Positions 1 through 64,000 of a stretch of 64,000 bases of DNA are shown one piece after another. The stretch is from a virus. Its lineage: Duplodnaviria > Caudoviricetes. The notes under the pieces were generated by a model. That model was not told the origin of the DNA, ran no database searches, and was given only the letters and a program-made list of their open reading frames with translations. How positions within the stretch are numbered: position 1 is the first letter of the stretch; every line of letters starts with the position of its first letter. The translations under genes and the position numbers were made by a program. Where the stretch lies: the IMG/VR virus record IMGVR_UViG_3300037067_003476, positions 1-64,000 of that record. One strand, written 5' to 3'.

Positions 1-1
1 C

Positions 2-742
2 ACCAAAGAGTTTCGCGACTACATCAAAGGCAGATCACTCAATTTAATGGGTTGTCAAAGTCTGGTTTCGTTACCAGACAACTTGAACGTCTGTGGGGAT
101 TTACATCTTAATGGCTGCACAGCACTTAAATCGCTGCCAGATAACTTGAAAATTGGCGGATATTTAGATCTTCGTAGCTGCATAGCACTTAAATCGCTGC
201 CAAACAATTTGAGGGTTGGCAGAGATCTATATCTTCGTAGCTGCATAGCACTTAAATCGCTGCCAAACAATTTGAGGGTTGGCAGAGATCTATATCTTCG
301 TAGCTGCATAGCACTTAAATCGCTGCCAAACAATTTTAGGGTTGGCAGAGATCTATATCTTCATAACTGCACAGCACTCAAATCGCTGCCAGACAAGTTG
401 AGAGTCGGTAGAAGTTTACATCTTAATGGCTGCACAGCACTCAAGTCGCTGCCAAACAATTTGAAAGTTGGCGGAAATTTATATCTTGGTGGCTGCACAG
501 CACTCAAGTCGCTGCCAAACAATTTGAGAGTCGGTGGAAGTTTACATCTTAATGGCTGCACAGTACTTAAATCGTTGCCAGATAACTTGAAAATTGGCGG
601 ATATTTAGATCTTCGTAGCTGCATAGCACTTAAATCGCTGCCAAACAATTTTAGGGTTGGCAGAGATCTATATCTTCATAACTGCACAGCACTCAAATCG
701 TTGCCAGATAACTTGAAAGTCAAAGTAAGTTGTAGAAGCTGA
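2..742 (+). CDS. Leucine-rich repeat protein (21-aa LRR units), 5' partial; frame is open from the window edge (TKEFRDYIKGRSLNLMGC...)
   Basis: About 10 tandem LKSLPxNLxVGxxLxLxxCTA units; no stop upstream of ATG 47; the upstream sequence matches the paralog at 11281, which has a ~95-aa N-terminal domain. Confidence 0.9.
   Translation, partial: TKEFRDYIKGRSLNLMGCQSLVSLPDNLNVCGDLHLNGCTALKSLPDNLKIGGYLDLRSCIALKSLPNNLRVGRDLYLRSCIALKSLPNNLRVGRDLYLRSCIALKSLPNNFRVGRDLYLHNCTALKSLPDKLRVGRSLHLNGCTALKSLPNNLKVGGNLYLGGCTALKSLPNNLRVGGSLHLNGCTVLKSLPDNLKIGGYLDLRSCIALKSLPNNFRVGRDLYLHNCTALKSLPDNLKVKVSCRS
62..721 (+). repeat. 63-bp coding tandem repeat array (~10.5 units)
   Basis: Repeated cttaaatcgctgcca...ctgcacagca units; units at 188 and 251 identical. 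Confidence 0.95.
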
Positions 743-792
743 GAAGTTCGTCAAAGACAAGAAAGATCTTCTGACGAAAGGAGATAATAACA

Positions 793-1104
793 ATGCTTGA
801 GGATATAGGTAATCTTAGTCTGTCTAGGCCAGATGATGCGAATATCCCGGTTACTATATTTATTAGTCAAATAGATGAAAAGGGCGACCCCAATTACGGA
901 AAGTTCAGATTGACGGCAGAGAATTTCATGCCAAGACGATCATCCGTATCCTCGGAAGCCTACGAGGCAATTGCGGACAACAGAGAAGAGTTTAAAGACT
1001 TCCTGAATAAAGTTCGCGAGCTATACGTAGCCGCATTGACCAAGATCGACGCGATGATAAATGAAAGTGAGGATAGTTTGTATTACTGGCGGATAAAGGA
1101 TTAA
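793..1104 (+). CDS. hypothetical protein
   Basis: ORF with AGGAG RBS. Confidence 0.7.
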   Translation: MLEDIGNLSLSRPDDANIPVTIFISQIDEKGDPNYGKFRLTAENFMPRRSSVSSEAYEAIADNREEFKDFLNKVRELYVAALTKIDAMINESEDSLYYWRIKD

Positions 1105-1226
1105 CACAATGGGATTCTGGCAAACCGTCCTGATTGAACTAGGGTCATCCTACTAAACACAATATTGTATCTTGGTGGATGGTATAACTAGCCAAAGTCG
1201 GGTCTGGCGCAGACGGGAGAAACAGG

Positions 1227-1451
1227 ATGAGGTTGATCGGCATAATCCTGAACGGAAAGGAATTTCCCGGCATAATACGGGTAAATAGAGATGGCAAGAT
1301 TAATCTAACAATAGAGACTGTTTCAGGATCTGTGTTATTCAAGAATACCAGTATTTCAAAGGTCGTAGAAGTGTTAGACGGAAAAGGATCACTAACCAGC
1401 AAAGGATTAACTAGGTTGGTCGACATGGTATCGCGACAAGATGAGGTATAG
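1227..1451 (+). CDS. hypothetical protein
   Basis: ORF with GGAG RBS. Confidence 0.55.
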   Translation: MRLIGIILNGKEFPGIIRVNRDGKINLTIETVSGSVLFKNTSISKVVEVLDGKGSLTSKGLTRLVDMVSRQDEV

Positions 1452-1505
1452 GAAAATATCTCAACTTATTGTAGTTGATACGAAATAGCAACTAGGGGCC
1501 ACATT

Positions 1506-1697
1506 ATGCTAAACTTAGTACCACTCCGGTTTAAGTCTGCTGTTGATGCGCTAATAAGCGCCGCTAACAAACTTGAACAAGAAATTCGTACTGAAGAGAA
1601 AAATAAGGCCGTTACAAAAATAAAGGAATGGTTTTTTATGTACGAAAAGGTTGATATAAATATTGATACTTTGATAAAGAGTATATTAGACGAGTAA
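1506..1697 (+). CDS. hypothetical protein
   Basis: co-oriented short ORF. Confidence 0.5.
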   Translation: MLNLVPLRFKSAVDALISAANKLEQEIRTEEKNKAVTKIKEWFFMYEKVDINIDTLIKSILDE

Positions 1698-1723
1698 ATT
1701 CGTCTGCAAGACGGAGAATATAT

Positions 1724-1924
1724 ATGGCGGATAAGATTCGGCAATACGCCATCGTCGATACGCAAGGGAACATAGTCCCTAATACGGTCAGCGATGATGG
1801 TGCAAAATGTTGGATAATGTTTCTAAGTATACCTATGTTTTACAAATATATTTCCAGTGGCATCGATGCTGCAATAAAAGATGGTTACAGAAGATCTTTA
1901 GTGGAGGTGTCAAATGAAAAATAA
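1724..1924 (+). CDS. hypothetical protein
   Basis: GGAG RBS, coupled to next gene. Confidence 0.6.
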   Translation: MADKIRQYAIVDTQGNIVPNTVSDDGAKCWIMFLSIPMFYKYISSGIDAAIKDGYRRSLVEVSNEK

Positions 1925-2444
1925 TATTACAAGTCTTAGAGATATTTACTATCCAATAGGTTCTGGTACTCAACTTTTTTATGGTATTGCGCGACTACGC
2001 GATATGATCGCAGAATATCCAGTAGATATCGACTGTGATTTTCAAAGGGGCCACGTATGGACTACAAAACAAAAACAATTGTTCGTCGGGCATCTATTAG
2101 AAGGTGGTCAGATTCCATCCTGTATTCTTAACGTCGATCCTGAAGAAACCTTATCTGCTGCCCAATTAGTAGACGGCAAGCAGAGAATGACAGCATGTAT
2201 CGATTGGTGCGAAGGGGTCGTAGTAGCAGAATTAAGTGATGGTAGATTTATTAAATACAACGAGTTAGATAAAACGAGTATAACAATGTGCTCTATGACC
2301 ATTGGGCTACGATTTATTATAACTAAGATGACAAGGAAAGACGTTTTATCTCTGTATATTAAGCTCAATAGAGGTGGAACCGTACACACAGAGGAAGAGA
2401 TAAACAAGGTCAAAGAATTGCTTAAAGCAGAACAAGGGAAATAA
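1914..2444 (+). CDS. DUF262 (GmrS-like ParB/Srx) domain protein
   Basis: FQRGHVW, P-x-x-I, LVDGKQR and LNRGGT motifs; GGAGG RBS. Confidence 0.85.
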   Translation: MKNNITSLRDIYYPIGSGTQLFYGIARLRDMIAEYPVDIDCDFQRGHVWTTKQKQLFVGHLLEGGQIPSCILNVDPEETLSAAQLVDGKQRMTACIDWCEGVVVAELSDGRFIKYNELDKTSITMCSMTIGLRFIITKMTRKDVLSLYIKLNRGGTVHTEEEINKVKELLKAEQGK

Positions 2445-2445
2445 T

Positions 2446-2703
2446 ATGGCTTTCTCTAAATATCACGGAAGATGCGTAGGAAGACTTATGTATTTCCTGT
2501 ATCATTATCATCAGGATTTTGATGAATGTCAGATGGGAGATGGAGAGGTAACATTTCATGGGAAAGTAGTCGCTAAATATGTTTGGGATGGAGACACAGA
2601 CATCCCGACGTTTGTTTTCTATGGACGTTTTGAGTATCTAAATCAAGTACAGGATCGGTTGAAGAAACAAGTTCTTGAAGGAGACAAGGGATGGAAATCG
2701 TAG
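2446..2703 (+). CDS. hypothetical protein
   Basis: packed ORF. Confidence 0.6.
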   Translation: MAFSKYHGRCVGRLMYFLYHYHQDFDECQMGDGEVTFHGKVVAKYVWDGDTDIPTFVFYGRFEYLNQVQDRLKKQVLEGDKGWKS

Positions 2704-2945
2704 GCAAGCCAGCTATGATAAAGGCGTTTGTCAACAAGTCTGGCGGAATGGCTGTATGGGGACGTTGCACTATCGTTGCAGAATCCAGGGATAATATCGC
2801 GGTAGAATCTACACAAAGGGTTTATAATTCAAAAAAGAAGCAGGTCGAAAGCAGGTCTGCTATTTTTGATTGTTACGATCAGGTAGTGCGTACAGATATC
2901 ATTCCCAAAAAAACAATAATGGAAATGGTCTTATACTCTAACTAA
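2691..2945 (+). CDS. hypothetical protein
   Basis: packed ORF with RBS. Confidence 0.6.
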   Translation: MEIVGKPAMIKAFVNKSGGMAVWGRCTIVAESRDNIAVESTQRVYNSKKKQVESRSAIFDCYDQVVRTDIIPKKTIMEMVLYSN

Positions 2946-2966
2946 TTAGAAAGGATAAAAAAGACA

Positions 2967-3146
2967 ATGAATGATCTACTTATTGGTGTTGATTTCTGTG
3001 CGTGTGGCCCACTTAACACGATCAGGTGCGATGGTGCATGTCGCAAGTCTCACATAAACAACGATGGAGAGGTTGTGTGTTCCGAAAAGTATCGGTACTC
3101 TCCGCCTCCTAGAAAGAGGGAAAAGAAGAAGGAAGATAGACAATGA
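2967..3146 (+). CDS. small Cys-rich hypothetical protein (59 aa, not in ORF track)
   Basis: MNDLLIGVDFCACGPLNTIRCDGAC...; AAGGA upstream. Confidence 0.5.
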   Translation: MNDLLIGVDFCACGPLNTIRCDGACRKSHINNDGEVVCSEKYRYSPPPRKREKKKEDRQ

Positions 3147-3446
3147 TGTCGTTGGCATGCTTTTTAACGGGGCTGATACTCGGTGCGTTTTATCCAAGAA
3201 TATTCGCTAGGATAAAAGATATTAACTGGGAATGGCTAGTAGACGACTTTGATCGTAACATAAGGCACTAAGCGATTGTGATGCGCAGGTAGTACAGAGT
3301 TACAACAAAACCGGTGTACCTGCAAAGCACACATCGTTTTTATTCAAGCCGACTAGATAGTTGTGTATGTACATACCCGACTATCGAATAGCGGACTAGG
3401 GGTGGGTGGAGTCGGTTGTAGAACCCCATTTATTTGGAGGTGTGAT

Positions 3447-3980
3447 GTGTGTTCTGGTTACCTATTAAACGTTATGAATACCAACAAGCTTGAACAAATA
3501 GTGAAAGACATATCTGAGTTTCTTAGTTCTCAATGCATCGATTTCAATTCTATCGCCGCAAGAGGATTGAGTGGCACACTGGTGTCGTCGCCCGTATGTA
3601 TTGCGACAGGCAAAAGCATAGTGGTTGTGCGAAAGGGCGAAAGTACCCACGGATACGAGGTGGAGGCTGACGTGTGTCCAAGTCGATACATTATAATCGA
3701 CGACTTTATAGATACTGGAGCAACGATAAAGGCAATAATAAATAGAATCAGTGGCCTTTATATTGGGACAAAATGTGTTGGGGTAGTTTTATACCAACAG
3801 TATATTCACGACATAGATGATCAGGGTATAGTATTTTTTGACACATCCTTCGTGGACGATGCAAAAATAGCCGAACTGGTCGTAGAAGACGCCTATCGAA
3901 TAAAATCTCGAAAACAAGTCGATGGAAGCGAACTTAAAACTACGATATACAAAAGATCAGGGGCAAATCATAATGACTAG
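3447..3980 (+). CDS. Type I phosphoribosyltransferase-family protein
   Basis: PRPP-binding loop IIIDDFIDTGAT, RGLSG, VRK; likely GTG start at 3447 after GGAGG. Confidence 0.85.
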   Translation: MCSGYLLNVMNTNKLEQIVKDISEFLSSQCIDFNSIAARGLSGTLVSSPVCIATGKSIVVVRKGESTHGYEVEADVCPSRYIIIDDFIDTGATIKAIINRISGLYIGTKCVGVVLYQQYIHDIDDQGIVFFDTSFVDDAKIAELVVEDAYRIKSRKQVDGSELKTTIYKRSGANHND

Positions 3981-4353
3981 TACCGATGAAATACGAGCCA
4001 TAGCAACCAGGGTAAGAGGGTGGGCAGAAAAAAGATCTGTGTACGAAAGATCAGACTTAACGGGAATGTGTGCTATATGCTCATATCGCATTGGAAGATT
4101 GTTAACTAGACATGGCTATAGGCCAAAATTGTGTATGAACAAAAATCACGCCTTTATAACACTTGGAAGAGGAAAACAAAGAATAGTTGTTGATGTAACG
4201 GCCACACAGTTCGACCATACGGAAAAGGTAGTTATAACAAATCTCATAGACAAATGGTACTGGAAAATAACAGACGGGGTTAGATTGCCCGCCGACAGAA
4301 AAAGGATACAAAAAATGTTCCATGCTTGGCCATTGGAACAAAGGCCGATATGA
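3973..4353 (+). CDS. putative transglutaminase/papain-fold protein (Cys-His-Asp)
   Basis: GMCAICS...NHAF...VVDVTATQF spacing fits a C-H-D triad. Confidence 0.5.
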   Translation: MTSTDEIRAIATRVRGWAEKRSVYERSDLTGMCAICSYRIGRLLTRHGYRPKLCMNKNHAFITLGRGKQRIVVDVTATQFDHTEKVVITNLIDKWYWKITDGVRLPADRKRIQKMFHAWPLEQRPI

Positions 4354-4520
4354 GAAATCGCGATATTCGCAAGATACATCAACTTATTGTCGACAACGAA
4401 ATCTACTAATTCCCATTTCGTATCGCAGCCATGTTCATACGAGCAGGCAAGGATACTAGATATATTTGTACAGCACAATTCCATAGTTTCGGAACATCAT
4501 TTTACGACGCGAGGTAAACA

Positions 4521-4961
4521 ATGCCAATATTTCCCGTCCAGCAAATCGCGGTATGTTGCAGAGATGCGATAGAGCAACCACATTGCAGTCGCACACCATT
4601 TGTATTGATATCTATCCGTGACAGTAAAAGCAAACCAGTTAACGTTACATGCGAAAAATTAGTTGACGCGATTTATCTGGTATTTGACGACATATCAAAA
4701 CACATAGATGGTCTTGTTATCATGAACGATAAACACGCAATACAAATTGCCGACTTTGTGATACGTTGGCATCGGCACCCACTAATTGTATGTCAATGTG
4801 AAGCTGGAATTTCAAGAAGCGCTGGGGTTGCTGCGGCCATTATGAATTATTTGGGTGGTGATGATGAATTGATATTCAACAGCGACATGCTACTACCAAA
4901 TATATATGTATATGATAAGATACGATCAGAATTTCTAAAGCGAGTTACTGGGAAACATTAG
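4521..4961 (+). CDS. Protein tyrosine/dual-specificity phosphatase-like protein
   Basis: CX5R loop QCEAGISRSAG; upstream FDD; downstream PN. Confidence 0.85.
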   Translation: MPIFPVQQIAVCCRDAIEQPHCSRTPFVLISIRDSKSKPVNVTCEKLVDAIYLVFDDISKHIDGLVIMNDKHAIQIADFVIRWHRHPLIVCQCEAGISRSAGVAAAIMNYLGGDDELIFNSDMLLPNIYVYDKIRSEFLKRVTGKH

Positions 4962-5013
4962 AATGGAACGAAATATGCGTAGACTACTGTAATAAAGCCA
5001 AAGGGAAAAAGAA

Positions 5014-5727
5014 ATGAAATGTCCAAACTGTAAAACAGATCTACTTGAATCAACAGAAAAAATAGCCTATGAAACTATGAGCGATCACGTTTGCGATCCA
5101 AACACAGATCCTCCAGCTAGAACATTTTTCTATTGCAAAAATCCAAACTGCGCATTATTTGAGTCGGCATTCTGGGATAGTTACGGAGATTTTTACGGAA
5201 AAGATCATAATGCAGATCAATGGTACGAGAACAATTCTCGCTATAGCTTTGTATCAAAAACATTCAATAGAAAAGGCGCCAGTGCTCTCAATTCTTTTAG
5301 TAGAGAATTTGAAGATGGATGCATAAAAAGAGAGAGGTATTGGTGGAGACGACTAAGGAATAGACTTCACACCAGACGTGGAAACTTTGGAGTTGAAATT
5401 AGACGAGATTATAATCCACTTTTATATGATTCTGATCCAAATTGGCCAAAGTCTTTGACTAAATGGAAGTACATGATCGGCGTTTGGATAATGGACCCAC
5501 TAGGAAGAAGATATTCAAAATACATCAGTCGCCACAAAAGTTTTCCAACAACTGATATTACGTGTTTGGCTCAGTGGAGATATCACCCGTATCCATGGGT
5601 AAGATGGATTGTTGGAAGATATCTTGATAAGGTATGTATTGAACATTGTTTTGAATCCAGACCATACTATGGGGAACCAACTTATATGATTTGTAACAAT
5701 TGTTTTAAAATTGTGGAGAAAAAATGA
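5014..5727 (+). CDS. hypothetical protein with CxxC motifs
   Basis: 237-aa ORF. Confidence 0.7.
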   Translation: MKCPNCKTDLLESTEKIAYETMSDHVCDPNTDPPARTFFYCKNPNCALFESAFWDSYGDFYGKDHNADQWYENNSRYSFVSKTFNRKGASALNSFSREFEDGCIKRERYWWRRLRNRLHTRRGNFGVEIRRDYNPLLYDSDPNWPKSLTKWKYMIGVWIMDPLGRRYSKYISRHKSFPTTDITCLAQWRYHPYPWVRWIVGRYLDKVCIEHCFESRPYYGEPTYMICNNCFKIVEKK

Positions 5728-5769
5728 CATGACGAGAACTTCTTGGAGTAATTAAAAGGAAGGATAAAC

Positions 5770-6051
5770 ATGAGTAGTACAGTATGTCTACAGGCAACTG
5801 AATTCGTTAACAAACCACAAGGTACTAAGACATTCGGCTATCGTATCTATGATGATTGTGACCAGATGTACGATAATAATCTTGAAATAATGATAGATGA
5901 TGATTTAGAATTACTTCAATATGCATTGACATCTGATAATAGTCGTATATTAGATATGCTATCCTTTCTGGTAGAAGAAACACAGTGTGGTATGGAGATT
6001 AATGGTCAATGGTATGAATGGGATAAAATAAAGCAATTATTTGAGGAATAA
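5770..6051 (+). CDS. hypothetical protein
   Basis: AGGA RBS. Confidence 0.65.
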   Translation: MSSTVCLQATEFVNKPQGTKTFGYRIYDDCDQMYDNNLEIMIDDDLELLQYALTSDNSRILDMLSFLVEETQCGMEINGQWYEWDKIKQLFEE

Positions 6052-6100
6052 AAAAGAAACAGTTTGCCATTATCGTTAGACATATTCGGAGACCACGAAC

Positions 6101-6277
6101 ATGAGAGTTAAGGTTGAGAGTATAACGTTGTTGTATACCTGTCCTGTTTGTGAAGAAAAATTTAGACAACCATTGTCTGAGATCGTTGGGGCTGGAACGG
6201 CAGTGTGTCCAGACTGCGACTATGATTGTGACTTAGAAGACGAGGTATGGGTAGATTCGGATGGACAAGATGATTGA
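6101..6277 (+). CDS. small zinc-ribbon protein (58 aa, not in ORF track)
   Basis: CPVC...CPDC; GGAG RBS. Confidence 0.6.
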   Translation: MRVKVESITLLYTCPVCEEKFRQPLSEIVGAGTAVCPDCDYDCDLEDEVWVDSDGQDD

Positions 6278-6394
6278 TAAGGCAATGTAGGTAGTTTCGA
6301 TTTTACCAATAAACGTAGAATAGAAAAAGCAATATTGGCCAATATCGTAAAAAAATACCGTAAATTCCAAAAACAATAGTTAATAAAGCCATAA

Positions 6395-6468
6395 GCGCCT
6401 ATAACTCAATGGTTTAGAGTAATCGGCTTTTAACCGATAAGTTGCAGGTTCGAGTCCTGCTGGGCGCA
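6395..6468 (+). tRNA. tRNA-Lys (anticodon UUU), CCA not encoded
   Basis: Acceptor GCGCCTA/TGGGCGC, D arm ACTC/GAGT, anticodon stem ATCGG-CTTTTAA-CCGAT, T arm GCAGG-TTCGAGT-CCTGC. Confidence 0.95.
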
Positions 6469-6523
6469 ATAAATAGGGAGATTGTTAAACAGGAAACTAG
6501 AAAACAATAGAAAGGTGAGTCAA

Positions 6524-6802
6524 ATGGTCGCACGATTGTCGCTCAATTCTAAACAAGAAGAACTTGTTAGCACGGCGATATCCCGTCTAATGAAACATCC
6601 TTTGCCAGAAAGGTTAAGGATGTTTGGTTTGCGAGACGACAAAAGAGGTAAGCCTGGAACAACCATTACCGAAGACATTCTTGAAATAGATATGGAGGAG
6701 CGGAAGTTCCTTAAGGCGTTGTGCGCGGAATTATCCGGTATGGAACATCCCGATGCGCATGTTTTGGCGGAAAGGATATTGGAGAAACTAGATGAGCACT
6801 AA
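6524..6802 (+). CDS. hypothetical protein
   Basis: AGGTGAG RBS before ATG 6524. Confidence 0.6.
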   Translation: MVARLSLNSKQEELVSTAISRLMKHPLPERLRMFGLRDDKRGKPGTTITEDILEIDMEERKFLKALCAELSGMEHPDAHVLAERILEKLDEH

Positions 6803-7214
6803 CGCAACAATTCAGGGATTGGTTACATATAAAACGAAATATCGTATTCGAGAAGTCGTTGAATCTTTGACCGAAAATGGTTGGATGAAAGATAGTAGGT
6901 TCGTTGAAGGTCATAGCGATAGCGATGTGAATGGACTAACATTAAGAATTCCTTATGGATGTTACCGTAATCTAATTCGTAGACTTGATTTTATAGTGCA
7001 TGACTGTCAATGCGCTAGGATAGTATGGACATCAACGGATGGTATGTTTCATGGCGGAGTATTCGATGGAGAAAGGGAAACTACATACGAATTAAGCCAG
7101 TGGGCAATGGATAATATAGGAAAAGAACCGCCAAATCCAGACGATGATTTCCAAGAGTACTGCGAATGGATGTCAGAAGTAGAAAACGCGTTTCATGGGG
7201 AGTTCGGAAATTGA
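6792..7214 (+). CDS. hypothetical protein
   Basis: packed ORF with GGAG RBS. Confidence 0.7.
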   Translation: MSTNATIQGLVTYKTKYRIREVVESLTENGWMKDSRFVEGHSDSDVNGLTLRIPYGCYRNLIRRLDFIVHDCQCARIVWTSTDGMFHGGVFDGERETTYELSQWAMDNIGKEPPNPDDDFQEYCEWMSEVENAFHGEFGN

Positions 7215-7384
7215 CTGATTCAGATATATTAGCAAGAATACGAGCACAACTTAACGTACTCAGATGTGTAGCGGAGAAAATATACGCTACCGGCGGACAA
7301 CATCCCAATGAATGTTTTACTAAATTACAGGCTATGTCTACTGGTTTGTCAAGCGTAATCGAAAAAAACAAGAGGTATATGTAA
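7211..7384 (+). CDS. hypothetical protein
   Basis: TTGA overlap with previous stop. Confidence 0.45.
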   Translation: MTDSDILARIRAQLNVLRCVAEKIYATGGQHPNECFTKLQAMSTGLSSVIEKNKRYM

Positions 7385-7731
7385 TGGCCTACGTGTATTG
7401 TGCCGATGTTTACTGCTCGGATTGTGGCGCAAGAATCAAGAAATGGTTAGATAAAGCTGAACAAACTCCAGAACATCCAGAAGATGAAACCATATTTGAT
7501 AGTGACGATTACCCGAAATGGTGTGACGACGATGAAGAATCTGATTCGCCACAACATTGTGCTTCACATGGTGATTGCATAAATGTTATTACACTAGAAA
7601 GTGGATACAAAATTGGGTGTTTGATTGGCACTTGTTTAACCACTGATGGTGTAGATTATATTAAGGAAAGGATTGCAGAAGGTGGAGAAGTTGCCGAGTT
7701 TTGGAAGAAAGAGTTTGGTGATTACTTATGA
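7384..7731 (+). CDS. hypothetical protein (Cys-rich, acidic)
   Basis: TAATG coupling, GAGG RBS. Confidence 0.7.
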   Translation: MAYVYCADVYCSDCGARIKKWLDKAEQTPEHPEDETIFDSDDYPKWCDDDEESDSPQHCASHGDCINVITLESGYKIGCLIGTCLTTDGVDYIKERIAEGGEVAEFWKKEFGDYL

Positions 7732-8096
7732 TACCAAAATGTGACCAAGACAACTTTAATACTATTATAAGGGCAGCAAAGAATAATAATCTATGCTTGC
7801 TAGAAACTACTCGTATAAGTGATGGAAAGCAAGTATCTTTGATTTGCGCTGTTAATTTTGTCAATGAACAATACGAAATGGTTCCATTGGCAGTAATGGT
7901 AGAAGACAATCCATACGAGATTTTCACGCCACCAACTTTATCTACCGATAAGCCAGACGATAAAATGTTGTCATGGGCTGCCGACTTGATCGAACAAGAG
8001 ACAGATCAACATTGTCCATCAGATAGCTGGTATAGGGATTATTACATGAAACTAGCAGCTAGAATACGTCAAGGCCCAGGAGATAAAATAGTATGA
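7728..8096 (+). CDS. hypothetical protein
   Basis: ATGA overlap. Confidence 0.7.
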   Translation: MIPKCDQDNFNTIIRAAKNNNLCLLETTRISDGKQVSLICAVNFVNEQYEMVPLAVMVEDNPYEIFTPPTLSTDKPDDKMLSWAADLIEQETDQHCPSDSWYRDYYMKLAARIRQGPGDKIV

Positions 8097-8440
8097 GATC
8101 GCCCGCAATATTCCATTTTCGTCAAGCACATACTCCCAAAGGTGGGATTACAGTAGTTTATAATTTTGAGACGCAAGCATTCGGTTTCGCAGTGTGCTCC
8201 AATAAAGATATGTATTCAAAAGGGACCGGAGTTAGGATAGCGATAGGGAGATCTAGATCGAAGGAATGGAGTGTTGCATATGTCAATAATACAAACCAAG
8301 ATCTTAAACAAGAAGCCATTAGAATCGCGAAAGACCAACAAGATTATGTTAACGAATCTACGTCTCTACGTGCAAGTATGGCAAAATTCAAGATAGATCG
8401 AAATACACATGAAGATATACTAAAAGTTGAATTGGAGTAA
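8093..8440 (+). CDS. hypothetical phage protein
   Basis: ATGA overlap; GGITV...AVCSxxDxYSKxxG pattern. Confidence 0.7.
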   Translation: MRSPAIFHFRQAHTPKGGITVVYNFETQAFGFAVCSNKDMYSKGTGVRIAIGRSRSKEWSVAYVNNTNQDLKQEAIRIAKDQQDYVNESTSLRASMAKFKIDRNTHEDILKVELE

Positions 8441-8443
8441 TCA

Positions 8444-8647
8444 ATGCCCCCTCTTAAATTCAGAAAAGTTAATAGAGATCAATATTACTGTAATGAGATA
8501 AAACCAGGCGATGTCATTAAAACCAACGATGGATTTATTATAGTTGGAGATATAAATCTCAGTCTTGGTACTTGTGGGTGTTGTCGTTATGAGTTTCGTA
8601 CTACAGAAATAGAAGTTGCGTCCCTCCTAGACGCAACGGGAGAATAA
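8444..8647 (+). CDS. hypothetical protein
   Basis: GGAG RBS. Confidence 0.6.
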   Translation: MPPLKFRKVNRDQYYCNEIKPGDVIKTNDGFIIVGDINLSLGTCGCCRYEFRTTEIEVASLLDATGE

Positions 8648-8648
8648 A

Positions 8649-8860
8649 ATGCGATTAAGGGTGTGTTATTTTCCACAAGTTCCATGCAAGCCATTTATAA
8701 TCAAAGTAAAAGGAGTTAAAGAAAGCGTTAAAATTATGGATATATTGGCTCGTTTGATACGTTCCAATGTAATCGCAATATCAAGACCGATTATGCTAAC
8801 AGCCAGTGTTTAGAAATGTTCGACGAGTCGAATGGATCTTGGCGGTGGTTGTGTAGAAGT
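8649..8860 (+). pseudogene. Frameshifted P22 gp17-like (superinfection-exclusion family) gene
   Basis: MRLRVCYFPQVPCKPFIIKVKGVKESVKIMDILA, then after a 1-nt shift near 8752 FDTFQCNRNIKTDYANSQCLEMFDE; resembles the gp17 pattern LRVWHIPQVPMKPF...YDAFQYDNNIKPDYCNANGL. Confidence 0.7.
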
Positions 8861-8890
8861 GGCATCTCTCTTTTCTTTAGGATAAAATGT

Positions 8891-9118
8891 ATGCGAGAAG
8901 TAATAAGAATTGAAACGAGCGATGGGGTTTTGCATAAAGATATAGCAACAGCGACTAGACACGCCGAAGAACGATATGATAGTGAATTGACCAGATTAGC
9001 ATCACGGCTTGTTCGTATTAATAAGTATGTCGAATTTATTGACTTTATTGAAAAACATCTTGACGAATTCGTAAATCTTAGTTTGCTTAAAAGGGACATA
9101 GATCAGGAAGTGGGATAA
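8891..9118 (+). CDS. hypothetical protein
   Basis: AGGA RBS before ATG 8891; the upstream part of the track ORF belongs to the gp17 relic. Confidence 0.6.
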   Translation: MREVIRIETSDGVLHKDIATATRHAEERYDSELTRLASRLVRINKYVEFIDFIEKHLDEFVNLSLLKRDIDQEVG

Positions 9119-9285
9119 AATAAAATTAAAAGAGATGTTTAATCCATCAGACGGATCATGGTGCGACGAAGACGATCCAAAGAATTTATAAAAAACAAGG
9201 ATGGTAATGAATAAACAAGAACCATTTGGTAAGTTATTGACTGATGTATATAAATTTGCAGCAAGAGTCAGTATAGGGGTATAAC

Positions 9286-9936
9286 ATGGAAAAATTCTTT
9301 TTTAGGATAGAAATAGTATCTAAAAGAGATATCCTAATAAGTGTCACAGCAGACACGGAGTCACAAGCCAAAGCTAGGGCTACTGTTGGACCTATTGAAA
9401 ACAGAATCAAAAAAGAAGGTGTCACTGTGCTGTTCGACGATACTACAGAAAGTGAAACATGTAATAAGGAAGTCGTGTGTTCGAAAGAAAAGGCAACGAT
9501 TAACCCTGAGTTTATGCAAGCAGGGAAAAATGAAAGACTAGCTGCGGGCCGGTATTTAGTTATCGACCCATGTTATGTCTTCGGAAAACCACGAGAGCTT
9601 TGGAGTAGGATATGTAATGAATTGAAAGAAGGTCCAGACAGGGATGCGAGAGACCCACTAATAATGACAGTCGATAACAACAAGGTCTTTATCTTTTCAA
9701 CCGCATATGGAGATGGGTGTTATCCGGTATCGCAGGACGAAGAAGTAATTGGTGAGTGTGGCGTTGACGCTGGATTGTTATCTTTTATTCCGGAGAAATT
9801 AATCACTAGTCTGAACCACAAGAGAGAGGATCTGGGTACGTGGGTAGACATAGACATGGATTCAATTATTGAATGGCAATCCATACCTGGAAACGTTCAA
9901 ATCGACAATGTTTATGTGGACACAAATTATGTATAG
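9286..9936 (+). CDS. conserved hypothetical protein (DUF4241-like C-terminal domain)
   Basis: DPCY...TAYGDGCYPV...GVDAG motifs. Confidence 0.6.
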   Translation: MEKFFFRIEIVSKRDILISVTADTESQAKARATVGPIENRIKKEGVTVLFDDTTESETCNKEVVCSKEKATINPEFMQAGKNERLAAGRYLVIDPCYVFGKPRELWSRICNELKEGPDRDARDPLIMTVDNNKVFIFSTAYGDGCYPVSQDEEVIGECGVDAGLLSFIPEKLITSLNHKREDLGTWVDIDMDSIIEWQSIPGNVQIDNVYVDTNYV

Positions 9937-9954
9937 AAAAAATGCGAGGGCGAT

Positions 9955-10176
9955 GTGTCTAACAGGCTAGAGAATAGACCGCTTGTAAAGAATCAATCTT
10001 ATGCAATCTCCTTTGCGGGAGAATTCTATTGGCAACGCTATGTTGGCTCAGGTATCTATATTGGAGAAAACTTAGAGCTTAGTCTGGCTTACAAAGAACG
10101 GCATTGTGACTTTCGATTACCAGATGGAGAAGTATGCGCGTTTCCTGTTTCTGCAATCGGCATAGAAACAAACTAG
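9955..10176 (+). CDS. hypothetical protein
   Basis: GAGG RBS. Confidence 0.55.
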   Translation: MSNRLENRPLVKNQSYAISFAGEFYWQRYVGSGIYIGENLELSLAYKERHCDFRLPDGEVCAFPVSAIGIETN

Positions 10177-10204
10177 TTCTAGTGCGTTTGGTTCAAGGTG
10201 GTAA

Positions 10205-10459
10205 ATGAAAAACCGTAGGAAAAACCGTCCCAACATAAAAGAAAAGGCCGAACAAATAAGGGAAGACAATGAGCGCTTTGTTAGACAACAATTACAGCCA
10301 TATCTGATACACCTACTGAATAAAGTACAAGCAAGGCTAAAACATCCAATAGGGATTTTGGTCGGAAATGGTACGTGGTATATTTCATATCCGGTTAGAC
10401 GACAAAGAGACCTGTTAAACAATATCTTTTTCACTGGCATATGTCTAATTGGATATTAA
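10205..10459 (+). CDS. hypothetical protein, possibly truncated by a premature TAA
   Basis: Same frame stays open for 43 more codons to TGA at 10589-10591. Confidence 0.5.
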   Translation: MKNRRKNRPNIKEKAEQIREDNERFVRQQLQPYLIHLLNKVQARLKHPIGILVGNGTWYISYPVRRQRDLLNNIFFTGICLIGY

Positions 10460-10594
10460 AAGATTAAGAGATTATTTCCAGAATTAATCGAGATAAATGA
10501 TGTGATGACAGAACTATTGGATGAGTTAAATATATACACTTATAATATAGTGCCAAACGTAAAGCCGAAGTACAGTACGAGGAATGCGTGATAT

Positions 10595-11206
10595 ATGTAT
10601 TTGAAAATCACGAGCAAGTGCAATATGTTTTGTAGACATTGTAACTTCGCTTGTACCAAAGATGGCGAAGATATGTGTCTTACGACACTAGAAAAGGCAC
10701 TAGAGTATAGCGATGGGATGATTTGCATCGGTGGTGGAGAACCCACAATACATCCACAATTTTGGGAAATGTTCGCATTAATCCTTGGACACAAGAATAC
10801 CGAAGATGTGTTTATTGTTACAAACGGAAGTATGACGACAACATCTATTGCGCTGGCCAAACTTGCCAAGGCTGGCGTCATCGGCGCTGCCCTATCACAA
10901 GACGAATGGCATGACGAAATAAATGATGATGTTGTTGAAGCATTCACTGTCTCCGATAGCGACAAACGTAATGCGCGCATATATGGTAATCATTTAGATG
11001 ATAGGAGAGAAATACGGACAGTAACAAAACTGGCGTATGGCGGTAGATGTGATTGGGGAAATAAAGATTTGTGTCCGTGCCCAGAAATTACCGTCGAGCC
11101 CAATGGCGACGTTTACTCGTGTGGTTGTTATAAACGAATTAAACTGGGAGATGTATTAAAGGGGTTTAACATCCCTGACTACCCGAAACTATGTATTAAT
11201 AAATAG
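10595..11206 (+). CDS. Radical SAM protein with C-terminal SPASM/twitch-like motif
   Basis: CNMFCRHC, GGGEP, VTNG, C...VEPNGDVYSC. Confidence 0.9.
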   Translation: MYLKITSKCNMFCRHCNFACTKDGEDMCLTTLEKALEYSDGMICIGGGEPTIHPQFWEMFALILGHKNTEDVFIVTNGSMTTTSIALAKLAKAGVIGAALSQDEWHDEINDDVVEAFTVSDSDKRNARIYGNHLDDRREIRTVTKLAYGGRCDWGNKDLCPCPEITVEPNGDVYSCGCYKRIKLGDVLKGFNIPDYPKLCINK

Positions 11207-11280
11207 GAGAAATGCGGTGATTAACCAGCTACTCGCTCTGCGGGTATATCTGGGGAACACATTTTGGAAAGGACCAAAGA

Positions 11281-11817
11281 ATGTGTCAATTTATTAGTGG
11301 CTGGATAAACCAAGAAGGCGAAATTTTGATTCGTGACTTTCGCAGTCACTCAGGAACCGAGAGGGCTCTTGGACGAAGCCTCGAAAGGGAGGGGTATCGC
11401 CCCTGGGAGTGGACACGAGATGATAGTGGCGAATCGCTGACTGTACGCATCGTTCCAAACGAGGAATGGAACGAGGCTGCGTACAAGAGTCTTATTCTCT
11501 CGCGATACCAGAGTCGAGGCGACCTGGGTTATAGTGTCGTCAACACCAAAGAGTTTCGCGACTACATCAAAAATTAATCACTCAACTTAATGGATTGTTG
11601 GAGTCTGGTCTCGTTACCAGACAACTTGAAAATTGGCGGAAATTTATGTATTGATAGCTGCACAGTACTTAAATCGCTGCCAAACAATTTAAGGGTTGGC
11701 ACAGATCTATATCTTTATAACTGCACAGCACTTAAATCGCTGCCAGATAACTTGAAAGTTGGCGGAAATCTATATCTTGATGGCTGCACAGCACTACAAC
11801 CCCCAAAACAATCCTAA
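11281..11817 (+). pseudogene. Second LRR gene copy interrupted by an in-frame TAA (11575-11577), three LRR units, degenerate end
   Basis: ORFs 11281-11577 and 11590-11817 share a frame; 11544-11571 is identical to window 1-28; TAA aligns with AGA of the first copy. Confidence 0.85.
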
Positions 11818-11887
11818 ACAACTCCTTAAGGACGAGAGTCTATATAGATGGGTTAATTTGTGTGGCGTCAAAATTTGAGGATAAACA

Positions 11888-12295
11888 ATGTATTTTTTAT
11901 ATAAAATATGGTTAATAGTTAAGCATAGACCATTCATCAAGTGTCCGTTCTGTGGTGGGATTGGTGGATCAATAGAAGGATATTATGAAAGAGAGTGGTC
12001 TGAATGTCATGCTTGTTATGACGAATGGCGTGGTCTTGACGACTGTAATCTTAGTTGGTTCGTAGGGAAAACTTCTTTACTAAACTGGATTCGTTCTAAG
12101 TTATCGATACGCAGCGGATTATGGTATCGTGCTAAACTCGTTACGATATTACGTTGTAAAATTGGCTTACATAAATTTAGCGAGATGGGTTACGATGAGA
12201 AGTTATGTGTATATTGCTACAAAGTCAGAGATATGGTATCACTGACTAATATGAAAAAGAAAGAAGGGCAAAATGGAAACAACAGAAATAATTAA
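11888..12295 (+). CDS. hypothetical protein with CxxC motifs
   Basis: GAGGA RBS. Confidence 0.6.
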   Translation: MYFLYKIWLIVKHRPFIKCPFCGGIGGSIEGYYEREWSECHACYDEWRGLDDCNLSWFVGKTSLLNWIRSKLSIRSGLWYRAKLVTILRCKIGLHKFSEMGYDEKLCVYCYKVRDMVSLTNMKKKEGQNGNNRNN

Positions 12296-12638
12296 TGGAT
12301 TAGCAGAAAAGATTGGGGTTGCAGCAGATAAACTAATACCTGTTGCAGAAAGACTGGTAACAGAAACACAAAATAAATATTTAGTTTTATCAATAGGGAC
12401 TGGTGTCGGTGTTATTGTTTGTCTTCTGATTACAACATTACTTATCGCGTGGACACATAGACTGTGCTTGAGGAATAAAGAAGGTCTCTCCGAAAACATT
12501 GCATCGCTATGTGCCACAATCGTAACAACAATCGTAACAACAATTGTCGCAACAGTCGTGTGTGCCGCAATGACAGTAGAGAATATCTCTAATTATATGA
12601 GTCCTGCTAAGACTTTATTAGAATCAATTATTAAATAA
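12273..12638 (+). CDS. hypothetical membrane protein (2 TM)
   Basis: two hydrophobic segments; internal 12-bp TIVT repeat. Confidence 0.65.
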   Translation: METTEIINGLAEKIGVAADKLIPVAERLVTETQNKYLVLSIGTGVGVIVCLLITTLLIAWTHRLCLRNKEGLSENIASLCATIVTTIVTTIVATVVCAAMTVENISNYMSPAKTLLESIIK

Positions 12639-12871
12639 ATGATGAATAAAATGATAACACTATCCGAGCCGTTAATATTGACAGAAACGAACGGGCTACT
12701 AGTCGCATGAATACAAATGGTACCATATCCTGTCTAACAAAAGCGGAACTTCCGTCTTGTGGACAAATACACCAAGAGACGCTATTAGGTTAATAGACTT
12801 TTGGAGTGGAGGTGATTGGAGATACTCGTTGTTGAACTAAGAAAAAGCCATGTGTGTCAGGAGATCGTTGA

Positions 12872-13381
12872 ATGACGACCAACGACTATATAAAATTACT
12901 TAAGGCAGAAGGTTTCATCAAGATCTTAGAGGAGGAGTTTGTTGGAAATGATAACTGCAAGGAAATATTTTTCATATATTTTCACAAAAACGGCATATTT
13001 GTAAGCTTTGACACATATAGCATTCACACGATTAACGCCGCGAAGATGGTTTTCAACTGGAAGCCCAAAACCCTATCTGCAATAAACGAAATATGCGGAA
13101 GTGGATACTTTATTAAGATGAGAAATGGTAAGATGGTGTGGATAGGAAGCGATGATGTTCGAGACAGCATGTGGTATAAATTAAGAAGGTTGAGACGAAG
13201 TGGCGTGTTTATACGAGACTGGTTCGAGTGTCCGGATATATGGTGGGTAAACTATACGGAATCAAAGTTGTCAACCAAAGAACTGTATCTCGCAATGATA
13301 AGAAAGTTCTGTAAACTTCCACAGTCCATACAGCAGGACTTTCATTTAATCCACGAATATCTAGAATATGGAGCAAGTTAA
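12872..13381 (+). CDS. hypothetical protein
   Basis: AGGAG RBS. Confidence 0.7.
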   Translation: MTTNDYIKLLKAEGFIKILEEEFVGNDNCKEIFFIYFHKNGIFVSFDTYSIHTINAAKMVFNWKPKTLSAINEICGSGYFIKMRNGKMVWIGSDDVRDSMWYKLRRLRRSGVFIRDWFECPDIWWVNYTESKLSTKELYLAMIRKFCKLPQSIQQDFHLIHEYLEYGAS

Positions 13382-13394
13382 AAGGGAGAATCAT

Positions 13395-14105
13395 ATGTGT
13401 GTAATTGTTGTAAGGCCCCCAGGAGTTAATATACAAAACCATATATTACAACTCTGCTTTATCGCAAACGATGATGGGGCGGGATTTATGTATGCCGCAA
13501 ACAAAAGGCTCTATATTGAAAAGGGATTTTTCACGTTCGATAGTTTCGCGAACGCCTATGCAAGGGTTCCTGATAATGTTCCATGTGTATTGCATTTTAG
13601 GTTGGCCACATCTGGATTACACGACTGGAATAATTGTCATCCCCATAAAATCAACAGGGGATTAGCTTTTGTGCATAATGGCATAATACCAACATCGCCA
13701 ATCCGTAACAGGACTGACAGCGACACGGTGTGGTTCAATAAGGAAGTACTCAAGAAAATGCCATCGAATTTCCATAAGAGATTAGATCTTGTTATGGCAA
13801 TAGAAGGAATGATTGGCCCATGCAATAAGTTAGTTGTCCTAGATAGGTTTGGTTGTATAACGTTCTTTAATGCGGATGGATTTGGCGAATACATGGGATG
13901 TTGGTTCTCGAATTTTAACTGGAGTAGACCTTTATTTGAACCTACGTCGCGCAAAAAACTGTGGTGCCCAAGCTGTTCGCGTGAATATAGTTGTCTCGCA
14001 AGTGATTTTAATATTATACAGGTTTGCAACTGTGGAAGTATATTGGAAAGGGCTGTAAACGAATATGCCTATGAGGGAGACTATGAGTACCAGCGAATGT
14101 TCTAA
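13395..14105 (+). CDS. Class II glutamine amidotransferase (Ntn hydrolase)
   Basis: Met-Cys start, NDDGAG, HFRLATSG, CHP, HNG, SDT. Confidence 0.92.
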   Translation: MCVIVVRPPGVNIQNHILQLCFIANDDGAGFMYAANKRLYIEKGFFTFDSFANAYARVPDNVPCVLHFRLATSGLHDWNNCHPHKINRGLAFVHNGIIPTSPIRNRTDSDTVWFNKEVLKKMPSNFHKRLDLVMAIEGMIGPCNKLVVLDRFGCITFFNADGFGEYMGCWFSNFNWSRPLFEPTSRKKLWCPSCSREYSCLASDFNIIQVCNCGSILERAVNEYAYEGDYEYQRMF

Positions 14106-15312
14106 TTGTGGAAAAACAACATCGCATCTACTTACAGAATGTTGTATGGAAAATGTATGTCTTGACTGTTTAATTGTGAATCATTTTAAGTGTCATGATT
14201 GTGGCGAGTTTTTTGAAAACGATGATTGTGTCTCCGATAAGGATGGTAATCAATATTGTGAACGTTGTCATAACAACAGGTTTGTGAGATGTTTTTGGTG
14301 TGATAAAGAGCTTGGTCGTGATGATGCTTGGTCAGACATAGATGGAGATTATGTATGTGAAAGCTGCCGGAATAGCAGATATTCACTTTGTATATGTTGC
14401 GGAGAATGGTTTCATAAAAACAATACAACCACAAACAATTTTGGAGAAATCTTTTGTGAAGATTGTTATGGCGAAAGGTATGTTGTGTGTGAGGCGTGCG
14501 GATGTGAAATAGATGTCGATGAGATTCATAACGAAGAGAGATTGTGCGCTGGGTGCTACGAAGCACAAAATCATGGCGTACACCCGCATTCATATAAACC
14601 AGAACCAGTGTTTTTCAAATGTTCAGACGAGAAAGCAAATCGATTTTTCGGAGTTGAATTGGAAATAGAAAACGTACATGACGACGATGAGCACGAAGAG
14701 GTATTGTTGGGCGATATTGAACGCTTCATTTACTACAAACATGATGGTAGCCTAAACAACGGATTTGAAGTAGTGACACATCCGTTTACATGGAAATGGA
14801 TGCGAAAAAATCGTGATATACTGGACCCAATATTCAACCTTAAAAACCATGGATATCGTAGCTGGGATACCGACACATGCGGAATGCATGTACATGTAAC
14901 GAAACAGAGCATTTCTTGCCTAACGCTATACAGACTGCTAAAGATATTCAATAATTATCCATCATGGATACTTGCGATAAGCAGAAGGACAAAATCCAAT
15001 TTAGATAATTGGGCAGCAGTGGAATTTGATAGTTCGTTGTCCAATATAGCCAAAAGGAAAAGCGACTCTCACCAGAGATACAGGGCTATCAACTTGTGTC
15101 CAGTAAATACGATAGAGTTTAGAATATTTCGTGGTACACTTAACAAAGAATCGTTCATGGCAAACCTAGAATTTGTTCATACCATAATAGAATATTGCGA
15201 GCAGACCAGTTACAGAAGCGTGTGTCCAGATGGATACATTAAATTTATAGGCCGTAAGAAAAGGAAGCAAATGGATACGGTATTGTGTGGAAGATACGAT
15301 GAAAACGAATAA
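14065..15312 (+). CDS. Amidoligase (COOH-NH2 ligase) with N-terminal CxxC repeat array
   Basis: GVELEIE, HDGSL, GFEVVTHP, CGMHVHV, RYRAIN, TIEFRIFRGT. Confidence 0.9.
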   Translation: MPMRETMSTSECSNCGKTTSHLLTECCMENVCLDCLIVNHFKCHDCGEFFENDDCVSDKDGNQYCERCHNNRFVRCFWCDKELGRDDAWSDIDGDYVCESCRNSRYSLCICCGEWFHKNNTTTNNFGEIFCEDCYGERYVVCEACGCEIDVDEIHNEERLCAGCYEAQNHGVHPHSYKPEPVFFKCSDEKANRFFGVELEIENVHDDDEHEEVLLGDIERFIYYKHDGSLNNGFEVVTHPFTWKWMRKNRDILDPIFNLKNHGYRSWDTDTCGMHVHVTKQSISCLTLYRLLKIFNNYPSWILAISRRTKSNLDNWAAVEFDSSLSNIAKRKSDSHQRYRAINLCPVNTIEFRIFRGTLNKESFMANLEFVHTIIEYCEQTSYRSVCPDGYIKFIGRKKRKQMDTVLCGRYDENE

Positions 15313-15841
15313 ATTGATAATTATAGATCTTGAGGCGACATGCATCGAGAACCAAACTGCCGACTTTGTACAAGAGATAATCCAAATAGGCATTGCTGTA
15401 TACAATACAAAGATTGGCAAGACGGAAAATTGTATGGGATTTTTGGTCAGACCAAATGATATTGACATTAGCGAGTACTGTACAAACCTGACTGGCATAA
15501 CTCGCGATATGTTAGTTAGTGAAGGCCATCCATTACGCGAAGTGTTGAACACTATAAAAAAGCTTTATCCAATAAAGACCAGACCATGGTGCTCATGGGG
15601 GCTGTATGATAGAATACAACTTATGTCTGAGTGTTCGGCGAAACGAATATCATATCCGTTTAGCGAGAATCATTTTGACTTGAAAAGCATTTACGCGATA
15701 TTTCGCGGTCTATCGAATGGGGTGGGGTTACAAAAAGCCATTGAGATGGAGGATATGACGTTTGACGGGACGCCACATTCCGCAATGTGGGATGTTTTTA
15801 ACACATCAAAAATTGCGTCGGCTATATTCTATAAGCGATGA
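15299..15841 (+). CDS. DEDDh 3'-5' exonuclease (KapD/ERI-1-like)
   Basis: IDLEATC, EIIQIG, SWGLYD, HSAMWD. Confidence 0.9.
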   Translation: MKTNKLIIIDLEATCIENQTADFVQEIIQIGIAVYNTKIGKTENCMGFLVRPNDIDISEYCTNLTGITRDMLVSEGHPLREVLNTIKKLYPIKTRPWCSWGLYDRIQLMSECSAKRISYPFSENHFDLKSIYAIFRGLSNGVGLQKAIEMEDMTFDGTPHSAMWDVFNTSKIASAIFYKR

Positions 15842-15896
15842 TAAACAAATCGGCGATAATCTGGTACAAGAACAAAATACGAAAGGCAAACCTAAT

Positions 15897-16295
15897 ATGT
15901 GTGTTTCGATACTAACTTCTGTCGTATGTGGGATTATTATTGGATTAGAACGAGAACATAGGGACAAACCGGCAGGAATAAAAACACTAGCACTGATATG
16001 TCTCGGTAGCACCATATTTACAATCATCTCGATCATGATATCTAGTGATTATCCTTCTGACAGAGCACGAATAGCTGCCCAAGTTGTTACAGGAATAGGT
16101 TTTCTCGGTGCTGGTGCAATCATACGAGATGGTAGTACTATAGTTGGGTTGACAACTGGCGCTACAATATGGACGACAGCAGCAATAGGGATGTTAATTG
16201 GTATAGGACATCCTGTTTATGGCGTTATTATATCTGTGGCTATAGTTTTATTATTAACAGCACTTAGAAAGATAGAAAAATATCTGGGAAGATAA
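15897..16295 (+). CDS. mgtC: MgtC/SapB family membrane protein (N-terminal domain only)
   Basis: IGLERE..DKPAGIKT, RIAAQVVTGIGFLGAG, GLTTGATIW. Confidence 0.92.
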   Translation: MCVSILTSVVCGIIIGLEREHRDKPAGIKTLALICLGSTIFTIISIMISSDYPSDRARIAAQVVTGIGFLGAGAIIRDGSTIVGLTTGATIWTTAAIGMLIGIGHPVYGVIISVAIVLLLTALRKIEKYLGR

Positions 16296-16296
16296 T

Positions 16297-16506
16297 ATGA
16301 CAAAAGAACAAATGTATAATGGCGGATTAACTATGACGCGATTGGCGTATACTGATGAAGAATTGCCCCTGGCAATAGAAACCACTACCTTAGTCATAGC
16401 TTATCTCAAAGGACGTGGGCCGCTTTTCCATTTAGCGTATAGTCCGCTTACAAAAGACTTAGAAATGCTTCAATCGTTCGCTAAGAGTAGGGGTCTAAAG
16501 AATTAA
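16297..16506 (+). CDS. hypothetical protein
   Basis: packed ORF. Confidence 0.55.
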   Translation: MTKEQMYNGGLTMTRLAYTDEELPLAIETTTLVIAYLKGRGPLFHLAYSPLTKDLEMLQSFAKSRGLKN

Positions 16507-16508
16507 TC

Positions 16509-16733
16509 ATGGCAAAATTCTATGTAAGTAGTGGCGAGTTAAGAAAAATAGTGACAGAGAAAACTCTATTATCTGCGGCTGTAAAAGCTATTAAGATTGT
16601 TATAGCAGAAAACCCAGAGACATTAATAGGTCAAGCTATAGTAATAAGTGAACTTGGTTTTGGAAAATTGCACGAAGGAGATACTATAGTGAATACAATG
16701 TCTATCGCAGAATTACTTAGTGATGATAAATAA
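16509..16733 (+). CDS. hypothetical protein
   Basis: packed ORF. Confidence 0.6.
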   Translation: MAKFYVSSGELRKIVTEKTLLSAAVKAIKIVIAENPETLIGQAIVISELGFGKLHEGDTIVNTMSIAELLSDDK

Positions 16734-16755
16734 AAAAGGAGCCCAGACGGGCTCC
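16732..16755 (-). terminator. Rho-independent terminator for the minus-strand gene
   Basis: GGAGCCC-4nt-GGGCTCC stem followed by T6 on the minus strand. Confidence 0.85.
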
Positions 16756-16782
16756 GTATAGTTGTAATATTGTTATACTAAG

Positions 16783-16980
16783 TTAAGATCCAAATAACGA
16801 ATTCCATGCCTGTTCAAATGGACAAGATGGTTGATCTTCGCAATCACTCACAAGGGCCATCCACCAGTTACAGTCCTGATAGGCTTTAGCAGCTTGTAGA
16901 GCACTGTAGTCACAACCGAAATTGCAGCACAAACCCACTAGACAAATCGCAAACAGAACAAAAGCAAATGCGTTTTTCAT
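16783..16980 (-). CDS. Small Cys-rich secreted protein/lipoprotein
   Basis: Strong RBS AAGGAGGTG, signal-peptide-like N-terminus ending FG-C, own terminator, fills a gap in + strand coding. Confidence 0.8.
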   Translation of the reverse strand: MKNAFAFVLFAICLVGLCCNFGCDYSALQAAKAYQDCNWWMALVSDCEDQPSCPFEQAWNSLFGS

Positions 16981-16998
16981 ACGGCACCTCCTTCTACG

Positions 16999-17009
16999 AT
17001 TTTATACAC
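16999..17009 (-). promoter_or_regulatory. -10-like element GTGTATAAAAT upstream of the antisense gene
   Basis: located just 5' of the RBS. Confidence 0.4.
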
Positions 17010-17020
17010 GGAGCAAACGA

Positions 17021-17245
17021 ATGGATATAAATGAAGCAGTTGAAATATACAATGATTTATTACACTTAGAACAAAATGGCATCTGGCCACATGGAGCATA
17101 TCCCTTATGGATTCATAAACACTATAAGTTATTGTTAGATATGGAAGTTGGTGCTTCTCAAATCCATAATGCTGCTATAAGCGATGTCGCAAGAGTATTC
17201 CATCAGATCCTTGTAAACCATGGTATCGTAAAACCGAGGGAATAA
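17021..17245 (+). CDS. hypothetical protein
   Basis: GGAG RBS before ATG 17021. Confidence 0.6.
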   Translation: MDINEAVEIYNDLLHLEQNGIWPHGAYPLWIHKHYKLLLDMEVGASQIHNAAISDVARVFHQILVNHGIVKPRE

Positions 17246-17247
17246 AG

Positions 17248-17940
17248 ATGGCAAAAATACTTTTGGATTTAGATATGGACTACTTTAACTATATAAAAAA
17301 TCCATCAGAGGTATTAGGTAGATTATTATCAAAAGTTCCTAAAAATGTACCAGCAGTAGTTGTTATTGAACATCAAACTATATTGCCTTATGTCAAAGAG
17401 TGGGTTAGGGGTGGATTAGTTCCGATACCATTCAAATGGATTCATATGGATCAGCATCATGATTTTTACCAAGGCAAAAGTAAGCCAGTCCATTGTGGTA
17501 ATTTTGGTTTCTTTATGCCTACAAAATATTATAATAAATTTACATGGGTTGCGCAAAGTCGAAATAGCAGAGTCGACGATGACTGGGAATTTATGTCCAG
17601 TGAATGGATTAGAAAAAATGGAAAAAGAGTGTCTGAGCATTATGATAGACAACCCATGCGCAAAGAGGATTCGGTTATTGGTATGGTAATTGCGATTTCT
17701 CCAGACTATATCGATTATCCTGAATTTGTTTTGGCCAGTATGCTAGCAATAATAAATAATCACTTCAATCTAAAAACGATTCCACTTCCAAGGCAAAATA
17801 GGCGAGGACGCGAACAGTACGAGGAGAGAAAATGGGTCTCGTCATGGAAAAGATCGGCATCAGACAAGATATACGAGTGGAGAAAACGTCTTTGCGAAAT
17901 GATGAACAAGGAAGATTATCTACGCATTATGACGCATTAG
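17248..17940 (+). CDS. UPF0489/arginase-like fold protein
   Basis: LDLDMDYF, EHQ, HMDQHHD, CGN, ISPDY. Confidence 0.6.
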   Translation: MAKILLDLDMDYFNYIKNPSEVLGRLLSKVPKNVPAVVVIEHQTILPYVKEWVRGGLVPIPFKWIHMDQHHDFYQGKSKPVHCGNFGFFMPTKYYNKFTWVAQSRNSRVDDDWEFMSSEWIRKNGKRVSEHYDRQPMRKEDSVIGMVIAISPDYIDYPEFVLASMLAIINNHFNLKTIPLPRQNRRGREQYEERKWVSSWKRSASDKIYEWRKRLCEMMNKEDYLRIMTH

Positions 17941-18374
17941 TGGTATCGGATAAGTTGTCAGACGGAAGAATAACATGTCTGCGACCAAGCGATGCTGATG
18001 ATTGCATGCATGGGGTATGTGTATCGTGTGGAAAAGAGTTGTGGTTTGAGAAGCCAAAATTCGAGACGTTGGTGGATGTCTCATGCTCTTTTCAATGCGC
18101 TAAAAATGCTGGGTTGTACAAGGAATGGATTGAGCCAGAGCCAGAACCAGCACAACCAGCCATTGTGATAGAAGTATGCGAGAAATGCGGTGGACGTAAA
18201 TACGGTGATGTGTACCTACATAAGAGAAGCTGTCCGCTCAAGATAAAAAAGGTACGAGAACAAAGGCCGAACTGTTCTATGTGCGGTGGGAAGCCATTTA
18301 AGAGAGGATGGAAACATACAAAAGAATGCATCAATAACTCTAGAAACAGGAGGAAGAAATGTGTGAAAAAGTAA
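17940..18374 (+). CDS. multi zinc-finger hypothetical protein
   Basis: CxxC...CSxxC plus two CxxC...HxxxC motifs; likely GTG start at 17940. Confidence 0.6.
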   Translation: MVSDKLSDGRITCLRPSDADDCMHGVCVSCGKELWFEKPKFETLVDVSCSFQCAKNAGLYKEWIEPEPEPAQPAIVIEVCEKCGGRKYGDVYLHKRSCPLKIKKVREQRPNCSMCGGKPFKRGWKHTKECINNSRNRRKKCVKK

Positions 18375-18577
18375 TCGGACATATCTATACTCCGTCGAGC
18401 AATGTGGTAATAATGCCACTAGAGGAAGTGGCAAAAATATCAGAACAACTTGGGTGCAATACCTACTGGTTGCTAAATAAACATGGCGGAATGGATGTGG
18501 CAGTTTATCCTCGCACCAGTATACAGATATCGCAAGTCGGTAAGAGTGTTCTCGTCACAAGAAAGGACACTAGATAA
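18359..18577 (+). CDS. hypothetical protein
   Basis: GGAGG RBS. Confidence 0.6.
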   Translation: MCEKVIGHIYTPSSNVVIMPLEEVAKISEQLGCNTYWLLNKHGGMDVAVYPRTSIQISQVGKSVLVTRKDTR

Positions 18578-19005
18578 TGTATCTAGAAACAATTTCCGAG
18601 ATAGTGGCTAAGATAAAGCAATACAATATCGAAAATTGTGAATTGGTTAGTTCTAATAAGAACATGTTTCGTATAGTTGTGGGCAATACACAGTTTGTTA
18701 TTAGAGTAACTGCCGAGCGTATTAATGTTATGGACACAAATAATCACGTCCTATTCTTAGTTCGACGAATGCTATCTATACCAACCAGTTTCAATACCAC
18801 AAAAGTTGCAGAGGGCATAATTGATATCTATAGGAAAAAAGAGAGGGATAGGTGCGATGAGTTGATTAGAGAAGGGGTGGCCGAGATAAGAAAAAAATGG
18901 CCGTTCTCAATAAAGATATCTTGTCATGTTGCAAACGTGTTTGATCTTAGTTTTTCTGGAATGACAACCAAGGATATATTCGATGTTATCGAAAGAATGC
19001 GATAG
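18577..19005 (+). CDS. hypothetical protein
   Basis: TAATG coupling. Confidence 0.65.
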   Translation: MYLETISEIVAKIKQYNIENCELVSSNKNMFRIVVGNTQFVIRVTAERINVMDTNNHVLFLVRRMLSIPTSFNTTKVAEGIIDIYRKKERDRCDELIREGVAEIRKKWPFSIKISCHVANVFDLSFSGMTTKDIFDVIERMR

Positions 19006-19165
19006 GGTGTCAAAGGTTGTATGCGGAATAGACAAAACTATATCTATCGTAACAACTCTGATTTATGCGCGTGCAATCTTCAAAGTAATCCCGCTACCTA
19101 ATGATGATTTTAGAATAGAAAGTGATATCAAGCATGTCAAAATGATTAATAAAGGATAAAAAACA

Positions 19166-19402
19166 ATGTGCGTACCATCTCGCAAGACAAGTAGTCGACA
19201 ACCGTTTACTGTGGAAGATGTTAATACGCAAGATAGAACAGTGAGAATCACTATCAGGGGGGACTGTATAGGAACAATAGCCAACCATCTCAAAACATGT
19301 CCGCGAAGTCGAAAATCCCACAAAGTAGTGGTTAGAATGGGATATGAATTGGAGACGGCTGGTAACGCAATATTCCAAAAAGGAATCCGAGAATGTCAGT
19401 AG
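19166..19402 (+). CDS. hypothetical protein
   Basis: AAGGA RBS. Confidence 0.55.
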   Translation: MCVPSRKTSSRQPFTVEDVNTQDRTVRITIRGDCIGTIANHLKTCPRSRKSHKVVVRMGYELETAGNAIFQKGIRECQ

Positions 19403-19593
19403 ATCAATGCGAGTTTCCATACTGTCGCAACGAAGCTGCGTATACCTATATTGGGGTATGCATTTGCCATAAACACTGGGTTGAAATATCAAGTTGCAAT
19501 TCCCCAGAAAATGAGTATAAGATTCTTGCAAAGATAGGACTAATGAGAAATGAAAACGGCTCCGTGGTAGAGCGTAATCGTCGAAATGTGTAG
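19393..19593 (+). CDS. small Cys/His protein
   Basis: CxxxxC...CxxH. Confidence 0.55.
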   Translation: MSVDQCEFPYCRNEAAYTYIGVCICHKHWVEISSCNSPENEYKILAKIGLMRNENGSVVERNRRNV

Positions 19594-19595
19594 GG

Positions 19596-19832
19596 GTGAA
19601 AATGACAAGACAAAAAACAAAACATATATCGCAAAGACTAAGACGGATACTAGACCAAATGGATCTGGACAGCGACGGACTAATAAACCGAAAGGTTGTT
19701 CATGGAAGTACAAACGAAATAGACATGTTATTAGATAACCTAGAACTGGTGGTAAAATATCTACAATTTGATTCCCTGTCAACCAAAAAAGAAGTGAATG
19801 AGTTTGTAAACAAGAATCGCAGCGAAAAATGA
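19596..19832 (+). CDS. hypothetical protein
   Basis: packed ORF. Confidence 0.55.
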   Translation: MKMTRQKTKHISQRLRRILDQMDLDSDGLINRKVVHGSTNEIDMLLDNLELVVKYLQFDSLSTKKEVNEFVNKNRSEK

Positions 19833-19840
19833 GGTAGCGT

Positions 19841-20194
19841 ATGAAACTGGCATTACTTCCGCTCACTGGAGAAAATGAAGTTTGTATTGTCAATTGCGAC
19901 AGATGGCAACATGGTTGTCAGGAGTTTATATTGGCGCTAAGAGGAGCCATAAAAGAATGGGTCGAAACTACCAACGAAGGTAAGACCGCGCTCGCTATGC
20001 ACTACAACATTATCGCAATTAAAGATATGCCCAAATATGCGCCAAACTGTTTTGTTACGGGAAATGCTCTAGGCAAAATAATGGCTAAGCATTCTATTCC
20101 TAGATTCGATATAATCACAGCTAAAATTGATGGTGATATGGACAATAACGGGGTTAGCGGAACAACTAGTTTATATAAGGGGCGAATAGGATGA
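19841..20194 (+). CDS. hypothetical protein
   Basis: GAGGT RBS. Confidence 0.6.
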   Translation: MKLALLPLTGENEVCIVNCDRWQHGCQEFILALRGAIKEWVETTNEGKTALAMHYNIIAIKDMPKYAPNCFVTGNALGKIMAKHSIPRFDIITAKIDGDMDNNGVSGTTSLYKGRIG

Positions 20195-21756
20195 ATAACT
20201 TTACTGAGAATATTATCGACTATGTTCTATCTGGCCACGCAATGCTGTCTGTCATCACGCATGAAGATGATAGGGCTATAAACGATATTTCAATTGCCGC
20301 CAAAAATAGTAATAGAACATTGGTTGTGTGGACAATTGCTAGTGGATGGAAAAAATCTAGTGGAGAGCAAGCGGTTCCACTCAATGGCATACCAGATCCT
20401 ATTAGCGCGATACAGGATATAGAAAAACTTCCAGAAAAATCTATGTGCGTAGTAAAGGATTTTGGGGTTTACCTAAACCAAAACACGTTTCAGCAGGCAG
20501 ATGTTGTTATTGGATGGTTAAAGGAAATAAGGCCATTGTTGTACTGTGGACAAAAAACAATCATATTTCTAGGCCCAGATTTGTATATACCAACGCAACT
20601 TAAACAAGAGATTACGCAAACGGACTTCGGTCTTCCAGATACCGCCCAAATAGAACACCAGATCAAATACGTATGTGATAGCGTTGAATCAAAGGATGGC
20701 AAGGGTCTGGTAGTAGACAAGTCGGTAATGTCGGATGTCGTTAATGCATGCAAGGGCATGACACAGCAACAGACTATAGATAGGGCATCGCTTGCGATAA
20801 GAAAAAACAAGGGATTAACACCGGAATCTGTTAAGATAATACTGCATGAAAAGGCTGGTGTCATCAGATCATCTGGGATATTGTCCTACATAGAACCCCC
20901 AGCAGGGGGGCTTGGCATAGTTGGTGGGCTTGAAGTTCTGAAGAATCACATATTAATGGACAAACCATGCTTCACAGAAGAGGCCAGGGCATTTGGAATA
21001 GAATATCCAAAGGGTGTGTTGTTAGTTGGAATTCCGGGCTGCGGAAAGACGTTAATCAGTACTGCGATAGCTAGCGAGTTTGGTTCGCCATTGATTCAAA
21101 TGGACGTAGGCAATATTATGGATAAGTATGTTGGCGAATCTGAGTCGAATATGAGGGAGGCGGTAAAGATTCTTGAGTCTGTATCGCCATGCGTGTTACA
21201 GCTAGACGAAATAGAGAAGGGGTTTGGTGGCGCTGGAGACCTAGACGGCGGTGCATCCAAAAGGGTGTTTGGATCATTCATTAAGTGGTTAAACGATAAA
21301 ACATCGCCAGTATATATAGTCGCAACGGCCAATCAGGTTGAGTCGTTACCGCCAGAGTTTGCTAGGAAAGGTAGGTTTGATGAAATCTTTGGTGTTGACC
21401 TACCAAACATAGATGAAAGATCAGAAATCGTTAGTATTCATCTACGTAAGCGAAATAGGAACCCTGATAACTTTGATGTATCAGCGATAGCAAGGGCGAC
21501 AGAAAACTTTACTGGATCTGATATCGAACAGGCAATTAAGGTTGGTCTCAAAATGGCCTTTGCCAACAAATCAGAGTTAACAACCGATCTTTGTTTGCTT
21601 GGTGTCGGTAGTATCATTCCGCTATTTAAGACCGAACCACATAGGATAGAAAGGATTAGGGAATGGTGTGATTCTCGTGCCAAGAAAGCTAATGCGACTA
21701 CAACGTCGGTAACGAAATCGGTAAGACGAAAAATAACGGTGAGCAATGGAGAGTAA
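20191..21756 (+). CDS. Ycf46-family AAA+ ATPase
   Basis: Degenerate N-terminal AAA domain plus GIPGCGKT, QLDEIEKG, ATAN, RKGRFDE. Confidence 0.92.
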   Translation: MNNFTENIIDYVLSGHAMLSVITHEDDRAINDISIAAKNSNRTLVVWTIASGWKKSSGEQAVPLNGIPDPISAIQDIEKLPEKSMCVVKDFGVYLNQNTFQQADVVIGWLKEIRPLLYCGQKTIIFLGPDLYIPTQLKQEITQTDFGLPDTAQIEHQIKYVCDSVESKDGKGLVVDKSVMSDVVNACKGMTQQQTIDRASLAIRKNKGLTPESVKIILHEKAGVIRSSGILSYIEPPAGGLGIVGGLEVLKNHILMDKPCFTEEARAFGIEYPKGVLLVGIPGCGKTLISTAIASEFGSPLIQMDVGNIMDKYVGESESNMREAVKILESVSPCVLQLDEIEKGFGGAGDLDGGASKRVFGSFIKWLNDKTSPVYIVATANQVESLPPEFARKGRFDEIFGVDLPNIDERSEIVSIHLRKRNRNPDNFDVSAIARATENFTGSDIEQAIKVGLKMAFANKSELTTDLCLLGVGSIIPLFKTEPHRIERIREWCDSRAKKANATTTSVTKSVRRKITVSNGE

Positions 21757-22717
21757 AATGTCAGAAAAAACTGTGAATCTTTTTGATTTAGGGTGTCTTG
21801 TGCAGATAAATATAGGGTTTTGGTCTGGACGAAAGATGCTTACACAGAACGATATGCTAAGTGTTGGCATAGATTCAAGCAAGTTACCAAAAGACATCTG
21901 TAATCTTGGGAGGAAATTGTTGGTTCCGCAGCATGAGATAGGGGTATTCCTGTCTATTGAGCAGCAGGCACGTAATTTCTTAAAGCGATGGTCTATCCCG
22001 TTTGGTATCGCTAGCGCAAACTTTGTCCCAATTAGTAAGTTACAGGAAGTTGTTGAAAAGCTGGATGAATACAAGGCCAAGTACTATGGACTAGTAGATT
22101 CCTTCATCAAGAGATTTGAAGCAGCAAAGTCCAAGATACAAATCGAACATCCCGATTTCTGGGAGAAGTGTCTAAGACCCCATTATCCGTCTAGCGCCGA
22201 GTCATTGCGCAGTAGATTCTATTTTAGATATTTCGTATTCAAGGTCGCCAATGTCAATGCGATAGACGAGGTGGACGCAAATGATGTGGTGGCAAAACAA
22301 ACAGAAATGCAAGTCCGAATGAAGGAGGAGGTTGACAAACTAGTCAACGAAACTGTTTGTACGTTGCGAAATGAAACCGTTAAGTTCTGCGACCTTGTTG
22401 TGGCAAGAGTAAATGGCTCTCCGTATGGAGACGAAGAAGAGGGAAAGAAGCTAACGAAGAGATCATTGGCAAGTTTCAGAAAATACGTCGACTGGTTCAG
22501 GGAAATGAATGTCTTTGGTGATAAGGATATAGAAAAAATGCTGTGCGAATTCAAGAGCACATATCTTGGCGAGCTAACCACCCCACAGGAAATACAAAAT
22601 ACACAAGTCGCCAACGCAATTGTCGACCATATGAGTAAAATCCGTTCAATGGCACAGGGCGACAGCGGGGCTGTTGATAATGTGTTGAATATAGCCAAGA
22701 GAAAGATCGAGATTTAA
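21746..22717 (+). CDS. DUF3150-like protein
   Basis: IGFWSGRK...LGRKLLVP...YPSSAESLRSRF pattern; follows the Ycf46 ATPase. Confidence 0.7.
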   Translation: MESKMSEKTVNLFDLGCLVQINIGFWSGRKMLTQNDMLSVGIDSSKLPKDICNLGRKLLVPQHEIGVFLSIEQQARNFLKRWSIPFGIASANFVPISKLQEVVEKLDEYKAKYYGLVDSFIKRFEAAKSKIQIEHPDFWEKCLRPHYPSSAESLRSRFYFRYFVFKVANVNAIDEVDANDVVAKQTEMQVRMKEEVDKLVNETVCTLRNETVKFCDLVVARVNGSPYGDEEEGKKLTKRSLASFRKYVDWFREMNVFGDKDIEKMLCEFKSTYLGELTTPQEIQNTQVANAIVDHMSKIRSMAQGDSGAVDNVLNIAKRKIEI

Positions 22718-22718
22718 T

Positions 22719-22940
22719 ATGTCGTCATACTTCGATAATGTATGTTTGAAACAGAACAGGTGCAATGAGTGTGCTAGCGTCAAACAAGAGAACGGTGTTT
22801 GCGTCATATGCTCAGCTAGGCGGCAAGAAAGAAATATCGCAGCGGATAAGCTTGAGCGATATATTCGCCATAATGGCGGAAGACATGGTGTCGCACTAAA
22901 GGCACTTGCTGACAAAATTAGAAATGGAGAAATAATATGA
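22719..22940 (+). CDS. small zinc-finger protein
   Basis: two CxxC. Confidence 0.55.
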   Translation: MSSYFDNVCLKQNRCNECASVKQENGVCVICSARRQERNIAADKLERYIRHNGGRHGVALKALADKIRNGEII

Positions 22941-23031
22941 ATAAAATTAAGGCATCACAAGCTATCGTTAAATTATTAGATGAGATATATAACTCATCTA
23001 TCAGATAAAGTAACGTTTTGGAGAAACTAGA

Positions 23032-23445
23032 ATGTCAATGTACTGCTCGGTAAAAACGCAGTTCAAAGATCCTGATGCATTGGTGCGGGCACTCATGGAA
23101 ACTGGCGAGTGGCAAGGTCATCAAATAGAAGTTCATGATGAACCACAACACCTATATGGTTATCATGGCGACGTGCGCGAACAAGTCGCAAATATTATAG
23201 TTCGTCGTCAATATGTTCAGGCTTCGGCTAATGATATCGGTTTTGAGAAAACAGTGGATGGAACCTACAGATCGCATATTAGTCAATTTGATTCCAATAA
23301 ATACAACAGCACATGGATGGGTAGGCTGAGACAGTCATATGCGTTTCACGTCCTGAAAAGACAGCAGGAAGCTAGGGGAAGAACTGTTACAAGAGAAAAA
23401 CTTCCAGATGGACGACAACGAGTAATGATTAGGGGATATCGGTGA
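23032..23445 (+). CDS. DUF1257 (Ycf35-like) protein
   Basis: MS.Y..VKT...D..ALVRAL, LYGYHGD.R, NDIGF, L.QSYA. Confidence 0.8.
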   Translation: MSMYCSVKTQFKDPDALVRALMETGEWQGHQIEVHDEPQHLYGYHGDVREQVANIIVRRQYVQASANDIGFEKTVDGTYRSHISQFDSNKYNSTWMGRLRQSYAFHVLKRQQEARGRTVTREKLPDGRQRVMIRGYR

Positions 23446-23693
23446 TGGATAAGTTCTCTTTCTGTGAACCGGTTACAGCAGCATCCGTAAGTTTATGGCA
23501 CATACGCAAACTAACTAGCACAGGAAAACATATGGGTGGTGGTGCCGATACAAAAGCTCTTTGTGGAAGAGATGTCGCATGGGATATATTCAGAGATATC
23601 CCATCTAAAACTTCCGAACTAGATCTAGTAGGGAGATGCTGTCCAAAATGCAAGGAAATATATCTAGTGCGGAGCATGATACATGAAGACTAG
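23442..23693 (+). CDS. hypothetical protein (His/Cys motif)
   Basis: WH...ALCG...CPKC. Confidence 0.6.
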   Translation: MMDKFSFCEPVTAASVSLWHIRKLTSTGKHMGGGADTKALCGRDVAWDIFRDIPSKTSELDLVGRCCPKCKEIYLVRSMIHED

Positions 23694-24051
23694 AACCGAA
23701 GATGGTCATAGTATAGAGACAGGGAAAACATATTATATAGTAGTTGCTTATCATCACAGGATATGCGATAATACGTGGCCAATACCACGTTTCTCTGTAG
23801 CAAGATGTACGTCTGTCACTTATCGTAATATAACATTAAAAGATGTGAAATCACGCGAAACGTTCAAGCGTTATGATATGTATTACAATCGTAGTGATTT
23901 TATCTATAGAAACAAACTAATGGCTATTCGCAAGTTCATAAAAATGTGTCTTCTGCGAAGAAAGATTCTAAGACAAGAGATCGGCAATATTACAAGGGAG
24001 ATAGAATTATCAGAGAGGGCTAGGCTAAAAATGTCGAGTCTATTAAAATGA
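23683..24051 (+). CDS. hypothetical protein, paralog of 25689-26018
   Basis: shared KT.DG..I...YYI pattern. Confidence 0.6.
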   Translation: MKTRTEDGHSIETGKTYYIVVAYHHRICDNTWPIPRFSVARCTSVTYRNITLKDVKSRETFKRYDMYYNRSDFIYRNKLMAIRKFIKMCLLRRKILRQEIGNITREIELSERARLKMSSLLK

Positions 24052-24308
24052 TACTAACATTAGATATATCGCCAGACGGAAATATCAATGGGCTATATTC
24101 CGACGAAATAGACCTATACGAACTAGGACAAGTACACAATGTTCGTCGCGCCAGTAATGTCGAATTCAACGAGACTAAACAGGTATGGCAAGTGATTAAG
24201 TCCCTTACTAATAAAGTTGTATTCGAACATAAATCTAGAACTAGAGCAATAGAATGGGAGATAGAGAACTTCCAACCAGGAGGGCGACACTATGTGTCGC
24301 CAAAATAG
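24048..24308 (+). CDS. conserved small protein typically linked to Ycf46/DUF1257/DUF2997 clusters
   Basis: I.PDG....LY.D.IDL..LG....RRASNVE...W...R..A..WE pattern. Confidence 0.6.
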   Translation: MILTLDISPDGNINGLYSDEIDLYELGQVHNVRRASNVEFNETKQVWQVIKSLTNKVVFEHKSRTRAIEWEIENFQPGGRHYVSPK

Positions 24309-24317
24309 GATCAAAAT

Positions 24318-24632
24318 ATGACAGGTGAACAAAAACGAGATGTTCTAAATGCAAGTTTGGAATTAGTCAATAGCGTTGAAAATGAATTGAAAAATTTAAC
24401 GTTAGTATTTTCAAGATGGAAGTGTAAAGTTGAAAGTGGATATATCGACTCTGCTGGATACGCAAATGAAGAATATGAAAGATTCATCTGTCAGTTAGTA
24501 ACAACTTATGATACTATATGTTCTATTTTTGGATATGATTCTGCTAATAAGACCCTTCAAGCATTAAAAGACGCTATGGATGAACACCAAACACTCGTGA
24601 GGAATCATATAACTAACGTGGAAACCGTATAA
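24318..24632 (+). CDS. hypothetical protein
   Basis: AGGA RBS. Confidence 0.6.
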   Translation: MTGEQKRDVLNASLELVNSVENELKNLTLVFSRWKCKVESGYIDSAGYANEEYERFICQLVTTYDTICSIFGYDSANKTLQALKDAMDEHQTLVRNHITNVETV

Positions 24633-24648
24633 TAAAGGCAAAATAAAT

Positions 24649-25692
24649 ATGCCAATTATGGAAAATATGTTCGGTGAAGGAACTCTTAATTCTGTTCCAG
24701 TAGGGAATAAAATATACGCCGAATGTACTGCGTGTATGTCTATCTATTCTGAATTCTCTTCCTGGGCAATAGCAAATCATCATCGAATGGTTAACGATCC
24801 AAAGCAAGCAGATACTATAGTCGTTCTCGGCTGTCAAGTTACAGATCTATCGGTTCTGAATAACTTAAGAACTCTAGATAAACTAATGGGAATAAATCCA
24901 TCTGCAAAGTTTTACATGGGTGGATGTCTAGCCCGTAGGTTTGATATCCCATTGCCAGACGGAGTATTAAGGCTTGATCGTTGTTGTGCTGATGGTCAAG
25001 ATCTAGAACTTGCAGATCAATTTATGACTTGGCAAGATCCATATTGGGTTACAGATTTTAAGGATGATACAGAAAATCCATCTAGTCTAAAGGGTGGAAA
25101 TCTATTTCGCCATCACTATCCATTAAGGATTGGTGTCGGATGCCAGAAAAATTGTAGCTATTGTACGATAAAACATACTCGCGGTTCTCCATATGAGATT
25201 CCGACAGAATTATCGATGAAAGAATTTCTTGCGCATGATAACATCGTATTGATAGCCGATAGTCCATCTGAAAAACAGATACGATTCTGGATAAACAAGT
25301 CTTTAGAACACAACAAACCAATATCTATTAGGAATATCGAACCAAATGTTGCATTCGCACTATTCGACGAACTAGAATATTTATCGTATAGCGATTTATT
25401 GCCAATGCTTCATGTGCCGATACAAAGCGATAGGAGAGATGTTCTTAAAGATATGTGTAGGCCAGTAGAAACAACGCTTGCGCTGTTATTTGAATTACCA
25501 AAACTGAAAAACAAAACTGTGCTGGCTACAAATGTGATCGTAGAGTATAAGGGATTTCCAAACCCTGATATGGGAAGGCTAGGAGATATATTTAAATACA
25601 TTAGTTGGAACCCGTACTGGGACGGACAATGGTATTTGACTAGAGCTATTAGTAGATGGGACTACTATATCAGAGGGCATTGGCAACCATGA
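24649..25692 (+). CDS. Methylthiotransferase-like radical SAM protein (UPF0004 + rSAM, no TRAM)
   Basis: ECTAC...ADTIVVLGCQVT...MGGCLA, then LRIGVGCQKNCSYCTI..RG, LHVPIQS...VL..M.R. Confidence 0.8.
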   Translation: MPIMENMFGEGTLNSVPVGNKIYAECTACMSIYSEFSSWAIANHHRMVNDPKQADTIVVLGCQVTDLSVLNNLRTLDKLMGINPSAKFYMGGCLARRFDIPLPDGVLRLDRCCADGQDLELADQFMTWQDPYWVTDFKDDTENPSSLKGGNLFRHHYPLRIGVGCQKNCSYCTIKHTRGSPYEIPTELSMKEFLAHDNIVLIADSPSEKQIRFWINKSLEHNKPISIRNIEPNVAFALFDELEYLSYSDLLPMLHVPIQSDRRDVLKDMCRPVETTLALLFELPKLKNKTVLATNVIVEYKGFPNPDMGRLGDIFKYISWNPYWDGQWYLTRAISRWDYYIRGHWQP

Positions 25693-26018
25693 AAACAAAT
25701 GACGGATATGTGATACGACGAAGAGTTAAATATTATATTATGTGTAACTATTCTACACCAATAATTAGTGAAGCAACATGTAGTGCTATAAGGGAAGGAC
25801 ACCCACATTTTAATCGTAGTCCTGAATTATCGTCTATGACTTCATTAAGTGATTTAAATGGGGATGGTTATTTTGTCTTCGCTAAAAGAAAAAATGCAGT
25901 AAAAAAATTACGAAATATAGTAAGATACAGAATAAGTAATGCCACCCAAGAATATAAGAGCCTGCTTAAAGATCTACAGGGTATCTTAAGGATTCAAAAA
26001 CATCATGAAAACAATTAA
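25689..26018 (+). CDS. hypothetical protein, paralog of 23683-24051
   Basis: ATGA overlap. Confidence 0.6.
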   Translation: MKTNDGYVIRRRVKYYIMCNYSTPIISEATCSAIREGHPHFNRSPELSSMTSLSDLNGDGYFVFAKRKNAVKKLRNIVRYRISNATQEYKSLLKDLQGILRIQKHHENN

Positions 26019-26301
26019 ATTAACTGACGCTGAGCATGAACTCATTGTGTCTATTATGAAAGAAGTTGATAAGATTAATTCAGTAACGAGTTGTTGTGAC
26101 GATTGGTGGATAGAAAATACTCCAGACAATTTTACTATGGTCGAAGAAATGGAGGCTTGGAATTGCAATAAGACACTTAATGAATTTAGAAATGATCCTG
26201 AATCAGACAAACCACGGATAATTAATAATGGAAGAGAAATATTTATCCCAAGATTCTTGACATACGCATACGCAATTTACTTGTTGGAGAGTAAAATATG
26301 A
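26005..26301 (+). CDS. hypothetical protein
   Basis: packed ORF. Confidence 0.6.
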   Translation: MKTIKLTDAEHELIVSIMKEVDKINSVTSCCDDWWIENTPDNFTMVEEMEAWNCNKTLNEFRNDPESDKPRIINNGREIFIPRFLTYAYAIYLLESKI

Positions 26302-26483
26302 AACAAATTACAGTAACGATAGATACTGATGGATCGTGTCAAATAGATGGTTCCAACTTCGTTGGAACGGAATGTGAAAGATTCATAAAAGAAGTGGAGA
26401 CAACGTTAGGTACTCGCGAACAAGCACGATACAAACCAGAATTCAGAACTAGACAAGTAAACAAACAAACACTTGGTAGGTAA
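26298..26483 (+). CDS. DUF2997 family protein
   Basis: ITVTIDTDG...F.G..C......E..LG......KPEF. Confidence 0.8.
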   Translation: MKQITVTIDTDGSCQIDGSNFVGTECERFIKEVETTLGTREQARYKPEFRTRQVNKQTLGR

Positions 26484-26484
26484 G

Positions 26485-26802
26485 ATGAGAAAATTAAAAG
26501 TATGGGGTGGCGACGAGGTTATTATGATAAGGAAAATAAAGAACATTCTGTCGTTGATATTCAAATATAACATAATCGGAGAGTGTCAATCAACATGCAC
26601 TGGAAAATGGAGGATACCCAATATATGTCATCACTGGGTTTCTGTTAAAAGTCTACGCAAGTATTACGGAGATGCAAACATTGATCCTAATGGGAACGCT
26701 ATTGGATCAAACGATGGGAATAGGCTTTGTCTATTCTTGGATATAGGCCCGGTCGAATTGAGAGAGGGTGATAGAGTAGTCGTTTTTAGGAAGAAAACAT
26801 GA
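26485..26802 (+). CDS. hypothetical protein
   Basis: packed ORF. Confidence 0.5.
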   Translation: MRKLKVWGGDEVIMIRKIKNILSLIFKYNIIGECQSTCTGKWRIPNICHHWVSVKSLRKYYGDANIDPNGNAIGSNDGNRLCLFLDIGPVELREGDRVVVFRKKT

Positions 26803-26993
26803 AACCGAAGGTCTATCAAATAGGATACGAATTCGTTAATGATACAGAATCAAGGCATAGATTCAAAAATGTGGTCGCACAAGACGAGAATGATGCTATA
26901 AACACATTGAGAATGCATATGGGAAAAGAGATAGTAATATCGAATTTGCTTATGTTATCAGATGTGGATTTCATATCTCTTTCTATGTCGTAA
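26799..26993 (+). CDS. hypothetical protein
   Basis: ATGA overlap. Confidence 0.55.
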   Translation: MKPKVYQIGYEFVNDTESRHRFKNVVAQDENDAINTLRMHMGKEIVISNLLMLSDVDFISLSMS

Positions 26994-27018
26994 TAATAAC
27001 AATTGGAGTAAAACACTA

Positions 27019-27234
27019 ATGGTCAAAAAAAGAATATCTTTATCTAAAGATCATACTGGAAATCCCATAGATATAAGCGACGTCAGCAATTCAATAACAG
27101 TTCACCTATCAACATTCAACGTTCAAATAATGCTAAACGAGTCACACGACGGTGGATTAGTAATAAGAACTCTTGACGGTCTCATATCTGTTCATCCAGA
27201 ATCAGCAAACTCAATATCGATACGAGAAAGTTAA
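27019..27234 (+). CDS. hypothetical protein
   Basis: GGAG RBS before ATG 27019. Confidence 0.55.
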   Translation: MVKKRISLSKDHTGNPIDISDVSNSITVHLSTFNVQIMLNESHDGGLVIRTLDGLISVHPESANSISIRES

Positions 27235-27299
27235 TAAAAAGAAAAAAGAAGAAAAAGAAATCTAAATTGGGTAAAAACAAATAAAGAAAGATATAGAAT

Positions 27300-27725
27300 A
27301 TGACAGTGAAACAACAGAGAAGAAAACTAATTAATCGTTTGGTCAAACTAATAAAACCGACCAAAGTACGAGTAGAATTATCTCCATTTGTTTCAGTAAT
27401 AATAACTGCTTGTTGGAGGTCTGACACTACATTAGATATTTACGACTTAGAAATATTACCGCCTTCAAAATATTATTATAAATCAATGCCAATTCCAGAA
27501 CTATTACTGCATGAATTGATATCACAAACTAACCAAACAGTCGTAAACGAATTCAGTCCCAGATTAGAAGAACTTATCAAAAAGAATTCGAAAATAGCTA
27601 ATATCGAAAATAGTATAAAGTTGCTATGTCAAGATTGTGATAATCTGGCAAAGTCACTACATACAAATAAGAACTTCTTCTTTGAAGAACTATTATTTGA
27701 AGCAGAACACGCATTGGAGAAATAA
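27300..27725 (+). CDS. hypothetical protein
   Basis: 141-aa ORF. Confidence 0.6.
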   Translation: MTVKQQRRKLINRLVKLIKPTKVRVELSPFVSVIITACWRSDTTLDIYDLEILPPSKYYYKSMPIPELLLHELISQTNQTVVNEFSPRLEELIKKNSKIANIENSIKLLCQDCDNLAKSLHTNKNFFFEELLFEAEHALEK

Positions 27726-27993
27726 GAAATGACCGAAGTAAAATGTCCTTTATGCAAAACCTTACTTAGCAAGCACACAATATCTCCTTGCCTTGCCGAT
27801 CTTCGATATCTTGTTACAGGTGAATTTCATAGAGAAGAAGGTTATTATACAAAAGAAGAATCAGAAATGGAATATGGCTAGCAGAAAGTGGTGATTTATG
27901 TATAGGAATCAAACTCAAAAATGGGTATGATCCATACAGTTTAATTCTAATACCTAGGTCATTGGCTATTGGAATTGAAGAGGTTAAATCTAA

Positions 27994-28293
27994 ATGAAAG
28001 CATTTGGAATAGAACTACCAAATTGTGACATAATGATTTTCCCAGACGAATTGTCTGCGCAAGATTATGTCGACGGAATGGATAATGAAAATGATCCACC
28101 AGAAATAGTCACATTAACACCAGAAAGAGATATTGTCAAATCGTGTTATAATGCCATATGCGAACATTGTAAACTCGGTTTTGATCTGCATAGAGACGGA
28201 AAAGAATTCTTCCATTACACTGCAGGAACATATAGTTACAAAATAATATGCGGTGCAGATAAAATAAGGAAGGGATTAAATTTCAGTGACTAA
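27994..28293 (+). CDS. hypothetical protein
   Basis: GAGGT RBS. Confidence 0.6.
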   Translation: MKAFGIELPNCDIMIFPDELSAQDYVDGMDNENDPPEIVTLTPERDIVKSCYNAICEHCKLGFDLHRDGKEFFHYTAGTYSYKIICGADKIRKGLNFSD

Positions 28294-28588
28294 AACAGAA
28301 AAGTCATTACTTTTATATATCGAGTGTAGAGCAACCGATCATACTGGAACTATTGATTCACGACAAATAAATGATGAAGAACGACAGATACTAGAGAAAT
28401 GGCATGGTAAAAAATTTATTGTTTTTGGAAGAATAGCTTTCAAAGATATCGGTCAAAAATCAATAACAAATTATGTTGTACTAAGCGATGAAGCATGGGA
28501 ATTGGCGTCCAAACTTAGAAGGGAAAGAGCCGATAGAATGTGGGGCAATAGAACATGGAGAACCGCTGATGAATACAGAACATCCTGA
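28286..28588 (+). CDS. hypothetical phage protein
   Basis: overlapping ORF; EKSLLLY.E pattern. Confidence 0.65.
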   Translation: MTKTEKSLLLYIECRATDHTGTIDSRQINDEERQILEKWHGKKFIVFGRIAFKDIGQKSITNYVVLSDEAWELASKLRRERADRMWGNRTWRTADEYRTS

Positions 28589-29027
28589 AGAGAAAATAAC
28601 TTTACTTGACAGATTAAGAACTTGGTATTACATAAAGTTAGACGCCATAGATTATTACATTCCAATCAGTATAGGAAGATTTCTGTACAGACTATCAGAT
28701 AAATACTACTATCTAAAATGTTTTTTTTGGAGAAAATATAATGTCCTAAGAATCAAAACGCTCGATCCAACTTGGCATGACAGGGATTGGTTATTGGCAC
28801 ACGCGATGTTTCAAATTCTTGCAGACTACGTTGAACGAGAAGCCGATAACATAGTCTGGGACGATATACCTGAGAATGAGCAGGTTCGTATCAAGATGGA
28901 TCAGTTACTTGGATGGTGGAAAGACTTTCTTGAACGCGATGAATATGACGATGATAAAGAGACCGCAGAAGAACTGAATAGTAAATTACATGAAATAATT
29001 AACATCCGTAGACATTTATGGAGTTGA
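28569..29027 (+). CDS. hypothetical phage protein
   Basis: WHDRD..L.HA.F..L..YVE.E...LW pattern; GGAG RBS. Confidence 0.65.
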   Translation: MNTEHPEEKITLLDRLRTWYYIKLDAIDYYIPISIGRFLYRLSDKYYYLKCFFWRKYNVLRIKTLDPTWHDRDWLLAHAMFQILADYVEREADNIVWDDIPENEQVRIKMDQLLGWWKDFLERDEYDDDKETAEELNSKLHEIINIRRHLWS

Positions 29028-29096
29028 AATAGTTTCATGGTGTTAACTATTTATACATGTAAATTATTAACACTAGATAGCTTTTTAAGGGAGGGG

Positions 29097-29237
29097 TCTT
29101 CTTTGTTTTTTTCTTTTATTTTTATTCTTTATCTTTTCGTTCTCTTTGTTTCTTTTCTTTCTTTATATATTTCTTTCTTTTCTTTGTTTCTCTACCTTTT
29201 CTGTTTCTTGTATTTTGTTTTCTTTTTTTGTTTCTTT
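29097..29237. other. Polypyrimidine (T/C) low-complexity tract in a non-coding gap
   Basis: ~140 nt almost entirely T runs punctuated by C/G/A. Confidence 0.85.
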
Positions 29238-29556
29238 GGGGTGGGTTATTGCATGACGGGAAATATTCTATGCGCTACTAAGCAGAGAGGCGCTAGGATG
29301 GACGATTTCTTTGGAACCAAAATAGATCTTTTCTCGTCTCGCATTATTCAAAATACGCAACTAACTGATAATTATATGGTTATGAAAACAACATCAATAG
29401 TTCACCAGACCAAAGAACCTAACAAAACACGAAAATCGCGTTTAAGGCCATTTACAGACTCGTGGTTGGACGCACAAAGATTTACCACCCGAGATAGCTA
29501 GTTGGCCGTTTGAATTAAATGTCGTCGAAATACAACCGCTTGTAGGAGATTATAAA

Positions 29557-30261
29557 TTGAAGGTGCCGGTCAATGTTGGGATCGAATTTGAATTCGCCGG
29601 GAAGAACAGGAAGTTTATTTATAATACACTAAAACAAACTGGCGTAAAAATTGGTATACAAAGCGATTACTGGATGGGAAACTATCCACTAACAAAACAA
29701 TGGAAACTTTGCCTTGACTGCTCAGTTACAGATGCTCTTGGTCCAATGGATAGAGTGGCGGGACTAGAAATAAAAACACCGATTTTTGATCCGTGTGATG
29801 TTATTGTTAGAAATGACGTGCGCAAAATTATGAAAGTGCTAAAATCTATTGGTTGTTTTGCGACGAAATCTTCTGGATTACACGTACATATTAGTTGTCC
29901 ACTCGACGATTTTAGCATACGGCGAAATGTATTATCGATGTTAATAGAAAAGCATTTTAGAAAATTTGTTAATGATTATAGAAAGTCTTATTGTCAACCA
30001 GGATGTTCACAAGAAAAGTATAGCGCAATTAGAACATTTCCTATAGACACATATCGTGGTGATATAACTCGAAACCACGTCGAAATTCGTATCTTTAATG
30101 GAACAATGGATGCTAATATGGCTTTGTCGTATTTAGACCGAGCCGTAAAGTACTATCGTATAGCACTGGAGTATAGAAAGGTTAGTCGTGAAGTGCGAAA
30201 TATGCAGGATGGATTGCGTAAAAGGGGACGAAGTGTTTGTAGTTGTGTCAGCAGTTGTTAA
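29557..30261 (+). CDS. Amidoligase (second copy)
   Basis: VGIEFEF, WKLCLDCSV, LEIKTP, SGLHVHIS, VEIRIFNGT; AGGAG RBS. Confidence 0.85.
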   Translation: MKVPVNVGIEFEFAGKNRKFIYNTLKQTGVKIGIQSDYWMGNYPLTKQWKLCLDCSVTDALGPMDRVAGLEIKTPIFDPCDVIVRNDVRKIMKVLKSIGCFATKSSGLHVHISCPLDDFSIRRNVLSMLIEKHFRKFVNDYRKSYCQPGCSQEKYSAIRTFPIDTYRGDITRNHVEIRIFNGTMDANMALSYLDRAVKYYRIALEYRKVSREVRNMQDGLRKRGRSVCSCVSSC

Positions 30262-30397
30262 CGGAGACAATGGGCACTTTGATGTTAGTCAAATAGCGAA
30301 TGGAGATAATGGAATCGTACACAAAAAGTGTATTTCGATTTTCGACAAATCGCCTCTCGCTCTGATAGACGCTAGGATGGTGCAAGATGATGGATAG
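30188..30397 (+). CDS. small C/H zinc-binding hypothetical protein
   Basis: CEIC...HKKC. Confidence 0.5.
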   Translation: MKCEICRMDCVKGDEVFVVVSAVVNGDNGHFDVSQIANGDNGIVHKKCISIFDKSPLALIDARMVQDDG

Positions 30398-31847
30398 CGA
30401 TAAAATACAATCGATATTCGGTCCAGAAAAATGCCTCATCCACAAGGGGATATCAGTTAATAGTGATAATTTTCGACAGTTGCCGAGATATGTGTCTGAG
30501 TTTCTGATTAACCATTATGTAGATCCAACAAGCCCCGGAAGTGGATTACAGACAATACAAAAGCTACTGGACGAATATTATGTGGATAGCACTAAAAGAG
30601 AACTGGTTAAGAGCAAGGTACGACAACATGGTTGTTTGCCAATCTTCGGATTAGTACGAGCCAGATACGAACAGCACAAAGATGTGTATCTTGCAGATGT
30701 CCCGTCTCTTGGGGATGACAAGGTACGAGTTGCAGAGTGTGTGTTGCGCAGGCATGGTGACGACTTATTAACTACAGGGGTGTGGGGTAGTGTCAATGTT
30801 ATGTATGACAGACAGTCTGGTAAATATCCGTTTATTGTTGCGGATTTTACTCCAATGCAAACTACCAAGATCGATATCAATAATTGGGTATTGGCAAGAG
30901 AAAATTTCAACACAAACGAATGGATAGACTTAATTATCACTAGTATTGGATTCAATCCATTGTCACTATCGCACGACGAGAAAATGCTGTACCTGTATCG
31001 ACTCATACCACTGATCCAGTGTGGCGTAAATATAGTTGAGCTTGGACCACCAGAGAGTGGAAAGACGTATACATATAGAAACATTAGTACGTATTCGCAT
31101 GTGATCAGTGGTTCAAGTACTACAATGGCGACATTATTCTATAACAAACTCCGGAGAAAGATAGGGGCTGTCGGAAAGTTCGATTGTATTTTGTTCGACG
31201 AGATAGCTCACGCAGATTTGCGCAGAGAGATGGTTGATATAGTTAATACGCTAAAGGATTTTATGGGTTCTGGGAAATTCGGTAGAGACGGAGAGGAGTT
31301 TTCGTCTGATTGTAGTATTGTATTAGCTGGTAACATAGACACAGACAGAAAACAGCGTCGTGTAAGTGGGTTTTACCGCCATTTATTTTCTCCGCTACCA
31401 AAAATCATATCTGAAGATAGGGCATTTCTCGACAGGATACATGGATATATTCCAGGATGGTGTGCTCACCAGATTATACCGAGCGATTTTGCAGATACAT
31501 ATGGCTGGATGATGGATTATTTTTCTGAGGTTATGCACAGGATGAGGACTAGAAATTACGAATACATAATTCAGGAACGGGTGGATATGCCGGGAATGGG
31601 ACAACGAAACAAAACCTCAATTCTCCGTCTCGCAACAGGGCTAATTAAGCTAATTTTCCCACACAGAACACACGAGACAATACAAAACGATGAATTGGCA
31701 TTTGTTTTGCAGTATGCAACAGATCTACGACAGAGAGTCGTTGATCAGTTGGCAGTAATATCTCCAGGTGAATTTGGTGGCAAACTTTCCTTTAACATCA
31801 GGGAGGGGTGTTATGCAAGTAAAAATATTGAGTCAACCGGTTCTTAA
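30387..31847 (+). CDS. BrxL-like ATPase lacking the Lon protease domain
   Basis: LPRYVSEFL, VELGPPESGKTYTYRNIS, ATLFYN, LFDEIA, AFLDRIHGYIPGW. Confidence 0.85.
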   Translation: MMDSDKIQSIFGPEKCLIHKGISVNSDNFRQLPRYVSEFLINHYVDPTSPGSGLQTIQKLLDEYYVDSTKRELVKSKVRQHGCLPIFGLVRARYEQHKDVYLADVPSLGDDKVRVAECVLRRHGDDLLTTGVWGSVNVMYDRQSGKYPFIVADFTPMQTTKIDINNWVLARENFNTNEWIDLIITSIGFNPLSLSHDEKMLYLYRLIPLIQCGVNIVELGPPESGKTYTYRNISTYSHVISGSSTTMATLFYNKLRRKIGAVGKFDCILFDEIAHADLRREMVDIVNTLKDFMGSGKFGRDGEEFSSDCSIVLAGNIDTDRKQRRVSGFYRHLFSPLPKIISEDRAFLDRIHGYIPGWCAHQIIPSDFADTYGWMMDYFSEVMHRMRTRNYEYIIQERVDMPGMGQRNKTSILRLATGLIKLIFPHRTHETIQNDELAFVLQYATDLRQRVVDQLAVISPGEFGGKLSFNIREGCYASKNIESTGS

Positions 31848-32379
31848 TATCGACGGGCTGAAATGGTTTCTAGAGCAGAATAACCTATCATGGGCTAGTT
31901 TCGATGACAAGATGACACATTTTGATCTCGGTGATTTGGACGGGGATTATATACCGGAGTTCGTGTCAAGACTAGCGGATAACGATTGGGCTAGCGCAGC
32001 TAAAAACAACGAGTATGTTACCAGTATTGTTGCCGAAAAGCTATATCCATTTTTGTTCTCGTCGTACAGTATCCTTGTAACGGATATTGATTATGTTGTC
32101 CTGGATAGTTTTAGAGATATGGTAGACAAGTATTTAAGAAGCAACTCTGTACAAATCGTTTCTGGATCATTGAGTAGTGCTCATTGTGCATATTGTATCG
32201 GCATCTCGTTGAGAACAGTTAGGGTGTTGTTAGATAATAACGTAGATAATGACCTGTTTGCTAATATCGTTCAGGCTCTAAAAAGTGTTGCACCATCGAC
32301 ACTTAGCGACGTTACGATAAAATGTCTGGGATCAAGAAAAATATTAGAAAAAACAATCATAAATAGCGGTAATAGTTGA
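31813..32379 (+). CDS. degenerate ThyX-like protein
   Basis: VKILSQP...FL...DGDYIPEFVSRL resembles the ThyX N-terminus; RHR...S.R motif absent. Confidence 0.4.
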   Translation: MQVKILSQPVLNIDGLKWFLEQNNLSWASFDDKMTHFDLGDLDGDYIPEFVSRLADNDWASAAKNNEYVTSIVAEKLYPFLFSSYSILVTDIDYVVLDSFRDMVDKYLRSNSVQIVSGSLSSAHCAYCIGISLRTVRVLLDNNVDNDLFANIVQALKSVAPSTLSDVTIKCLGSRKILEKTIINSGNS

Positions 32380-32395
32380 TAGGAGGGTACGGCGC

Positions 32396-33247
32396 ATGGA
32401 CTACATTAGCGCCTTCAAGTCATACCTAGTATCCGAATGTGGTTTATCCAAAGGAACAGTAGGTGGATATGTATATGATGTTCAAGAGTTTATGAAATTT
32501 TTATTGGCAAATGGATTGGACTATTCTGGTCGCTCAGTTGACCTGTTTCTAAATTCACTCAAACTAAAATCGTCTACACTTAACAGAAAACGTATGTCTA
32601 TTAGAGCACTCTACAGATATATGGTTTCTATCAACAAAATACAGGCAAACGAACTATTGATGATAGACCCAATCAAAACAGATTGGCAACAAATGCCAGC
32701 GTTAACATATGATCAATACAAGAAAATTATACAGATAGCCAATGAGCGAGACGCGGCAATTATGGTTACGTTATGTGTGTCGGGCATGAGAGTCAGCGAA
32801 TTATGCCAGATGAATGTTGGTGATGTGAGAGAATCTGTCGACACAATTCGTATCATGGGAAAGGGTAAGGTTGAGAGATTGGTTATTATTTCGACCGAAT
32901 GTAGAAAAATTATCATTGATTACGTTAACGGATGGAGGTCGAGGTTCGCGGTGCCAGATAATAATGCAATGTTTATAAAACAAGACGGTAGTAGATTAAC
33001 CAGGCGTGCTGTAAGTGACATGATATGCCGACTTGCTAATAAGGCTGGTGTACAACATTCTACGTCGCACACAATGAGGCGAACATATGCGACAATGGCC
33101 ATGAATAATGGCGTTGATATAAAGGATGTTCAGATGCTGCTTGGACACAAATCTATTAGCGCAACACAAAGGTATCTTGGATTAAGCCGTGATAGGCTTA
33201 TGAGTGTCTATCGTAGGTTTCATCCATCTTGCTGTGAGGTGTCGTAA
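32396..33247 (+). CDS. XerC/D-type tyrosine recombinase
   Basis: SGMRVSE, GKGKVER, HTMRRTYAT, LLGH..I..TQRY. Confidence 0.95.
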   Translation: MDYISAFKSYLVSECGLSKGTVGGYVYDVQEFMKFLLANGLDYSGRSVDLFLNSLKLKSSTLNRKRMSIRALYRYMVSINKIQANELLMIDPIKTDWQQMPALTYDQYKKIIQIANERDAAIMVTLCVSGMRVSELCQMNVGDVRESVDTIRIMGKGKVERLVIISTECRKIIIDYVNGWRSRFAVPDNNAMFIKQDGSRLTRRAVSDMICRLANKAGVQHSTSHTMRRTYATMAMNNGVDIKDVQMLLGHKSISATQRYLGLSRDRLMSVYRRFHPSCCEVS

Positions 33248-33921
33248 TGGCAGAACAAGTAGAAGCTGCACAACAAAACATTATCGAAATTGAAGACGAT
33301 CAGTATGTGTCACCAGATCATCGACGTATCTATGTCTTTGGAAATATATCTGATGACATGGGTCTAAGAACAATACAAAAAATCCAACGACTTTCGACGC
33401 AACCAGACCCGATCTATATGTACATATCTTCTGACGGGGGGGATATAGATCCGTGCATGGCAATCATAGACCAGATGAGTGTGTGTCCATGTGATATTAT
33501 AACTATTGTTGTCGGCAGGGCGTGCTCTGCCGCAGCTATCATAGCAGAATTTGGTGTCAAAAGATATATAATGCCTAATGCGTTTATGATGTTTCATCCG
33601 ATATACTATTGCTCGGGCGAAGATTATGTAGATCAACAAACAAAGATAGCCAAATTTTCGTCAGAGCAATACGAAAATGTTTTGTTTATATTAAGTAAGA
33701 AATTGAGACGAAGCGTGCAGAAACTACGACAATTATTTGACAAGGGATTATGGCTTGGATCTAAGGAAGCAATTAAGCAAAAATTCATAGATGGATTATG
33801 GACAAGGGAACTTGAGACACAAGCAATAAATAGTGTATCCAGCGAGAAAAGCAATAGGGCGTTTATAGAATTACTGAGATTGTTTATCAATAAAATGTAT
33901 CCTTCTGACATAAGGGGATAA
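33247..33921 (+). CDS. clpP: ClpP-family protease
   Basis: ISSDGG, GRACSAA (Ser), MMFHP (His), WL...EA.....IDG. Confidence 0.85.
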   Translation: MAEQVEAAQQNIIEIEDDQYVSPDHRRIYVFGNISDDMGLRTIQKIQRLSTQPDPIYMYISSDGGDIDPCMAIIDQMSVCPCDIITIVVGRACSAAAIIAEFGVKRYIMPNAFMMFHPIYYCSGEDYVDQQTKIAKFSSEQYENVLFILSKKLRRSVQKLRQLFDKGLWLGSKEAIKQKFIDGLWTRELETQAINSVSSEKSNRAFIELLRLFINKMYPSDIRG

Positions 33922-33926
33922 TCGTA

Positions 33927-34415
33927 GTGAACAGAAGAATAATATCTGGGTATCTTAACTACTATATCCAACACTTCGATTCACTTATACACAGCGCGAT
34001 ACGACTTCGAGGTGGCGCAAGAAAGGATTATGATGAACTTTATGCCATAGCTATAGAGGAACTATTATATTGTTTGTCTCACTTTGATCGTAGGGGGGAT
34101 AGCTTTCTGAAGTCATTCATATTTGGACGAATCGTTGGTATACTTTCACACCACGATGCATGGATTAATAGATTGCCATATAGTCCAATACACAACTACA
34201 GTGCGCAATACACGGAATCCCCAGAGAACAAAATTTTGGTTGAAGAGTTGTTGGATATGTTAGACGGTACGTCTAGACGAATCGTTGTTGACCACTATAT
34301 GAACGACATATCGTTTACAGATATATCGCGACAGACCGGTATTTCGTATGGGATTGTTTGGAGAAAGGGGCAAAAGGCTATAAGGGATTTGAAAAGGATG
34401 GTGCTATGTGGATAA
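33927..34415 (+). CDS. Sigma-70-like factor (regions 2 and 4)
   Basis: DEL....EEL....FD..G, C-terminal HTH SFTDISRQTGISYG.V. Confidence 0.75.
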   Translation: MNRRIISGYLNYYIQHFDSLIHSAIRLRGGARKDYDELYAIAIEELLYCLSHFDRRGDSFLKSFIFGRIVGILSHHDAWINRLPYSPIHNYSAQYTESPENKILVEELLDMLDGTSRRIVVDHYMNDISFTDISRQTGISYGIVWRKGQKAIRDLKRMVLCG

Positions 34416-35088
34416 GATACTAAGAACAGTGCCGCTACAAACCCCGGTAGACGAACTGTGTGTCTATTTATCTGGGCCGATTGATTTTGCCACAAATGCT
34501 ACTGGATGGAGAAACGTTATCACAAATAGGCTCGTTGCAATGGGTTTTAGTGAGGATAAAATATACAACCCATGTCGCAAGCCACTTCCATCAGACCACT
34601 TTCTTTGTCAAAACAGCGAAGGCGAATTGCTGAAACAATATCGCAGCCTTAGAAAGTGGGCTCAAAGAGACGATTTGGTGGACCTACTAGCACATATTGA
34701 TTTGCGAATGGTTGATAAATCTGATATAGTTTTTGTTAATTTTCCGAAGTTTGGCCAGTCTGCGTTCCAAAAAGAGATAGCTGATCTTAGTAAACTATCA
34801 ATGAGCGACGATGTTCTTGCGTTTTGTAACAGCCTCATCGCGAAGTTGTGTGACACGCGTGTTCAGACATACGGTACAATGCACGAAATTGTTGTTGCGA
34901 GACAACAGAAAAAGCCAGTTTTGGTTATTTGGGAGGGTGGAATAAGCGAGTCGTCTGGATGGGTATCTTGGCTAGTTGGCCATGAAAACATTTTCCCGAC
35001 ACTTGATGACGCAATTGATCGCTTATCGCTAGTATTAAACGGACAAAAGTTTGTGGATAATCGTCAGTGGACAATATTTGGAAAGTAG
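34408..35088 (+). CDS. Nucleoside 2-deoxyribosyltransferase-like protein
   Basis: VYLSGPID...WR, YNPC, DLRMVDKSD, YGTMHE, KPVL. Confidence 0.85.
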   Translation: MDKILRTVPLQTPVDELCVYLSGPIDFATNATGWRNVITNRLVAMGFSEDKIYNPCRKPLPSDHFLCQNSEGELLKQYRSLRKWAQRDDLVDLLAHIDLRMVDKSDIVFVNFPKFGQSAFQKEIADLSKLSMSDDVLAFCNSLIAKLCDTRVQTYGTMHEIVVARQQKKPVLVIWEGGISESSGWVSWLVGHENIFPTLDDAIDRLSLVLNGQKFVDNRQWTIFGK

Positions 35089-35095
35089 GTAAATA

Positions 35096-35368
35096 ATGGA
35101 AAACAAGGTTGAGAGTTTTGTAAAGGCTATGTCTGCGGCTGTAGAGGCATTGGCCGAGATTAATCCAGATGCCATGAAGTCTCTTGTAGAAGGCACAAAT
35201 ATTCCTGTCGGACTAAGAGATACTGCTAAGTTTAATTTGCCTGTAGACTTTGTTACGAGAGAAGAAATATCGTCATTGCGAAGAAGGCTTGCTGCATCTG
35301 TTGCGGCAGAGAAATGGACCGAGGGATTTGTGTTCGCATTGTGGCTGGTACGAGCTTTGGCTGTTTGA
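35096..35368 (+). CDS. hypothetical protein
   Basis: AGGT RBS. Confidence 0.65.
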   Translation: MENKVESFVKAMSAAVEALAEINPDAMKSLVEGTNIPVGLRDTAKFNLPVDFVTREEISSLRRRLAASVAAEKWTEGFVFALWLVRALAV

Positions 35369-35379
35369 GGAGAACCAAC

Positions 35380-35928
35380 GTGAAGAAGATAATCTGTTGC
35401 GTGGCCGTGTGTTTGTTGTTAGTTATCGGGTGTGGTAGAAGTATCAATGTGGCAGAAGACTCGTTGAGTCGATATGTTAAGGTAAATGACGAGGTAAGGA
35501 CGGCGCTGTTTGTAAAGGCGTGGGGGCTAAATCGAGCGGCAATCACTGAAAGTCGCCAGAAATTAACAAAAACAGCAGAACTGGCACTAGTTGAATCTGC
35601 CCAGGATGGTAAGGTTGACACATCGGTAGCGAGGAATGTCGTGTCTAGCCTTGAAACAGAACTTGGAAAGGACGAGGTTGTTAGTAGCGAAAACTTTGCA
35701 TATCTATCGTTCTTAATGGTCGCAGGTGAACGTGCCGATTCACTCGGTGGCAACGTTGAATTTTACTTAGAGTCGCAGAAACCAATCTGGAAACAATTAT
35801 CATCAGAAGCAAAGCACGGAGTAGATTCTATCGTTGCCGAATTTGATGCGTGGAGCAAGATTATATCTTCGCTAAAGTCATTATTGCCTGATAGCTGGAC
35901 TGGCACCACGACACAAGCATCAAACTGA
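35380..35928 (+). CDS. putative lipoprotein
   Basis: GTG start after GAGGAG; MKKIICCVAVCLLLVIG-C lipobox. Confidence 0.7.
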   Translation: MKKIICCVAVCLLLVIGCGRSINVAEDSLSRYVKVNDEVRTALFVKAWGLNRAAITESRQKLTKTAELALVESAQDGKVDTSVARNVVSSLETELGKDEVVSSENFAYLSFLMVAGERADSLGGNVEFYLESQKPIWKQLSSEAKHGVDSIVAEFDAWSKIISSLKSLLPDSWTGTTTQASN

Positions 35929-35951
35929 GATAAGCGTTTTCTGTTTTGTTC

Positions 35952-35985
35952 GTGGGCTAGATTAATCTGGCCCACACCTTTATTT
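35952..35985 (+). terminator. Hairpin, probable terminator ahead of the sugar operon
   Basis: GTGGGCTAGAT-TA-ATCTGGCCCAC followed by CTTTATTT. Confidence 0.6.
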
Positions 35986-35998
35986 GTGCGGAGACAAT

Positions 35999-36958
35999 AT
36001 GTCAAATCGGGTTTTGGTTGTTGGTGGCGCTGGCTATGTTGGCGGAAGCCTAGTTGATCAGTTGTTAAGTGCTGGCTACGATGTTGACGTGTATGATTCC
36101 TTGGTCTACGAAGATACGTATCTCAAGCCAGTTAATTTTATATACGGTGACGTAAGAGATTACGCAAAGTTATCAAGAATGATTAACAACTATTGTATTG
36201 TGGTGTGGTTGGCTGCGATTGTTGGAGATGCTGCGTGTGCCACAGATCCATTTCTTACTAGGTCAATTAATTACGAATCCGTCAAATGGTTGGTGGATCA
36301 TTATGATGGTAAGGTTTGTTACCCTTCGACCTGTTCAGTCTACGGTATAAATAATGAACTGATAACAGAAGAAGCTGTGCCTAATCCGTTATCTGTCTAT
36401 GCTGAAACCAAACTGATGGCAGAACAATACATACTCAATAAGGGTAATGACAATGCTCTTATTTTCAGACTTGGAACTTTGTATGGGTTGGGCGATAGAT
36501 TTAGTAGGATAAGATTTGATTTGGTCGCAAATGTTCTTGCTCGCAATGCTGCGTCCGGACGACCACTAGTAGTAAATGGTGGCGATCAATGGCGACCATT
36601 ACTACACGTTAGAGATGTTGCTGGTGCAATGATCTTTGGTATTCAAAATAATATTAGTGGATTGTTTAATCTGAGTCGAGAGAATTGTCGTATTCGCGAT
36701 ATAGCACAACACGTTAAGGGTGTTATTCCAGATGCCAACATAAAGTATGTCGACATGAACTTTGAAGACGCGCGTAATTATCGTGTATCTAGCGACCGAT
36801 ATCGCTCTTTTGGATGGAGACCAGATCTTGACCTAGATGTCGGTATCATAGAAATCATGCAACTCATAAAACAAAAGAGAATAAGAAATGTTGACGATCC
36901 ATTGTTTAGCAACGTCGACTATATTAGGAGATTGACGACAGGAGGGTGGGTTAGATGA
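35999..36958 (+). CDS. NAD-dependent epimerase/dehydratase (SDR)
   Basis: GGAGYVG, STCSVYG, YAETK. Confidence 0.93.
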   Translation: MSNRVLVVGGAGYVGGSLVDQLLSAGYDVDVYDSLVYEDTYLKPVNFIYGDVRDYAKLSRMINNYCIVVWLAAIVGDAACATDPFLTRSINYESVKWLVDHYDGKVCYPSTCSVYGINNELITEEAVPNPLSVYAETKLMAEQYILNKGNDNALIFRLGTLYGLGDRFSRIRFDLVANVLARNAASGRPLVVNGGDQWRPLLHVRDVAGAMIFGIQNNISGLFNLSRENCRIRDIAQHVKGVIPDANIKYVDMNFEDARNYRVSSDRYRSFGWRPDLDLDVGIIEIMQLIKQKRIRNVDDPLFSNVDYIRRLTTGGWVR

Positions 36959-37734
36959 TTATACTTGGTGCTACAGGAATGCTTGGAAGACAACTGGTCA
37001 AATTGTTTCCAGGATGGGAAAAGTACAGTTCCAAAGAATTTGACTTTTCAAAAGTAGATAATATATATAGGTTCGCAAATTCACTTGATCCAAACGATGT
37101 TGTAATTAATGCATGTGGGCTACTACGCCAACACCTGTCTGACGACCCCACTCCAGAAGAATATCAAAGGGCATTTAACCTAAACTGTTTTTTGCCACAG
37201 GTGCTATCGTGGCGATGTAGGCTGCTCCACATCAGCACGGATTGCGCAATGGAAGGTACAAAAGGGAACTATACAGAAAACGATTTGCCAGACGGGAAAG
37301 ACCTGTACGCGAGATCGAAATCGCTTGGCGAGGCACCATCGAGAGCTATGGTCATACGCACATCTATCATAGGAAAGGAAGACAAAAATTTCAAGGGATT
37401 GATGGCATGGTTCTTAAGCCAAACTAAGGCCAATGGGTTTACAAACCACATGTGGAATGGCATGACGACAAATGAGTTGGCGAGATGTATTAGGATGATT
37501 GTCGACAACGATTGGTGGGAACCAGGACTATTCCATCTATACAGCAACACTGTTAGTAAATACGATCTGCTTAGTATGATTAATTTGTATAGAAAGAATC
37601 CTGCAACAATTACTCCGATTAAGGCCGACAAGGTTGTCGACAGAACATTGAGAACAATACATCCGGAATTCATGAATAGGTTTTGCATTAGAACACTATC
37701 CGACCAAATCAAAGAGGCCATGATCAATGAGTAA
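36955..37734 (+). CDS. rmlD: dTDP-4-dehydrorhamnose reductase-like SDR
   Basis: GATGMLG, HISTDC, YARSKSLGE, RTSIIG. Confidence 0.85.
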   Translation: MIILGATGMLGRQLVKLFPGWEKYSSKEFDFSKVDNIYRFANSLDPNDVVINACGLLRQHLSDDPTPEEYQRAFNLNCFLPQVLSWRCRLLHISTDCAMEGTKGNYTENDLPDGKDLYARSKSLGEAPSRAMVIRTSIIGKEDKNFKGLMAWFLSQTKANGFTNHMWNGMTTNELARCIRMIVDNDWWEPGLFHLYSNTVSKYDLLSMINLYRKNPATITPIKADKVVDRTLRTIHPEFMNRFCIRTLSDQIKEAMINE

Positions 37735-38818
37735 ACCCGTAGTAATGACAATCTCTGGAATACGCCCAGATTTTATACGTATGTCTGCTGTATATAAAAG
37801 GCTGGATGAATGCACAGATCACTGTCTCGTACATTCAGGCCAACATTTTGATACAATTTTATCGGGAACATTTTTTGACGAATTCAATATTCGCGAACCA
37901 GATTACAACCTAGATATAGGTAAGGATAGTCCTAGTCATTGGATGCAATTGTCAAACCTCACTAGGCGATTGTTTGAACTCATAAAAAGAGAAAGTCTAA
38001 ATCCAGACTTAATTTTGTTTTTGGGCGACAGCAATTCTGTGTGTTGTTCACTCCCACTGAAAAAGGAAGGATTCAAGATAGGTCATATCGAAGCCGGAAT
38101 GAGATCTGGAGATAGGCGTATGCTAGAAGAAATCAATCGGGTGACGTGCGACCACTGTTCAGACATATTGTTTACGTATCATAACGACTATAGAGACAAT
38201 CTACTTCTAGAAAATGTCAAACAAGAAAGCATACATGTTGTTGGCAACACAATAGTCGAGGTTTGTAAGCCGATAGCCGACAAGCTAAAACAACGACCAA
38301 GCGCACGAAATCAAATCATTGTAGATATACATAGGCCAGAATCGATTAACGACCCTAACAGATTACATAATATTCTTCGTCTTGCAGAATATCTTGGGAA
38401 TGTTTATAGGGTGCCCGTTAGGTTTTTGAAATTTAGTCGCACGATGCGAGCTATTAAGAAGGCTGGATTAGATTTTGGTAGTATTACGCCAGTTGCGCTT
38501 ATGGGGTATGGTGATTTCCTTAGAGAACAATATGATTCGGTTTGTCTAGTATCTGATAGCGGAACTGCGCAAGAAGAAACCGCATTGCTTAACACCCCGG
38601 TCTTGGTTCCAAGAGACTACACAGAACGCCCACAGTCTGTTGTGTTTGGATGTTCTGCCATGGTTAACGCAAATAATGTCCGTCAAGTAGATGTGAATAG
38701 ATATGTTGAATGGGTTGATATGACGTTGAGCGAACCAGATCGCATGAAGACGGAGTGGCTTGGGGATGGAAACACAGCGCAGAAAATCGTAGAAATAATC
38801 GAAAGGATAATTCGGTGA
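37727..38818 (+). CDS. wecB: UDP-N-acetylglucosamine 2-epimerase (non-hydrolysing)
   Basis: GIRPDFI, HSGQH, GDSNS, HIEAGMRS, EEINR, DSGTAQEE, TERP. Confidence 0.93.
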   Translation: MSKPVVMTISGIRPDFIRMSAVYKRLDECTDHCLVHSGQHFDTILSGTFFDEFNIREPDYNLDIGKDSPSHWMQLSNLTRRLFELIKRESLNPDLILFLGDSNSVCCSLPLKKEGFKIGHIEAGMRSGDRRMLEEINRVTCDHCSDILFTYHNDYRDNLLLENVKQESIHVVGNTIVEVCKPIADKLKQRPSARNQIIVDIHRPESINDPNRLHNILRLAEYLGNVYRVPVRFLKFSRTMRAIKKAGLDFGSITPVALMGYGDFLREQYDSVCLVSDSGTAQEETALLNTPVLVPRDYTERPQSVVFGCSAMVNANNVRQVDVNRYVEWVDMTLSEPDRMKTEWLGDGNTAQKIVEIIERIIR

Positions 38819-39717
38819 TATATCTAAATGCTCAAGTGGTAAATTCTTCGTTTAACGATGATACCTTTTGGAGATGGATTCATAGAGAACTTCCCAATGA
38901 TACAATTATTGCACCTCCTCCAGACGAATTAAACCCGGAAGACGTTGTTCTTCACTACTCAACAATGGGTACGCCGAAACATCCAGAGCACACGATAGCT
39001 CTGTTATGGGAATTGTATCCAGACATGAAGGATAAATTGGGATCAAATGTCTGGGACTATATATTGGACGAAATAGATAAATGTAAAACAGCAGCACGAA
39101 AAACTGTTACTACTGATTTAATGCGTCCATATTACGCTGAATTTGGATTAATACATAAATTACCAATCGGAATAGATACTGACTTATTTAAACCAGCGGT
39201 CGACAAGAATGCGTTGCGCGCAAAATATGGGATTCCATTAGGCGCTAGTGTTGGATTTTATTGCGGTACTAGTCATCCGATGAAAGGTGCTGATTTAGCT
39301 AAACAATATTTTGTCGAACACCCAGATGTATTCCCATTGCTGGTATGGAAAAGTCCGTATGAGAGATATCCAATAAGCGGTGGCAAACAGTTTTGCGCTA
39401 TTCAGCAATCGCAGTTGGCAGAACTAATGGGTTGTTCGGATTTCTTTTTGTGCTGTGGTAGGCTGTTGCCATTCTTTTTGGTAGAGTGGGAAGCCTTGGC
39501 GGCGAATTTACCGGCAGTTGTTATCGGTGGCGTTGGAAGAGATTTTGTTCCTGGACAAAACCCGCGAGACCAGATATTTGACAAAGGATGGGATCGTGAC
39601 AGTGCTCTTGTGACATGGATTGACTACATTAACGATCTTATAGACGACAATACGGATGGAGAAGGGCCGTTTATTGATGGAGGTAGTCAAAAGATAAAAA
39701 AGGTTAAAGATGCCTAA
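38815..39717 (+). CDS. GT4-like glycosyltransferase
   Basis: PIGIDTDLFKP, HPMKG, FFLVEWEALAANLP; GTGA overlap. Confidence 0.8.
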   Translation: MIYLNAQVVNSSFNDDTFWRWIHRELPNDTIIAPPPDELNPEDVVLHYSTMGTPKHPEHTIALLWELYPDMKDKLGSNVWDYILDEIDKCKTAARKTVTTDLMRPYYAEFGLIHKLPIGIDTDLFKPAVDKNALRAKYGIPLGASVGFYCGTSHPMKGADLAKQYFVEHPDVFPLLVWKSPYERYPISGGKQFCAIQQSQLAELMGCSDFFLCCGRLLPFFLVEWEALAANLPAVVIGGVGRDFVPGQNPRDQIFDKGWDRDSALVTWIDYINDLIDDNTDGEGPFIDGGSQKIKKVKDA

Positions 39718-40465
39718 TATAAGCATTATCTCTCTTATTTATAAATCCACTAGATTTGCAGATGCTGTCTATGATTCTATTGTTAAGTATACACCATTGA
39801 TCGAAGGTTGGCAAGCGGAGTTTTTCTTTGTAGCCAATGACGCCGATGATCGGGTAATTAAACACATACAAGGTCGTGGGATAAAGTGCGTTATTCAAAA
39901 CAATGATCGCAAGACAGATGAAGAGTTGTTTGGGATGGGGATAGGTTGGCCCGAGTACATTAGTCGGGTATACAAGGGGTGGAATAGGGCGATACTTGAA
40001 GCACAAGATATAGTGGTATTAGTAAATAGTGATTGTCTATTTTCTCCTGGATGGCTTGAGAACCTTTTGAAACACGCCAGACAGGATCGCGTCGTGTGCT
40101 CGCAATTATTTGAGCGAAAGCATCCAAAGTACGGTATTTTCCCAGGAGCATATCACGGTGAATTTGGAAACCATCCAGATAACTTTAATGAGGATGAATT
40201 TTTACAAGCAGCACGTAATGTATCTCGCCCAATACTTAGGCAGGGTGGCGCATATATGCCATGTTTGTTTTATAAAGACATTGCGCTGAATGCTGGAATG
40301 TATCCGGAGGGCAACATTGCCGGAAAAAACTTTAACCACATAGTAAGATACGGGGATGAAGATTTTTTTCTTCGTCTTGCTATGCTTGGCGTATCCCATG
40401 TAACAGCGATGGATTCAATTGTCTACCACTTTAAAGAGGGCGAAATGGAGGACATTGGTGTATAA
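39710..40465 (+). CDS. GT2-like glycosyltransferase
   Basis: ISII, WNRAI, VLVNSD, GDEDFF, VYH. Confidence 0.8.
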   Translation: MPNISIISLIYKSTRFADAVYDSIVKYTPLIEGWQAEFFFVANDADDRVIKHIQGRGIKCVIQNNDRKTDEELFGMGIGWPEYISRVYKGWNRAILEAQDIVVLVNSDCLFSPGWLENLLKHARQDRVVCSQLFERKHPKYGIFPGAYHGEFGNHPDNFNEDEFLQAARNVSRPILRQGGAYMPCLFYKDIALNAGMYPEGNIAGKNFNHIVRYGDEDFFLRLAMLGVSHVTAMDSIVYHFKEGEMEDIGV

Positions 40466-40481
40466 GATTATAGAAAAAAAC

Positions 40482-40904
40482 ATGCGTAAAATTGTGTCAA
40501 CAGCAATCTTTGTTTTACTGATAGTGGTACTGAACGTATGGTATAACCATTTCAGAGATAGTATTGGCGAGAATGAGGTATCTATAATTACGTCTGTCGC
40601 GATTAATGTCCTTCTAACAGAAAATGATGTATCACAACAGGACGCCATAATTCTGCTTCGATATGTCGATGCTATATCCGATGTGCTGGTTTCTGAACCT
40701 GAAAGAGACTTTCGAAAGGCGAGAGAATTGGTTGTCTCTCAATTGCCAGAACACCTGAGATTCATTGGAAATCGGATAGTTGATCTTATCCAGGTATATA
40801 CTGATAGGTATATGCAGAATGGCGACAACACTGAAAAAATCGAATTTGCCAAAATCGTTACCCGCTTTATAAAAGATGGAATCGAGTCGTATGTCACAAA
40901 TTAA
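40482..40904 (+). CDS. hypothetical protein with N-terminal TM/signal
   Basis: MRKIVSTAIFVLLIVVL. Confidence 0.65.
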   Translation: MRKIVSTAIFVLLIVVLNVWYNHFRDSIGENEVSIITSVAINVLLTENDVSQQDAIILLRYVDAISDVLVSEPERDFRKARELVVSQLPEHLRFIGNRIVDLIQVYTDRYMQNGDNTEKIEFAKIVTRFIKDGIESYVTN

Positions 40905-41208
40905 TTGTGTATTCAATTCATTTGTTATCGATGACGATGTGTTGGTAGTAGAATTTGTTGTGCCGGGTAGGACACACGCAGATATTGCCGTTGAGATAGA
41001 TAGCGATAGGTCATTGATTGTTATCGCCAGGGCGACCAATTCGCTTGCCGGGTCTATTGGAAGCGTCCCAGTGCAATATCAAACATCGCCCATAAATAAC
41101 AGATGGGATATTGAACACATCAGGACTGTTTGTTCTAACGGAATGCTGACAATTACAATACCTGCTATTAGTTATGTAAACCCACGAAATTATGTGAGCC
41201 CAAATTGA
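40891..41208 (+). CDS. Hsp20/alpha-crystallin family protein
   Basis: VVPG...DIAVEI, NGMLTITIP. Confidence 0.75.
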   Translation: MSQINCVFNSFVIDDDVLVVEFVVPGRTHADIAVEIDSDRSLIVIARATNSLAGSIGSVPVQYQTSPINNRWDIEHIRTVCSNGMLTITIPAISYVNPRNYVSPN

Positions 41209-41804
41209 TACTAGATATTATCGATGACATCGTGTTAGATAAGTCAACAATAACGGCGTTATTGCCATACGTTCCACAACTACAAAAAAGCATGTATGTT
41301 CGGCAAAGAACTGGTACGGTTTTTCAGCACACGAAAAGAGTGGTAGATCTTCTACAAGTTCGTAATGTAATTACGGTATGCTGTGCTGTATTTCATGACC
41401 TCGGCAAATGCCGTAGCTTTAAGTCTCATCAGCTTATTTCGTCTGATATAGCCCGAACATTCTTCACACAGAATTGGTTTGATTACCAAATGGTTTCTTC
41501 GATTGACAGAATAATCAGATCGCACATGTACGATCTATGGCCAGTAGCGCTTTCTCCGGATAAGATGACTGACAAACTGATCGCTAGCGTCGGGTTATCC
41601 AATATAACCAATTGGTTTGCCCTAAGACGCGCTGATATTGCATCATACGGGAATCCGGCATCAATAAAACTTGTTGATGATGTACAACAACTAATAAAAA
41701 ATAAACTCGAACAACAGGGTAGTGATTTGAAATTATTGTCGCCACATAATATCGCAATGTCTGGTAAAGACGAATTATGGAATAGTGTCAAATGCTGGAT
41801 ATAA
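41205..41804 (+). CDS. HD-domain protein (like the C-terminus of CCA-adding enzymes)
   Basis: VFQHT, FHDLGK, H...S, HM, AD, AMSGKD. Confidence 0.75.
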   Translation: MILDIIDDIVLDKSTITALLPYVPQLQKSMYVRQRTGTVFQHTKRVVDLLQVRNVITVCCAVFHDLGKCRSFKSHQLISSDIARTFFTQNWFDYQMVSSIDRIIRSHMYDLWPVALSPDKMTDKLIASVGLSNITNWFALRRADIASYGNPASIKLVDDVQQLIKNKLEQQGSDLKLLSPHNIAMSGKDELWNSVKCWI

Positions 41805-42319
41805 AAAGACCATCTTACGACGAATGGTATCTATTCATGGCATTTTGGATTTCTCGTCGAAGTCCAGATCCAAGCACCAAACACGGGTGTATATTTGTAG
41901 ACAAACATAATAGGCCAATATCATTTGGGTATAATGGATGCCCACCCAACACTAAGGACGATAAGGGTATTCTAAGCAACAGGCCACTAAAGTATTATAT
42001 AGTGATACATTCAGAAGAAAATGCCATAATAAATACGCCAAGATCAATTAGGGGATCAACGGCATATATCACTGGAGAACCATGTTCTAGATGCTTGTCA
42101 AAACTAATATCGGCTGGTGTATCGAGAATAGTGTTCGGCGCAACAAGGTCCAAGTGCATTTATGAGGATGCGCACGACAAAGAAGCCAAAAATATACTAC
42201 TAAGAAGTCATGACATTAAAATCGAGATGTTGCAAATGGATGTGAATACAATACGTGCAAATATCGATGCGATCTTCGGTATCGTAGAGGGTGACCAAAA
42301 TGCAGCTATCGAAGTATGA
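41792..42319 (+). CDS. dCMP deaminase
   Basis: RSPDPSTKHG, GYNG, HSEEN, PCSRC. Confidence 0.93.
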   Translation: MLDIKRPSYDEWYLFMAFWISRRSPDPSTKHGCIFVDKHNRPISFGYNGCPPNTKDDKGILSNRPLKYYIVIHSEENAIINTPRSIRGSTAYITGEPCSRCLSKLISAGVSRIVFGATRSKCIYEDAHDKEAKNILLRSHDIKIEMLQMDVNTIRANIDAIFGIVEGDQNAAIEV

Positions 42320-44045
42320 ACCAACAGGTTTCGCTCTAACAATATTCAAAGATCGTTATGCGATACATGACAACGAAACATTTGATCAGGCGTGTCTGCG
42401 GGTAGCAGAATGCGTAGCCGCAGTTGAATGCGGAACCAAAAGAGACGAATTCAAAAGTAGATTCTATGATATAATGAGTACGAACAGATTTTCTCCAGGT
42501 GGTCGCATATGGTCTGGTGCTGGACGAGCACACGGCCATCTGTTAAACTGTTTTGTGCTAGATATTGAAGATTCTAGAGAGGGATGGGGGGAAGCGCTGC
42601 GTAGCGTAACCATCATTTCTGGAACTGGTGGTGGGGTTGGGTTATCTTTCGCTAAAATCAGGCCACGAGGAGCAAAGATCAAAAGCACTAATGGACGATC
42701 AACGGGATCTGTTAGTCTCATGCGATGTATTAATGCTGTTTGCAATGAATTGCGAAGCGGGGGCAATAGGCGAAGCGCTCTGTTGTTTGCTTTGCCGTAT
42801 TGGCATCCAGATATACCAGAATTCTTGAAGGCAAAGCTAGACGAGAACGAACTTACTAATGCCAACATATCTGTAACAATCGACGATGAGTTTCTAAAGC
42901 TGGTCAAGAACAATAGGGATGTTGTATTCGCCTGGGATGGAATACAATATGGAACAATGCCAGCAAAAAAGCTATGGGACAAAATAGTTCATAATGCATG
43001 GAATTGTGGAGATCCTGGAATAATCAATCTTGGATTAGCAAACGAGATGTCTAATATAGCCTATGACACTAAGTTAATAGCAACAAATCCATGTGGCGAA
43101 ATAGTTATGAACCATGGTGGGTCGTGCGATCTTGGGGCAATAGTATTACCAACACATGTTATTAATGGCAGGGTTAACTGGAAAATGCTTGCAGATACAG
43201 TAATGGTTAGTGTTAGATTTCTTGATAATGTAATAGATCGTAGCGACTATCCGCTATCTTTCATGAAGGAAGTCGCACAACAATATAGGAGAATCGGCCT
43301 TGGGGTTATGGGACTACACGATTTTATGTTGAAACTTGGAGTAAAGTATAGTAGCTCAGAGGCTCTTAGGTTGGTCGATAAGGTAATGGATTTCATTAAG
43401 AAAAAGGCTTATGAAACCAGTACATTTTTGGCTGTTGAAAAGGGATCTTTTCCAAAGCTAGATCGACGGCAATTCGTTGGTTCGCGATTTATCAAAAACC
43501 TGACTATCGGTATGAGAAATAAAATTCTTGAATACGGTATACGCAATTGTGCGATATTAACAATAGCTCCAACAGGAACGATTAGTATTGTTGCTGGTGT
43601 CTCTTCTGGAATAGAACCAATATTTTCTCCCGTCTACAAGATCAAATTCAATAAACACGAATCAGTAAATGGAAATGAAGTAGAGACCATCGTCCATCCA
43701 TTGCTACAAGAATTTCTTATGGCTGGCAAATCCATAGAGGTGTTTGAGGGCGCACACGACATATCTCCAGAACAGCATTGTCTAATCCAGGCGATGTGTC
43801 AGAAACATGTTTGCAATTCAATAAGCAAAACGATAAACCTGCCGAAAGATTATCCGATTCAGGAACTTAGTTCGATTGTTATGCGAAATGTTAGACATCT
43901 CAAGGGTATTACTATATACAGGGATGGAAGCAGGGGAGAAAGCCCGCTCACGCCAGTTCCAATTTGTTATGTCAAGGATCATATTAACGATTTTATAGCT
44001 GGTGCGTCAAATAACGACTGTCCTAGTGGCCAATGTAGTTTGTAA
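42300..44045 (+). CDS. nrdJ: Class II (AdoCbl-dependent) ribonucleotide reductase
   Basis: NCF, TNPCGE, CDLG, APTGTIS, ISKTIN, C-terminal CPSGQC; no beta subunit in the window. Confidence 0.9.
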   Translation: MQLSKYEPTGFALTIFKDRYAIHDNETFDQACLRVAECVAAVECGTKRDEFKSRFYDIMSTNRFSPGGRIWSGAGRAHGHLLNCFVLDIEDSREGWGEALRSVTIISGTGGGVGLSFAKIRPRGAKIKSTNGRSTGSVSLMRCINAVCNELRSGGNRRSALLFALPYWHPDIPEFLKAKLDENELTNANISVTIDDEFLKLVKNNRDVVFAWDGIQYGTMPAKKLWDKIVHNAWNCGDPGIINLGLANEMSNIAYDTKLIATNPCGEIVMNHGGSCDLGAIVLPTHVINGRVNWKMLADTVMVSVRFLDNVIDRSDYPLSFMKEVAQQYRRIGLGVMGLHDFMLKLGVKYSSSEALRLVDKVMDFIKKKAYETSTFLAVEKGSFPKLDRRQFVGSRFIKNLTIGMRNKILEYGIRNCAILTIAPTGTISIVAGVSSGIEPIFSPVYKIKFNKHESVNGNEVETIVHPLLQEFLMAGKSIEVFEGAHDISPEQHCLIQAMCQKHVCNSISKTINLPKDYPIQELSSIVMRNVRHLKGITIYRDGSRGESPLTPVPICYVKDHINDFIAGASNNDCPSGQCSL

Positions 44046-44055
44046 GAGGTGTTCT

Positions 44056-45231
44056 GTGGAAAAGCTAGAACAAGTGATCAAGATGGTGCAAGACGGTAAA
44101 AGCAGAGAGCAGATCCAGGATGCAACTGGTTTATCTATGTGGAAAACCAGACAACTTATTACACAAGCCCGCACAATCATATCGTCTGGCGCAAACACAA
44201 AAGATGTTTCTGTGGACGCGTTAGATCAGATCAAGGTGGACCAACAACTTGCCAAACTAAGATCTGCAAAGACGAAAACAGAGTCTAAGTACGCTAGGTT
44301 GGTCGAAGAGTTGAACAAAAAAGAGGAGTCCATAACAGAGATAATTGAGTTATCAAAAAACGTACACGACACAAAACCGATAAGGATCAAGGTTGATCGC
44401 GGAGATACGGACTCTCATTCAACCGCCTTTATTGTGGCGTCTGATTGGCACCTTGAGGAGGTAGTTAATCCCAAAACAGTCGAGGGTGTCAATGACTTCA
44501 ATCTAGCTATTGCAATTGATCGTGTTAATAGGATGTGGAGAAATGGTCTCAAATTGATAGAAATGACAAGATCAAAGTCTAGAATAGACACACTTGTTGT
44601 ACCATTGCTTGGAGACCTAATGGCCGGATACATCCACGAAGAGTTGCTGGAAAGCAATTCGTTGTCTCCGATACAGTCCGCGCTCAAGATCTTTGAGCTA
44701 GTATCTAGTGGCATTGATTTTCTACTGGAAAACGGTGGGTTCTCTAGGATTGTGGTACCGTGCTGCATAGGTAACCACGGCAGAACAACACAGAAACCCA
44801 AGGTGTCAACGGCAAACATCAATAGCTATGAATGGCTGATATACAACTTCCTTGCGTCCAGATACATGAACAATCCTAAGGTTATTTTCAGGGTTGCAGA
44901 CGGGTATTTCAGCTATCTCGAAGTGTACAACATGACAATCCGATTTCATCACGGCGATGGCATTCGATACAATGGCGGCGTTGGCGGAGTACATATTCCA
45001 CTGAACAAGGCTATTGCGCAATGGAACAAATTCAACCACGCAGACCTAGATGTGCTAGGACACTGGCATTGTCGTATGTCTGGTAGCGACTACGTTGTGA
45101 ATGGTTCTGTCGTCGGGTACAATGCGTACTCAATCAGAATCAAGGCTGACTTCCAGCCACCGTGCCAATCGTTCTTTTTGATTCACCCGAATAAGGGGAA
45201 GACGGTAGAAGCGCCAATTTATGTAACGTGA
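44056..45231 (+). CDS. Calcineurin-like metallophosphoesterase with N-terminal HTH/coiled coil
   Basis: SDWH, LGD, GNHGR, HHGD, GHWH, NGS. Confidence 0.85.
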   Translation: MEKLEQVIKMVQDGKSREQIQDATGLSMWKTRQLITQARTIISSGANTKDVSVDALDQIKVDQQLAKLRSAKTKTESKYARLVEELNKKEESITEIIELSKNVHDTKPIRIKVDRGDTDSHSTAFIVASDWHLEEVVNPKTVEGVNDFNLAIAIDRVNRMWRNGLKLIEMTRSKSRIDTLVVPLLGDLMAGYIHEELLESNSLSPIQSALKIFELVSSGIDFLLENGGFSRIVVPCCIGNHGRTTQKPKVSTANINSYEWLIYNFLASRYMNNPKVIFRVADGYFSYLEVYNMTIRFHHGDGIRYNGGVGGVHIPLNKAIAQWNKFNHADLDVLGHWHCRMSGSDYVVNGSVVGYNAYSIRIKADFQPPCQSFFLIHPNKGKTVEAPIYVT

Positions 45232-46004
45232 TTTCTCTATATATGAAATACCACATAGTAACATATTGTTCGTCCGGCTATGCTGATTGTCTCAGATCTA
45301 CTATCAGTAGCTGGTTAGATAATGGAGAGATGGAACAGATATTGGTTTACTCAGATTCGGCAATAGACATTGGTATCAAAGACACAAGGGTGCTTATTAA
45401 CAATATATTTGTACGGCCAAAAATTGCCAGCACACATTACACAAATAAGGCAGTGGCAGTTTTGGATGCCATGCAGCGTATCGACAATATCTTAATGCTT
45501 GATACAGATTGTCTGATAGTCAGTACGCCAAAACAGTTTTTCAGTAGAAGCTTTGATGTCGCCCCGACGTTGTGGGGCATAGATACAAATCACATAGTAA
45601 CTAAAGACAGTTTTTGTGGCAAGCGCAATAAGATGTGGAATGATGTAAGTGCCGGCGCATTGTTTGTTCACAACACACCTAGCGCAAGAGTATTTATAGA
45701 AGAATGGGTGCGTGTTCAGAATGGATTAATCAAAGAGAAGATGTTCCGAGGGTATATTTCTAATAACGTGGATCAAAAGGCGTTAACACAAATTTGTCGT
45801 CATGCGATAGATACTGGTGATATCAACATTGTAGCTGCGAATGCAAGGATCTTTAACAATTATCCTGGAACACGATATCCAAGAGATATGCTGAAGTGGA
45901 TCAACGGGGTGTGTACTGATACCAAGATATTACATTTGGCTCATGGGATCTGGGATAGGAAAGAAGTTGTCGATAGTGTTGCGAGGATGATTTATGGCAA
46001 ATAA
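45228..46004 (+). CDS. Nucleotide-diphospho-sugar transferase (GT-A fold)
   Basis: LMLDTDC DxD, SAG, DQ.AL, FNN, ILH. Confidence 0.75.
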   Translation: MISLYMKYHIVTYCSSGYADCLRSTISSWLDNGEMEQILVYSDSAIDIGIKDTRVLINNIFVRPKIASTHYTNKAVAVLDAMQRIDNILMLDTDCLIVSTPKQFFSRSFDVAPTLWGIDTNHIVTKDSFCGKRNKMWNDVSAGALFVHNTPSARVFIEEWVRVQNGLIKEKMFRGYISNNVDQKALTQICRHAIDTGDINIVAANARIFNNYPGTRYPRDMLKWINGVCTDTKILHLAHGIWDRKEVVDSVARMIYGK

Positions 46005-46932
46005 AGTTGCATGGTCTGAAAGTCGTATCAAAAAATTTAGAGAATGTCCGCGAGCATATTGGTTTTCGTATTACCTATCGAACAATGGATGGAGACCGGA
46101 CGCCTCTGAACGAAGCAAATTGGCGTACAGATTAAAAAAGATCACTAATCTTGCTATGTGGTGCGGAAGTGTTGTTCATAACGTAATAGAATTTGCTATT
46201 AAGTCAAAATTATCGACTGGAATACTAACTTCACCAAGCGATATGAAGTCAAAAGCGATTAAGATGTTTAGAGATGGTTGGAAAGAATCTATCACAAAGG
46301 AATGGATGAATAGACCAAGTAAGGCGGTTAATCTAGCAGAACATTATTTCAAAACTGGTGCGAGTAACGACCAAGCAAAAACTATAAAAGACAAGGCCAT
46401 GAAATGTATTGACAACCTACACCTTACTGCTCATTGGGATAACTTGATGTCTCTACAAAGGGATGACATATTTCCAGTTGAGCAGTTTGCTACATTTAAT
46501 CTTACTGGCGGCGAGCCGGTTATGGTTAAATTAGACGCAGCATATAAATATCATGATAGTGTAGTCCTTGTAGACTGGAAAACCGGCAAACCGAACGATT
46601 TTATTTCTGAGCAAATGATGACATACGCAATGTTCGCCCTCAAGTCCGGATGGACCAAACGAGTTGGCAATATCCTCTTATCACCAGTTTTTCTTGGTTC
46701 AGAAAAACAATGGGATGTTGAGACAACGATAAAAGTAGATATGGATCGACTTAAGGCACAAGCAGATGTCATCAAACGAGAACAGCATATTCTTGATGAG
46801 ATAGATTCATATAGCGACGATGAGTCACGATTCGCCGCTACAGGCAACACATACACATGTACTAGTTGTAATTTTAGAACAATATGTCCAAGACAAGGGA
46901 ATTACACCTGTGTCGAAACACCATTTGACTAA
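45994..46932 (+). CDS. PD-(D/E)XK nuclease, RecB/Cas4-like
   Basis: WSESR....ECPR, KLD, VDWKTG, Q...Y, CTSCNFRTIC. Confidence 0.88.
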   Translation: MANKVAWSESRIKKFRECPRAYWFSYYLSNNGWRPDASERSKLAYRLKKITNLAMWCGSVVHNVIEFAIKSKLSTGILTSPSDMKSKAIKMFRDGWKESITKEWMNRPSKAVNLAEHYFKTGASNDQAKTIKDKAMKCIDNLHLTAHWDNLMSLQRDDIFPVEQFATFNLTGGEPVMVKLDAAYKYHDSVVLVDWKTGKPNDFISEQMMTYAMFALKSGWTKRVGNILLSPVFLGSEKQWDVETTIKVDMDRLKAQADVIKREQHILDEIDSYSDDESRFAATGNTYTCTSCNFRTICPRQGNYTCVETPFD

Positions 46933-47242
46933 AATAGACATCGCCCGTAAGCCAATAACATTTACTCGTTGCGACGAAAGACGTGAAGTGTTCGCACCAT
47001 CTTGGGATTTGCTTAATAGCTACAAGGGCAACTTCATATCGTGGGAAGAATATATTGTCAGGTATACCGAAGAGATGAGGAGTGCTTACAGAAACAACAA
47101 ACAGGCGTTTGTAGACATGGCAAAACGCCTAGACCGAGTTGAGTTTGTGTGTTGGTGTAGTAAGACACCAACTAAACAGTGTCATCGTTTTCTCTTGTGT
47201 AGTTTTCTGGAGAAAGTTAGGTTATGTCTAAAACGGCAGTAA
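46910..47242 (+). CDS. DUF488-like protein
   Basis: FAPSWDL, WEEY..RY..EM, VCWC, CHR. Confidence 0.7.
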   Translation: MSKHHLTKIDIARKPITFTRCDERREVFAPSWDLLNSYKGNFISWEEYIVRYTEEMRSAYRNNKQAFVDMAKRLDRVEFVCWCSKTPTKQCHRFLLCSFLEKVRLCLKRQ

Positions 47243-47625
47243 TGTATTTTGACGGTGGTGTGCGGGACGACAAAATAGCCATGGGGTTTGTTGTATATCA
47301 TGTCGATGACAGATCAATGGTCTGGTTTGAGGATTATGGAAAGTGTGGAACTGGAACCAGCAATGTAGCGGAATACAGGGGGTTGCTTTCTGGCTTAGCG
47401 GCTTGTATAAAAAACCGCATTGATGTTGTATATATTTTCAGCGACAGCCAACTGGTTACCAATCAGGTTAATCAGGTATGGAAAGTCAGAAATGACACAT
47501 TGCGAAAACACAGAAATAAGGCACTAGAATTATTGTCGCATTTCAAGGAGTGGAATATATCGTGGGTTCCTAGAGAGAAAAACGTGTATGCTGATAGGCT
47601 TGTAAAGCTAGCATTTGGAGGATAG
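47224..47625 (+). CDS. rnhA: Ribonuclease HI
   Basis: YFDGG, SNVAEY, SDSQLV, WVPREKN..AD. Confidence 0.92.
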   Translation: MSKTAVMYFDGGVRDDKIAMGFVVYHVDDRSMVWFEDYGKCGTGTSNVAEYRGLLSGLAACIKNRIDVVYIFSDSQLVTNQVNQVWKVRNDTLRKHRNKALELLSHFKEWNISWVPREKNVYADRLVKLAFGG

Positions 47626-47628
47626 AGC

Positions 47629-48162
47629 ATGTTTAAGATAGTGTTAACAACAATTGTTTTTATGACCTTGGTCTGTACGAATTTTTCTTGTGTGGATGCC
47701 GATGCGAAAGTTGGTGTTGTTGGCGAACAACTAACAAGAATTGTCGACCAAAACGCGTCGATTAGTAACAAGTTAAATGACATTGACGAATTAACACAAT
47801 CTTTCAAACAACAACTTGTTGATAAAATGGACGTTATGCATAAGGAAATAAGTGCTGAAACCATCAATTATGGAGGCGCTGGCTGGGTTGTATTGGGAGC
47901 CACCGCTGTTGTTATCGTTTTTTTGCTAGCTGGAATTGGTATTGTACTCATCTTTGTTCGCAACTCGTTTAAGCTAAAGGGATTATTGACCCTAGTGACC
48001 TCTGCTATACAAAATAGTCCAAGCTATGCTTGCAACAAAGTAAAGGCAGAAATCGAAAAACAAACCGAAAACGGTGGTCCATTTGGATTAAAGCACAAGA
48101 AAATGTTGCGCGAGTTCACTGAAAAGGTAGGAACCTTTGCTGTCAAGACAAAAATTGAGTAG
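47629..48162 (+). CDS. membrane protein (signal/lipobox, coiled coil, TM)
   Basis: hydrophobic N-terminus ending FS-C; internal TM. Confidence 0.65.
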   Translation: MFKIVLTTIVFMTLVCTNFSCVDADAKVGVVGEQLTRIVDQNASISNKLNDIDELTQSFKQQLVDKMDVMHKEISAETINYGGAGWVVLGATAVVIVFLLAGIGIVLIFVRNSFKLKGLLTLVTSAIQNSPSYACNKVKAEIEKQTENGGPFGLKHKKMLREFTEKVGTFAVKTKIE

Positions 48163-48189
48163 TCAGGCAGTATACTGTAGAGGGGCATA

Positions 48190-48501
48190 ATGCCAACATA
48201 CCAATACGTTTGCGATAACTGCGGTTATGAAGCAGAGATACGACAAAGCATAAAAGACGACGCTATCACGCGTTGCGATAAATGCAAGACAGAAAATCTC
48301 AGGAGGATTATTAGCGGTGGCGTTATTGCGATAGTTAAGAGCACGGGCAACCCAGTGATGTTAAACCAAAATGATGGTGTCGCTAATAAGCGAAGCAAGA
48401 AACGAAAGAAACTCGCTAGGCCATGGTGGCGCAATAGCGATAAGATTAATACGAAGATACTGCAAAATCCAAGGCGATACATCGAAACCGGAGAGGCGTG
48501 A
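48190..48501 (+). CDS. FmdB-family zinc-ribbon protein
   Basis: MPTYQYVCDNCG...CDKC...LRRII. Confidence 0.85.
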   Translation: MPTYQYVCDNCGYEAEIRQSIKDDAITRCDKCKTENLRRIISGGVIAIVKSTGNPVMLNQNDGVANKRSKKRKKLARPWWRNSDKINTKILQNPRRYIETGEA

Positions 48502-48794
48502 TGCGGATTAATATGAGCAATGGTGTTTTGGGAAATCAAGTCAACAAAGTTGCAAAAGTAGTTGTCAAGTGTCTTAGTTGTAATAGGCCGTTATTTGATA
48601 TAATCGTAACGAATGAAGATTCTTCGTCGTGCAAAATTGTCGGCAAATGCGGGTTTTGTGGTGGATCGTCTATCAAGCACGTTGTTAACGGTAGATTTTA
48701 TGTTGGGTCTTGTGATAGCAATATTGATTTAGATGTACTAGACGAGTTAGACAACGACACGCAAGTAGTTCTGGCCAAAAGGAGCGCGCAATGA
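48498..48794 (+). CDS. zinc-ribbon hypothetical protein
   Basis: CLSC...CGFCG. Confidence 0.65.
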   Translation: MMRINMSNGVLGNQVNKVAKVVVKCLSCNRPLFDIIVTNEDSSSCKIVGKCGFCGGSSIKHVVNGRFYVGSCDSNIDLDVLDELDNDTQVVLAKRSAQ

Positions 48795-49081
48795 TTTTCG
48801 TTACGCAAGATGGTGTGCCTCGCAGATCTCCACCAAAATCGGAAACCATATTCGCAAAAGCCGGAACAGACGGAGTGTGTTATGTGTTATGCTCCGTTGA
48901 TGGGCGACTTTTCAATCCGTTTACAATGAACAATGTTAATAAGCAGGATAAAGAACGAGGAGAACCTGTATTTAAGCTTAGAAAGTGTAGCCAAAAATGC
49001 TACCAATATTATGTGACATTCCTAAGAACAAAAAATCATACACATTTCGTAATAGCAGAAAGAGAGGCAGTTAATGGATAG
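48791..49081 (+). CDS. hypothetical protein
   Basis: ATGA overlap. Confidence 0.7.
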   Translation: MIFVTQDGVPRRSPPKSETIFAKAGTDGVCYVLCSVDGRLFNPFTMNNVNKQDKERGEPVFKLRKCSQKCYQYYVTFLRTKNHTHFVIAEREAVNG

Positions 49082-49337
49082 TTCAAAAGATGTCGTCGCT
49101 CAGTTACGCAAGTTTCTTGAAGATTCTACGGTTAACCTGTCTAGGAAAACCTCTAAAAACAGGGCCGAATTTATCAATACCGTTATTGGGTATGTCAATA
49201 GGTTAGCACCAAACTCCAGCACGGATTCTAAGACAGACGACAAGATTGTTCGTTTTGTTGGCAAGGTGCCATCGGCTGCGACTGCGGTTAAGGGCGTAGT
49301 TGTTATGACAAGACAGATGTCTCAACACGGAGAATGA
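49074..49337 (+). CDS. hypothetical protein
   Basis: GAGG RBS. Confidence 0.65.
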   Translation: MDSSKDVVAQLRKFLEDSTVNLSRKTSKNRAEFINTVIGYVNRLAPNSSTDSKTDDKIVRFVGKVPSAATAVKGVVVMTRQMSQHGE

Positions 49338-49340
49338 TCA

Positions 49341-49751
49341 ATGGTCGCGTTTGAGGTAAATGAGCACACTCCTAGACTAAGGTTTTTGGCATCATTATCT
49401 GACGGTCGTACAGTTATTCAGGATGATCTATCTGGACAACCACATGCATGGCATAGACTTGGACAGTTTCTTAAAGATAATCCCGGCGTTAAAATAACAA
49501 TGTTGCGGCTACAGCTTGTTGAAGGTGGTGGAGTAAGGGAATGGAGTACGCCGCCGCAGCAACCAGGATACATATATGGCTTCAAAGGGCAGGCCATTTT
49601 TGGAGCAGCACAATCCCATGCGGTTGGCATAGGATACTACGATGGTGTAACATGTCTCATTAACTGGATTAAACTACCAGATATGCGAGAAAGTTACTAC
49701 GAAGAACAGACTAGGGAAAAGTGTGGATTTAAGCTGATCTCCAATGAATAA
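49341..49751 (+). CDS. hypothetical protein
   Basis: packed ORF. Confidence 0.7.
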   Translation: MVAFEVNEHTPRLRFLASLSDGRTVIQDDLSGQPHAWHRLGQFLKDNPGVKITMLRLQLVEGGGVREWSTPPQQPGYIYGFKGQAIFGAAQSHAVGIGYYDGVTCLINWIKLPDMRESYYEEQTREKCGFKLISNE

Positions 49752-50244
49752 ACCGTTCACTTCACCAACTACCCCCGGACTCTCCGTTTCATTCGCAGAC
49801 TACGTTGTAGAATTAGTATGTCTGAATATGGAAAAAAATCTACCACAAAGATTTTGGAGAGATAATAAATACTGGGGTAAGAAATACGGCAGGGAGAGAA
49901 TGGGGTTTAGCAAGTTCGCTAAGCTATACGATAACCTGGACGACCCAACTATGCAAAGAGCTATTATTAATGCGGTTAAAATACTTGGCAACAAATCGTT
50001 ACTGGTAGAAAAAACACTACAGGCACTTGACAGAATTGCAAGAAAACAATACGATAAGCTGATAGCAGAAAAGACATCTTTGGCGATGTGTTGTACAGAA
50101 ACTAAGTGCGATACTGATTACATGCAAGCAAATATAGCCATTACGAACATAGATACAAATCACCGAAGCAGGCTAAATAGAATATTGGAGATCGAACAAA
50201 GTGGCCAAAAAGAAAATCGACCAGACAACCAACAAGACATTTGA
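49744..50244 (+). CDS. hypothetical protein
   Basis: packed ORF. Confidence 0.7.
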   Translation: MNKPFTSPTTPGLSVSFADYVVELVCLNMEKNLPQRFWRDNKYWGKKYGRERMGFSKFAKLYDNLDDPTMQRAIINAVKILGNKSLLVEKTLQALDRIARKQYDKLIAEKTSLAMCCTETKCDTDYMQANIAITNIDTNHRSRLNRILEIEQSGQKENRPDNQQDI

Positions 50245-51229
50245 TTCTATTATCGACGATATGTTCGGCAAGGGACTTGTTATCCAAGCCGATGTTCTTG
50301 TTGATCGACCGCGAAAAATATTGTCCACGGCATTGTCGCTGGATATCGCACTGAGCGGAGGTATCCCAGAAGGCAAGGTTGTTTTTCTGTCTGGCAAACC
50401 AAAGGCTGGAAAGACAACACTATGTCTACATATATTGTCGAACGCAATTAAAGCCAACAGAAGGGCCATTTATTTTGACATAGAAAGACGGTGTGATCCA
50501 GCCCTTATTAGAACAATACGCGACTTGGATGCGTCACGACTAACTATCGTGCGGTCAAATATGGAAAAGGTATTGAGTGCAGAGGAATGGTTGCAGTCTA
50601 TCGAGCGTGCGATCAAAGACGAACCCGGTTCTGTGATAGTAATAGATAGTCTAGCTATGCTATCGACACTATCTGAACAATCGGAATTGACTGGCGAAAA
50701 CCACGATATGGCTGGTGTTCCAAAGTTACTAGCGTCATTTTTTAGAAAGGTGAAGGATTATGTAGATATTAACAATAATATCGTTATCTTCTTGTCTCAG
50801 TACCAAACCAACAGGGATCGTGGAAGTCAAAAGAAATTTAACGAAAAGGGTGGAATGGGCATCCAGTACGCATGTTCTGTTTGGATAAATGTAGACTGGT
50901 TTAAGTTGTGGGATAGAGATAGCAGCGGCTCTGTGCATGGCCAGGATATATGTTGCACCATTAGGGCATCGGCCCTTGGTAGACCATTTATTCCATGTAG
51001 TATACCGTTACGATTTGGATTCGGCATTGATACGGAAATGGATACGATAACACACGCAGAAAATCTTGGCATAATAGAAAAGTCTGGATCTTGGTATACG
51101 ATTCCGTCGTTGACAGAGGATAAGTTTCAGGGACTAGAAAACCTTAGAAACTTCCTTATCTCCAATCGTGATATAGCCTACAAACTAGAGCAAAATATTC
51201 GTTCAACGGTTTTATGCGATGCAAGTTAA
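50201..51229 (+). CDS. recA: RecA-family recombinase
   Basis: SLDIALSGGIPEG, GKPKAGKTT, VIDSL, GG.G, GSWY. Confidence 0.93.
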   Translation: MAKKKIDQTTNKTFDSIIDDMFGKGLVIQADVLVDRPRKILSTALSLDIALSGGIPEGKVVFLSGKPKAGKTTLCLHILSNAIKANRRAIYFDIERRCDPALIRTIRDLDASRLTIVRSNMEKVLSAEEWLQSIERAIKDEPGSVIVIDSLAMLSTLSEQSELTGENHDMAGVPKLLASFFRKVKDYVDINNNIVIFLSQYQTNRDRGSQKKFNEKGGMGIQYACSVWINVDWFKLWDRDSSGSVHGQDICCTIRASALGRPFIPCSIPLRFGFGIDTEMDTITHAENLGIIEKSGSWYTIPSLTEDKFQGLENLRNFLISNRDIAYKLEQNIRSTVLCDAS

Positions 51230-51608
51230 ATTACTAGATGGAACTACCCAGAAAATCGATCTGAAAAAATACCTAATGAAAGATACATCCAGATCAAATT
51301 TTCAATTAGGTGTCGGGAACATACTAAAAAGTCATTATCCAATGGACGTTATTTTGGAAGAGGTTTATATTCGTGGCGAGAAACTTGTTTTGGATTTTTT
51401 TATCCCATCAAGGAGGTTGGCTGTTGAGTGTAATGGCATTCAACATTCCAAATTTGTAAAGTTTTTTCACGGAACAATTAAAGGGTTCCATAACCAACAG
51501 GATAGAGATGTGCGTAAAAGAGAATGGTGTCGATTGAATAATATAAGGCTCATCGAAGTAAGCGCAACAATGTCGTTAAGCGAAATAGTTTGTTTGTTGG
51601 GAAGTTAA
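51219..51608 (+). CDS. Vsr/DUF559-like endonuclease
   Basis: LDFFIP..LAVECNGIQH...RD..K..WC. Confidence 0.75.
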   Translation: MQVKLLDGTTQKIDLKKYLMKDTSRSNFQLGVGNILKSHYPMDVILEEVYIRGEKLVLDFFIPSRRLAVECNGIQHSKFVKFFHGTIKGFHNQQDRDVRKREWCRLNNIRLIEVSATMSLSEIVCLLGS

Positions 51609-51609
51609 T

Positions 51610-52017
51610 ATGCTAAAAGAAAACGCAGCGTCGTTAGAAACTGTGTTGTCTACGTGGGAAAAAAACATTGGTCTTCCAACCGCAGAACCGAATTTAGATG
51701 CGGTTAACGACGTAATCAATATTAGCCGCGATAAATTAGCCGAGATGACCGGACGAGAAGCGGCAGAATCTGCATTTATAGTTTCCGTATTGGCAATGAG
51801 TATTCAATACAAGTATAATCAATGCAAAACACTAAGTAGGTGGTGTGACGCTAATAGGAACGGTTTTTTTGGAGACGATAAGTCAAGGCTATATAACATG
51901 AAGCAGAATGTTGAATTGAAAATGTCTCGTATAGAATTCATGGCAAAGAGGCTAGAGTTCATATCACAATGCCTAATGTCAGTTCAAAGAAGTAGGTTTG
52001 GGGAGAGTGCGAAATGA
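51610..52017 (+). CDS. helical hypothetical protein (possible recombination mediator)
   Basis: coiled-coil character, next to recA. Confidence 0.55.
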   Translation: MLKENAASLETVLSTWEKNIGLPTAEPNLDAVNDVINISRDKLAEMTGREAAESAFIVSVLAMSIQYKYNQCKTLSRWCDANRNGFFGDDKSRLYNMKQNVELKMSRIEFMAKRLEFISQCLMSVQRSRFGESAK

Positions 52018-52508
52018 CACCAATCGAAACAATTAGGGTCGGCATAGTTGATGGCAATTGGCAACGCGTTTGTGACGGATTCAGAATGTTAACAGGAGAG
52101 GATTTGAAACCATCCAATACCAGTAACGACAGAAATTTACTATTACAACTTAAACGCCAAATTGATGACATGTTAGGCTTCCAGGTTAACCATGGCCAAC
52201 AACATACAAACCATAATGATGTTGATATCGACGACATAGCACCTGTGTCTATACCCTGTGACAAGGACACGCTTTATGGGAAAGTAACACTAATGACAAG
52301 TCCAGATACAGATCCAGTCGAAGTAGAGTCGAATAGAAAGAAAAGCGTAGGAGCCGCAAAACGGAAACAACAAAATAGAAGAAATGGGAATGTTACATAT
52401 AAGGTTACTTGTAGTGTTTGTGATAAGGAGTTTGAGTCTAGTCAACAGTTATCATCTGGCATAGGCCAGCGATGCCCAGAATGCATTAGGAATACTCGCC
52501 CAGACTAA
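52014..52508 (+). CDS. hypothetical protein with C-terminal zinc ribbon
   Basis: CSVC...CPEC. Confidence 0.65.
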   Translation: MTPIETIRVGIVDGNWQRVCDGFRMLTGEDLKPSNTSNDRNLLLQLKRQIDDMLGFQVNHGQQHTNHNDVDIDDIAPVSIPCDKDTLYGKVTLMTSPDTDPVEVESNRKKSVGAAKRKQQNRRNGNVTYKVTCSVCDKEFESSQQLSSGIGQRCPECIRNTRPD

Positions 52509-52509
52509 T

Positions 52510-53946
52510 ATGAAAAAAAACGCATGCCTTAATGACATCGGAGCCGAGCGCGTTGTACTCGCTGGAATCTTATCCAACGGAGCCGACGCCCTTATCGATA
52601 TAGAAGAACTATTGTCGCCAGCAGATTTTTACGGTCCACATCACGCAAAACTTTTCACAGTTCTAAAAACACTGGTGCATGACAAGGATATCAAGGAATT
52701 CGATACGCCCACAATTGTTTCTATGTCTAGGAATATGGGGTTCGATAGCATAATTGGCAATAACAAAGACGAAGAATACATAGGAAGTCTTTTCGCTGAA
52801 AGTGTTGGCCTAGACAATGCAAGATCATTAGCATCAGTGGTTTTCAAACTAAGTGTTTGTCGTCAAGCCTATCTGTGTCTTCGGCATATTCAAAAGGATA
52901 TGGAAAAAATCACTGGCAACGAAGATATCTTATCTATTTTCTCCATGATAGAAGATCCAATCTTTGGCTTCACGGCCAAGCTGGCATCAAAGGATAATGC
53001 GTTGGTGCCCATCGGCATGGACATCAAGGATATGTTTGATGCATTATCTGATAATCCTAAAGATATAATAGGATTACCATCTGGTTTCCAACTATTTGAT
53101 CAGGCCATTGGTGGCGGATTACGTCCTGGGGGAGTAACGGTTGTTGGTGCTAGACCAAAAATTGGTAAGTCGTTTTTCTGCCTTAACGTAGCCAATAATG
53201 TTGCTAAGTATGGTATTCCGGTTTTGTACCTAGATACCGAATTGCCGCGCAAATGGCAAATGATGAGATTGGCATCACTACTAAGCAAGGTATCGTTAAA
53301 TCGTATAGAAACTGGAAAGTTCAGCGAACTGCCAGAAGAACGAGACGCTGTTTATGACACAGAAGAAGTAATAGACAATTTGCCATTAACCCACTGTTCG
53401 GTCGCTGGACAATCTATCAGAGGTATACTATCTATTGTTCGTAGGTGGTTGGCCAAAAATGTTGGTTTTACTTCGTCAGGAAAAGCAAAACCATGTGTTG
53501 TTATATACGACTATCTTAAGCTTATGGATCAGTCTGATGTAAAGAACAACCTAGCTGAATATCAGCTTCTTGGTTTCTTGCTAACGGAGATGCATAACTT
53601 TGCTCTCAAGTACGATCTTCCTATACTAGCAACAGTGCAATTAAACAGGGATGGTGGGGATAGAGAAGAAGGTAATGTCATATCCGGATCGGATAGAATA
53701 TTGTGGTTAGCTTCTAGTTTTACAATACTTAAAAAGAAGAGTCAAGAAGAACTCAATGAAGACCCGCCCTCAAACGGAGATAGAAAATTGGTCATAACAG
53801 ACACTAGATTTGGCAAGGGAATGCATCCTGGCGACTACATAAATGTTAAATCTGACTTTTCGATTGCACAAATGATTGAGGGACAGGCTTATTCCCAGAC
53901 ATTGAAAGAACAGATGCCAATGTCGTTGATGTCGGATGTAGATTGA
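52510..53946 (+). CDS. dnaB: Replicative DNA helicase
   Basis: AER.VL, GARPKIGKS, YDYLKL, VQLNR. Confidence 0.95.
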   Translation: MKKNACLNDIGAERVVLAGILSNGADALIDIEELLSPADFYGPHHAKLFTVLKTLVHDKDIKEFDTPTIVSMSRNMGFDSIIGNNKDEEYIGSLFAESVGLDNARSLASVVFKLSVCRQAYLCLRHIQKDMEKITGNEDILSIFSMIEDPIFGFTAKLASKDNALVPIGMDIKDMFDALSDNPKDIIGLPSGFQLFDQAIGGGLRPGGVTVVGARPKIGKSFFCLNVANNVAKYGIPVLYLDTELPRKWQMMRLASLLSKVSLNRIETGKFSELPEERDAVYDTEEVIDNLPLTHCSVAGQSIRGILSIVRRWLAKNVGFTSSGKAKPCVVIYDYLKLMDQSDVKNNLAEYQLLGFLLTEMHNFALKYDLPILATVQLNRDGGDREEGNVISGSDRILWLASSFTILKKKSQEELNEDPPSNGDRKLVITDTRFGKGMHPGDYINVKSDFSIAQMIEGQAYSQTLKEQMPMSLMSDVD

Positions 53947-55046
53947 TGGATATCGATTTTGTTCAAGACAGAGCGTGTGAACGAATAAGAGAAATACTTG
54001 ATGCTCTTGGTGTTGAGTATACGGAAACGAGGGATTATTTACAAGGTAAGTGCCCGATTCATAATGGAGATAACGATAGGGCGTGGTACTGGGCGTTTAC
54101 CTCTAGGCACTGGAAATGCATGACCAAACACTGCGAAGAACTTGAGCCTACTGGAAAGTCGACTAGTGTCTTTGGGCTTGTGCGCGGAATACTATATAGC
54201 AATACGAATAATAAGTACACTTTTGGTCAAGCTGTTGATTTCTGTGCCAAGGTGCTTGGATTGGATAACTCCAAAGTTGATCCAAAAACCGAGGAAGAGG
54301 TGGTCATTGACAGTGCAATACGTGCATATAGAAAAAGAGTGCAGAGCAATCCAGACAAACACAAGGTATCGTTGTCCGAAGTATTGCAGTACATGAGACC
54401 AGATACAATATACTATCCAAAGAGAGGCGTCACAAAGGATATTATCGCCAAATACCATATATCGTATTGTGACAAGCCAGATAAAAAATTCTACAATCGA
54501 GCTTATATTCCGGTTCTTGATGAGACTGGCAGATATGTAATGGGATGGACATCCCGTAGTATATGGGAAAAATGTGTGCGGTGCGGTAGATACCATGATC
54601 CAGCGATAACATGTCCAAAGGATAAAGGAAATTCCAGGTATGCGAAATGGTGTCATTCTGTCGATTTTAAGGCTGAGTCGTTAGTATACAATATATGGTA
54701 CGCAAAGCCATTCATCAAGAAAACCAGAACCGCCATTATATGCGAGGGGCCGGGAGATGTATGGGGATACGAAATGGCTGGTATTCACAATTCGATAGCC
54801 ATTTTTGGCCTTAATATGTCGCCAAAGCAAAGGCAGATATTACAGAATGCGGGTGCGCTTACATTGATATTGACACTAGACAATGACAGTAGTGCTATCG
54901 AAGCGCAGCAAAGATTGAGGTCCAATCTAGAACTATATTTCAGGGTATTCTGCATAACCCCCACAGCCAAGGATGTTGGAAGTATGGGTGTTAACGACAT
55001 ACTAAGTGAACTTAAACCACAAATAGATCAATACTTGCGAGGGTAA
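53943..55046 (+). CDS. dnaG: DNA primase (Zn finger + TOPRIM)
   Basis: CPIH...C...C, CEGPGD, LDND, KDVG. Confidence 0.92.
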   Translation: MMDIDFVQDRACERIREILDALGVEYTETRDYLQGKCPIHNGDNDRAWYWAFTSRHWKCMTKHCEELEPTGKSTSVFGLVRGILYSNTNNKYTFGQAVDFCAKVLGLDNSKVDPKTEEEVVIDSAIRAYRKRVQSNPDKHKVSLSEVLQYMRPDTIYYPKRGVTKDIIAKYHISYCDKPDKKFYNRAYIPVLDETGRYVMGWTSRSIWEKCVRCGRYHDPAITCPKDKGNSRYAKWCHSVDFKAESLVYNIWYAKPFIKKTRTAIICEGPGDVWGYEMAGIHNSIAIFGLNMSPKQRQILQNAGALTLILTLDNDSSAIEAQQRLRSNLELYFRVFCITPTAKDVGSMGVNDILSELKPQIDQYLRG

Positions 55047-55047
55047 T

Positions 55048-55785
55048 ATGATAGTCTGTTTCTCTGGTAAAAAACGTAGTGGTAAAAATACAGCAGCGAA
55101 TTATCTCATTGGCAAATATCTTGTTGCTACCAAGCAAATCTCTAGTTTTGTCATAAATGGTTGCGGACAACTGGTTTATCAAGTCGGAGACCAGTGCGGC
55201 ATTGTTCAAGAAGGCAAATTAGAAAATCATTGCTTCGATGGTGTGAAGCAATATAGTTTCGCAGACACGTTAAAGCGATTCTGTATCCAGTGCTTTGGTC
55301 TCACACATGAACAGTGCTATGGAACAGAGTCGCAAAAAAATAGCTTAACAAAGATTCAATGGAAAAACTTTCCAGGCTTTGACTGCAAATCATTGAGATA
55401 CGATAGCTATATGACCGCGAGAGAAGTGCTTCAGTATTTTGGAACAAACATTGTAAGGCGTATCAATCAGGATGCGTGGGTGCAGGCCACTGTAAAAACA
55501 ATCGACGATGATACACATAAAACTGGAGACGAGAGAGTGTGTTTGGCCATTATCACAGATGCTAGATTCCCAAATGAGCTAGAAGCTATAACAAATGTTG
55601 GGGGTAAAACAGTCCGTCTGTTGCGCAATGTTGCGGGACTAGATTGTCATCCATCAGAGGTGGCTCTTGATACATATCCTACGGAAAACTACTCTTTAGT
55701 TGTCGACAATTCCAATATGATTATACAGGAACAAAATGCGGCCATTGATGCGTTCTGCGACGAGGTTGTACATGAATGTATGTAA
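55048..55785 (+). CDS. Deoxynucleoside monophosphate kinase
   Basis: GKKRSGKNT, SFAD.LK, REVLQYFGT, TDARFPNE, HPSE. Confidence 0.9.
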   Translation: MIVCFSGKKRSGKNTAANYLIGKYLVATKQISSFVINGCGQLVYQVGDQCGIVQEGKLENHCFDGVKQYSFADTLKRFCIQCFGLTHEQCYGTESQKNSLTKIQWKNFPGFDCKSLRYDSYMTAREVLQYFGTNIVRRINQDAWVQATVKTIDDDTHKTGDERVCLAIITDARFPNELEAITNVGGKTVRLLRNVAGLDCHPSEVALDTYPTENYSLVVDNSNMIIQEQNAAIDAFCDEVVHECM

Positions 55786-56698
55786 GCTAAGCGCCAGTGC
55801 GATAAAGTCGTACAAGTTTTGTCCGTTTCAATACTTGATGTCCTATCTACTGGAATTTGAACCCCAGTCCGGAAAAGCGGCTGTGTTAGGGAGTATAGTT
55901 CATCAAGTATTCGAATGGATTGGATTATTGGTTAAGAGGGGCAAGACGATAGATGTTGAGTGGTTGATTGATCGTGCATGGGATATGTACATAGAAAACA
56001 ACGCGCACCTTGGATTAAAGAGGGTGAATCGAAATGGTGAGTCCGCTGACTTTAGATTGTGTAGAACATCTGTCAATGCGGTTCTGTCTAGCCCCCTGTA
56101 TAATCCGTGGACATTAAACATTCTGGATGTTGAAAAAAGATTTGATATATCTATGCCGGGTATCGCATGGACGACACCATCTGGTCAATTTCGTATTACT
56201 GGCTATATAGATATGGTTCACGAAATCAATCCGGATACAGTAGAAATAGTAGATTGGAAAACAGGTAGGCGCACCGATTATGGATCTATGAAGCAAAAGG
56301 ATTTCTATGATATGATGAGTGACGCCCAGGCTCGCATTTATCACTTTGCGGCCAATCAACTATATCCAAAGTACAAAAATATTCTAGTTACATTCTATTA
56401 CATCAATGACGGAGGACCGATTACGCTACCATATTCTGTTGACGATATGATTATGACAGTTGGCGCTTTGTGGAGAATATTCAAGAAGATCCAGACCGAA
56501 GAACTCGTTACCAGAAGTGTCTCGTGGAAGTGTAGTAAATTTTGCCAGTTTGGTCGTATGAGAGTTTGTGATTCTATTTGGAAGGATTTCTCGGATCACA
56601 ACCTAGCATTTGTAGCAGATAAATACCGCAAGATGTCTCTGGAAAAACAACAAGAGTATAAGGAAGATAATAATGGGAATATACGTACCACTTCATAA
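55772..56698 (+). CDS. PD-(D/E)XK exonuclease, RecB/Cas4-like
   Basis: LSAS....FCP, GYID, VDWKTG, QARIY, C...C...C. Confidence 0.88.
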   Translation: MNVCKLSASAIKSYKFCPFQYLMSYLLEFEPQSGKAAVLGSIVHQVFEWIGLLVKRGKTIDVEWLIDRAWDMYIENNAHLGLKRVNRNGESADFRLCRTSVNAVLSSPLYNPWTLNILDVEKRFDISMPGIAWTTPSGQFRITGYIDMVHEINPDTVEIVDWKTGRRTDYGSMKQKDFYDMMSDAQARIYHFAANQLYPKYKNILVTFYYINDGGPITLPYSVDDMIMTVGALWRIFKKIQTEELVTRSVSWKCSKFCQFGRMRVCDSIWKDFSDHNLAFVADKYRKMSLEKQQEYKEDNNGNIRTTS

Positions 56699-58982
56699 TC
56701 ACACACACTTTTCATTACTAGACGGATTGCCGTCTCCCAAGAGAATAATTGCCCGTGCCAAGGACTTGGGTTGTCCAGCCATAGCAATGACTGATCATGG
56801 CAACATATGTGGCATGGTGGACTTTCAAAGGGCTGGCAAGAAAAGCGGTGTAAAGTCCATAATTGGTATAGAGCTATATCTATGTAGACATGATCCATCG
56901 GTTCGCGACGAAACAAACCGACAGCATTTTCACCTTACTATTCTAGCGAAGAATCATGCTGGCGTAGAAACACTAATATCTCTTGTTAGCGAAATGAACA
57001 GACCAGACTGGTTCTATAGAAAGCCGAGGATTAATCTTGATTTTCTAAAACGATTTACGAGCGACGGAAACTTAATCTGTCTATCCGGGTGTCTAATAGG
57101 GGAGTTATCGCATTGTTTATTTAGCGACCACAAGGAAGCTTGTAAAATCAGTAATACTACAAACGACAAAAGCAAAGTAAGATTACTGTTAAAAGACAAC
57201 TGGAAGGATGTTGCCAACGAAGTCGTAGACAAATATATTGACGTGTTCGGTAAGGATAACTATTACATAGAATTGCAAGAAGAGGGTATGGCTGTACAAC
57301 AAATCGTCGTAGACTGTCTGCGAGATACTAGTAAAAACCTTGGAATACCATCGGTAGCCACATTAGACAGTCACTATGCATGCCGAGAAGATGCTGACGA
57401 CCAACGAATACTACTTTACGCACAGATGCATACAACCCAAGAAGAACAATCGCGTATCAGGGCCAGTGGCGGCGACACTATGGAATTTTTCTGCTCAGAT
57501 AAGTTTTACATATTTTCATACGACGAAATGACACAACACTACAGCCAACAAGAGATCGAAACGTCGCTAGAAATAGCGGACAAATGTGGTACCCCAAAAC
57601 TCGGCCGCGCTCCGTGTCTACCGAAATTCACGACAACCAAAGACAAAACATCTGACGAACTACTTCGGGACATGTGTATAAATGGTGCCAAACAAAAATT
57701 ATGTAACCTGGATTCCGACAAAAAACTGGAATATTGGAATAGGCTTAACACAGAACTAGATACCATCAAAGAAGCTAAGCTTGCGGACTACTTTCTAATT
57801 GTCGCAGACGTATGTAGATTTGTCGATCAGAACGATGGCCCAAGGGGAAAGGGGCGTGGCTCTGGTGCCGGGTCTATTGTGAACTACCTAATCGGTGTTA
57901 CCGATATAGACCCAATAACCTATGGCCTTTACTTTGAAAGATTCTATAACAACAGCCGTAACATACCACCACACTTTAATATTGGGGCCAAAGACTTTAT
58001 GACATGGCTATCCGACCTCGACCATATCATTACTGGCGACGAGATATCACAAGCACGAAAACAGATATCTTCTGTCGTGCATAAAAAACATCGTTCATAC
58101 GATATGGCCATGATTAAGAGCGAAGCCAAATGGATAGACGATAATAGTCCAAAGATGTGGTGTTATATAGCGAGCCGATTAGAAGATAGGGATTGTGTAA
58201 ATGACAACAATTCTCAGATCGCGTATGCGACTGGCATAACCAACGACATCAGAAGTCACCCGGTATCCACAGTAGATGCCCATATTAGTTTGCCAGATAT
58301 CGACACGGACATTGGCGTTGTATTTAGGTCTCGGGTTATCGACTATTTGAATGAAAAGTGGGGCAGTGATAAGGTGTCTCAAATTGTCACATTTGGTAGA
58401 TTACAGGGAAAGGCTGCTCTAAAAGAAGTATTTAGGGCACAGCCGAACACAGTCAAGCATCTAATGCAAGTGCGTGCAACAAAACTCGGCGAAGATCCAA
58501 GCAAGTGTATTATTAAACCGCATGATCTGTGCAACGAAATCACTAGTCATATCCCGGACGAAGCAGCCATTGCGGACGAACTTCAAGAAATGAGAGAGGA
58601 AACCGGAGATGATACATATGGAATTCTTCAGTGGGCAGTTGACAATATCGATCCCGTAAAAGAGGCATATAGGTGGTACAAACCGCTATTTGATCAGGCC
58701 ATGAGAATCGAAGGAACTAAGAAATCACAAAGCAAACATGCGGCGGGTATAGTTATCGCTGATCGACCAATCAGAGAACTTGTTCCTATGATGTATGATC
58801 CAAAAAGCAAGACGCAAATATGTGGTTTAGAAATGGGTGCAGCAGAAGCTATGGGGTGTGTGAAATTCGATTTTCTTGGAGTTACAGCGCTAGACAAAAT
58901 CTGGCATGCGATGAACCTCGTTAATGGTAAAGTGCAACAAATAGGTGGTTTCGGAGAATTTGTAGATGGTCAAATTGATTAG
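56673..58982 (+). CDS. dnaE: DNA polymerase III alpha, N-terminal part (PHP + palm)
   Basis: LHNHTHFSLLDG, TDHGN, GRGSGAGS, PDIDTD, HAAG, KFDFLG. Confidence 0.95.
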   Translation: MGIYVPLHNHTHFSLLDGLPSPKRIIARAKDLGCPAIAMTDHGNICGMVDFQRAGKKSGVKSIIGIELYLCRHDPSVRDETNRQHFHLTILAKNHAGVETLISLVSEMNRPDWFYRKPRINLDFLKRFTSDGNLICLSGCLIGELSHCLFSDHKEACKISNTTNDKSKVRLLLKDNWKDVANEVVDKYIDVFGKDNYYIELQEEGMAVQQIVVDCLRDTSKNLGIPSVATLDSHYACREDADDQRILLYAQMHTTQEEQSRIRASGGDTMEFFCSDKFYIFSYDEMTQHYSQQEIETSLEIADKCGTPKLGRAPCLPKFTTTKDKTSDELLRDMCINGAKQKLCNLDSDKKLEYWNRLNTELDTIKEAKLADYFLIVADVCRFVDQNDGPRGKGRGSGAGSIVNYLIGVTDIDPITYGLYFERFYNNSRNIPPHFNIGAKDFMTWLSDLDHIITGDEISQARKQISSVVHKKHRSYDMAMIKSEAKWIDDNSPKMWCYIASRLEDRDCVNDNNSQIAYATGITNDIRSHPVSTVDAHISLPDIDTDIGVVFRSRVIDYLNEKWGSDKVSQIVTFGRLQGKAALKEVFRAQPNTVKHLMQVRATKLGEDPSKCIIKPHDLCNEITSHIPDEAAIADELQEMREETGDDTYGILQWAVDNIDPVKEAYRWYKPLFDQAMRIEGTKKSQSKHAAGIVIADRPIRELVPMMYDPKSKTQICGLEMGAAEAMGCVKFDFLGVTALDKIWHAMNLVNGKVQQIGGFGEFVDGQID

Positions 58983-59409
58983 AGTTAACGATATATTTGA
59001 CATTGATGCAGACGCTTATGTTAACACAGTGAATTGTGTTGGTGTAATGGGAAAGGGCGTGGCCCTTGCCTTCAAAGCTAGGTATCCAGCGTTAATGACC
59101 CAATACAAAAGATACTGTCGCAATAATATGATCATGCCAGGAGAACTAATGATTTGGAGATCTCCGGATAAAAAGTGGGTTTTTAACGTTGCAACAAAAG
59201 ACCATTGGCGTAACCCATCAAGATATACATGGGTCAGACAGGGACTAAACGAGCTATATAAGTTTTTGGTAAACATGGATATTAAGACAATTGTTATTCC
59301 ACCGCTTGGTTGTGGTTGTGGTGGCCTTGACTGGAATGAAGTGTGGCCAATGATACACAGTTCTCTTAATGACCTGGATATGGAGGTACTTGTCATTGAG
59401 CCCAACTAA
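58966..59409 (+). CDS. Macrodomain protein (DarG-like ADP-ribosylhydrolase)
   Basis: VNTVNCVGVMGKGVALAFK, TKDHW, PPLGCGCGGLDW. Confidence 0.9.
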   Translation: MVKLIRVNDIFDIDADAYVNTVNCVGVMGKGVALAFKARYPALMTQYKRYCRNNMIMPGELMIWRSPDKKWVFNVATKDHWRNPSRYTWVRQGLNELYKFLVNMDIKTIVIPPLGCGCGGLDWNEVWPMIHSSLNDLDMEVLVIEPN

Positions 59410-59977
59410 AACGCAGTTACTGCTAAGCCTTTGTGAACAGATTGCTGGATGTAGGAAATGCGAATTATATCACAAAAGAACTAATTCTGTTTGTGGATAC
59501 GGAAACACAGAAGCGTCTATCATGTTTATTGGTGAGGCCCCAGGAGAACAAGAGGATAGTTGTGGTATACCATTTACTGGCAGGTGCGGAAAATACTTTA
59601 GGAAGTGTTTGCTAGATATTGGATTCGATACCACTCAGCATTTTATAACTAATGCAGTAAGATGTAGACCACCTAAAAATAGAACACCGAAGCCAAACGA
59701 AATAGAAAAGTGTCAACAATGGATACATGCCCAATTAGATATCATCCAGCCCAAAGTAATTGTTTGTGTTGGTAAGGTTGCTGCACAATCGATACTACGT
59801 ATTCCGTCTAGCCAATCATTGCAGTCTATAATGAACAGATGGCATAATCATTGGAAAACTGGGATTAAAACCAGGGCCATTTACCATCCTAGCTACATCA
59901 TGCAACACGGCCGTAAACACGAACGGGTTTTCAGGAATGATTTAATGGAGATATTGAACTATGTCCGAACCCATTAA
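59369..59977 (+). CDS. Uracil-DNA glycosylase family 4 (true start may be TTG 59396)
   Basis: CRKC, GEAPG, F.G, CRPP.NR.P, YHPS. Confidence 0.92.
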   Translation: MTWIWRYLSLSPTKTQLLLSLCEQIAGCRKCELYHKRTNSVCGYGNTEASIMFIGEAPGEQEDSCGIPFTGRCGKYFRKCLLDIGFDTTQHFITNAVRCRPPKNRTPKPNEIEKCQQWIHAQLDIIQPKVIVCVGKVAAQSILRIPSSQSLQSIMNRWHNHWKTGIKTRAIYHPSYIMQHGRKHERVFRNDLMEILNYVRTH

Positions 59978-61700
59978 ATTCGATAGATGTAATTGTTCTA
60001 TTGAACATGGCAAGTTTGATATACGTGAAATCCCATTGGATTGTCCAGTTGTGTGGGACTTGATCAGTAGTGGATATACTACTGGTATCTTTCAACTTGA
60101 AACAAAACTTGGACAAGACTGGGCTAGGAAAGTTAGACCGAGAAGTATTGAAGAGCTGTCGGATTTAATTAGCCTGATGCGGCCAGGGCCGTTAGAGTCA
60201 AATATGGCCCAAGATTATGTTGATATCAAATTCGGAAGAAAGCCATTGGAATATCTACATCCTGTACTAAAACCAATTCTTGAATCTACATATTCAGCTT
60301 TACTATATCAGGAACAAAGTCTTAAGATCGCTGTTGAGATTGCTGGATTTTCGCTGATACAAGCTGATTCACTTAGGAAAAGCCTCGGGAAGAAAGACTC
60401 TGTTTTAATGGCGAAAGCAAAAAAGGAATTTGTGGAGGGAGCAGTTAAAAAGGGACTTGTTACAAAATCTGTAGCAGAAGAAATTTTTGGATGGATTGAA
60501 AAGGGACAACGATATATCTTCAACAAATCACACAGTATCAGCTATGCATCATTAGGATATCAGACAGCATGGCTCAAGGCGCATTTCCCACATGAGTTCT
60601 ATGCATCCTACTTGACGTATGCCAAGTTTAAGGGGGATGAAAAAGAAGAGATATACAAGCTAATACAGGATGCCAGACTGTTTGGGATAGAAACTATTTC
60701 ACCAGACATTAGGCTTGGAAACCCTGAGTTTAGATTAGTTGATGGAAAAATTGCGTATGGTCTAGCAAATATTCGCGGTGTTGGTGATGGCGCAATCAAC
60801 AGGATACTTGGGGCTGGCCAGATAGATACATGGCAAAAGTTTCTAGATGCGGTCCCTGGTCTTCATAGAAACGTCGGTGAAGCCCTAATCAAATCCGGGG
60901 CATGCGATTGCTATGGATTGTCAAGATCTCGCATGATAGCTGAATTACAAGCAGTACTTGGTACAAATGTGCGAGACGAACAAGGGGAGAGGGTGGATAT
61001 CAAGGGATTGACGGATCGGGAAAAGGATTGGTTCTTCACCAATTTTCACAAATTTGGTAGCACGGCGAGTACATTACAGGGAATGATGAATATACAGAAT
61101 ATTGTGCCGGTTGCTAGGTTGACCAAAAAACAGGTTATTGAAACTATACTAGAATTGAATGGCGATATTAAGAGAGATGATATATGTAAGATGAAACGCG
61201 CAGAACTCAATGATATGTTAAGGGAACTTGGGTATGATCCTGGTGAACAAATACGTATTTCCCCTTCTAGAAGATCGGCGATACTTGATAAGATCAAACA
61301 GCTTGATGCGGTTTTTGAAGATACCCCAAGGGTTAAGGCTGAGGCTGAAAAGTATTTTCTTGGAATATCGTTATCGTGCTCACCCGTTGATGGTATTGGG
61401 GATGATCGGGCGACCCATACATGCGTGGATGTTGCCAGGGCATTGAGTGGAGAAGAATGTAGGGTTTGCGCAATTACAGATATGGTTAAGCATACAAAAA
61501 CAAAAAAGGGAAAGAATCCTGGTTCTCCGATGTGCTTCGTGACATTATCGGACTCCACTTACTCATTAGACCATGCTGTTGTATTTCCTGATGCATATCA
61601 GAAAAACAAGGATTTGTGTACTGAAAATTTAATCGTGTTGGTAACAGGGACAAAAAGAGACGGTTCTTTTATTGTCTCTGATATGAAAAAGTTGATATAG
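59961..61700 (+). CDS. dnaE: DNA polymerase III alpha, C-terminal part (fingers, HhH, OB)
   Basis: GIFQLE, RPGP, YQEQ, FNKSH..SY, IRGVG, EKYFLG, OB fold MCFVTLSD. Confidence 0.95.
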   Translation: MSEPIKFDRCNCSIEHGKFDIREIPLDCPVVWDLISSGYTTGIFQLETKLGQDWARKVRPRSIEELSDLISLMRPGPLESNMAQDYVDIKFGRKPLEYLHPVLKPILESTYSALLYQEQSLKIAVEIAGFSLIQADSLRKSLGKKDSVLMAKAKKEFVEGAVKKGLVTKSVAEEIFGWIEKGQRYIFNKSHSISYASLGYQTAWLKAHFPHEFYASYLTYAKFKGDEKEEIYKLIQDARLFGIETISPDIRLGNPEFRLVDGKIAYGLANIRGVGDGAINRILGAGQIDTWQKFLDAVPGLHRNVGEALIKSGACDCYGLSRSRMIAELQAVLGTNVRDEQGERVDIKGLTDREKDWFFTNFHKFGSTASTLQGMMNIQNIVPVARLTKKQVIETILELNGDIKRDDICKMKRAELNDMLRELGYDPGEQIRISPSRRSAILDKIKQLDAVFEDTPRVKAEAEKYFLGISLSCSPVDGIGDDRATHTCVDVARALSGEECRVCAITDMVKHTKTKKGKNPGSPMCFVTLSDSTYSLDHAVVFPDAYQKNKDLCTENLIVLVTGTKRDGSFIVSDMKKLI

Positions 61701-61728
61701 GCAGCCGTAAACTATAGTATAGGAGGAT

Positions 61729-62178
61729 ATGACTATGAATCTAAATGGCTTACAGTGTGTTGGTCGTGGTAATCTTGTATCAAAACCCGAATCTAGAATT
61801 ATTGGAACTAGTGGTAGGGTCGTAACAAATGCAAGAATCGCATTTAATCGCTATTATAAGCAGGGTGAAGATCGCAAGAAAGAAACGGTGTTTCTTGATG
61901 TTTGTGCATTCAATTCGCTAGCTAAACGATTGTCCACCTTTGATAAGGGCGATTATTTAATGATCACTGGAACGATTACGGATGATTCTTATCAGTCTAA
62001 GGAACATGGCATGATTGTCAAAATGAAGGTCATGCTAGATAGTGTTGACAAATTGTATACCGTAGACACTAGCAATAAAGATAGCAAATCTAGCGAGTCA
62101 ACGCCAAGTACGCCAGAACCACCAACCACACCTGAAAATGTGGATTCGGTAGAATACACAGACGAAATCCCGTTTTAA
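61729..62178 (+). CDS. ssb: Single-stranded DNA-binding protein
   Basis: GNL...PE, KG....G, acidic tail DEIPF. Confidence 0.9.
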   Translation: MTMNLNGLQCVGRGNLVSKPESRIIGTSGRVVTNARIAFNRYYKQGEDRKKETVFLDVCAFNSLAKRLSTFDKGDYLMITGTITDDSYQSKEHGMIVKMKVMLDSVDKLYTVDTSNKDSKSSESTPSTPEPPTTPENVDSVEYTDEIPF

Positions 62179-62199
62179 CCAAGAAAGATAGTCTGGGAC

Positions 62200-63696
62200 A
62201 TGGGTAAAAAACGACTACTGTTTGTAGGCGAAGCAAGTTATCTAGCTACTGGTTTTTCTACATATTGGAATGAAGTCATTAAGCGAATAAACGCAACCGG
62301 TAGGTTTGAGGTAGCGGAATTTGGTTCATATGCTGGTGACTCGGATCCAAGAAATCAGCATGTTCCATGGAAATTCTACTCTAACGCCCCAGACCCAAAT
62401 GACCAAGCAGCCAACCAAGCATATCATTCTAGGCACACCAATCAGTTTGGTGAGTGGCGACTTAATGATGTATTGCTAGATTGGAAGCCCGACACACTTC
62501 TCTTATTGCGTGATTTTTGGATGGATGAGTTCGTATTAAGATCTCCTCTTAGGAGTAACTTCAAGGTTATTTGGATGCCGACCATAGACGGCGCACCCCA
62601 ACGCAAACTCTGGGTCGACGCATACAAGCAGTGCGATGCGATAATGACATATTCCCAATGGGGTAAAAATCTACTTGAAAAAGAATATGACCTAAAGGTA
62701 ACTGCGGTAGCATCTCCTGGAGCGGAATTAGATTTGTTCAAGCCAGTTCCAGACAAGGGGGCGCATAAAGCTAAACACGGGATAAACCCTTCGTCATTCA
62801 TTATTGGTACGGTAATGCGAAATCAAAAACGCAAGTTGTATGTAGACCTAATAGAAGCATTCGCCGAATGGCTACGCTCATCAAAGAAAAGTTCTCATCT
62901 AGATATTGCGAAGAAAACGTATTTGTACCTACACACCAGTTATCCAGATGTCGGATATGACATTGGTGACGCAATACAAAAATTCAAGGTTGGCAACAAG
63001 GTACTAATGACATATTTATGTTCTGCTTGTGGAACTGCGTATCCATCATTCTTCTCCGGAGAATGGACGCATTGTCGAAGATGTGGTAAGTTAGCGGCAC
63101 ATCCACCGAACGCCAACCACTCCGTTGGGAGGGATGTTCTTGCTAGTATATACAATCTCTTTGATGTGTATGTACAGTATTCAATTTGTTTGCACCCAGA
63201 TACCCCAATATTGTTAAGTGACTACACACATAAACGGATAGCAGACATTAAATCTGGTGATAAAATTATAAACGGAAATGGGGATACCGTTGATGTTGAT
63301 TGGTGTAAACAAACCAGCAATACGTCATCTACGGTCGAAATAACGACACACGAAAATCCCAAACCAGTCATAGTTACCAAGGACCATCGTGTTCTAACTA
63401 TGAACGAAAATGGTGAATTTGTATTTATAGAAGCCAAGGATCTTCTGAATAAATGGGTCGTTTGCCCAGCCAATAACGCCAAGATTTTTGACGCTATCAA
63501 GATACATAACCCAAGGAAGAATAGTAAATACAGGAAAAAATACAAAGACTATCTTTTGATAAAGGTTAAGTCGGTCGAACCAAGCGACTATACCGGCCCT
63601 GTCTACGATCTTGCGGTTGTTCCGCCGAAAGGGGGTGATGCCAACTCTCGCAGTTTCGTTGCGAACCATTTCGTAACACATAACTGTGAGGGTTAA
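62200..63696 (+). CDS. GT4 glycosyltransferase with zinc-ribbon insert and intein; ends at TAA inside the catalytic motif
   Basis: TGF, RDFW, RNQKRK, YNLFDVYVQYSI-[intein]-CEG*. Confidence 0.88.
   Translation: MGKKRLLFVGEASYLATGFSTYWNEVIKRINATGRFEVAEFGSYAGDSDPRNQHVPWKFYSNAPDPNDQAANQAYHSRHTNQFGEWRLNDVLLDWKPDTLLLLRDFWMDEFVLRSPLRSNFKVIWMPTIDGAPQRKLWVDAYKQCDAIMTYSQWGKNLLEKEYDLKVTAVASPGAELDLFKPVPDKGAHKAKHGINPSSFIIGTVMRNQKRKLYVDLIEAFAEWLRSSKKSSHLDIAKKTYLYLHTSYPDVGYDIGDAIQKFKVGNKVLMTYLCSACGTAYPSFFSGEWTHCRRCGKLAAHPPNANHSVGRDVLASIYNLFDVYVQYSICLHPDTPILLSDYTHKRIADIKSGDKIINGNGDTVDVDWCKQTSNTSSTVEITTHENPKPVIVTKDHRVLTMNENGEFVFIEAKDLLNKWVVCPANNAKIFDAIKIHNPRKNSKYRKKYKDYLLIKVKSVEPSDYTGPVYDLAVVPPKGGDANSRSFVANHFVTHNCEG
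63187..63684 (+). mobile_element. Mini-intein (166 aa, no homing endonuclease)
   Basis: Block A CLHPDTPI, block B VTKDHRVL, block F VYDLAV, block G FVANHFVTHN followed by Cys+1. Confidence 0.93.
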
Positions 63697-64000
63697 CTAG
63701 GCTGGGGGATGCCTATAATCGAGAGTATGAGTTGCGCTGTCCCTGCAATGGTGGTAAACTATTCAGCGATGGAAGATCATGCAAAAATGCCGGGTGGTAT
63801 CCCAATTAATGTTGGAAGATACTTTTATGAAGCTGTAATCGAAACGGAACAAAGACGGGCATTGCCAGACAATAAACATTTTGGAGAACAACTAAACCGT
63901 ATTGTCAAGATGAAACCTGGACAAAGAGAAGAATTAGCTAGACGAACACATAATTATATCGTTGAGCCAGCAGAAGTATTCGGCCAAACAGAAAAATTAC
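63697..64000 (+). CDS. In-frame continuation of the GT4 (LGWGMPIIESMSCAVP...), 3' partial
   Basis: Same frame as 62200, open to the window end; completes the EGxGxPxxE motif. Confidence 0.85.

Follow-up and report, generated by a model that had tools for sequence, protein, structure and literature searches.

Three paralogous loci coding for LRR proteins (loci A, B and C), together with one N-domain start at the contig end, were found on an IMG/VR viral contig of 143,155 bp from an uncultured phage, rated as linear and 86% complete. The stretch of DNA analysed here, called the window, corresponds to the first 64 kb of this contig. Portal and large terminase genes were located at 108.9-113.5 kb of the contig, which identifies it as a tailed phage, and DnaB, a split DNA polymerase III alpha, a ribonucleotide reductase and a BrxL-like Lon ATPase are all encoded within the window. 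Megablast of window positions 1-6000 against 50,697 phage records gave no match, with no near relative among deposited phage genomes. The LRR genes sit amid small accessory ORFs, outside the structural module, and their neighbours code for a GmrSD_N/DUF262-like protein, a PRTase and a radical SAM protein. The coordinates of the loci are given in Table 1.

Table 1 Features of the LRR loci and of the gene following locus A. Positions are those of the window unless the contig is named.
Feature	Position	Strand	Evidence or comment
Locus A, end of the N-domain/linker (TKEFRDYIK) and partial N-cap LRR unit (G-R-S-L-N-L-M-G-C-Q-S)	2-61	+	ORF list; alignment to paralog C
Locus A, ten full 63-bp (21-aa) Cys-type LRR units, A1-A10	62-691	+	TRF, unit table, Pfam LRR_EndoS
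Locus A, C-terminal partial unit (LKSLPDNLKV), short tail (KVSCRS) and TGA stop	692-742	+	nhmmer partial match at 692-721
Protein of 176 aa with a Pfam match to GmrSD_N (DUF262)	1914-2444		just 3' of locus A; identical contigs in other samples
Locus B, 98-aa ORF, N-domain only, ending at TAA (11575-11577)	11281-11577	+	91-92% protein identity to the N-domain of paralog C
Locus B, LRR region after the stop: rest of the N-cap unit, B1-B3 (11605-11793) and tail	11578-11817	+	
Locus C, intact paralog, 176 aa, three full units	contig 139722-140252, outside the window		own start, distinct upstream region

Elsewhere in the window, a phage homologue of the BREX Lon-like protease BrxL was encoded at 30387-31847 (BrxL_ATPase, E 8e-100, and BrxL_N), a defence-system component unusual in a genome of lytic phage type. 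Among the ORFs at 56673-58982, 59961-61700 and 62200-63696, the DNA polymerase III alpha appears to be divided into two, one with the PHP and NTPase regions and the other with the finger and HHH regions, and an intein splicing domain was present at the end of an ORF near it.

The proteins follow a common plan, with an N-domain of ~100 aa, then an N-cap, then 3-10 tandem Cys-type LRRs of 21 residues (LxLxxCxxLxxLPxxLxVGx). In the unit register used here, L-K-S-L-P-x-N-L-x-V-G-x-x-L-x-L-x-x-C-T-A, loci A, B and C contain 10, 3 and 3 full units, respectively, and residues L1, S3, L4, P5, L14 and C19 are invariant across the units. TRF detected the 63-bp period at 98-720 (9.9 copies) and at 11617-11795 (2.8 copies). 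The gene of locus A has its 5' end cut off by the contig start. The first 124 nt of the contig exhibited a single difference from paralog C through the end of unit 1, with zero mismatches over 2-61 and a GGC/GAC change at codon 18 of A1 as the sole difference. In locus B, the TAA stands in place of the AGA that is found in loci A and C at codon 12 of the N-cap unit; the identical TAA is carried by the ENA contig L008, an independent assembly, and is therefore not a read error of this record. The LRR frame of locus B is still open after this stop, with an ATG at 11590 and no obvious Shine-Dalgarno sequence, and locus B is probably a recently truncated paralog.

At the other extremity of the contig, the last 127 nt (143029-143155) correspond to the start of an N-domain gene; they match the beginning of paralog C at 100% identity but are preceded by a different sequence. 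Since both contig ends fall in one gene family, the break lies most likely inside a ~420-nt repeat common to two paralogs. On the sequence of the two ends, the gap between them may be only ~170 bp, and the record would probably represent a nearly complete circular or circularly permuted genome broken in this repeat; if the ends join, locus A would probably be a gene of ~350 aa. Other assemblies were found to end also at these points, within the arrays.

We then examined the N-domain, which starts with M-C-x-F-I/L-S (window 11281-11577; L002:1237-1536) and whose invariant residues are M1, C2, F4, S6, D19, S22, H23, E27, W44 and G50-E-S-L. No family was retrieved for it in Pfam and PHROGs, and the domain is rare, with two to three sequence relatives. 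Its AF2 model has a pLDDT of 92; compared with the PDB, the model gave a best Z of only 3.0 and no known fold, the best BFVD match (E 5e-3) was an uncharacterised phage protein, and leads in the Atlas had scores below 0.8. The N-domain may be a new small phage domain. An N-terminal-nucleophile (Cys2) hydrolase, a candidate prompted by the invariant M-C start and by weak proteasome-subunit rows, was rejected as unsupported.

The LRR assignment was examined by sequence profile and by structure prediction. Pfam LRR_EndoS (PF23952) was the only model matching locus A, with 44.8 bits for a cut-off of 27.9. The AF2 model of the intact paralog has a pLDDT of 85, with DSSP strands at residues 142-144 and 163-165. 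A Foldseek search of the PDB with the complete model gave no match at E <= 1e-3. VIA-align of the LRR part (residues 79-176) gave Z 9.8 with the LRR of RPP1, Z 8.9 with FlrP (rmsd 1.4) and Z 8.4 with the LRR of XopL, and this part is a bona fide LRR. Codons 13-15 of the unit form a beta-strand in the model, so that the variable positions flagged by the first-pass annotation are the expected x positions of the concave face; its description of a phage-encoded LRR with a variable concave face was correct.

The search for relatives showed that three homologues possess the full architecture: P0050 (ENA), L012 (a 246-aa protein on a 2.5-kb contig) and P0071 (JGI). The latter exhibits the same N-domain and four LRR units with W at unit position 13 in all of them, and lies (L011:1830-6025) in the early operon of a temperate phage, divergent from a CI-like repressor (HTH_3 and Peptidase_S24) and an integrase. 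The repeat family itself is large and very common in metagenomes, with 9385 representative clusters at E <= 1e-3, mostly unannotated, and its repeats are sometimes fused to DUF6745 or NEL domains. In 258 homologues, which together hold 1810 unique units, the positions corresponding to the four flagged ones are rich in D/S/N/Y/G/R and contain 8-19% of K/E/Q/W/M. By tblastn of the protein against phage records, only a hypothetical protein of Edwardsiella phage Edno5 was found, matching over the LRR part with 45%, and a search for related loci in viral contigs gave one distant LRR-only relative with 20-residue units. A scan of genome contigs returned a single contig, 2.5 kb long and assigned to the bin of a Paceibacterota MAG; it is probably a phage fragment and uninformative on the host.

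The first-pass annotation had listed the codons at four variable positions and had proposed that they derive from AAY codons, by the action of a diversity-generating retroelement (DGR) or by a VLR-like diversification. Its codon sets were right for all 13 full units of the window, as verified in the unit table: GAT/TAT/AGT/AAT at codon 13, CAT/GAT/TAT/TGT at codon 15, AAT/CGT/CAT/GGT/GAT/TAT at codon 17 and GGC/AGC/AAC at codon 18. The four codons are thus all NNT or NNC in these units, and the encoded residues N, D, Y, H, S, C, R and G form a subset of those reachable from AAY, as a DGR would predict. Reachability from AAY by changes of A only, however, holds for every NNY codon and is therefore uninformative, so that the claim shrinks to the constancy of the third base. 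A nearly constant scaffold had also been described, with variation at the x positions. The face residues do differ from repeat to repeat, but only 8 of the 31 variable columns (of 63) fall in the four codons; the other 23 lie outside them, and 12 columns have no A in any unit, which counts against a DGR. In the same way, the second base of the four codons is A or G only and never C or T, unlike the outcome of unselected adenine mutagenesis.

The constancy of the third base holds at the four codons in the 13 window units, but all of codons 13-21 behave alike, including the scaffold codons CTT, TGC, ACA/ATA and GCA/GTA, and it is broken in other copies. The silent third-base changes reported elsewhere in the unit occur within codons 1-12 and in none of codons 13-21; within the first part, TCG (codon 3) and CCA (codon 5) also lack such variation in the 13 units. 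The hypergeometric probability that the four flagged codons are all third-base constant is P = 0.055. In the N-cap unit of locus A (2-61), the four flagged codons are TCA, AAT, ATG and GGT; locus B has AAC at a flagged codon of this unit where locus A has AAT; and in locus C, codon 15 is TGC and codon 18 is GGA. In the full-architecture homologues, CGG/CGA/GGT/GGA, TGG, GAA, TCT and TTT were found at the flagged positions. Together, these third-base changes or non-AAY codons in the N-cap unit, in locus C and in the homologues argue against adenine-specific mutagenesis. The unit also appeared to consist of two halves, with synonymous variation only in codons 1-12 and amino-acid hypervariability only in codons 13-18; possible causes are that old unit types were shuffled in the 5' half, that the 3' half was recently fixed by selection, or that the nucleotide sequence itself is constrained.

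Of at least 13 changes inferred at the four codons in the 13 window units, none affects the third base (P = 0.005-0.055 according to the null chosen), which counts in favour of a DGR; when locus C was added, the third base accounted for 2 of at least 17 changes (P = 0.04-0.31). A certain excess of amino-acid changes over silent ones in the window units is therefore real and not fully explained. This excess fits positive selection, and is not significant once locus C is included.

The relationships between the units were then considered. A3 is identical to A4 and A5 to A10; A2 and A9 are 1 nt apart, A6 and A8 5 nt, B2 and A5 3 nt, and C1 and A1 1 nt, with only 11 distinct sequences among the 13 window units. 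These identical or near-identical units are therefore not independent samples, and those of locus A point to recent duplications inside the array. Loci A and C are ~100% identical through unit 1, after which 11 of 63 nt differ in unit 2, and this abrupt switch of identity indicates a mosaic. The four codons exhibited a pN of 0.40 compared to a scaffold pS of 0.36-0.37, giving an omega of ~1.1. Inside the four codons, pN/pS was 0.40/0 in the window and 0.405/0.131 with locus C, their own pS being uninformative since they offer under 2 synonymous sites. For the independent pair of homologues P0050 and L012, dN/dS reached 0.94 at the four codons, compared to 0.52 for the LRR scaffold and 0.13 for the N-domain. 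The binding-face codons hence evolve at about the neutral rate, under relaxed or mildly diversifying selection that is not demonstrably strong.

We consider it possible but rather doubtful that an arms race with a host target exerts strong positive (diversifying) selection on the face, which would then be a true variable-binder repertoire and not a product of relaxed constraint. The pN/pS values inside the four codons point in this direction, as do the residue alphabet, polar and aromatic only and typical of binding interfaces, and the comparison of P0050 with L012, which differ at 17 of 28 face codons for an N-domain pN of 0.07. The LRRs of plant NLRs, which have the same fold, evolve under such arms-race selection. 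An omega close to 1 against the scaffold synonymous divergence, also in the P0050/L012 pair, the scarcity of synonymous sites in the four codons and the non-independence of the units speak on the other side. The first-pass annotation had offered strong diversifying selection with unit exchange as its alternative to a DGR; the exchange part stood, duplication and paralog mosaics being visible, but with an omega of ~1 the word strong could not be demonstrated.

The loci were compared with assemblies of other samples. Contigs of the ENA assembly ERZ27247358 and of the Logan run SRR6484325 showed 0 mismatches over 2438, 2027, 5408, 1446 and 2531 nt, stretches that span the whole of loci B (with its TAA) and C as well as units A5-A11 and B3; these being consensus assemblies, minority variants are hidden, and the samples may be related. 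The ENA contig L005 is identical over 294-742, that is, over 449 nt of array A, and the Logan contig L009 is identical from 11728 onward. An assembly artefact as the source of the array was ruled out by the exact reproduction of the 449 nt in an independent assembly. Exact-pattern scans of metagenome and viral contigs with the downstream flank of the array and with the scaffold motif gave no match.

These comparisons bear on a VLR-like scheme with locus A as the long, expressed gene, into which sequence would be copied by programmed gene conversion from two silent donor cassettes, locus B with its stop and the short locus C, to give variants inside a phage population. The proximity of B2 to A5/A10 and of C1 to A1, the abrupt drop of identity between A and C after unit 1, the LRR frame left open behind the stop of locus B and the tendency of assemblies to end inside the arrays are all compatible with it. 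Occasional homologous recombination between paralogs, however, suffices for the mosaics, and contig breaks are expected at any repeat of at least 400 nt. Locus C is a complete gene whose start and upstream region are its own, and therefore not a cassette; the loci are identical wherever the consensus contigs of the two other sample accessions cover them, the 449 nt of array A included; and in a non-exhaustive look no dedicated recombinase was linked to the loci. We thus regard programmed cassette assembly as very unlikely.

The presence of DGR components was investigated over the whole 143,155-bp contig. The six-frame search with the reverse transcriptase profile PF00078 gave 0 matches at E <= 1, control genomes giving matches, and the corresponding search for Avd (PF05635) gave also 0 matches at E <= 1. 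An nhmmer profile of the unit matched only the 16 coding units and one partial unit, and a fuzzy search with the consensus carrying AAT/AAC at the four codons returned coding units only, with none on the minus strand. The remark of the first-pass annotation that no RT or A-rich template is visible was thus extended from the window to the whole contig. That a DGR located in an unassembled part of the phage, as the 86% completeness rating would permit for a distant RT, or in the host mutagenises the AAY codons via an A-rich template is extremely improbable, given that the contig carries neither RT nor Avd nor a template-like unit on either strand, that its ends lie in one gene family with perhaps only ~170 bp missing, that A3/A4 and A5/A10 are identical, that the DNA is the same in the consensus contigs of two other sample accessions, and that the variation extends beyond adenine sites. 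Known DGR targets carry not a tandem array but one VR, located at the 3' end and matched by one TR, which counts also against a DGR. The first-pass annotation had itself stated that the lack of a template and RT, no population-level variation and third-position variation in homologues would reduce the pattern to ordinary repeat evolution; the first and the last were observed here, and for the population level the comparison covered assembled consensus contigs, with 0 mismatches. Its proposal of DGR-like or VLR-like diversification was not retained.

With respect to solved structures, the closest by sequence to the phage LRR (E = 6e-16) is FlrP, an LRR protein on the rod of the Vibrio polar flagellar motor (PDB 8Z5U; bioRxiv 10.64898/2025.12.04.692373). 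FlrP is also among the closest folds, its rmsd of 1.4 at Z 8.9 extending over 78 residues, and has ~21-residue LPxxLxVGGxLxL repeats forming a beta-solenoid. In contrast to the phage proteins, FlrP is a structural component of bacteria, periplasmic, with a Sec signal peptide and without the phage N-domain, and the Cys of the LxxC motif is mostly absent from it in the HMMER alignment. The plant TIR-NLRs (RPP1, Roq1 and ADR2) and the effectors (XopL and SspH1/IpaH) have in common with the phage proteins a LxxLxLxxC/N solenoid; the fold of SspH1 was matched with Z 7.8, and ADR2 and Roq1 were matched by sequence. In these plant TIR-NLR and type III effector LRRs, as in the phage LRR, the concave-face x positions are variable, and they bind ligands. 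P0003, found by sequence as a homologue of the phage repeats, has a NEL E3-ligase domain as in IpaH/SspH. Unlike the phage proteins, which have 176 to ~350 aa and a different N-domain, the plant TIR-NLRs and the effectors combine their LRR with NB-ARC/TIR or NEL domains and function inside eukaryotic cells.

The likeness to DGR proteins such as Mtd of Bordetella phage BPP-1 is one of idea only, a hypervariable binding surface enriched in NAY/NGY-encoded residues. The DGR folds are C-type lectin or Ig whereas the fold here is LRR, the variation is found among tandem paralogous units and not in a VR compared with a template, and no RT, TR, Avd or A-specific mismatches were found on the contig. 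Lamprey and hagfish VLRs have a solenoid with a variable concave face like the phage LRR (a hagfish VLR fusion was matched with Z 7.4), but their genes are put together in somatic cells from flanking cassettes with the help of an AID/APOBEC-like deaminase, whereas the phage arrays are identical where covered by the consensus contigs of other samples.

A comparable situation has been described by Altae-Tran et al. 2020 (PMC10392669) for the hypervariable tandem LRR genes of Flavobacterium psychrophilum and for an LRR family of Dictyostelium purpureum, and the hypervariable position of the Dictyostelium LRR is dominated by Y, D, H and N without any DGR (PMC10392669). As in the phage family, unit numbers vary between paralogs in these loci, a few hypervariable positions lie on one face, and recombination and fragmentation diversify the genes. 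They differ from the phage family in being cell-surface or eukaryotic and in having dozens of copies, compared to three small, likely cytoplasmic genes with a distinct N-domain in the phage. Since the Y/D/H/N-type alphabet is also present in the Dictyostelium LRR proteins, it is a property of LRR interfaces and not a sign of adenine mutagenesis.

Taken together, we consider it highly probable that the loci form a three-member phage LRR paralog family shaped by ordinary repeat evolution, with no DGR and no programmed cassette assembly. The units differ mainly at the solvent-exposed x positions of the beta-strand face; these positions would be free to change, and changes there probably mildly favoured, with the scaffold under purifying selection. 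The array would grow and be reshuffled by duplication or deletion of units and by recombination between paralogs, and the constant third base would reflect the recent common descent of the units, in which only amino-acid-changing substitutions were retained. The proteins are likely cytoplasmic, as they have no signal peptide, and are probably accessory or early-expressed proteins in which the concave face of the LRR would bind host or competitor proteins; the paralogs would then differ in specificity, and the N-domain would give an effector or anchoring function.

Going beyond ordinary repeat evolution, the three loci could constitute a repertoire of interchangeable LRR binders mounted on an undescribed N-terminal effector domain, with faces diversifying against host targets, for instance defence sensors, and new specificities arising by recombination among the long, short and stop-bearing paralogs. 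We judge this improbable; if true, such an LRR-binder repertoire would be a recombination-based counterpart of the tropism or target switching of DGR type.

For the reading of such arrays, 'AAY-like' codons among tandem LRR units are no evidence of a DGR, since any NNY codon fits, and LRR binding faces are generally rich in N/D/Y/H/S/G. Small LRR proteins with a confidently folded, unrecognised N-domain recur in the accessory or early regions of phages and are plausible binders of host proteins. Their targets, if found, could add an LRR-based class to the phage takeover and anti-defence proteins.

Follow-up and report, generated by a model that had tools for sequence, protein, structure and literature searches.

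A phage LRR-family paralog, probably truncated recently by an in-frame TAA, that may yield a free N-terminal domain

Silent-cassette variation systems include Neisseria pilE/pilS, Borrelia vlsE and the lamprey VLR, in which the silent donor copies are without a start codon, a ribosome-binding site and a constant region. In DGRs of the Bordetella phage BPP-1 Mtd type, a phage-encoded binding protein carries hypervariable ligand-face codons. The phage locus described here shares features with each of them. Like the pilS, vls and VLR systems, it belongs to a set with a constant part and variable segments, in which a non-expressed copy holds unique variants and homologous exchange has occurred; like DGR targets, it concerns a phage-encoded putative binding protein with hypervariable ligand-face codons; and like the T4 gene 60 bypass, it has a stop inside a phage gene whose downstream part is in good shape. 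Plant NLR/R-gene clusters such as the RPP8 family (PMC6771003) are LRR multigene families with diversifying selection and inter-paralog exchange. The phage family resembles the plant families in that the amino-acid changes fall on solvent-exposed residues of the LRR strands while the framework is conserved, and in that the paralogs swap tracts, truncated or pseudogene members included. It differs from them in that the phage proteins are tiny (176 aa), would be cytoplasmic, and have 21-residue units and a different N-domain, and in that the whole family sits in one phage lineage and is absent from the nearest relative.

The window, that is, the whole 64,000-nucleotide stretch analysed, is the first 64 kb of a virus contig of 143,155 bp in a single piece. 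Since the phage terminase shared ~31% identity with the terminases of Bacillus siphophages, this phage is far from any cultured phage. A BLAST search with locus 2, together with a protein search with a built-in positive control, recovered three family copies in the genome, all on the same strand. The initial annotation had proposed a family spread over several loci, in which the N-domain is constant and the LRR part variable, and the genome-wide count of three paralogs bears this out. Shufflon-type site-specific inversion was ruled out by the common strand of all copies. The two copies other than locus 2 were located as follows.

Window 1..742, + strand: 3' part of locus 1, comprising 34 nt of the N-domain end and 11 LRR units, a unit count that comes from a short-read assembly and may be unreliable (BLAST, unit register).
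Genome 143029-143155, + strand: 5' part of locus 1, its first 127 nt, which are the last bases of the contig.
Genome 139722-140252, + strand: locus 3, which lies beyond the window, an intact gene of 176 aa.

The two ends of the contig adjoin each other, by synteny, in the complete relative G001 (143,428 bp, with terminal repeats). Therefore, the contig is a circular permutation broken within locus 1, with ~136 nt missing. Loci 1 and 3 were identical over their first 141 nt and over window 1-113. Moreover, a 3.4-kb contig of the ENA ERZ27247358 MEGAHIT (k=141) assembly carried the same 141 nt at its start and its end, so that loci 1 and 3 are identical there, which explains the contig break. 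The CheckV label of the contig, "86% complete, linear", probably understates its completeness. The three family loci lie in or near the phage tRNA island (genome 139163-141840, window 6395-6468), which holds two tRNA-Met followed by Leu(UAA) and Glu(UUC) and, within the window, Lys(UUU). This region consists of small, poorly conserved ORFs and is strongly rearranged compared with G001. Among the family copies of this phage, only locus 2 was silenced, and its coding part is laid out as follows.

11281..11577, + strand: ORF of the 98-aa N-domain (MCQF...SHS...WEWT...), ending in TAA (ORF list).
11575..11577, + strand: in-frame ochre TAA, followed by T; codon 99, which is position 4 of LRR unit 0 (codon alignment, unit register).
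11578..11817, + strand: LRR remainder in the same frame, with the rest of unit 0, units 1-2 and a truncated unit 3 (unit register).

Direct reading confirmed the earlier statement that window 11544-11571 equals window 1-28. After this identical run, locus 2 reads AAT TAA versus GGC AGA in locus 1, GAT versus GGT, and TGG versus CAA. The upstream 98-codon ORF, the TAA and the downstream LRR part all shared one reading frame, which continues beyond the TAA over 3.5 LRR units and reaches a second stop at 11815-11817, and the codon alignment of locus 2 with the intact locus 3 was gap-free through codon 172. Both paralogs have an Arg codon at the place of the TAA, and this unit position had been said to hold other residues in other units; position 4 was indeed R, G, E or T. 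Locus 3 has a GAA at this unit position, one base away from TAA, so that a nonsense mutation is required for no more than the last step to TAA. In the model of the intact locus 3, codon 99 fell in the linker that joins the last N-domain helix (90-95) to the first LRR strand (101-102). When placed in the unit register, NLCIDS, TDLYLYN and NLYLDG, variants that had been noted as absent from locus 1, were all unique to locus 2, and the stop, as had been claimed, leaves the N-domain intact, with every residue that is invariant across ~85 relatives kept. The end of locus 2, which lies within ~10 nt of the right-hand junction of an inserted cassette, had been described as degenerate; it does not reflect decay, as locus 3 likewise ends shortly after GCTAL.

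It was considered whether the TAA is an artefact, coming from a minor variant or from a chimeric path through the repeat graph, with a sense codon in the dominant genome. The family breaks both assemblies, with contig ends inside locus 1 and locus 3, and near-identical 63-nt units are error-prone in short-read assembly. Nevertheless, two assemblies of different k-mer sizes were 100% identical over a 9.1-kb stretch across locus 2 (9100/9100 bases including the TAA in the ENA ERZ27247358 MEGAHIT contig, the reads being possibly not independent). Furthermore, AATTAA and the neighbouring W and D codons were unique to locus 2, and five of the six bases in codons 98-99 were unlike those of the paralogs; multi-base changes of the same kind were present in other face codons of locus 2. 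A single-base sequencing error was ruled out by these five differing bases and by the agreement of the two assemblies, and the artefact as a whole appears improbable. The TAA could be a minority allele, or be common to two assemblies built from the same reads. Exact-pattern and protein-guided scans of viral and metagenome contigs returned no other stop-site allele and no close relative.

TAA terminated 57 of the 106 long ORFs in the phage and was its commonest stop codon, and TAAT was its commonest four-base stop context. UAAU is a strong terminator in E. coli. The five phage tRNAs included no suppressor tRNA, ochre or other. The RNA folding around the stop was no stronger than that of shuffled sequences (z -0.93 and -0.04), the one stem downstream of the stop was present in the intact locus 3 too, and the gap-free codon alignment left no bases inserted at the stop compared with the paralogs. 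Since the stop is in the preferred TAAT context, and a suppressor tRNA, significant RNA structure, inserted bases and a reverse transcriptase are all missing, the product of locus 2 would most likely be a free 98-aa N-domain.

Translational recoding would instead have ribosomes read through or hop over the TAA to give a full-length protein. An in-frame AAC three codons past the TAA could pair with the tRNA of the preceding AAT codon. However, since no bases are inserted relative to the paralogs, a hop to this AAC (codon 102, the sole in-frame landing candidate) would remove part of unit 0, with a loss of four residues including the first LRR strand. Unlike T4 gene 60, locus 2 has no inserted gap, no significant hairpin, and no take-off/landing pair that restores the paralog sequence. 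A ribosomal hop was ruled out as there was neither an insert nor significant structure, and stop-codon recoding was ruled out for a phage without a suppressor tRNA whose main stop is TAA. With the stop in the commonest terminator context of the phage, we give recoding of either kind very little credence.

The reading that we consider the probable one, with moderate confidence, is that locus 2 is a recently truncated paralog that yields the free N-domain. A family member would be a small cytoplasmic protein in which an N-domain of ~97 aa passes directly into a solenoid of 21-residue LRR units. In locus 2, a genuine nonsense TAA in its TAAT context would halt translation in the linker between the N-domain and the LRR, and the LRR tail of 3.5 units would then be untranslated, or weakly made via re-initiation at a conserved ATG 12 nt downstream. 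The stop and its place, the three loci, the exchanged tracts and the selection pattern are observations; which polypeptides locus 2 makes, and what role the family has, we infer.

The boundaries of homology with G001 bear on the origin of locus 2, and they delimit two further features.

11207..11280, + strand: leader of the inserted locus 2 cassette (G001 homology boundary).
11825..11878, + strand: remnant of a 74-aa gene, its last 17 codons and stop (...GVKI-stop) (G001 alignment).

The homology with G001 ended right after the radical-SAM stop codon at 11206 and restarted at ~11826. In G001, the slot of locus 2 is occupied by an intact 74-aa gene, the 5' part of which is replaced by the cassette in this phage. 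By these boundaries, locus 2 is a cassette of ~620 bp, which would have come in as such and displaced the 5' part of the older small gene. A Shine-Dalgarno-like GGAAAGGA was found at 11266-11273, 7 nt upstream of the locus 2 ATG. Since the homology among the paralogs starts exactly at the ATG, the leader of locus 2 has no homologous counterpart in front of locus 1 or locus 3. A protein search with a positive control detected no family member in G001, the closest complete relative. Therefore, the copies were added recently and are specific to this lineage; they do not amount to an organised system.

The LRR part had a repeat period of 63 nt (TRF), corresponding to a unit of 21 codons, LxLxxCxxLKSLPxNLxVGx, in which L6, C11, L14, L17 and P18 were invariant. 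Locus 1 scored 44.8 bits against PF23952 (cut-off 27.9). The locus 2 tail alone scored 16 bits, below the Pfam LRR cut-off of 27.9, and its DNA was 76-97% identical to the units of locus 1. In the model of locus 3, short strands followed at regular spacing after residue 100, and its best Foldseek rows were LRR domains. The nearest solved LRR folds were 8Z5U (an LRR chain of the Vibrio polar flagellar motor), 8ZF0 (a plant helper-NLR), 6MLX (TpLRR) and 4NKH (SspH1). The model shares with them a generic LRR solenoid in its C-terminal half, at 24-31% identity over 70-100 columns; these matches were all weak (E 0.3-1) and none extended over the N-domain.

The initial annotation had pointed out that the differences gather at the variable LRR codons. 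Taking the nearest locus 1 units as reference, with a face set picked partly after the data had been seen, nonsynonymous differences were found in 12/32 face codons versus 1/45 framework codons (Fisher p=6e-5), which supports this claim. Between the LRR units of locus 2 and the nearest units of locus 1, omega was 0.05 for the framework and 1.45 for the face, and all five multi-nucleotide codon changes lay on the face. The tail had no frameshift, no second stop before its end, and almost no framework change. Since its framework is intact, either the stop is young or the tail is still used. An old pseudogene would not be expected to have such an intact tail, and its state agrees with the tail being still in use; some of the framework constraint seen in this comparison may lie on the locus 1 branch. 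The clustering of differences on the face would stem from diversifying selection on the ligand-binding face.

In line with the exchange that had been suspected, a conversion-tract test between the loci found exchanged tracts. The N-domains of loci 2 and 3 contained an identical run of 101 nt (p=0.004), and their dS was 0.34 in codons 1-49 versus 0.064 in codons 50-97. Loci 1 and 3, identical up to window position 113, were sharply divergent beyond it. The nearest units of locus 2 in locus 1 were close as well, L2.2 and L1.10 being 4 nt apart and L2.3 and L1.7 differing by 3 nt over 42. Judged from the sequences, these patches of divergence are exchanged tracts, as expected of recombining paralogs. 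The similarity of the framework would be kept up by unit duplication together with homologous exchange among units and loci. Within locus 1 (window 149-720), several units were near-identical (1/63 nt between L1.3 and L1.4; L1.2 close to L1.9; L1.5 close to L1.10), which indicates a very recent duplication of units or segments.

No dedicated diversity generator would be involved. The reverse transcriptase profile PF00078 (RVT_1) had no match across the 143-kb genome, while the control genomes were positive, and a DGR was ruled out in a genome without reverse transcriptase. Unlike a DGR, the locus also lacks a template/variable repeat pair, and the changes between copies are not confined to template adenines: they involve all four bases (GGC/AAT, CAA/TGG, CAT/TAT) as well as synonymous framework sites. 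The suggestion that a dedicated diversifying process had inactivated locus 2 was thus not supported, given that neither reverse transcriptase nor inverted copies are present and that one nonsense step suffices.

The initial annotation had also viewed locus 2 as a possible archive or donor. On such a reading, it would be an untranslated reservoir of LRR units to be copied into the expressed loci. Exchange between the loci did occur, and locus 2 has face variants that were seen nowhere else. However, none of these unique variants was seen in locus 1 or locus 3; there is a single such copy, of 3.5 units; reverse transcriptase and inverted copies are absent; and the family is missing from the closest complete relative, so that it is not an established system. 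Moreover, locus 2 has its own ATG, a ribosome-binding site and a full N-domain under purifying selection, and it is therefore a poor fit to a silent donor cassette. Unlike the silent copies of the pilS, vls and VLR systems, it is an entire gene, start codon, ribosome-binding site and constant domain included, not a promoterless partial cassette, and it is one copy, with no array and no dedicated machinery found. The donor reading was accordingly not supported, and we think it has hardly any chance of being correct. The stop at the boundary between head and LRR has the look of normal turnover within a gene family, and not of a stock of spare repeat cassettes.

The good state of the tail raises a further possibility, a working split gene, in which the stop is kept so that locus 2 gives both a free N-domain and a separate LRR-only protein, and the two pieces may re-associate. 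The second protein would start here, by termination-reinitiation.

11590, + strand: ATG conserved in the family, opening a 75-codon ORF, with no Shine-Dalgarno.

This ATG, 12 nt past the stop, was kept in all three copies, and the LRR framework behind the stop is intact (omega 0.05). In addition, metagenomes commonly contain small LRR-only proteins made of the same SLPDNL-VGG units, short relatives consisting of the N-domain only exist, and in a second phage one paralog is interrupted at this junction too. Nevertheless, 11590 is preceded by no Shine-Dalgarno, whereas the family's own starts have one, and the 75-aa ORF was absent from the protein collection and called as a gene by neither source. 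According to the model, the product starting at Met104 would be without the first LRR strand (101-102), which stands directly behind the last N-domain helix. The second case was found in ENA ERZ25039515 contig_75952 (L008:5001-6419), where two tandem paralogs with an N-domain and MORN-like repeats lie side by side. The upstream one carried a frameshift exactly at the junction of head and repeats, AAAA versus AAA, so that an N-domain ORF of 86 aa and a separate repeat ORF of 120 aa remain. As this is a single extra A in an A-run of an apparent long-read assembly, it may be a sequencing error; either long reads gave a homopolymer error here or the junction is broken naturally in a second case, and it might hint that junction breaks are tolerated or useful. 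The short family members L010 and L011 had no clear detached repeat module. On balance, we regard the split gene as unlikely and retain the recently truncated paralog as the reading of locus 2.

The N-domain of locus 2 had 92% identity to that of locus 3, with an omega of 0.22, and the second member of the protein cluster that contains the 98-aa protein was locus 3 itself. AlphaFold2 modelled the locus 2 N-domain with a pLDDT of 94.9 and a pTM of 0.86, and the intact locus 3 as one rigid body with a pLDDT of 95.4 and a pTM of 0.88. A full HMMER search of 1.8 billion representatives yielded a family of ~89 clusters, in which the domain nearly always started at residue 1. S6, H23, W44 and R56 were invariant and M1, C2 and E43 near-invariant in this family. 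The N-domain of locus 2 retained C2, S6, H23, E43, W44 and R56, and it matched the HMM built from its family at 6.5e-32. The near-invariant Cys2 would be the N-terminal residue once Met is removed, beside Ser6, His23, Glu43, Trp44 and Arg56.

The N-domain had no match in Pfam or PHROG, no convincing fold match by Foldseek against the PDB, in VIA-align wide or in BFVD (best Z overall 3.4), and no usable match in the ESM Atlas; a sequence-profile search of the PDB matched an LRR protein only. The family was absent from 50,697 GenBank phage records, all members found were metagenome or uncultured-virus sequences, and a literature search found no description of it. The N-domain is a previously undescribed alpha/beta domain of ~97 aa without a known fold match.

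Across the family, the N-domain was fused to at least six kinds of repeat array; its C-terminal partners were several LRR types, MORN-like, YD/RHS-like, DUF4116, FNIP and pentapeptide repeats. The family also has naturally short members, of 86-126 aa. In other genomes, the genes of the family lay in phage replication or early regions. Since two long contigs with family members had one copy each within 10 kb, the multi-copy arrangement is not general. In this phage, by contrast with those contigs, the copies form a natural series of long LRR, short LRR and head alone.

The role of the family might be that of a constant effector head, which exchangeable repeat arrays would direct to its targets in the host. 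Proteins that redirect or neutralise host factors typically combine an unvarying head with a binding module that can be swapped, and with this architecture the family may reasonably be considered a candidate new class of phage proteins for host takeover or counter-defence. In its strongest form, the N-domain would be a new and very small head, an effector or an enzyme, that uncultured phages aim at host targets by means of interchangeable LRR, MORN-like, pentapeptide, FNIP, RHS and DUF4116 arrays, and breaks at the junction would recurrently free or uncouple the head; this we put forward as a speculation that is rather doubtful in full. The N-domain family is of more consequence than the stop codon that exposed it.

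In three phage contexts (L006:4262-6381, L013:1755-7980 and window 11281-22717), an N-domain gene lay no more than a few kb from a Ycf46-like AAA ATPase that had DUF3150 or DUF2997 neighbours. This proximity may reflect related phages and not a functional link. Among cultured phages, the only match to LRR units of the SLPDNL-VGG type was a hypothetical protein of Edwardsiella phage Edno5 (GenBank MH898687.1, 27311-27532), with 45% identity over 75 aa and without the N-domain. Finally, in a 245-aa ORF at window 13368-14105, a short leader is followed by an internal MCVIVV motif, the Met-Cys of which may be the actual start; the ORF is reminiscent of N-terminal-nucleophile (class II amidotransferase-like) enzymes.

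Follow-up and report, generated by a model that had tools for sequence, protein, structure and literature searches.

A candidate short stop-hop beside an intein in a phage glycosyltransferase gene

T4 gene 60 with its homologs, and one yeast mitochondrial lineage, are the known cases of translational bypassing. Evidence for short stop-hops comes only from synthetic constructs, reporters tested in E. coli (Weiss et al. 1987), which were engineered, had no dedicated stimulators and worked at low efficiency (PMC5009743). Unstimulated stop-hops are inefficient in E. coli and, according to the main review of the field, no natural short stop-hops are known (PMC5009743). Take-off codons of the glycine and leucine classes are shared by T4 gene 60, prfB and the synthetic stop-hops (PMC5009743). 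Moreover, a stable hairpin refolding just upstream promotes forward slippage of E. coli 70S ribosomes at CUU-UGA (PMC6321510), and refolding of a 5' stem-loop has been proposed as the propellant of the gene 60 bypass (Manning and Atkins, bioRxiv 10.1101/2022.08.31.505936). In this study, we describe a broken sugar-transferase gene in the 143 kb record of an uncultured phage, of which the window, the whole stretch of 64,000 nucleotides analyzed, covers positions 1 to 64,000, and we compare it with its relatives and with these systems. The parts of the gene are given in Table 1.

Table 1. Features of the interrupted glycosyltransferase gene (window coordinates)
Feature	Position	Strand	Remarks
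Glycosyltransferase N-extein	62200..63183	+	328 codons, ending ...VQYSI; from the ORF list and translation
Mini-intein	63184..63684	+	167 codons; first residues Cys-Leu-His-Pro-Asp-Thr, last His-Asn; without an endonuclease domain
Strong SD-like element (AAAGGGGGTGAT)	63628..63639	+	Coded by the 7-residue insertion KGGDxxS of the intein
Predicted mRNA hairpin	63643..63694	+	52 nt; outer 13-bp stem 63643-63655/63682-63694, inner 8-bp stem 63658-63665/63670-63677
C-extein codons 1-3, Cys-Glu-Gly	63685..63693	+	GGT 63691-63693 is the proposed take-off codon; from the sequence and homolog comparison
Skipped bases	63694..63699	+	TAA (63694-63696) and CTA; missing in every uninterrupted homolog; the stop is TGA in L002/L003
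GGC, proposed landing codon	63700..63702	+	Synonymous with take-off GGT; reading on from TGG 63703 gives exact CEGWGMP
Remaining C-extein (Trp-Gly-Met-Pro...)	63703..64000	+	Open frame, continuing to genome position 64401
ATG, alternative restart codon	63709-63711	+	Met of the motif

The N-extein matches the glycosyltransferase family PHROG 2170 (E 8e-10), and 404 relatives of the C-extein were obtained in a representative search. From ATG 63709 the frame past the stop is open for 230 codons, and this second reading frame (ORF2) is joined to the next gene by an overlap. The C-part of the window alone reaches 13.5 bits with Pfam PF00534 (Glycos_transf_1) against a cut-off of 26.4, whereas for the uninterrupted homologs P0024, P0031 and P0016 the score is 35-42 bits, with the match lying exactly over the motif that is interrupted in the window. 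An AlphaFold2 model of P0024 (pLDDT 94.9) has a two-Rossmann GT-B fold, for which Foldseek returned the PBCV glycosyltransferase 3oy2 (E 7e-19), GlgM, MshA, PimB', BshA and the GT4 protein BA1558. In this model the break site maps to the loop that joins strand 328-331 to helix 340-347; the loop belongs to the C-terminal Rossmann domain and does not mark a domain border. The E-x7-E pair, conserved at 88-93% in 57 homologs, is encoded in the window with its Glu codons split by the stop and three extra codons; only a skip of 9 nt would make it whole. In the reading that we favour, the gene encodes one retaining glycosyltransferase of the GT-B (GT4-like) type.

An earlier note on this DNA had drawn attention to a stop-bearing insert at 63685-63711, and on re-reading the sequence is TGT GAG GGT TAA CTA GGC TGG GGG ATG as claimed. 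The note had proposed that homologs be compared, and this brought many uninterrupted alleles, some without an intein (L004, L006, L007, L009, L011 and 74 further IMG/VR loci, all reading CEG(W/F/..)GMP) and some uninterrupted despite an intein at the same site (L008, L033, L034, L041, L074, L115, L116, L119 and L121). Uninterrupted homologs read CEG(W/F)GMP without TAA CTA GGC, which bears out the claim that removing these 9 nt restores the motif. Because the homologs lack the nine bases, the window has exactly three extra codons in the motif, and a point mutation is, as had been argued, insufficient to account for the break. The downstream frame also proved intact, remaining open beyond the window end. 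The insert is supported by three independent assemblies: IMG/VR 3300021603_000005 and 3300020814_000207 contain it in identical form with TGA for TAA, and since these two relatives were assembled separately it is not an assembly artefact of the window record. Judged from the sequences, the insert is real and old.

Taken alone, the 9-mer is unremarkable (1 match in the window against 0.84 expected), and a codon, stop and matched codon occur in this layout in about 15 chance cases between long open frames genome-wide, all of them ordinary gene borders; the genome-wide scan for the layout found no second hop candidate in the phage. Since neither the 9-mer nor the layout is unusual by itself, the significance of the insert rests on its position in a conserved motif and on the comparative pattern. 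Scans for the junction DNA pattern gave only the two known relatives and one chance match among viral contigs, and two chance matches in unrelated genes among metagenome contigs; the protein-pattern scan of metagenome contigs gave no match. Relatives of the glycosyltransferase family were absent from GenBank phages, relatives of P0162 were absent from GTDB genomes, and P0011 was not found in IMG/VR.

The element upstream of the break matches Pfam Intein_splicing PF14890 (E 1.4e-11; 44.8 bits against a cut-off of 35.8) and has the hallmarks of a class 1 intein (Hint domain), namely Cys at 63184, His-Asn at 63679-63684 and the +1 Cys at 63685; we predict it to be a class 1 splicing element. Its last base is 63684 and the stop begins at 63694, so the note had correctly placed it three codons upstream of the break. 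In L008, L015, L021 and L109 this site is taken by full-size LAGLIDADG inteins. On the extein tree, the intein and the gap are scattered among intein-less relatives, and no interrupted intein-less allele was found among the 74 IMG/VR loci and more. In these comparisons, the break is found only beside inteins and appears to travel with them. The insertion KGGDxxS is present in the inteins of the window, L003, L015, L018, L021 and L109, all interrupted alleles, and in 0/25 fused intein alleles.

Nine interrupted alleles, the window among them, fall into at least five break types (2, 5/6, 6, 8 and 8/9 nt) that are spread over diverged relatives. The window and L003 share GGT-stop-CTA-GGC (+9), and the break is 8 nt in L015/L016. 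L021/L022 read GGT-TGA-GGT (+6) and L018 GGT-TGA-GGA (+6), and with these are grouped L109-L111 (5 nt). L025 reads GGC-TGA-AT-GGT (+8, out of frame), L026-L028 read CTT-TGA-CTT (+6) and L112 has CTC-TAG overlapping CTA (+2). The break lies 3-5 codons 3' of the intein in all interrupted alleles. In 9/9 an in-frame stop (TAA, TGA or TAG) stands directly after the last correct codon, and in 9/9 removal of the gap gives a complete CEGxGMP. The take-off codon is Gly (GGY) or Leu (CUY) in every interrupted allele, and the same or a synonymous codon stands right before the motif resumes in seven of the nine (the window, L003, L018, L021, L025, L026 and L112); in L015 and L109, a 1-nt deletion leaves a landing AGC, with which two of three positions pair. 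Of all the elements, the landing triplet varies most: it is GGC or AGC in family A and GGT, GGA or AGC in family B.

These triplets also bear on how the gaps may have arisen. The variable landing triplet and the AGC alleles look like what is expected of a free, untranslated spacer, and the matched codons may be a by-product of tandem duplication; both count against a hop. The L026 and L021 types resemble a 6-nt duplication with one nonsense change, and L112 a CT duplication.

All interrupted alleles were found via ORF2 proteins beginning at the motif Met, so alleles without ATG at this position would have been missed by the search. Simple nonsense alleles, such as TGG to TGA, were not found. 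P0003, P0045, P0094 and P0175 were considered as ORF2-like split alleles and were set aside as contig-edge artefacts of intein-less genes; the first three begin at the motif Met.

The variety of breaks bears on readthrough, in which a near-cognate tRNA would decode TAA and add X-Leu-Gly inside the motif. A stop followed by C is a weak termination context in E. coli. The window has TAA followed by C and its insert is in frame, as readthrough would need; however, it is impossible in the out-of-frame alleles L015, L025, L109 and L112, three different stop codons are in use, the E-x7-E motif would become three residues longer, and the phage offers no suppressor tRNA. In its genome neither a suppressor tRNA nor a tRNA-Gly was found, the only tRNAs being those for Lys, Met (two), Leu(UAA) and Glu. 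We consider readthrough extremely unlikely.

It is also conceivable that the gene is a crippled, useless copy that persists by its linkage to a selfish homing intein, and the confinement of the break to sites beside inteins, together with the scatter of intein and gap on the extein tree, is what a cassette spread by homing would be expected to give. However, the comparison with L003 gave dN/dS of 0.059 for the C-part at dS of about 1 and 0.018 for the N-extein, and for the intein a dN of 0.106 with saturated synonymous sites. The stop is kept at the break position in both (TAA in the window, TGA in L003), and ORF2 is intact in 9/9 interrupted alleles, though their proteins are merely 44-62% identical. 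By these measures the gene is not decaying, with both exteins and the intein under purifying selection; the relaxed selection downstream that a simple pseudogene would bring is not borne out by the C-part value. Moreover, a dedicated hairpin appears to have evolved at the break, and the window intein has lost its endonuclease, so that a homing drive of its own is gone. A useless copy is, in our judgement, very unlikely.

The predicted hairpin separates interrupted from uninterrupted intein alleles. Its 3' arm is formed by the Asn-Cys-Glu-Gly codons and the first base of the stop, and in the window it folds with an mfe of -28 to -32 kcal/mol (z -4.5 to -5.0). A hairpin whose end lies 0-4 nt 5' of the stop is predicted in 9/9 interrupted alleles (mfe -21 to -32 kcal/mol, z -2.1 to -6.1) and in 0/9 uninterrupted intein alleles (mfe -6 to -15, z -0.8 to +0.8). 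Between the window and L003 the hairpin is identical at 43-45 of 45 nucleotides and its flanks at 27-33 of 45, and a local identity peak over hairpin and junction is seen in two independent allele pairs. Pairing is kept in L015 with two compensatory and several one-sided changes; in family B, where one change is compensatory and six are one-sided, 98.6% of stem cells pair. All alleles have 2-6 G-U pairs per hairpin, and the fold of the antisense strand is weaker. The SD-like element has a predicted pairing of -18.1 kcal/mol with the 16S 3' end and is very strong in families A and B; as a clean marker of interruption it fails, two uninterrupted alleles also reaching -12.6 kcal/mol.

The earlier note had offered three explanations for the insert: a minimal stop-hop, the remnant of a group I intron, and restart at ATG 63709. 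Nothing was found in support of the intron: Rfam gave no match in 4 kb around the site up to E = 1, all of the more than 100 homologous loci compared are free of an intron at this position, and the inserts differ in sequence and measure 2-9 nt. Such a lost-intron footprint, or removal at the RNA level by editing or by cutting and ligation at a bulge beside the hairpin, is hardly credible to us. The skipped bases do bulge out between the hairpin and an outer helix in some folds, those of L021 and L109; elsewhere this outer helix is inconsistent among the alleles, and it was not retained as a feature. To our knowledge, no RNA-level removal system exists for gaps of 2-9 nt in phages.

The minimal stop-hop is the best supported of the three, given the recurring take-off and landing geometry, out-of-frame alleles included, and the hairpin found in interrupted alleles only. 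We think it somewhat more likely than not that the gap is crossed by programmed re-pairing of the peptidyl-tRNA in a short stop-hop (+9 in the window) driven by a refolding hairpin. Once GGU (63691) occupies the P site and the UAA stop the A site, the peptidyl-tRNA-Gly would release, the mRNA would slide by 9 nt and the tRNA would re-pair with GGC (63700), after which decoding would restart at UGG to give ...YSI-[intein]-CEGWGMPIIE.... Protein splicing would then excise the mini-intein, so that the enzyme would need two repairs, a translational hop and splicing, and the junction peptide after both would be ...YSICEGWGMPIIE.... The forward slide may be driven by the 52-nt hairpin re-zipping behind the ribosome, which it can do because its 3' arm lies in the Cys-Glu-Gly codons and its 5' arm in the intein coding sequence. 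We infer both that translation yields one continuous polypeptide over the gap and that the hop is stimulated by the hairpin.

Restart, the third option in the note, is the main rival and a tentative possibility of real weight, although we rank the hop above it as the best reading. Translation would stop at TAA 63694 and the same ribosome would restart at ATG 63709, yielding a two-piece enzyme that consists of an N-piece (N-extein, intein and Cys-Glu-Gly, later spliced) and a 230-residue C-piece; the hairpin would then steer the post-termination ribosome forward or ensure that ORF2 is translated only by ribosomes coming from ORF1. The motif ATG lies 2-12 nt past the stop in 9/9 interrupted alleles (12 nt in the window), and the motif Met is present in 47% of intein-less homologs. 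Restart is independent of frame and so covers the 2-, 5- and 8-nt gaps too, the variable stop-ATG spacer tolerates the 1-nt deletions of L015 and L109, and the hairpin is closely preceded by a strong SD-like element. Sliding of 70S ribosomes with re-initiation on polycistronic mRNA is established (PMC11194080). Given the nearby ATG and the overlaps of stop and start that couple neighbouring genes of the operon, restart very probably takes place to some extent under either reading. However, no allele has a consistent SD at 5-10 nt from the ATG, the folded hairpin placing the strong SD-like element 13-18 nt away, and it is the stop (0-4 nt), and not the ATG (4-14 nt), that the hairpin's 3' end follows. 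The C-piece of the window would lack the Trp-Gly of the motif, and according to the model the chain would be broken inside the Rossmann core. Restart also leaves unexplained why the breaks are insertions in which the full set of motif codons survives and the stop immediately follows the last correct codon, and why simple nonsense alleles and split intein-less alleles are missing; their absence from the sequences surveyed would be unexpected if a mere splitting of the enzyme were tolerated.

If the stop-hop is true, hops in the 2-9-nt range, which have not been reported from nature so far, would form a natural series from +2 to +9 with varied take-off codons and co-varying hairpins, a ready test of sliding driven by upstream structure. 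Genes of phage metagenomes that look split or like pseudogenes next to inteins and homing endonucleases could then be whole, with consequences for annotation. Evenly balanced, in our view, is the broader proposal of an intein-borne miniature bypass cassette, composed of a hairpin in the 3' end of the intein and a stop-led 2-9-nt gap in the extein, which would constitute a natural family of short stop-hops and an enzyme in need of both recoding and splicing. Its strict link to the intein has a parallel in the MobA/gene 60 cassette, and one may ask how the gap benefits the mobile element.

Among the described systems, the synthetic stop-hops share with the phage sites the matched codons around a stop and, in the proposed reading, re-pairing a few bases on, with 6-9 nt giving one amino acid, and L026 (CTT-TGA-CTT) and L021 (GGT-TGA-GGT) have their exact layout; the phage sites differ in being natural and conserved, in having a hairpin and in including the out-of-frame shifts +2, +5 and +8. 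The prfB (RF2) +1 site likewise has CUU or GGU in the P site, a stop in the A site, GAGG-like bases just 5' of the take-off codon and a duplex directly upstream (SD:anti-SD there, a predicted hairpin here) that promotes 3'-ward movement in prfB and may do so in the phage. However, prfB makes a 1-nt shift to an overlapping codon and serves RF2 autoregulation, whereas the phage alleles would mostly use non-overlapping codons 5-9 nt away. The coupled split genes of phages (for example Topo II or NrdA, with MobA/MobE insertions) are also cut in a conserved domain beside a homing element, with their ORFs close together, but these have gained new tails at the C and N termini, and an endonuclease gene separates their two parts, whereas in the glycosyltransferase alleles only 2-9 nt intervene, there are no tails and all motif codons are kept. 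T4 gene 60 has in common with the window a Gly take-off codon followed by a stop, a matched landing codon, 5' mRNA structure proposed as a propellant and a gap inside an invariant motif of a phage enzyme, and in both the gap is tied to a homing-endonuclease mobile element (MobA for gene 60) and was kept after loss of the endonuclease. The gene 60 gap of 50 nt contrasts with 2-9 nt here, the glycosyltransferase gap has no internal take-off stem-loop and no sequence homology to it, and the mobile element is an intein here and a free-standing, gene-splitting endonuclease there.

The nine bases that interrupt the glycosyltransferase motif behind the intein are an insert. The earlier note had read the bases at the break exactly, with the intein three codons upstream, and had rightly found the downstream frame intact (table of coordinates). 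Its view that the motif carries nine extra nucleotides is borne out by the homologs, since ...YSICEG(W/F)GMP... is uninterrupted in the intein-less loci L004, L006, L007, L009, and L011, and in locus L008, where a full-size LAGLIDADG intein occupies the window's intein site, CEGFGMP comes next and the insert is missing. Among 80 IMG/VR loci of the family, 74 are intein-less and uninterrupted, four have an intein at the same site and are uninterrupted, and the break is present in only two, both closely related to the window. Members without the break pass Pfam Glycos_transf_1, whose match lies exactly over the interrupted motif. P0024, an uninterrupted homolog, was modelled with AlphaFold2 (pLDDT 94.9) and shows the GT-B fold typical of retaining GT4-type enzymes such as 3oy2, GlgM, MshA, PimB', and BshA; in the model the motif forms a loop that joins strand 328-331 to helix 340-347 within the C-terminal Rossmann domain. 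The family has more than 400 metagenome relatives and none among 50,697 GenBank phage records at E ≤ 1e-5; many members contain one or two inteins (lengths of about 900 and 1300 residues). In one relative, a second intein is followed by neither stop nor gap, and the window, which lacks it, reads TLLLL there.

Coordinates of the features (window or genome positions; L numbers are loci of relatives)
Feature	Position	Length	Remarks
Glycosyltransferase gene	start 62200		directly after SSB gene
N-extein	from 62200	328 codons	
Mini-intein	63184-63684	167 codons	Pfam Intein_splicing E 1.4e-11; first residue Cys, last residues His-Asn
Near-perfect Shine-Dalgarno sequence in intein frame	63628-63639; L021:2417-2428; equivalents in L018, L109		55-60 nt before stop
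+1 Cys codon	63685		TGT GAG GGT TAA CTA GGC TGG GGG ATG (TGT is this codon)
C-part open frame (ORF2)	ATG 63709 to genome position 64401	230 codons	same frame as before stop; overlaps next gene (stop/start)
Run of further glycosyltransferase genes	genome beyond 64401; L001:2902-3999		downstream of ORF2
DnaE-type polymerase	56673-61700	769 and 579 codons	two ORFs in the ORF list; macrodomain gene and uracil-DNA-glycosylase-like gene between them
Second full-size LAGLIDADG intein	L005:2500-4000 (IMG/VR 3300021603_000005)		same gene, about residue 103 of N-extein; borders …KPDCV/intein…VHN/CQI…

The virus record is 143,155 nt long, the window being its first 64 kb, with a genome G+C of 41% and five tRNA genes, a suppressor tRNA and tRNA-Gly not among them. 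The order SSB, this glycosyltransferase, other glycosyltransferases is shared by this genome with L015, L021, and L109.

Two separately assembled relatives, L002 and L003 (91-96% protein identity), share both the intein and the nine-base insert of the window, but their stop is TGA rather than TAA and, two codons further on, GGT replaces GGG. For the window against L003, dN/dS is 0.018 for the N-extein (dS 0.75) and 0.059 for the C-part (dS about 1); for the intein it is not calculable because dS is saturated (dN 0.106). The low values indicate strong purifying selection on both halves long after the insert arose, which contradicts the relaxed downstream selection expected of the simple pseudogene that the earlier note had considered. 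Judged from these comparisons of sequence, the insert is not an artefact and the gene is not decaying.

Further breaks were sought by using ORF2 as the query against large protein collections and reading the DNA upstream of matches starting at the motif Met. Three ORF2-like proteins starting there and one more were rejected as contig-edge artefacts of intein-less genes.

Interrupted alleles (take-off codon, gap, and landing triplet)
Loci	Sequence at the break	Gap
window, L003	GGT-stop-CTA-GGC, then TGG	+9
L015/L016	GGT-TAG-TT-AGC, then TTC GGC ATG	8 nt
L021/L022	GGT-TGA-GGT, then ATG	+6
L018	GGT-TGA-GGA, then ATG	+6
L109/L110/L111	GGT-TG-AGC, then ATG	5 nt
L025	GGC-TGA-AT-GGT, then TTT GGA ATG	+8
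L026/L027/L028	CTT-TGA-CTT, then GGA ATG	+6
L112	CTC-TAG; CT duplication allows CTC re-pairing to CTA	+2

In every interrupted allele the break lies 3-5 codons after the intein, the last correct codon, always Gly or Leu, immediately precedes the stop, and removal of the gap gives a complete CEGxGMP; none has a simple nonsense substitution. The triplet before the point of resumption repeats the take-off codon or a synonym of it in seven alleles and is AGC in two. Alleles lacking ATG at the motif would be missed, because detection relied on ORF2 proteins starting at that Met; P0011 (19-kb contig) and P0166 (21-kb contig), ORF2-like proteins that start 13-21 residues downstream of it, may be such alleles. 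On the contig of P0009, a LAGLIDADG-intein ORF1 ends 13 nt before ORF2 in a different frame.

Out-of-frame alleles rule out readthrough as a general mechanism, and the group I intron remnant proposed in the earlier note found no support. We somewhat favor a hop across the gap, in which, once the stop occupies the A site, the Gly or Leu peptidyl-tRNA would unpair and re-pair 2-9 nt downstream, the forward move being helped by re-zipping of a hairpin behind the ribosome. This would account for the position of the stop immediately behind the take-off codon, for the matching of triplets, also in the out-of-frame L025, for the retention of all motif codons with no simple nonsense alleles, for the restriction of take-off codons to Gly and Leu, and for the way the hairpin follows the stop. 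Experiments with E. coli ribosomes provide a precedent, in which slippage in the forward direction at CUU-UGA is stimulated by a stable refolding hairpin directly upstream (PMC6321510). Codon matching may be partly of mutational origin, as the L021, L026, and L112 types resemble tandem duplications, so that by itself it counts for less as evidence than at first sight. Termination followed by restart at the motif ATG, a common mechanism that is independent of frame and consistent with the variable landing triplet and two 1-nt deletions, is a possibility to which we give less credence; it would leave the enzyme cut within its Rossmann core, the C-part of the window also without Trp-Gly, and explains neither the link to the intein nor why only insertions occur.

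With regard to the hairpin that would assist a hop, the Cys-Glu-Gly codon region of 9/9 interrupted alleles is predicted to base-pair with a stretch of the intein coding sequence 35-50 nt further upstream. The hairpin so formed ends 0-4 nt short of the stop, with an mfe of -21 to -32 kcal/mol and z of -2.1 to -6.1, whereas it has no counterpart in nine uninterrupted intein alleles, where mfe is -6 to -15 and z is -0.8 to +0.8; the two groups represent about 5 and 7 lineages that are independent. The 5' arms vary in sequence among intein lineages, and pairing is maintained through the substitutions within both family A (window, L003, L015), which shows two compensatory pairs, and family B (L018, L021, L109), in which 98.6% of cells are paired and changes are compensatory once and one-sided six times. 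Each stem contains 2-6 G-U pairs and the antisense fold is weaker in 9/9, which points to a function of the predicted hairpin in the mRNA. When the window is compared with L003, nucleotide identity is highest across the roughly 90 nt that precede the ATG (43-45/45 vs 27-33 in the flanks), as it is between L021 and L109 (50-51/60 vs 28-40 in the rest of the intein). In both families a 7-residue intein insertion, seen only in inteins of interrupted alleles and missing from 25/25 fused ones, supplies the hairpin 5' arm together with a strong element resembling an SD sequence (AAAGGGGGTGAT or GAAGGAGGTGAC, about -18 kcal/mol). For the element of family B, pairing is predicted with an anti-SD-like stretch immediately downstream of the ORF2 ATG.

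In a maximum likelihood tree of 96 C-parts (quick search), the nine interrupted alleles require at least six changes on well-supported branches, and their closest extein relatives are intein-less or fused. Within each of families A and B, the intein 3' end is homologous and the gap position is the same. These scattered tree positions, set against the common intein end and gap position, suggest that intein and gap were either gained or lost together. Short hops linked to inteins did not turn up in full-text literature searches; matched-codon stop-hops are known in synthetic form, and natural ones were not known to a 2016 review (PMC5009743). The likeness to the MobA/gene 60 cassette lies in the apparent gain or loss of intein and gap as one.
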